Shown one piece after another: positions 1-20,000 of a DNA stretch of 20,000 nucleotides; the stretch's first letter is position 1, and every line of letters starts with the position of its first letter. The position numbers and the translations under genes were made by a program. Below the pieces are notes generated by a model. It searched no databases. It saw only the letters and a list, made by a program, of their open reading frames with translations, and was not told where the DNA came from. The stretch is taken from the IMG/VR virus record IMGVR_UViG_3300020716_000002, one strand, 5' to 3'. This stretch comes from an uncultured virus (IMG/VR IMGVR_UViG_3300020716_000002) (taxonomy: Duplodnaviria > Heunggongvirae > Uroviricota > Caudoviricetes).

Positions 1-99
1 AGGTTGAGGCAGTGTAAACGCAGTCGTACTCGCATTACCGCTGAAGTATGCTACTTGCGGTGCATAGGCTTGGTTCTGAACAGTATTGCCAATGTACAT
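1..99 (-). CDS. 5' part of a putative tail/virion structural protein (runs off the left edge)
   Basis: ATG at 99 just after the stop of the 108-aa ORF; open to the edge: MYIGNTVQNQAYAPQVAYFSGNASTTAFTLPQP. The 'YIGN...FSGN.STTAFTL' start is typical of phage tail-associated proteins. Not in the ORF track. Confidence 0.75.
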   Translation of the reverse strand, partial: MYIGNTVQNQAYAPQVAYFSGNASTTAFTLPQP

Positions 100-100
100 A

Positions 101-427
101 TTAGGTTATCTGTAAAACGGATAAAACAACATCCATAGAACTTGCAGTTCCAGAGACAACGGTGAAAGCATCGCCAGTATTGAGAACCACCTTACCATCC
201 CCACCAAATAACGCAAGTGAACCGCCCACTGGGATAGTCGCACTATTAACTAGATAGTAGTTAACTGCGGATGCAGTAATGTAAACACTTGCCGTAATCG
301 GGCTAGATGTTGTATTAGCCAGTGTCAGTCCAATCGCTGTGGTCTGCGTCGCAGATGCGGCAGTAACCAGAACTACGGGAGTAGTACCTACTGATTTTGA
401 GACGTACCGTGTAAATGTATTTGCCAT
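101..427 (-). CDS. Small beta-rich virion structural protein (108 aa, 'MANTF...' type)
   Basis: Thr/Ser/Val/Gly-rich; follows a gene ending 'AIAMAIALG', a pairing I recognise from tail regions of aquatic podoviruses. Confidence 0.7.
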   Translation of the reverse strand: MANTFTRYVSKSVGTTPVVLVTAASATQTTAIGLTLANTTSSPITASVYITASAVNYYLVNSATIPVGGSLALFGGDGKVVLNTGDAFTVVSGTASSMDVVLSVLQIT

Positions 428-430
428 GTT

Positions 431-1288
431 TTATCCTAATGCAATTGCCATTGCGATTGCCGTTCCCGCAGGATCGACTTGAAGATTTGTTTGTGCGCCA
501 GAAATTGTCGTTGCCCCTGTACCACCGTATAAAACCGGAACCGCAACCCCGTTCCAGTTTGCGTTAGTAATTGTTTGATTGCCCATACTAAGACCAGTAG
601 TACCCCAAGTCACAGCACCGCTTGGCCCCGCACCCGGTACAAATTGATACCCAGACCAACTACCTGCAACCGATCCATTGTTCTCGCAGAAAATAAATCC
701 TGCCATTCCAGGAACAATTATTATGATTGGAGTTAAAGATCCATCTTGTAGAGTTACATTACCTGTAGAGTCATTATCAATAATGTAACCCTGACCAAGT
801 GCTACAGTATTAGCCGCAGGTAAAACTACGGTTTGTGTTGTAGAACCTACAAATCTTTGATAATAACTACTGGCAACAGTAAGTGTTGTTGTTCCTGCGG
901 CAGTTGTTGTACTTGTCCAACCTGGCGTAAAACTATTCCCAGATATATTTCCGTTTACATCTTGAATAACAGCTTTTTCAGATGGATAGGTACAGAATAT
1001 AGTTAGCGTGTTAGATGTGCTAAAACTAATTAAAGATGTAGTACCAGAACTGTTAGACAGAACCGTAGTGCGGGATAAAGTATTAGGAGAACCTGCGGTA
1101 ACCGTACCATACCCAACTTCCCAGGCATAAGCTGTTGGGTCGTAAATTGCATAGTATGTAGAATTGGTAGTACCAATCCCAGACACAAAAGTCTTGTACC
1201 CGTTTACAGCACCAGATAGGTTTACAGAACCCGTACCCGTAGCTACAGTTCCATTTTCCTGAACTCTGTCTGCAACAACAAACGCCAT
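431..1288 (-). CDS. Putative tail fibre / tail-associated protein (285 aa)
   Basis: Recognisable N-terminal block (ADRVQE...WEVG.GT...LSRTTVLSNSSG...FCTYPSEKAV), a 'GGTGATT..GA.TNL' fibre-like motif and a C-terminal AIAMAIALG; T/S/G-rich. Confidence 0.7.
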   Translation of the reverse strand: MAFVVADRVQENGTVATGTGSVNLSGAVNGYKTFVSGIGTTNSTYYAIYDPTAYAWEVGYGTVTAGSPNTLSRTTVLSNSSGTTSLISFSTSNTLTIFCTYPSEKAVIQDVNGNISGNSFTPGWTSTTTAAGTTTLTVASSYYQRFVGSTTQTVVLPAANTVALGQGYIIDNDSTGNVTLQDGSLTPIIIIVPGMAGFIFCENNGSVAGSWSGYQFVPGAGPSGAVTWGTTGLSMGNQTITNANWNGVAVPVLYGGTGATTISGAQTNLQVDPAGTAIAMAIALG

Positions 1289-1298
1289 TTAAGACCCC

Positions 1299-1835
1299 TT
1301 AAGATGTAGCAGAAGTGCTATACGTTACCGATACAGTGTCCCCTGCCGTTGTAGTCTTGGCTACGCTGAAGTTACTCTCTGAATACAAAGTACCCGCAGT
1401 TGAGTTTTGTGTGTTAACTGCGCCAGTCCCGGTTACCAAAAAGCATCCATAAACTGTTCCGCCGCTACCCGTTATTGTATAAGTGATTGCTGAGGCGGTA
1501 ATGGATGTTACGTTAGATGGTGTAGAACCGGTAGAAGAAGGAGAACCAAACACCGCCGTCCCGCGAACTGCTGATCCGCCAACTGTATAAGCTGTGAATT
1601 CTTTTGACGGAACAATGGTGCTCATCGTATCTGTTGCGGCAGGAGTAATTGTTGCATTCAACAACCCAAGGTAAGGTCCTACTACCGTATAAGATGAACC
1701 AGAAAGAAAACTAGAAAACATCAACTGTTTCCCCGCCTGGACAACTAGGTTAGGTGTTTTTTCTTCCCATTTAAAATTGCCATCCTTGTCATGACAAATG
1801 ACATGAAACCAACCTTGTATTCCCATGTTTGACAT
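1299..1835 (-). CDS. Putative tail structural protein (178 aa)
   Basis: 'C.DKDGN.KW....NLVV..GK' start and 'GDTVSVTYS' end, beta-rich; lies in the tail gene block. Confidence 0.65.
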   Translation of the reverse strand: MSNMGIQGWFHVICHDKDGNFKWEEKTPNLVVQAGKQLMFSSFLSGSSYTVVGPYLGLLNATITPAATDTMSTIVPSKEFTAYTVGGSAVRGTAVFGSPSSTGSTPSNVTSITASAITYTITGSGGTVYGCFLVTGTGAVNTQNSTAGTLYSESNFSVAKTTTAGDTVSVTYSTSATS

Positions 1836-1837
1836 GA

Positions 1838-2275
1838 TTACCCCAATCTTAAAATTGCAGACGTACTAGATGCAATCGGGAATTGCACCGTAAAAGAAGA
1901 AATAGATTGTTTTGTAGACCCAAAATCAAGCACAAAAACAGATGGATTAGTTGTGCCGTTATTAAGATATACCAAACACCCCCTTACAGATAATGATCCA
2001 TACCATGTGGCATTTGCAAATGATAAGTAAATCGTATCATTAGAAGTATCTATTGTAGGTACTTGGCTAATAGTTAAAGCTTGACCTCCAGCCGTATAAC
2101 CCGTTCCAGTTACTTCTCCCGCAGAAGTGTATGCGGTTGTATATTGATTTAATGTAGCCGAATTGTTATAAAGGGCTATGTTATATGTCTGAGTCGTGCC
2201 TGATCCAAAGTTAAATACTCCGTCGAGTAAACCTTGTTTAAATGAATCGCATGTCCAATTTCCTGTAAATGCCAT
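1838..2275 (-). CDS. Putative tail structural protein (145 aa)
   Basis: 'SFK..LL.G...F....IALY...ATL...TTAYT..GEV.GTGYTAGG..L' pattern common in phage tail modules; start overlaps the upstream stop at 2275. Confidence 0.7.
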   Translation of the reverse strand: MAFTGNWTCDSFKQGLLDGVFNFGSGTTQTYNIALYNNSATLNQYTTAYTSAGEVTGTGYTAGGQALTISQVPTIDTSNDTIYLSFANATWYGSLSVRGCLVYLNNGTTNPSVFVLDFGSTKQSISSFTVQFPIASSTSAILRLG

Positions 2276-3252
2276 TAGGTCACCGCCTGTCTGTATTGAC
2301 CAGACCTGTATGCATCTTGTCTCTCTAGTGCATCACCAAGGCGTTTAGCTTCACCGACGGCTTCTTTATATTTTATTTCATATAAAGCCACAATATCAGG
2401 TTCACCTTTCATAAAGGTGTAAGCTTCAACTAAACAACCGTAAAGAAGTACATTATCATAGTTATCACCTAACCATGTTGTACCTGTTGCATTAGATACG
2501 CTAGATACAGTACAAGTAAAATTTGTACCACTAGAACCAATTGTTGTAGGAGCAGATAGTACGTCTCCTATAGAATATAAGGCCCCACCACTTGTTGGCG
2601 TAATAGAAGTAACAACTCCACCAGAAGAAACTACTATAGTAGCAATAGCGGAATTACCATTACCTCCATTTAATGTAACGTCGTAATATGTCCCAGCTGT
2701 ATAGCCTGTACCACCTGTTGCAATAGTAAGCCCTGCTACAGCGCCCTGGATAATTGTGGGCGGGTAATAATAGTAATGCAATTCAACTGAATAAGACTGA
2801 TCAGGGGTTGGGCCAAGCATAAAACTTAACTCAGCTGTATTGCTATATTGGGGGCCAAAAAGTGCGTAATATGTAGGGAGTGCATTGTAAGCAGATCCTA
2901 CTGTTGGATAAGCCTGCCTAATAAAATTAACGTCTTTATTAAGCAAATATGTATATGTGCCGCCTGTAATAACACCATTAGCAAATGTAGCGTTTTGAAT
3001 AACAGCTAATGAATAGACAGATAAAAAATCATTAGGACAAGATAAGTATGCATTACCTGATGTAGTTGTACCGTAAGAGTTAGCGCGAAGGCTAGGAAAC
3101 TGAATCGTGTTGTAAATGCGTTGCTCAGCCTGCTCGATGAAACGATTAATCTGAGTTGTGCTTGACTCAGTCGTACCATCGGCAAGATAAACTGGAGGGA
3201 ACTGGTTTTCCGTATATCCCTGTATTGCAGTTACAAGTTCAGTATAGGTCAC
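2275..3252 (-). CDS. Putative head-tail adaptor / tail tubular protein with an inserted beta-domain (325 aa)
   Basis: 'MTYTEL..AIQ.YTEN...I..FIEQAEQRIYN', 'GPTPDQSY.VELHY.YYP' and 'LLYG.LVEAY.FMKGE' are adaptor-like; a G/T/S-rich segment sits at about 2491-2742. Confidence 0.7.
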   Translation of the reverse strand: MTYTELVTAIQGYTENQFPPVYLADGTTESSTTQINRFIEQAEQRIYNTIQFPSLRANSYGTTTSGNAYLSCPNDFLSVYSLAVIQNATFANGVITGGTYTYLLNKDVNFIRQAYPTVGSAYNALPTYYALFGPQYSNTAELSFMLGPTPDQSYSVELHYYYYPPTIIQGAVAGLTIATGGTGYTAGTYYDVTLNGGNGNSAIATIVVSSGGVVTSITPTSGGALYSIGDVLSAPTTIGSSGTNFTCTVSSVSNATGTTWLGDNYDNVLLYGCLVEAYTFMKGEPDIVALYEIKYKEAVGEAKRLGDALERQDAYRSGQYRQAVT

Positions 3253-3566
3253 GCCATTGGTCCCCTAGACATCACACCACGTTCAGCTGCACCTGTACCA
3301 CGAATTTTAATACCTTCAGTCTCAATCTTATCATCGTGCCCAATAGATACGCCACCATTAAGTGGTGTCCAATTTTTACGTGTAGGCATTTCAGCAGCCA
3401 TGCCAATCATTGGGTTCTCAGGATTTTTCTCAATAGCATTAGCACCAAATTTTTTACCTGTCATGGTATGTGGCGGTGCATATTCTGCAGCTGGGCCGTC
3501 GGTCTTGTTCCTGCTGATTTTTACAGAAGGGCTATCTTTTTTGGTTGCAGGTACATTTTTAGCCAT
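3249..3566 (-). CDS. Small basic hypothetical protein (105 aa)
   Basis: Coupled to both neighbours by overlapping start/stop; ends GIKIRGTGAAERGVMSRGPMA. Confidence 0.75.
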   Translation of the reverse strand: MAKNVPATKKDSPSVKISRNKTDGPAAEYAPPHTMTGKKFGANAIEKNPENPMIGMAAEMPTRKNWTPLNGGVSIGHDDKIETEGIKIRGTGAAERGVMSRGPMA

Positions 3567-3796
3567 TATTTTTTACCCCCTTGATTAGCAACTTTAGCTA
3601 GATTACGACCCATAGTTTGCATATTGCCACCATTGGTTAAACCGCCTTTAGCCATTTTCTTCATGGGCATACCACCTTTTTTAAGAGTGATTTTAGTATG
3701 CTTACCAGGATGCTCTTGAGCATCGTGTTCTTTAAAAGCTTTTTTAATCATGGCTTTATCTTGAGCCAAATCACTATCCATCTCTTTTTTTGCCAT
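3566..3796 (-). CDS. Small Lys-rich hypothetical protein with xxKGG motifs (76 aa)
   Basis: Strong SD (TAAGGAG) upstream; contains LKKGG and MAKGG. Confidence 0.8.
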   Translation of the reverse strand: MAKKEMDSDLAQDKAMIKKAFKEHDAQEHPGKHTKITLKKGGMPMKKMAKGGLTNGGNMQTMGRNLAKVANQGGKK

Positions 3797-3805
3797 GATA
3801 ACTCC

Positions 3806-4234
3806 TTATGTTGTGGCAATTGTAACCGTACCTAATGTAATCTTCAATGCTAAATTATTGGGTGTTAGCCCGGCATCATTACTTCTAGAACCCCCAACAG
3901 GATTCCAGCCCCATTGAATAATTCTACTACCAGCTTCTGGAAACCCAACTCCTGTATCTGCAGTTGATCCGCTGTTCGAAGTTTGCAATCCGCTATTTCC
4001 TGATACTTGATAGCTATTATCCCGTCTAGGTTCTCTGACTGCTTGTGGGTCATTGACTGGATACATACCAAGTTGCAACTGGGGATGATCTGGGTCCCAG
4101 CAAGACTGGCAAACTTTAATAGAATAAAGCTTGGTTTTAATGACTTCTTTTTTAAGTTCTTTTAGTTTGTAGCGTTGACCACATCTGTCGCATTCGGCAA
4201 TCGCATATTTACCAGAAGCATATTTGGTAGGCAT
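3806..4234 (-). CDS. Conserved phage protein with putative Zn-ribbon (142 aa)
   Basis: CDRC...CQSC (two CxxC) followed by WDPDHPQ; GAGG SD upstream. Confidence 0.75.
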   Translation of the reverse strand: MPTKYASGKYAIAECDRCGQRYKLKELKKEVIKTKLYSIKVCQSCWDPDHPQLQLGMYPVNDPQAVREPRRDNSYQVSGNSGLQTSNSGSTADTGVGFPEAGSRIIQWGWNPVGGSRSNDAGLTPNNLALKITLGTVTIATT

Positions 4235-4243
4235 TTAAGCACC

Positions 4244-5167
4244 TCAATAAAATAGCTGCCGTGGCACATAACGATCTGCGGCTTTATCTCGGTCTTCTTG
4301 AGACGCAAGTAGCCATTGCTGTTCGTAATCTGCTTTAAGAAACGCAACCCGTTCTGGAGGTATTTCAGGCTTCTTAATGGCAATATAGTATGCTAGTCCA
4401 GCAACCAAACAAGGGATAAGCCTAAATGGAATATCTTCTATGTTTACACCTGTGCCCGCATCTTGTAGTCTGCGAAGACGCCAATAGACAAATGTATAGT
4501 TTCCTCCAGCATCAGGGGTAGGCCAAACATTAATACATGGAAGATTTTGTTGTATTACTGCGGCTCCAGAATTATGTAAAGCTGCGGTTGTGCCGTTTTG
4601 CCCTCTCCAGCAATTGGTAAGTACATTCCCTATAACATTGGTATAACTGATAATTTCATTGTCTATCTGTATAAACCCTGTAGTGGCTAACCCTACTACG
4701 CTGCTGAGTGTAATAGAAGTATCTGTAGCCAGAACTGTACTAGCAACTGTTATGCTGGTTGTGTTTGTCTGCGCTGTTTGGCGGTTGATCCATACTTGGA
4801 TCGGTCTACCATTTGCAAGTTTATTTGGGATTGTCGAGTAGGTAGATTCAGATATCCTCGTGATGTTGATATCAGTTTGTGTACTCGCAGTTCCATTATT
4901 TTGTCTGACGACATGGTCTAGTAAATCAATCGTATCTGATGGGAGTGGGTAAATAGCTTGATTAGAATTTAAAGCAATTGCGCCCTCTTGGATAGTCCAA
5001 AGGTTAATACCGCGATTAGCCCACTCAATAGTTAATAAATTTAGAGAACGAGTTCCTGTACGAAACTCATATCCCGTGCGAATTTCAAGCCCGGCGCGTT
5101 CATACGCCTCCTCCATTATTTCAACTAATGCGGGAGTGAATGAGGCGGAGCCGGACGTATATGCCAT
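4244..5167 (-). CDS. Putative head-tail connector / tail tubular protein with an inserted beta-domain (307 aa)
   Basis: 'EEAYERAG...RSLNLL..EWANRGINLWT', 'VWPTPD' and 'PFR..PCLVAGLAYYIA.K' are connector-like; a 'TTGFIQIDNEII.Y...RGQNGTTAA.H..GA.V' segment sits at about 4555-4765. Confidence 0.7.
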   Translation of the reverse strand: MAYTSGSASFTPALVEIMEEAYERAGLEIRTGYEFRTGTRSLNLLTIEWANRGINLWTIQEGAIALNSNQAIYPLPSDTIDLLDHVVRQNNGTASTQTDINITRISESTYSTIPNKLANGRPIQVWINRQTAQTNTTSITVASTVLATDTSITLSSVVGLATTGFIQIDNEIISYTNVIGNVLTNCWRGQNGTTAALHNSGAAVIQQNLPCINVWPTPDAGGNYTFVYWRLRRLQDAGTGVNIEDIPFRLIPCLVAGLAYYIAIKKPEIPPERVAFLKADYEQQWLLASQEDRDKAADRYVPRQLFY

Positions 5168-5412
5168 TATGCTTTATCAGGTGTAACAACTACTTCAGGT
5201 TCGGCATGATCTGGTTCTTCTGTGTGTTGCACGGGTTCAGCAACCACTTCAGGTTCAGGCACAACAGAATTAACATGGGCATCAAACAAATCATGTAATT
5301 TTTGGGTTGCATCAAGTGTAGTCCCATACATGTTCTGTTCGACTTGCATCATATGCTTAATAATTCTTAGTAGATGACCTGCGTTTTCTTCTACATGATC
5401 TAGTAGACTCAT
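5167..5412 (-). CDS. Small acidic hypothetical protein (81 aa)
   Basis: Overlaps both neighbours at start/stop; helical N-terminus and Pro/Glu/Val tail with EPEVV twice. Confidence 0.65.
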   Translation of the reverse strand: MSLLDHVEENAGHLLRIIKHMMQVEQNMYGTTLDATQKLHDLFDAHVNSVVPEPEVVAEPVQHTEEPDHAEPEVVVTPDKA

Positions 5413-5663
5413 TTTTTCTTCCTTGTTTTAGCTGATTGGATAAAATCTTCTTTACTAGGAGCGCCTTTACTCCCGACTTTTCTCATGTGCTCACCCGACC
5501 CAGCCGCTATCCTTTTTTGCTTCGCATGGATATTGGCATAAAGACCGGGAAGCCCGCCTTTTTTATACATCTCGACATCATTCGGATCGTCCTTACGAAC
5601 GATCTTCTTTTTGCCTGGCATTTTAGATGGGTTCATTGCACCCATCCCACGACTAGACATCAT
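5409..5663 (-). CDS. Small basic hypothetical protein (about 84 aa; start revised from 5693)
   Basis: ATGATG at 5663/5660 overlaps the upstream TGA, so MMSSRGMG is the likelier start; contains YKKGG and a 'GLYANIHAK.KRIAAGSGE.MRK.GSKGAP' block seen in aquatic phages. Confidence 0.75.
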   Translation of the reverse strand: MMSSRGMGAMNPSKMPGKKKIVRKDDPNDVEMYKKGGLPGLYANIHAKQKRIAAGSGEHMRKVGSKGAPSKEDFIQSAKTRKKK

Positions 5664-5863
5664 TTCTTGCCGTAAGCCATTCCACCGCCACACATAGACT
5701 TAACATGCTCATGGAACTTTTTATGTCCAGCAGCGTGTTCGCCGTATGTTTTGTGATGATGACTATGGTCACCTTCTTCCAAATTTTCCATCATATGCAC
5801 ATTGTGTGTATGTGGTGGGCTTGACTCTTTCATGAGTGGGGGATGATCCATACCTTGCTTCAT
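5660..5863 (-). CDS. His/Met-rich small protein (67 aa)
   Basis: TAAGGAG SD; 12 His and 7 Met in 67 aa; ends MCGGGMAYGKK. Confidence 0.75.
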   Translation of the reverse strand: MKQGMDHPPLMKESSPPHTHNVHMMENLEEGDHSHHHKTYGEHAAGHKKFHEHVKSMCGGGMAYGKK

Positions 5864-5872
5864 AATAACTCC

Positions 5873-6463
5873 TTAACAAAATCTACCTTTAGTTTTACCG
5901 CGTTGGGCTATTCCGTCTCCACGACCGGATACAGAACCACCTGACTTATATTTTGACCCTAACATTTCACGGAACTTCTTGCCTGATGAAAATGCCTCAG
6001 CAAGTTTAGAACGATTAGCTGCTCGTTCTGATTCTCCATCATCAGTTTTTGATTTGACTTTACCAGATATATCGCGATAAGTACCTGATGATTTAGGTGC
6101 TGCCTCAGTCTTAGTCTCAGCTTTAGTTTCAGCTTTGGAGGCTGGAGCTTCTGCTTTAGGCGCAGGCTTAGACTCTGCTTTAGGAGCTGGAGCTTCTGCT
6201 TTAGGCGCAGGCTTACTAGAAGCACTTCCGTCTCTACGCTTTAAATTTTGCTGAGCATTTAAATAATCACGAAGATTATCATAAGGAGAAGCGGCTAATT
6301 GTTCTTTAGTAACAATAGCACGTTTAGGAGCTGCGGCTTTAGCAGAAGGTGTAGGCGTTTCAGATGTTTGATCATCTTTATAGTCACTTTCGCTTCCGCT
6401 TCCGGCTTCATAGAAATTACCGTCTACTTCATCGCCTTCGGCATAACGTTTGGTTTTTTTCAT
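5873..6463 (-). CDS. Low-complexity hypothetical protein with Pro/Ala/Lys repeats (196 aa)
   Basis: TAAGGA SD; acidic N-terminus, KPAPKAEAPA and AETK repeats, C-terminal YKSGG...RGDGIAQRGKTKGRFC. Confidence 0.8.
   Translation of the reverse strand: MKKTKRYAEGDEVDGNFYEAGSGSESDYKDDQTSETPTPSAKAAAPKRAIVTKEQLAASPYDNLRDYLNAQQNLKRRDGSASSKPAPKAEAPAPKAESKPAPKAEAPASKAETKAETKTEAAPKSSGTYRDISGKVKSKTDDGESERAANRSKLAEAFSSGKKFREMLGSKYKSGGSVSGRGDGIAQRGKTKGRFC
6141..6215. repeat. Exact 30-bp direct repeat with a 45-bp period (encodes KPAPKAEAP)
   Basis: gctggagcttctgctttaggcgcaggctta at 6141-6170 and 6186-6215. Confidence 0.95.
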
Positions 6464-6472
6464 GTCTATTCC

Positions 6473-7051
6473 TTACATGTATCTGCCTTTGGTCATGCCC
6501 TTTTGTTGGATGGCATGTTGACCAAAACCTTTGTTACCTTTTTTAAGACCTTCTGAACCTTGGGTTTCACCAATGATTGTTCCGCCTGCAGCATATCTTT
6601 TAGCCGCACCACCTTTTTTCATTCCAGTGGTAGAACCTTTCATTTTTTCTTCGATGTCTTTGGTGTGTCCACGTTTTTGAATGCCGTGCTCACCAAATTT
6701 TTTATCCTTATTAGAGCCTTTTTCTACGTCCTCTTTCATGGTACGTGGGCCCATTGATTCAGCTTTACCACCAGAAGCCATCTTTTTGGTTGCCCCGCCT
6801 TTTTTCATGCCACCCATTGCTGGAGCAGCTGGAGCTTGTTGAGCCATTTGAGCTTTTTTCATAGCCATCATAGCTGCTAATTTTCTTGGATCTGTTGCCA
6901 TAGTATCACCACCCTTTGAGAATTTTTTGCCTTTATCGGCGTTGCTAAAGTCTTTTCCCACAGATTGCGGGATACCTACCTTTTTGGCGAACGATGGATT
7001 GTGAGCCACCGCCTCCATAAGATTATGTTGTTTTTTACTTGTGCTCGGCAT
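6473..7051 (-). CDS. Lys/Met/Gly-rich hypothetical protein with an internal duplication (192 aa)
   Basis: Five [MYF]xxGG motifs; duplicated GMKKGG...FG.H.IQ..G.TK unit. Confidence 0.8.
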   Translation of the reverse strand: MPSTSKKQHNLMEAVAHNPSFAKKVGIPQSVGKDFSNADKGKKFSKGGDTMATDPRKLAAMMAMKKAQMAQQAPAAPAMGGMKKGGATKKMASGGKAESMGPRTMKEDVEKGSNKDKKFGEHGIQKRGHTKDIEEKMKGSTTGMKKGGAAKRYAAGGTIIGETQGSEGLKKGNKGFGQHAIQQKGMTKGRYM

Positions 7052-7232
7052 CTTTTTTCTTACGAATTAGTTCATAAAAGCTTTTGCCTGTCACCATCTC
7101 GGCTATACGCATTAACCCTAGTACAGCACCAACTAAACCAAAAATAGGTGAAAACATATTTAGAAACGCGCCAATAGCAGTAAATACCGATATAGTGTCT
7201 ACAGTATTTCTAATAGTATCATGAGTATCCAT
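7035..7232 (-). CDS. Small membrane protein, holin-like (65 aa)
   Basis: Hydrophobic stretch ISVFTAIGAFLNMFSPIFGLVGAVLGLM followed by a basic C-terminus (RKKK). Holin function is an inference only. Confidence 0.5.
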   Translation of the reverse strand: MDTHDTIRNTVDTISVFTAIGAFLNMFSPIFGLVGAVLGLMRIAEMVTGKSFYELIRKKKDAEHK

Positions 7233-7478
7233 TTAACACTTCCAAGCTTTAAGTGATTTGTTGATACGACTGTTTGGGTCTTTTGCCGTTTTCTCTGAAG
7301 TAAGCTTTTTCTTCATCCCAGTCATCCTGGCGCAAAAGGAATCTTTTCTCGATCCGCCTTCTGGTTGCGGCGGTTTCAAGTTGTGCCCTTCTTTCTTCGC
7401 GGAGGCTCGCCCCTTGGCGTTCAGACCACCATTCGGATTTTTGCCTTCTTTTCTCTGCCATGCTGGACTCTTTGCCAT
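7233..7478 (-). CDS. Conserved basic phage protein (81 aa; DUF6321-like from recall; start revised from 7502)
   Basis: ATG at 7478 right after the upstream stop; MAKSPAWQRKEGKNP.GGLN.KGRAS...SFCARM.GM...DPNSRINKSL..W.C is a widespread phage family. Confidence 0.75.
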   Translation of the reverse strand: MAKSPAWQRKEGKNPNGGLNAKGRASAKKEGHNLKPPQPEGGSRKDSFCARMTGMKKKLTSEKTAKDPNSRINKSLKAWKC

Positions 7479-7479
7479 A

Positions 7480-10044
7480 TTATGCCATCGCTTCCTGAGC
7501 AACTACGTTAACCTGTACTGTAGCACCAGCAGAAGAAGTTACCGCAACAGTCAAAATGTCAGCTACGTTACCTCTTACGTTTGTTAAAACAGGGAAGAAA
7601 TTACTTAAATCAAGCTGTTGCAAACCATTAGGAGGAGTAGAGAATGCATACACAACCTCGCCACCAGAGCATTGAATTGCACTTAAATCTTGCTCAGCAA
7701 ATGAGTTATATGAACCCAATGTATTCAAAGCAACAAAATTTGCATTTTGCAATGACAACTGATTGGTAGGTGTACTAGAAATCAACTCAACCAAACAAGT
7801 TGCAGAAGAATTCAACAGAAGTGTTGCAGGTAATAACTGACCGCGGTCAATCAAACCAATCTGATATGTATTACCAGATGCGGGTGGATTCATCAGCGGC
7901 TGTCCAGTCACTACATCGCCAAATGTAATTGCGCTTGTTGTGTTAGATGTAATACGTCCTGTGTATGGAGATACTGCTGATGCGCCAGACACATAAGCAC
8001 CAGGAGTAGTAGTACCAATTGTGATTGATACAGTTGTTGTTGGATTAGTTGCTGGAATCGTAACAGACCAAATACCGTTATAAGTAGTTGGGCTTGATCC
8101 AGAAATAATAATCACATCACCCTGTTTTAACCCGTGGGCAGAAGCAAAAGTAATTACAACAGAGTACTGTGTCAAACCAGCAATTGTTGAGCTTGTGGCT
8201 GCGGCAATAGCGCTGATGGCGGGTAAGCTAGCCTGATAGTAAACAAACTTACCAACCCATTGATTCACGCCCCAGTATGTTGCTGTAGGTGTAGATGTTA
8301 ATGTTGCGCCATTTACCAACTGAATTGGTAGGATCATGGTAGTTGTTGTTGGTACTTGCTGGATTAACCAAGTTTGAGCTGCATATGTTGTTGTAGCAGT
8401 AAGAGTACCTGTACCTGTAGTCTGTGTAGAGCTAACTTGATATGTACCAAGACCGCCTGGAGCATAAGATGTATATGTGCCTGAAGCTTGAGCTGTAAAC
8501 GCCTTGTTAATAGTAATCGTAGCGCCGTTAACCGCAGTGATAAATGTAGTAGCAGGAACTCCTGTACCAGCAAATAATTGACCTACGGCAAACGATGTAC
8601 CTGCTGCCAATACAACTACGCTTGAACCTACTGCGCCGCCACTTGCAAAAGCTTGTGAACCAACTGCAGAACTAGTAGCAGTCAATTGAGCAACAATCGT
8701 TGGTGATCCTGTAACACCAGTTCCTGATAATACTTGTCCAGGTTGCAAAGCGCCTGTAGCAACTGCTGTAGTTACAGTTAAAGTTGTACCAGAAAATGCG
8801 TAGTTACCTGTAGCAATTGTTGCAGTTTCAGTAAATGAACTAAGAGTTACATATTGAGCTGGGCTGTTAGCGTTAGCTGGGTTAGTCACTGCATAACCGT
8901 GAGCAGATGCAAATGTTAATAAAGCTTGTCCGCTATTGGGCTGACCAACCACAGAAGATATGGCAGGAGTTGCCGCACTGATTGTTAATGTCTGTGGTGA
9001 TCCACCAGTACAAGCCGCATTGGTCTGATCAAAAATATCGGAGCCAATTGCTCTCATCCTAAATGACATTGCAGGATAACGAATAGCAGAAGATGGAACT
9101 GAACGATTTTGAGTTTTAGCATCATTACCGTATGAATAGGTAAATCCACGTTGTTTATCAATTGAACCTTCAATAAGCACAGAAACACCGTAGTGAGTCA
9201 TTAATGAAGATGTTGCGCTACCTGTATCTCTTTGCTCATAGCGTACTGGTAAGTTACCTGTACGGCTCCAAGGAGTAGTCTGTGAGTTACCTGTATAAGC
9301 GCCATTACCTGCACCGACTTGATGGAGAATGTAAGGTTCACCATTAAGAACCACGCCCCAACGCAAAGCACCAGCTCCGTACCATGCGTATTCCATCCAT
9401 ATCATTTGAACCTTAGTCCAGTCCAATGCATCACGGATTTGTTTATTGCCGTTCCAAACAGACGCATCAAACACTGTATCTACGGGTAAACCCCCAGAGT
9501 CAGAACGAATTACTACATTCATTGCATATGGATTAGCGGTTGATGTTGCGCCATATTGCATAAAGAATATGCCATTGGAGTCATCAAAGATACCAACACG
9601 TTGGTACTGTCCAGATACAGAAGCACCGAAGTTAACGTTAGATGCCATGTAAAAAGTCTTACCTGGCTGATATCTGTGATATGGGCGGCTTTGACGAATC
9701 GTAATATCGCCTGGTGTATTACCGCCACCAATATTCATTGACACACCACCAAGACCAGGATTCTGAACGATATAAGCTTGTCCAGATACGTTTTGAATCA
9801 CGTTTTCCCAGCGAAGAGGCTGAACGCCATACTCAAAGTCAGCGTCGTAAATATTTTGCGATTGAGATATTTTTAGCTTACCAACAACGTCACGCAGGCG
9901 TTGGGGAGCAATAAACTGTGCTGAACCATCAATACCTTCCCAATCCATTGTAGGTGTTTGTACACCTTGATTAGCAAAACCAATAGCGTTGGTATTGACG
10001 TTCCCTGATTTAGAAAAGAAATAATTACGTAATGACAGACCCAT
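7480..10044 (-). CDS. Large modular beta-rich virion protein, possible spike/fibre (854 aa)
   Basis: Globular N-terminal domain (DADFEYG.QP.RWE, RYQPGK, WYGAG..RWG) and a T/A/S/G-rich middle with two TFASAHG and two GQ...GTGV motifs; AGGGG SD-like element upstream. Confidence 0.75.
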   Translation of the reverse strand: MGLSLRNYFFSKSGNVNTNAIGFANQGVQTPTMDWEGIDGSAQFIAPQRLRDVVGKLKISQSQNIYDADFEYGVQPLRWENVIQNVSGQAYIVQNPGLGGVSMNIGGGNTPGDITIRQSRPYHRYQPGKTFYMASNVNFGASVSGQYQRVGIFDDSNGIFFMQYGATSTANPYAMNVVIRSDSGGLPVDTVFDASVWNGNKQIRDALDWTKVQMIWMEYAWYGAGALRWGVVLNGEPYILHQVGAGNGAYTGNSQTTPWSRTGNLPVRYEQRDTGSATSSLMTHYGVSVLIEGSIDKQRGFTYSYGNDAKTQNRSVPSSAIRYPAMSFRMRAIGSDIFDQTNAACTGGSPQTLTISAATPAISSVVGQPNSGQALLTFASAHGYAVTNPANANSPAQYVTLSSFTETATIATGNYAFSGTTLTVTTAVATGALQPGQVLSGTGVTGSPTIVAQLTATSSAVGSQAFASGGAVGSSVVVLAAGTSFAVGQLFAGTGVPATTFITAVNGATITINKAFTAQASGTYTSYAPGGLGTYQVSSTQTTGTGTLTATTTYAAQTWLIQQVPTTTTMILPIQLVNGATLTSTPTATYWGVNQWVGKFVYYQASLPAISAIAAATSSTIAGLTQYSVVITFASAHGLKQGDVIIISGSSPTTYNGIWSVTIPATNPTTTVSITIGTTTPGAYVSGASAVSPYTGRITSNTTSAITFGDVVTGQPLMNPPASGNTYQIGLIDRGQLLPATLLLNSSATCLVELISSTPTNQLSLQNANFVALNTLGSYNSFAEQDLSAIQCSGGEVVYAFSTPPNGLQQLDLSNFFPVLTNVRGNVADILTVAVTSSAGATVQVNVVAQEAMA

Positions 10045-10059
10045 ATAAACCCCTATTAA

Positions 10060-10086
10060 ATCAAAGAAAGGGGGCTAATGCCCCCT
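10060..10086 (-). terminator. Intrinsic terminator after the 239-aa gene
   Basis: Minus strand AGGGGGC-ATTA-GCCCCCT (10069-10086) followed by TTCTTTGAT. Confidence 0.8.
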
Positions 10087-10091
10087 AGCTA

Positions 10092-10811
10092 TTAGTCGAA
10101 GTTACCGTATGGGTAAGCAGTACCTGTACCAATGTTGGTATCGGCTTGACGATAACGTACAGTAATACCAAACTGACCAGCAGTAGGAGCAGTCAAACCA
10201 GAAGCGGCTGCAATACCAATGGTAAATACCAATTGTGAGAAGAAACTTGGTTGTGTACCAGGTTGTGGGTTTTGAATATCAGAAGTTGTAGATAACAAGT
10301 TATTCAACTGAGTCGCTGAATAAGCTACTGTTTGACGTCCAGCTGTACCTGTAGTTGTTGTACCAATCGCAACTGAAGCATATGTGGGTGTACCGCCGTT
10401 AGCTGTTGTGCTATTGGAAATGTACATGTTAACGCCAGTAGGAGTTGCTGTAATACCAGACATTACAGTTGGCATGTCGATAATAAAGTCTTCAATCTGA
10501 CTCTGAATAGGTAAGTACATAATTACGCCACGATAGACGTTTGTACCTGAATCAGCAGGAGGAGTTGCGGTTGTTGGGCCTGTATTACTAAATACAGAGC
10601 TAGGTGTATACAACTGAGCATTCTGATTAGGAACAGTGTTAGACATAACATACTGTCCAGAACCACCAGCATAACCTGCTGTTTGGTTACCTGTTGTTAC
10701 TGCAAAATCAATATAACAAGTTTGGGTTAAAACTGCGTAACCAACGTCACGAAGAGGTCCAAAACGATTATCGCCAGAAAGAATTGGCCCTTCAAATGTA
10801 CTGCGTCCCAT
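10092..10811 (-). CDS. Putative virion structural / capsid-associated protein (239 aa)
   Basis: Directly downstream of the major capsid gene; 'MGRSTFEGP' start; T/G/S-rich; AAGGA SD at 10820-10824. Confidence 0.7.
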   Translation of the reverse strand: MGRSTFEGPILSGDNRFGPLRDVGYAVLTQTCYIDFAVTTGNQTAGYAGGSGQYVMSNTVPNQNAQLYTPSSVFSNTGPTTATPPADSGTNVYRGVIMYLPIQSQIEDFIIDMPTVMSGITATPTGVNMYISNSTTANGGTPTYASVAIGTTTTGTAGRQTVAYSATQLNNLLSTTSDIQNPQPGTQPSFFSQLVFTIGIAAASGLTAPTAGQFGITVRYRQADTNIGTGTAYPYGNFD

Positions 10812-10819
10812 GATATGAG

Positions 10820-10895
10820 TCCTTATGCAAAAGTTACCTTGTTAATCGTTGCATCGTCTGCTGGGCCAGTGGCAACAAGGTTGAATTCCCAGATA
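10820..10895 (-). ncRNA. Candidate structured cis-RNA (three interleaved stems), possibly Mu-gpT-DE motif
   Basis: Minus strand pairings: CTGGG(10892-10888)/CCCAG(10865-10861); ACCTTGTTG(10881-10873)/TAACAAGGT(10844-10836); ATGCAA(10854-10849)/TTGCAT(10830-10825). Located downstream of a gpT-like capsid gene. Confidence 0.65.
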
Positions 10896-10900
10896 ACCGA

Positions 10901-10928
10901 AATATACACTATTTTTTGACGTTGTCAA
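10901..10928 (-). promoter_or_regulatory. Sigma70-type promoter for the 239-aa gene
   Basis: Minus strand TTGACA (10928-10923), 16-nt spacer, TATATT (10906-10901); overlaps the palindrome TTGAC-GTT-GTCAA (10916-10928). Confidence 0.65.
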
Positions 10929-10953
10929 CAAAAATGGCCCCGAAGGGCCATTT
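10927..10953 (-). terminator. Intrinsic terminator after the major capsid gene
   Basis: Minus strand AAATGGCCC-TTCG-GGGCCATTT (cUUCGg tetraloop, 9-bp stem) then TTGTT, starting 3 nt after the stop codon. Confidence 0.9.
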
Positions 10954-10956
10954 ATT

Positions 10957-11859
10957 TTAGTAAGAACCGTAAACACCGAGTGGATCAGACCATCCGAATG
11001 AATAACGCTCTCTAGACTTGTAACGTACGTTACCTGTATCAAAGTCACCGTCCATTGAATTCTGTAGTGGAATACGGACAAAGTGCTTGAGACCGTTAGG
11101 TACATCAGTTGTCAAGAACCAAGCATTTGGCGCTGTCAAGAAGTGATTGATTGTGTAGCCTTCTGGTACAGAACCGTTGTTCTCGATAGCGTTAATGTCG
11201 TTGTTATTTGTACCAACGCGCAGTTTTGTCTCTAACAAACGAGTAGCGACGAACTGTAATGCTGGTGGAATAATCAACTTCTTGGGCTTAGCTGCGATCA
11301 AAAGACCACGCTCATCTGTCCAAGCTGCAATCTGGATAACTGCATTTTCAATTGCAGTTTCGTTCAAGTCAGCAGGAGTAGTAGGAGTGTTGCCGTTTGT
11401 ACCACCGTTGATCAGTGGGTGAGCTGTGTTAAATAAAGAAACACCATCACCACCAACGTAAGAAGCGTTGAAACCGTTGTTGAGAACGGAAGCTGCTTTT
11501 ACTTGCTTGGTGTAAGCCATAGCACGAGCTAGACCCTTGGTATAACGTGCTGACAAAGAGTCATACAAGTTATCTTCAATAGCTTCTTCTGTTAAAGAGA
11601 AGCCAAGAGCGATAGTTTCGTGGTTATAGCGAGCTGTCCATGCTTCTTGCGCATTGTCATAAGCGATGGCATTGCCCTCACCCTTGACTGGTGCTGCAGA
11701 GAATCCTGACAGTTTGGTTTCTTCTTCAAATGAACGCTCTGAGGTCTCTGTTTCGTAGATCTCTTTGTGCTCTTCGCCGTAACGTGCATACTCTAAACCG
11801 AACAATGCGTTCAAGCCTGGGAGCAGCTCTTTCAATAGTTGTGCGCGTGAAATAGCCAT
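10957..11859 (-). CDS. Major capsid protein (Mu gpT-like family, HK97 fold inferred; 300 aa)
   Basis: MAISRAQLLKELLPGLNALFGLEY...SERSFEEE..LSGF..APVK.EG...EEAIEDNLY...DGDFDTGNVRYK.RERYSFGWSDP; strong AAGGAG SD, downstream terminator, position after the scaffold. Confidence 0.9.
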   Translation of the reverse strand: MAISRAQLLKELLPGLNALFGLEYARYGEEHKEIYETETSERSFEEETKLSGFSAAPVKGEGNAIAYDNAQEAWTARYNHETIALGFSLTEEAIEDNLYDSLSARYTKGLARAMAYTKQVKAASVLNNGFNASYVGGDGVSLFNTAHPLINGGTNGNTPTTPADLNETAIENAVIQIAAWTDERGLLIAAKPKKLIIPPALQFVATRLLETKLRVGTNNNDINAIENNGSVPEGYTINHFLTAPNAWFLTTDVPNGLKHFVRIPLQNSMDGDFDTGNVRYKSRERYSFGWSDPLGVYGSY

Positions 11860-11871
11860 TTAGATTACTCC

Positions 11872-12771
11872 TTAGATTGAGGCATTGGGTGTATTGTTGT
11901 AATACTCATGTAAACCGAAGTTGATTTTCACCAATACTTCAGGATAGCAAGTAAACACAACAGTAGCGTTTGCTGGAATAGAGCTAACTGCTCCGCCTGG
12001 GGCTGCATTTAATGTTACGCTGGTACCACTTGTATAAGCAGAAGCAACATAAGAACCAGAGAAAGCAACAAATCCATTAGAGTCAAGGTAGCCAACTTCA
12101 GTACCAATTGGAATACTAGTATATCCAGAAGCAAAAGAAGTAATAGCAGAAGCTAAAGTTAGCGTTGTGCTAGTACATGCTGTACCACCGTTAGTACCGG
12201 AAGTAGCAACAGCTGTCTCACGAGCCAAGTCAATAACACGCAAAGGCATTGCTGTGTTAGAAGCGCTTGGTAATGATGCAGATGTCAATGCAGCGTTCTT
12301 AGAGTTACCTGTAGCGGTAGAACCAGCCAAGTTAGAAACTGACAAGTTTTGACCGATAAACGCAGTAGAAGCAGATGCGATTGTTGTTCCGCCTTGTGAG
12401 CTTACAACAGCTGTTCTGAACACTGTATCAGGATCGTCTGTAACAACAGCAAACGCGTCACCAGCAAGAGTACCACCGGGCCAGTATTGGCTAAATAGTT
12501 TTTGCTTAGTTGTTGGGTTTGTGTAAGAACAGCCAAGGAAGATACCAACCATACCATAACCAGCGCCACCGGTAGTGCTTCCAGCACCGGTAGTAACAGT
12601 CATACGTGTGACGGTACCAGTCAAAGAGATATTAACAAAGTCACCATAATAGATGTTTGTTGCATATCCATACTGGATAGGAATTTGACGAGTAGAACCC
12701 GCAAACACCTGTCCACCAATCAGATTGATTGGCTTCAGCCCGTAAGGGGCAGATACTTGAGGAAAAGCCAT
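11872..12771 (-). CDS. Putative capsid cement/decoration protein with an inserted beta-domain (299 aa)
   Basis: 'APYGLKPINLIGGQVFAGSTR', 'GIFLGCSYT.P' and 'V.DDPD..F' motifs; immediately upstream of the major capsid gene; GGAG SD. Confidence 0.65.
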   Translation of the reverse strand: MAFPQVSAPYGLKPINLIGGQVFAGSTRQIPIQYGYATNIYYGDFVNISLTGTVTRMTVTTGAGSTTGGAGYGMVGIFLGCSYTNPTTKQKLFSQYWPGGTLAGDAFAVVTDDPDTVFRTAVVSSQGGTTIASASTAFIGQNLSVSNLAGSTATGNSKNAALTSASLPSASNTAMPLRVIDLARETAVATSGTNGGTACTSTTLTLASAITSFASGYTSIPIGTEVGYLDSNGFVAFSGSYVASAYTSGTSVTLNAAPGGAVSSIPANATVVFTCYPEVLVKINFGLHEYYNNTPNASI

Positions 12772-12784
12772 TTAAATCTCCAAA

Positions 12785-13249
12785 TTAAAAAGAACCTTTT
12801 CCAAAGGTCGTCGCAGACTTTCTCTCGTTAAAGATTGGCATACGAGGATCACTTTGGCGCATTAAATTGTTATCTACTGCTTGAGACTGGGCATGTGTTT
12901 GCTTCGCATAAAATTCATTAGCTTGACGAACAAATTCTTCAGGAGTCTTACAAAGTAACAATCCGTCAATCTCAATACCGTCTTTAAAACGACTATCAGG
13001 ATCAACTAGCAGTTTAAATTGTGGTTGCTCCGCGATGCCTACAGGTTCCCAACCTTCACGGAATCTACTAGAGATATTCTTGGGATCTGATTTACCGAGA
13101 GAAGCTACCCTAATCCATCTGTACGCGTAACCAGGCTGCTTATCGGGCTCTGGAAGTAATTCTGGTTGCTGCCACTGCTTAGGGCGCTCCTGAAGATTCC
13201 TAGATTCCATTTCACGCGTTAATCTATTTTTTTCTACTGTTTGAGTCAT
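12785..13249 (-). CDS. Conserved head-module hypothetical protein (about 154 aa; start revised from 13291)
   Basis: ATG at 13249 is 4 nt after the scaffold stop with a GGGG SD-like element; 'PGY.YRWIR...D..N.S.R.REGWEPV...GLLLCK.P.E' motif. Confidence 0.75.
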   Translation of the reverse strand: MTQTVEKNRLTREMESRNLQERPKQWQQPELLPEPDKQPGYAYRWIRVASLGKSDPKNISSRFREGWEPVGIAEQPQFKLLVDPDSRFKDGIEIDGLLLCKTPEEFVRQANEFYAKQTHAQSQAVDNNLMRQSDPRMPIFNERKSATTFGKGSF

Positions 13250-13253
13250 TTTG

Positions 13254-14222
13254 TTACCCCAATTTAACTTGTTCGCGAGCATATTGCTCATTGGTTAGTC
13301 CGAGTTTTTTAGCTAAGGCTTGTTGTGTTTTTGTAAGCGTGACTTGCTTTGGAGCAGTACTTCGCTTGGCAGACGCAACCACTGGACTGGATTTTGTTCG
13401 AGTAGGTTTAGTTTCCTCCTCGATTTGGACATTGAGGCCGAATTCTTCTGGGAACCGACGTCTTACTTCCTTGTCAATACTGTTGAAATATTCATCAGTA
13501 CCAATATAAGCCCCGCCATATTTTTCGGCTAGTTCTTCATGAACGCCTCTGGCGTAACTACTCATACTTTTTTTCTTAGGATCTGTAAACCAGGGGTTTC
13601 TGGACACCCAAGCATCGACCTTTGGATCTCTCTGCTGTTGTGCAACAGGAGGTGTATAGGTAGTTTGTACAGGATTTTCATCAGTTTGTACAGTAGGTTT
13701 AAAGTTTTTTACCTTATCTAGCTTCAATTGAGCCCTAATTAGCTCTTGTTGAGCCTCTAAAAGCTTGTCACTGTCGCCAGAATCATACGCTTCTTTGTAG
13801 TTGCGTTTGGCAAGATCAACTTCTGATTCAGCTGAAGTTTTATAGGTGGAAATAAGTTCTTTCTCACCTTCTTGCATGACATTTTTCAAGCGCTTATTCT
13901 CATCTAGCACTCGTTGAGCCATCGCTAAAGCTTCTTGTTGCTCACGATACGCGGCTTCTTTAGCTCTACGCTCGTCATGCCAAGCCTTCTTGTACTGCTT
14001 GAACTTTTGCTTTACGTTTTGAGAATAGTCTTCGGCTTCATCTGCCGTCTCTAATTCTTCTTTAATCTTCTCAGGAAGAGGTTCGACATGTTGGTCTTCA
14101 ACGGGAGTGTCGTCAACAATCTTGACTTCGACTGGCTCATCGTCTTCAAACTTAATATCTATTTCTTCTTCTGCGGGTTTATTTTTAGACTCTATTTCGT
14201 CTGGAAATTGAAATGATTGCAT
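13254..14222 (-). CDS. Putative capsid scaffolding protein (322 aa)
   Basis: Acidic N-terminus, long coiled coil, 'W..RNPWF' and C-terminal 'LT..Q..LAKKLGLT.EQYA' helix; AAGGAGG SD; lies between portal and capsid. Confidence 0.75.
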   Translation of the reverse strand: MQSFQFPDEIESKNKPAEEEIDIKFEDDEPVEVKIVDDTPVEDQHVEPLPEKIKEELETADEAEDYSQNVKQKFKQYKKAWHDERRAKEAAYREQQEALAMAQRVLDENKRLKNVMQEGEKELISTYKTSAESEVDLAKRNYKEAYDSGDSDKLLEAQQELIRAQLKLDKVKNFKPTVQTDENPVQTTYTPPVAQQQRDPKVDAWVSRNPWFTDPKKKSMSSYARGVHEELAEKYGGAYIGTDEYFNSIDKEVRRRFPEEFGLNVQIEEETKPTRTKSSPVVASAKRSTAPKQVTLTKTQQALAKKLGLTNEQYAREQVKLG

Positions 14223-14234
14223 GTTCGTTCCTCC

Positions 14235-14645
14235 TTAAGGACGATAAATTCCGCGTGGGTCTTCAACTACACCCTCGACAGAATCTTCATTGATCATACG
14301 GAATTCTCTTCCGTGGATTACCATTCTTGAGCCAGCGTTTGGTCTCACAAGAATAAAGTCTCCAACTGCACACCAAGGTCCTGATGGATATCTGACCTTA
14401 TCTGTATAGCAGTCTGGTCCCATAGCCACTACGAATAAAACTGTGGTTAGCAATTCTTCATTCTTAATGGTTTCATCGGATTTGACAATACCGCTTGAGT
14501 ACTCTTTCTCCTTTTCTGGAATCGCGCACAGTATTTTCCAGCCTGCGGGCTTGGGCAATTGTGTTGCCTTTTGCTCTTGGCTTTTATCCAATATATTGGA
14601 CAAATCCACTGCTTGCGTTAAATCAACCACGTTTGTATCAGTCAT
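14235..14645 (-). CDS. groES: Co-chaperonin GroES (Cpn10)-like protein (136 aa)
   Basis: 'P.GWKIL...SSGIV...VVAMGPDCY...VGDFIL....G.....G.EFR.INEDSV.GVV' matches the Cpn10 pattern, including the mobile-loop GIV. Confidence 0.85.
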   Translation of the reverse strand: MTDTNVVDLTQAVDLSNILDKSQEQKATQLPKPAGWKILCAIPEKEKEYSSGIVKSDETIKNEELLTTVLFVVAMGPDCYTDKVRYPSGPWCAVGDFILVRPNAGSRMVIHGREFRMINEDSVEGVVEDPRGIYRP

Positions 14646-14841
14646 CTGATTCCTCTATTTGTTTTGTCAGGTCTGTGATGTATCTGCGCACGGTGAGCAG
14701 ACCTGTAATTTCCCCACACATTGCACAGTATTCGGCATAGTCCTTGGCTGATCTAGAGCCAAGGGCTTCTTCAAGTTGTCTAACCTTTTCATCGACTTTT
14801 TGAGCGACTAATTCGGTCAGTTTTGAGGTTTCATAACTCAT
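14638..14841 (-). CDS. Small conserved helical protein between portal and GroES (67 aa)
   Basis: Overlaps both neighbours; 'AKDYAEY...CG.I.GL' motif. Confidence 0.75.
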   Translation of the reverse strand: MSYETSKLTELVAQKVDEKVRQLEEALGSRSAKDYAEYCAMCGEITGLLTVRRYITDLTKQIEESDD

Positions 14842-17465
14842 TTATTACCTTTTTTAGGTTGATTTTGCTGTTTTTGAGCCATTTGGGACTGTTTTTCAGC
14901 CTGCATTCTGGCTGTTTCTGCCTGTTTTTCTGCTTGTAAACGAGCTGTTTCAGCCTGTATTTGCGCATTTACCATCTGCGCATGAGTCTGATTTTTTGAC
15001 ATTTCAGCTTGATTTTTAAGCATAGTCATGTGTTTTTGGATGTCTATAGACGATTTGAAGCCCTCGATCTCCTTTTGATGCTGTGCTTGCTGATGAACTG
15101 TGGCTGCTTGTACTGCAAGTTTTGCCCCGTCCGTCTGTTGTGTCGCTTGTATTCTTGATGCCTCAATCTGCAACTGCTGTGCTTTAAGTTGGGCATCAGA
15201 TTGATCTTTCTGAGCCTTGCGTTGCAGGTCTTGTTGTTTGATCTGTAGCTCTTGTTGTTGAAGCTGAATAAGCGGGTCTTGGGCTTGTTGTTGATTCTGT
15301 TGTTGTTGAGCCTGTTGCTGGTGTTGCTGTAGCAGTTTTTGCGCTGCCTGAGCCGCCATCTGAGATACTTTGACTTCCATCTCTGGAGACATATTCTCAT
15401 CTTCATCAGGTTTTTCGTTGTATGCGGGTAATGTTGTACCCATAGTCTGCTCAAGCTCTTTGCGATACTCCATGCCCAAATGCTCTGTAATGTGAGCTGA
15501 CATTGCTGCCGTCAACTGTTGTGCGAGTTGCGGGTTCATGCCAATAATTTGCTGGATATGTGGGTCTTGCATTGCTGACATATGGACTGCTATGTGAGCC
15601 TTATGGTCTTGGTAGCTGAATGCTTTGACTGGTTTGTTACGCAATATATCTTGATTCTCAGATACAGGGTCACGCGGCTTAATATCATCTTCCATTGGCA
15701 CAAGCTTTTGGTAATTCTTAATGCCAATCACTTCTAACATCTGACGATGTAATAGCGGAAGATCATATATCTGTGGTGCTGTTTGTGCTAGTTGTAATGC
15801 AGCTTGATACTGAACAACTTTTTGAGCCATAGTTGCCGCATTCGGATCGCTGACTGGGATGATGTTGACCATCTCATAGTCTTGTCTCTTAGCACGGCGG
15901 TTGCCTGAGTCTGGATCGTAGTCATACTCGTCTGTACAGTTCTCAGCTATGATTTCCTTTAGCAACTCGAACTCTTGACGCATTGCATAATGTATTCTAG
16001 CTTGAACAGCAGACATTGCCTTAAGAGTTCTCTCAAGGATAGCAAGCGTAGTTCCTACAGGAGAAGCTGCAGACATATCACTTACTTGTAAATCAGCTGC
16101 GCCAGCAAACTTTCTACCTTCTTCAATGATACTATTAAATAACGTAAAAAGAACTTGGCTTGGCTCCTTGTATGGTAGCGGCATGATATTATCCCGCATT
16201 GTTCCACTAGGTACATCTACGTCACGGAACTCTCCAGGTGCTATAGGTGTGTCATCACCTTTCGTACGCAGCCCTCTAGTTTTGAAGCCCCCAGGCAAGT
16301 TAGATAATGTACCAGCGTCCACAAGCTGACGAAGAATGCTAGTACCAGACTTAGCAAAAGCGCCAATAAGATGTATAAGTCCAAAAGCATAAAAACCAAA
16401 CCCTGGAATATAAGGGTAATGAACAAAGTGCTTACGTTTTTTATAAAGCTTATCGCCTTTCTTCCAGTTCCTTCTGATTCCGAGTACATTGGTTGTTCCC
16501 TTGTCTATAGTAATAATGTAAGGCAATGCTAAACCTGTTGGCTCGCCTTCATCGTCAACGTGCTCAAACCCTGGTAAGTCCCACTCTACCTGCATCTCAA
16601 GTAGTTTGTATCTATTGTCTGTTTCAGCTCTAAAGCCTAACTTCTCAGCAATTTTCTTCTCAACTTCATCAAGAACATTGCTTGGTTCACCAAGATCTAT
16701 ATCTCTATAAAACCCAGAGTGAATGAGCCTCTTCATCTCATTTTCAGTCTTTCTCATCACGTGGGTAATACGTTCTGCACTATCAAGGTCTGACGCGCCG
16801 TACGGGACAACTACATCTTCTGCGGGTACGTAAACAGACGTCTGTCTATCAAGATCAGAATCTTCATATACTTTCTTAAACGCATTACCTGATAGTCCCA
16901 AGCCCCACAACATGCGCTCATGCTCAGGTCTATATTCTTTCATTACCTCAGTGATCTCATAGTTCATATCATCATGAACACGTTCTGCTGCTTCTTTTTT
17001 CTCAGGTGTTTCTTTGCCAATGATTGCTGTCTTGACAGGTCCCGCTGCAGGGAATGTCTCCATCATTGTCTCAGCCTGAAACTTCACAAGTGCTTCTGCA
17101 AGGAGTGGGTGAAACACGCCACACGCGCCAGGCCAAGGCTCTATTCTTTCTTCTATCTTTAATCCAAGAAGTTCTAGTCCGTCGGTGTAAGTCTGTATCC
17201 ATTCTTTACGCGAACCAACGTCTGCTTCATAGTCACTGATAAGCTCAGATGCTATTTTTAGCAACTCTCCTTCATTCATGTACTCAGCCAAGTTATCATC
17301 AAATCCTTCTTCATTTTGATCGGCTTTCTCCATGTGCATCGCAAAGTCAGGGCCCTCAATATCTACTGCTTCTGGATCTTCAATATGAATTTCAAGAGGT
17401 TCTTCACCTTCACCTAATTGATCTAGCCCTTGTGGGCTTTGATATAGCGCTTTATCTATAGCCAT
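14838..17465 (-). CDS. Portal protein, P22-like, with a long Gln-rich C-terminal helix (875 aa)
   Basis: Follows terL; 'PWPGACGVFHP.L.EA.V.FQAE', 'G.AFKKVY', 'GFGFY.FGLIHLIG' and 'LRQLVDAGTLSNLPGG.K.RG' motifs; AAGGA SD. Confidence 0.9.
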   Translation of the reverse strand: MAIDKALYQSPQGLDQLGEGEEPLEIHIEDPEAVDIEGPDFAMHMEKADQNEEGFDDNLAEYMNEGELLKIASELISDYEADVGSRKEWIQTYTDGLELLGLKIEERIEPWPGACGVFHPLLAEALVKFQAETMMETFPAAGPVKTAIIGKETPEKKEAAERVHDDMNYEITEVMKEYRPEHERMLWGLGLSGNAFKKVYEDSDLDRQTSVYVPAEDVVVPYGASDLDSAERITHVMRKTENEMKRLIHSGFYRDIDLGEPSNVLDEVEKKIAEKLGFRAETDNRYKLLEMQVEWDLPGFEHVDDEGEPTGLALPYIITIDKGTTNVLGIRRNWKKGDKLYKKRKHFVHYPYIPGFGFYAFGLIHLIGAFAKSGTSILRQLVDAGTLSNLPGGFKTRGLRTKGDDTPIAPGEFRDVDVPSGTMRDNIMPLPYKEPSQVLFTLFNSIIEEGRKFAGAADLQVSDMSAASPVGTTLAILERTLKAMSAVQARIHYAMRQEFELLKEIIAENCTDEYDYDPDSGNRRAKRQDYEMVNIIPVSDPNAATMAQKVVQYQAALQLAQTAPQIYDLPLLHRQMLEVIGIKNYQKLVPMEDDIKPRDPVSENQDILRNKPVKAFSYQDHKAHIAVHMSAMQDPHIQQIIGMNPQLAQQLTAAMSAHITEHLGMEYRKELEQTMGTTLPAYNEKPDEDENMSPEMEVKVSQMAAQAAQKLLQQHQQQAQQQQNQQQAQDPLIQLQQQELQIKQQDLQRKAQKDQSDAQLKAQQLQIEASRIQATQQTDGAKLAVQAATVHQQAQHQKEIEGFKSSIDIQKHMTMLKNQAEMSKNQTHAQMVNAQIQAETARLQAEKQAETARMQAEKQSQMAQKQQNQPKKGNK
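14889..14954. repeat. Degenerate 33-bp tandem duplication in the portal C-terminus
   Basis: Encodes AETARLQAEKQ / AETARMQAEKQ, with divergence mainly at synonymous positions. Confidence 0.85.
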
Positions 17466-17474
17466 TTTGTATCC

Positions 17475-18995
17475 TTAATAGTATGCGGGCCTCTTGCGAT
17501 ATTGACGCAAAAAGGTGTCGTCCGGTTCATCGTTGGGTAGGCGAAGGAATCCCCCTTGCCTAAATCTGAGGAGCGCGAGTGTTGTAGAGTCCACCAAGTC
17601 GTCGTTTGCCCCGCTTGGGAAGTCATTACATTCTTCAATTACTTCTTTTGCCCATCTGCGGTCTGGTGCCCACACTATGCCTGAAGCAAATAAATCTGAT
17701 ACTGCATTAACTCGTGCAATTTTATCCTGTCCTTTACCTGGAGTAAACTCCCCTACCGGGACGCCCATCCGTCTAAATTCTTGATACAAAGCCGACCCGT
17801 TTGATTTCTTCTCAACCATAAACGCATCAGGTTGCCACTCTTTATATTCTTCTAGTACCAGCTTTTTAAGTTCTGGATACTCCATACGTTTCTTTATCGC
17901 GTTGAGCAGTATGATTGCGAAGTTATTTGTCTCTTCGTTGTAAAACACACCCCAAGTTGTGAGTGCGTTAAAGTCTGCTCTGTTGTTTGATTCTTGCGCC
18001 GCATCAAGAGACATAATGGTAAATTCACACATTGGCGGATGGTCTTTATCCCATATATTCCACCATTCTCTTTTTATAAGTGCGCCCTCTTCACTCACAG
18101 GATTTTGCATGTATTGCGCATTCCAGTAGCGAATATCTAACGCGGCTTTCTTTGCATACAACTCTTCTACGGGCCAAAACTCAGGCCACAACGCTTGACC
18201 ATCTTCTTTGATTGCAGGGAACTCAACTACTTCCCACTTATCAACTTGATCATCTTTATCCATTTGACTAACGATCTGTCCAGTTAAATCTAACTTAGAC
18301 CACCGAGTCATCACGACCACAATAGCACCTCCAGGCATAAGACGCTGCAAAGGGCCAGACTGAAACCACTCCCAAGCAGGAAGAAATACTTCAGGTTTCC
18401 CAGTTTTGGCTTCTTGCTCCGAATGTGGGTCATCAATAATAAAAAGGTCTGCGCCTCGACCAGCCAAAGCACCGCCAACACCGATAGCAAAGTATTCACC
18501 ATTGAAGTTTGTCCCCCATCGTGACGCCGATTTACTATCAGCTTGTAATTCTATTTGCGGAAAAATATCCTTGTATGAATCTGAACCCACAAGATTACGC
18601 ACTCGACGACCAAAGTTGACTGCCAGATCAGCAGTGTGCGACGCCATAATAACCTTCTTTTGCGGGTACTTACCGAGGAACCATGCAGGTGCGAGATAGG
18701 AAATGAGCTCAGACTTACCGTGTCTTGGCGCAATATTAACGATGACACGCTTGCTCTTTCCTGCTGCGATATCTTCAAATATCTGAGCGAGTTTAAGATG
18801 GTGTGGGCCAACTTTGTAGCCAGGATATACATGCTTAACAAAATCCAGAAAAGAGTCCTTTCCAACAGATTGAGTAATTTGTATTTGATATTGGCGTAGT
18901 AACTCAAGAGTCTTCCTTTTTTGTTTATCAGGCATCGTCGGCAATGCCTGACGAATTTTGAATAGTTGCTCCGGAGTTATATTAATCGCCGTCAT
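17475..18995 (-). CDS. terL: Terminase large subunit (506 aa)
   Basis: Walker A APRHGKS, Walker B LFIIDDP, motif III MTRW, and RNase H-like nuclease acidic residues (SLDAA, VEKK, DDLVDS). Confidence 0.95.
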   Translation of the reverse strand: MTAINITPEQLFKIRQALPTMPDKQKRKTLELLRQYQIQITQSVGKDSFLDFVKHVYPGYKVGPHHLKLAQIFEDIAAGKSKRVIVNIAPRHGKSELISYLAPAWFLGKYPQKKVIMASHTADLAVNFGRRVRNLVGSDSYKDIFPQIELQADSKSASRWGTNFNGEYFAIGVGGALAGRGADLFIIDDPHSEQEAKTGKPEVFLPAWEWFQSGPLQRLMPGGAIVVVMTRWSKLDLTGQIVSQMDKDDQVDKWEVVEFPAIKEDGQALWPEFWPVEELYAKKAALDIRYWNAQYMQNPVSEEGALIKREWWNIWDKDHPPMCEFTIMSLDAAQESNNRADFNALTTWGVFYNEETNNFAIILLNAIKKRMEYPELKKLVLEEYKEWQPDAFMVEKKSNGSALYQEFRRMGVPVGEFTPGKGQDKIARVNAVSDLFASGIVWAPDRRWAKEVIEECNDFPSGANDDLVDSTTLALLRFRQGGFLRLPNDEPDDTFLRQYRKRPAYY

Positions 18996-19542
18996 TTACG
19001 ATCTGCTTAGCTTCGACGTCAATAACTTTTGTTTCAATACTCTCTAATGTCTGTAAAAGTTCTTTCTCAACTTCTTCCATCGTTTGATGTTTAACAGTCA
19101 TTTCACTACGTTTCTTAAATGCATCGACACCGTCTATCTCACCTAGTTTAGATAGAGCAGCTACACGTATCTTTGCATCTCGTGCATTCTCAACTTCCAT
19201 AACAAGTTTGTTGACCACGTACATTTTTAAATCTGCAAGGTCATCTACGATTGCAACATTAGTCTGTGCAACCATGCCTGCAAGAAATGCAAGTGTTTCG
19301 TTTCCGTACTTAGAAAAGTCTGGTCGATGATGAGGATCTTCCATCATCTGTTTTGCTATTTGCTTGGCGGTATCTACATCGCCTTGATTTGGTACGAGAG
19401 GATTTCCAGTGAGATCAGACATGAGCTTTATAACATTGGCTCGCATCTCTAATTCTTGTGCAGGAGATAATTCAGGGAAGGCTTCCGCTGCGCTGCTGGG
19501 CAACGGTATATTTTCTTCTATCGGAGGGATCATCTCATCCAT
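18982..19542 (-). CDS. Putative terminase small subunit (186 aa)
   Basis: Directly upstream of and overlapping terL; helical with 'AL..LG.I.GVDAF' and a C-terminal 'VIDVEA'; AAAGG SD. Assignment is by synteny. Confidence 0.55.
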   Translation of the reverse strand: MDEMIPPIEENIPLPSSAAEAFPELSPAQELEMRANVIKLMSDLTGNPLVPNQGDVDTAKQIAKQMMEDPHHRPDFSKYGNETLAFLAGMVAQTNVAIVDDLADLKMYVVNKLVMEVENARDAKIRVAALSKLGEIDGVDAFKKRSEMTVKHQTMEEVEKELLQTLESIETKVIDVEAKQIVNDGD

Positions 19543-19572
19543 GTCTACCTTTGTTGATTAGTAGTTTGTCGC

Positions 19573-19578
19573 ATTATA
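19573..19578 (-). promoter_or_regulatory. -10 element upstream of the packaging/structural operon
   Basis: Perfect TATAAT on the minus strand 30 nt upstream of the ATG at 19542; no consensus -35 at 17-nt spacing. Confidence 0.45.
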
Positions 19579-19798
19579 TAGTAAAACTGGACGAACCACG
19601 ACTTATTAGGGTCCTTTTTTGGCAGGACGAGTTATGGAAAATTTTTTATATATTTAAATTAGGGGCGATGTAACTTGACATATAAGGGGGTGGGTTTTGA
19701 AAATGAAGGGGTTATTTGTGTTCAGCTAAGAGTAGAGAGGCGACGGAGAGGCTCATTTAAGAAAAGGGGGGTGGGGGGTCGTGCCCTGTACCCCAAAC

Positions 19799-19828
19799 TG
19801 GACGTACACCCTACATATGGGGTAAAAT
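19799..19828 (+). promoter_or_regulatory. Putative rightward sigma70-like promoter
   Basis: TGGACG (19799-19804), 18-nt spacer, TAAAAT (19823-19828), upstream of an SD and ATG at 19877. Confidence 0.45.
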
Positions 19829-19876
19829 ACACTTAATGCAAAGCAATAGTGCAATGCAGATTATGAAAGGTACATC

Positions 19877-20000
19877 ATGTACAAGATAACTGTTCAGTGG
19901 GAAGATCAAGTGTTTACTCATGTCACATACACAAAGCGTGAGGCTTATGAATACCTCCATTCATATCCTAAGCGTAACATCTTCGGTGTTATATATAACA
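19877..20000 (+). CDS. 5' part of a divergently transcribed hypothetical (early-type) gene
   Basis: GAAAGG SD at 19865-19870, ATG at 19877, open to the edge: MYKITVQWEDQVFTHVTYTKREAYEYLHSYPKRNIFGVIYN. Confidence 0.7.
   Translation, partial: MYKITVQWEDQVFTHVTYTKREAYEYLHSYPKRNIFGVIYN

Follow-up and report, generated by a model that had tools for sequence, protein, structure and literature searches.

A predicted double-pseudoknot leader RNA, related to Mu-gpT-DE, precedes a cement-like gene in HTVC023P-type phages and probably controls its translation

Between the major capsid gene of a complete 66,312-bp phage record and the gene that follows it lies an intergenic stretch of roughly 75 bases that can be folded, on the minus strand, into interleaved helices ending at a ribosome-binding site; this arrangement raises the question of which of the two genes the RNA serves, and by what means it might do so. 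The window (the whole stretch of DNA analysed, 20,000 nucleotides) belongs to this record, whose head-tail module (terminase, portal, GroES, capsid and adaptors) is encoded on the minus strand. A search with the window capsid protein (phrog_371 major head; 63% identity to the HTVC023P capsid) matched 22 phage records, with the SAR11 phages HTVC023P and HTVC027P, DSL-LC04 and the Roseobacter phages CRP-901/902 among the best matches, and by these matches the source is assigned as an HTVC023P-type phage. Five lake metatranscriptomes shared 5-6% of sampled words; their contigs (four examined) are those of relatives and carry no start, end or strand information. The features that frame the element are as follows.

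10957..11859, minus strand: major capsid protein gene, 300 aa, upstream neighbour (PF25209, E 7.6e-13; PF10124 Mu-like_gpT, E 1.8e-8)
10932..10953, listed on the plus strand: terminator-like hairpin past the capsid gene, followed on the minus strand by a T run into the -35 box
10901..10928, minus strand: sigma-70-type promoter (-35 box 10928-10923, -10 box 10906-10901; 11/12 consensus matches)
10092..10811, minus strand: gene for a 239-aa cement/decoration-like protein with a predicted disordered N-terminal arm (residues ~1-23) and beta jelly-roll (AF2 and structure search)
10069..10086, minus strand: intrinsic-terminator-like site past the cement-like gene (terminator scan)

The initial annotation had described three complementary pairs in the order a-b-a'-c-b'-c', and these are found at the positions it gave: a/a' (10892-10888 with 10865-10861, 5 bp), b/b' (10881-10873 with 10844-10836, 9 bp including one G-U) and c/c' (10854-10849 with 10830-10825, 6 bp), all on the minus strand. 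It had overlooked a fourth helix, d (10869-10867 with 10860-10858, 3 bp, minus strand), the 6-nt loop of which contains a', and the full strand order is a-b-d-a'-d'-c-b'-c'. The nested frame is a hairpin made of b and d; strand a, at the 5' end, pairs with the terminal loop of this hairpin (a/a'), while the 3' tail pairs with its internal loop (c/c'). None of 3000 dinucleotide shuffles reproduced the three-helix interleaving, and only one of 3986 sliding 76-nt windows contained it, this being the element itself. The nested minimum-free-energy fold is ordinary (z 0.57), as one would expect of a fold that leaves pseudoknots out. Loop-loop dimerisation was considered as well, and rejected since a' of the window is not palindromic. 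Strand by strand, the element reads as follows.

10888..10892, minus strand: strand a, 5' end of the leader, partner of a' (pairing and homologues)
10873..10881, minus strand: strand b, 5' side of the 9-bp basal helix (pairing and covariation)
10867..10870, minus strand: conserved junction A (10870) and strand d (10869-10867) (alignment, variants)
10861..10865, minus strand: strand a', within the loop of helix d, pseudoknot 1 (pairing and homologues)
10856..10860, minus strand: strand d' (10860-10858) and conserved AC linker (10857-10856) (alignment)
10849..10854, minus strand: strand c, 5' side of pseudoknot 2 (pairing and swap control)
10846..10847, minus strand: conserved GA linker preceding b' (near-invariant in alignment A2 and also in the Rfam Mu-gpT-DE consensus)
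10836..10844, minus strand: strand b' (pairing and covariation)
10825..10830, minus strand: strand c', adjoining the Shine-Dalgarno (pairing and swap control)
10820..10824, minus strand: Shine-Dalgarno (SD), 8 nt 5' of the ATG (10811) (sequence)

Three sets of loci allowed the pairings to be followed through related phages: 80 selected by capsid similarity (the best 80 of 601), 240 from two core patterns, and a further 240 from 3'-half patterns free of any demand on strands a and d. From the loci available at an earlier stage of this collection a parser retained 229 distinct elements; thirteen of these were then set aside for their start (12 mis-called, one bad), and alignment A2 comprises 133 representatives at <88% identity. 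Helix b has two-sided changes at 8/8 pairs (A2, n=133), and 95.5% of its cells are paired, compared with 20-49% in slid controls, a value equalled by 0/500 shuffles (n=133) and inflated by the selection of sequences for a helix b of at least 5 bp, yet spanning 83 distinct 5' heptamers. Strands a and a' pair correctly in 218 of 224 unfiltered pattern matches; among distinct copies picked on the 3' half alone they are Watson-Crick throughout in 100/100 and 107/111 (207/211), in at least nine sequence versions. All three positions of helix d change (CUG/CAG, CAG/CUG, CCC/GGG, CCG/CGG and CCU/AGG), an exact pattern for the CCC/GGG variant proving too strict to match any of 581 loci. In 83% of the 133 representatives helix c forms at least 6 bp when its 3' partner is sought in the same sequence; among 13,262 swapped pairs the share is 16%. 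The alignments therefore indicate that all four helices covary across HTVC023P-type phages, cultured HTVC023P and DSL-LC04 included, such that the three stems first noted, and d with them, are kept in homologous loci with compensating changes.

What the helices leave unpaired is sparse but constant: some five bases are near-invariant (the A before d, the AC after d and the GA before b'), and AC and GA are 8 nt apart in 78%. A small self-cleaving ribozyme or processing site had been raised as an alternative at the outset. HDV-like ribozymes follow the order P1-P2-P3-P1.1-P4 and have an invariant catalytic C before P2'; the leader is a nested double pseudoknot of ribozyme size, and its 3-bp helix with 6-nt loop loosely resembles the HDV P3/L3. 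The order a-b-d-a'-d'-c-b'-c' is nonetheless unlike that of HDV, the one position that could hold an HDV-type catalytic C, just before GA, is occupied by A in 82% and by C in 17%, no Rfam ribozyme matches, and a dedicated promoter already generates the 5' end, leaving the ribozyme reading unsupported and, to our minds, hardly credible.

From partial scans, we estimate the abundance of the double-pseudoknot form at ~6,600 + 3,900 IMG/VR stretches. Model R1 scores HTVC023P at 57.6 bits and DSL-LC04 at 55.8 bits (both members of its training set), and the divergent leader of HTVC027P at 19.2 bits, its helices being recognised by eye. In this last leader (L455:3978-4059) the a/a' pair differs and helix d is weakened, but the A/AC/GA junction is the same; two small genes separate it from the capsid gene. 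Alcaligenes phage QDWS535, with a capsid-cement gap of only 51 nt, carries no leader, and neither Pag-Yong1 nor Caulobacter phage RW gave a leader match with R1; leader control therefore appears dispensable in some relatives.

To which gene the leader belongs can be read from loci in which its two neighbours have been parted. R1 found one copy in the phage's own genome and copies in 65 of the 80 capsid-selected loci (17 of these in the training set); the other 15 show no cement-type start within the fetched DNA, six of them having <500 nt downstream. Although in 41 of the 65 copies no more than 150 nt separates the leader from the capsid stop (helix a starts 64 nt past it in the window), inserted genes displace the leader by 331-1532 nt in the remaining 24, and in G051 it sits 3.2 kb from the capsid stop, still directly before the cement-type gene. 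An arm-type gene start (the shared protein arm is described below) follows the leader in 63/65 copies, the other two being cut short. A GTDB sample of 120 hits (of ~430 estimated; one d subtype) gave eight full folds and one spacing variant, all of which precede an arm-type phage gene, with no full copy before a metabolic gene in those 120 hits. Because inserted genes part the element from the capsid gene while it keeps its place before the cement gene, we conclude by comparison of loci, in agreement with the initial annotation, that it is the 5' leader of the post-capsid cement-like gene and not a capsid 3' element. A reading as a 3' element on the capsid message, or as a free sRNA, would suit the 41 closely placed copies and the name and type ('Gene; sRNA') of the related Rfam family discussed below; we hold it to be very improbable given the 24 copies that stay with the cement gene, and given that a terminator and a promoter intervene after the capsid gene while no terminator stands between the element and the ATG.

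The transcription signals place the element at the front of its message. The leader promoter is the best of 33 promoter matches in the window, and its -10 hexamer has its last base at 10901, which leaves 8 nt to strand a, in line with the spacing of about 8 nt noted earlier; the predicted transcription start lies near 10894-10895, 0-3 nt before helix a. A -10-like hexamer is found 7-9 nt before helix a in 155/227 homologues, compared with 8-25 at seven other spacing triplets, and the element is therefore likely to be the complete 5' UTR of the cement-like gene mRNA, much as had been supposed. Hairpins comparable to that past the window capsid gene occur 3' of the capsid stop in the relatives examined. 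With its own promoter upstream and a terminator-like site downstream, the 239-aa cement-like gene is likely a one-gene transcription unit.

The gap between capsid and cement genes is also an insertion hot spot (24/65 loci, including L007, L017, L029, L035, L045, L052, L056, L057, L064 and L067); many of the inserts are endonuclease-like, one a confirmed GIY-YIG/NUMOD3, and in L582 and L583 the leader -35 box sits at the extreme end of the inserted gene. Three opposite-strand genes separate capsid and cement in L584:325-3415 (G051; also L008 and L009), by eye methyltransferase-, glycosyltransferase- and TPR-like. One record (G008) carries two differing leader-plus-cement cassettes at its two ends (L582:2499-2593 and L583:315-402), each preceded by a similar endonuclease-like gene; a chimeric assembly is the likely explanation, with a real duplication as the alternative. 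A weak match before the capsid gene of L071 was rejected as a second copy, as no helices are present. Copies in bins of unrelated bacterial taxa (L463, L464, L476, L492, L497, L501, L507, L509 and L561) are most likely phage contigs that were co-binned, and hence no evidence of host range.

We then considered the kinship of the leader with a catalogued motif. Mu-gpT-DE is reportedly due to Weinberg and colleagues (2017), and its name presumably denotes a position downstream of a Mu gpT-like capsid gene. In Rfam it is RF03012, with 53 positions and the type 'Gene; sRNA'. The window fits this position in that its upstream gene matches PF10124, and the initial annotation had named Mu-gpT-DE on the ground of position as well. 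RF03012 itself gave no match at the element in 301 nt at E<=10, nor in the phage's own genome; it emerged only on search of a 121-nt stretch. Among 50 related records none exceeded the 49-bit gathering cut-off (best on-element score, 17 bits), although three of the top four weak matches (13-17 bits) cover b to b' of the element, and an Rfam scan returned no match on the element in the window, in 17 capsid loci or in 20 motif loci. In the reverse direction, R1 scored weakly (<=16 bits on the element) on 40 true Mu-gpT-DE loci, so that kinship rests on shared core, slot and gene and not on cross-model scores.

The shared core consists of a basal helix, a single A, a C-W-G helix (CAG/CUG helix d in the Mu-gpT-DE consensus), AC, the c strand or spacer, GA and b', the window having in addition a small internal loop at the top of b; the shared slot runs from terminator through -10 box, element and SD to an arm-type gene. 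A pattern drawn from the RF03012 consensus fetched true members (18 of 20 tested lay above the cut-off) and gave ~2,200 raw IMG/VR matches, some of them by chance. Mu-gpT-DE lacks strand a and lengthens helix d by 3-5 bp as a plain hairpin (~13 nt), whereas the window has a 6-nt d loop that pairs with the upstream 5' strand a. Helix b is ~4 bp in Mu-gpT-DE, with a b' that overlaps the SD, in contrast to the 9 bp of the window. The c strand of Mu-gpT-DE could pair with the region of the start codon (5-6 bp in 56/63 copies, 4 bp in 7), a pairing absent from the Rfam model, and a -10 box lies 7-9 nt before b in 53/63. CRP-902 carries the Mu-gpT-DE form (72.3 bits), and both forms are mixed within the same protein clusters. 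The link proposed at the outset thus holds for slot and junction core and fails for membership, the element scoring below the RF03012 cut-off with an a/a' pseudoknot in place of the hairpin; by alignment, the window carries a rewired form of the Mu-gpT-DE core in which the strand that extends d is supplied by the 5' end.

In the literature, 'Mu-gpT-DE' was found only in CaCoFold work, the portion of which available to us gives extra covarying pairs and no function. The main text of PMC5737381 has no 'gpT', and its supplement, outside our search, may hold an earlier description of the double-pseudoknot form; the motif is absent from the main text of PMC10085705 and from the main text and searchable supplements of PMC10690425 (files 1, 2 and 4, outside the search, may hold it). 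A search of literature listings and abstracts returned no paper on this leader. As far as these searches reached, the double-pseudoknot architecture is uncatalogued, while the underlying Mu-gpT-DE motif is already known, as an orphan. That orphan would gain a testable job, as the 5' leader of a capsid-surface gene with pairing over SD and start codon, and would be re-read as neither a downstream element nor an sRNA, the catalogued form being just one of its architectures; cultured carriers of both forms (HTVC023P and DSL-LC04; CRP-902) make the mechanism directly testable.

How might such a leader act? As first noted, c' (10830-10825) ends right against the SD (10824-10820), as the coordinates bear out. 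Among the 133 representatives, 66 have c' directly next to the SD, 33 have it sharing bases with the SD and 18 have it lying over the AUG; in the other 16 it stops at least two bases short. The SD is itself unpaired in 82/133, the window and these 16 included. With helix c at the SD or AUG in 117/133, the folded leader is likely a translation-OFF state. Codon 2 is GCN in 88/88 AUG-pairing forms and in 161/199 others, counts that ignore kinship. Leaders of the CCGGG class offer strand a another partner 4-6 nt downstream (~56/57, versus 27-38% shuffled), a pairing that excludes a/a' and covaries with a in single cases. Most of the CUAGG class lacks this alternative 5' hairpin and the window has it only in weak form; where present it suggests two leader states. 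During HTVC027P infection (the order in time taken from the seven time points of PMC12753301), cement-slot mRNA stands at 1.23 times capsid mRNA at 9 h and at 0.38 times by 15 h (PMC12753301, Table S3). The value at 9 h implies that the cement message runs ahead of the heads, and an early excess of cement mRNA fits both a promoter of its own and the use of a brake until heads exist. Translational control of the cement-like gene by some route is, in our view, probable.

A first route would be a static brake, with an effector-free fold that sets a fixed initiation rate (S1 or the 30S subunit unfolding it) and a 5' end paired against decay. Such a brake is compatible with any protein body and with the small number of invariant bases, and in either architecture the placing of the -10 box (155/227, and 53/63 for Mu-gpT-DE) predicts a message whose first few bases already lead into a helix. 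A simple hairpin would suffice for this purpose, yet the A/AC/GA junction and its 8-nt spacing (78%) are retained in two architectures and in phages of SAR11, Roseobacter and a gammaproteobacterium, and the CCGGG class retains its exclusive alternative hairpin; we consider a static brake somewhat unlikely.

A phage-restricted riboswitch, through which capsid reinforcement or display would be adjusted to conditions by way of a small molecule or ion, is the second route. SAM-II and preQ1 are translational H-type pseudoknot riboswitches, and the pseudoknot made by leader helices b and c is likewise of the H type, its second stem extending to the SD; the compact fold, the conserved junction, the end at SD or AUG (a riboswitch-like trait seen in 117/133), the independence from the protein body and the alternative pairing in one class are all in keeping with this. 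Unlike SAM-II and preQ1, however, the leader has an inserted helix d and a second pseudoknot, only about five unpaired near-invariant bases (helix sequences vary freely), and one phage gene only in the samples examined, the full folds among the 120 sampled GTDB hits (of ~430; one d subtype) preceding the arm-type gene and none a metabolic gene. We regard a riboswitch as quite unlikely, noting that a small-molecule effector would define a phage-restricted riboswitch class.

A third route would run through a protein, and the product of the gene is the likeliest candidate. The 239-aa protein has no Pfam or PHROG match, and an ESM Atlas search returned only unnamed viral clusters. Its AF2 model (mean pLDDT 85.6) is a jelly-roll beta sandwich whose gene adjoins the capsid gene, as in Pam1/KHP40/GP4/BPP-1-type cement proteins. 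In the VIA-align ranking, three cement-type chains come within the first five places and one more at place 15; the four scores are Z 7.3 for KHP40 cement (rmsd 3.9, 113 aligned), Z 7.0 for Pam1 7eel_H (rmsd 4.4, 125 aligned), Z 6.7 for GP4 8h89_J and Z 6.0 for BPP-1 3j4u_H. Foldseek gave 7eel_H a probability of 0.89 (E 0.069). The DSL-LC04 gene in the same slot is annotated 'cement protein'. We refer to the modelled product as cement-like, Z scores <8 being middling and the weight being shared by gene position and the DSL-LC04 annotation.

The initial annotation had suggested possible autoregulation by the 239-aa protein; comparison of the genes behind the leader rules out such a role for its folded body. 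An identical 25-nt RNA core lies upstream of proteins from 17 sequence clusters, and with the first 22 residues removed 53 of the 55 pairs of the 11 largest clusters have no profile similarity above 40% probability. What these proteins share is an arm motif, T-F-x-G-P-V, which is not basic and is itself variable (divergent arms of the TQSIW, HLGPW and HYSGPL types follow the same RNA cores). Since one identical core precedes many non-homologous bodies, the comparison excludes the body as a common RNA binder, and autoregulation, if it occurs, would need to act by way of the N-terminal arm that these proteins have in common. Conservation of the arm could equally be explained, by analogy, by capsid docking with no role in RNA recognition; in Pam1 the cement N-terminal loop touches the capsid E-loop (PMC9698820). 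The slot as a whole resembles a display cassette, with a conserved arm of ~16 residues joined to unrelated bodies of 87 to >230 aa in 46 clusters.

The same diversity could be accommodated by a different effector, be it a further conserved head protein (the capsid or the scaffold) or a ribosomal factor of the host by which the 30S subunit is trapped on the pseudoknot. The capsid is 86-94% identical across loci whose downstream proteins have only the arm in common, and entrapment as described for E. coli rpsO/S15 and alpha-operon/S4 (PMC3616713) would suit the forms with a free SD. Those systems resemble the leader in that a pseudoknot or double pseudoknot sits where translation starts, can take up alternative conformers and serves to control stoichiometry (same source); their effectors are rRNA-binding proteins, and the leader differs in strand order and in preceding a phage structural gene. 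No second leader copy was found before any other head gene, leader types are scattered on the capsid tree (24 loci, 11 changes compared with 11.6 shuffled), and no Rfam ribosomal-protein leader matches. We judge an effector of this kind unlikely.

We tentatively favour feedback by free cement protein through its arm, relieved as heads assemble. In this proposal the four-helix double pseudoknot would make up the whole 5' UTR of the cement-like mRNA, and its folded form would park helix c on or against the ribosome-binding region and so switch translation off; the effector would be a phage head protein, most likely free cement acting via the conserved N-terminal arm. Helices b, d and c would come together where the conserved A, AC and GA line their junction, and this junction would serve as the recognition surface, with a/a' merely bracing helix d as a plain hairpin may do in Mu-gpT-DE, and effector bound there would favour the OFF fold. 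Assembled heads would soak up the free effector and release the brake, matching cement output to capsids. Several observations count against this proposal: the SD left unpaired in 82/133, an arm that is not basic and that diverges behind the same RNA cores, an alternative 5' hairpin of little strength in the window, and relatives that lack the leader. A precedent for the logic is the T4 gene 32 operator, likewise a phage leader pseudoknot under autogenous repression once the protein exceeds its primary ligand (PMC3014915). In the same source gp32 is a nucleic-acid-binding protein, and a two-helix pseudoknot 67 nt upstream of the start nucleates its cooperative binding; the present leader, unlike that of gene 32, has four helices that touch the SD or AUG, and its product would be a capsid-surface protein with no known RNA binding. 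Were the effector a structural protein, the leader would join the very few known phage pseudoknot operators.

It is possible, though we think it doubtful, that the A/AC/GA junction forms a true binding pocket (for arm peptide, small molecule or ion) and that the leader represents a phage-born class of switch that meters interchangeable surface proteins. On this view a single three-dimensional fold would underlie Mu-gpT-DE and the double pseudoknot, its strands re-ordered in nature by the shift of one helix strand from a hairpin to the 5' end of the mRNA, and the carriers would be among the most abundant aquatic phage groups.

Elsewhere in the head-tail region, a 299-aa gene just upstream of the capsid gene (window 11872-12771, minus strand) has no Pfam or PHROG match; cultured relatives carry a gene of ~190 aa in the same slot, and its product is possibly a second head-surface protein. 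A series of small Lys-rich ORFs (window 3566-7502, minus strand; 76, 94, 67, 196, 192 and 89 aa) includes several in which KKGG/KGG motifs recur, possibly encoding internal virion proteins, and inside the 196-aa ORF 34-nt direct repeats (window 6134-6212 and 6323-6356) code for repeats of the KPAPKAEAP type.
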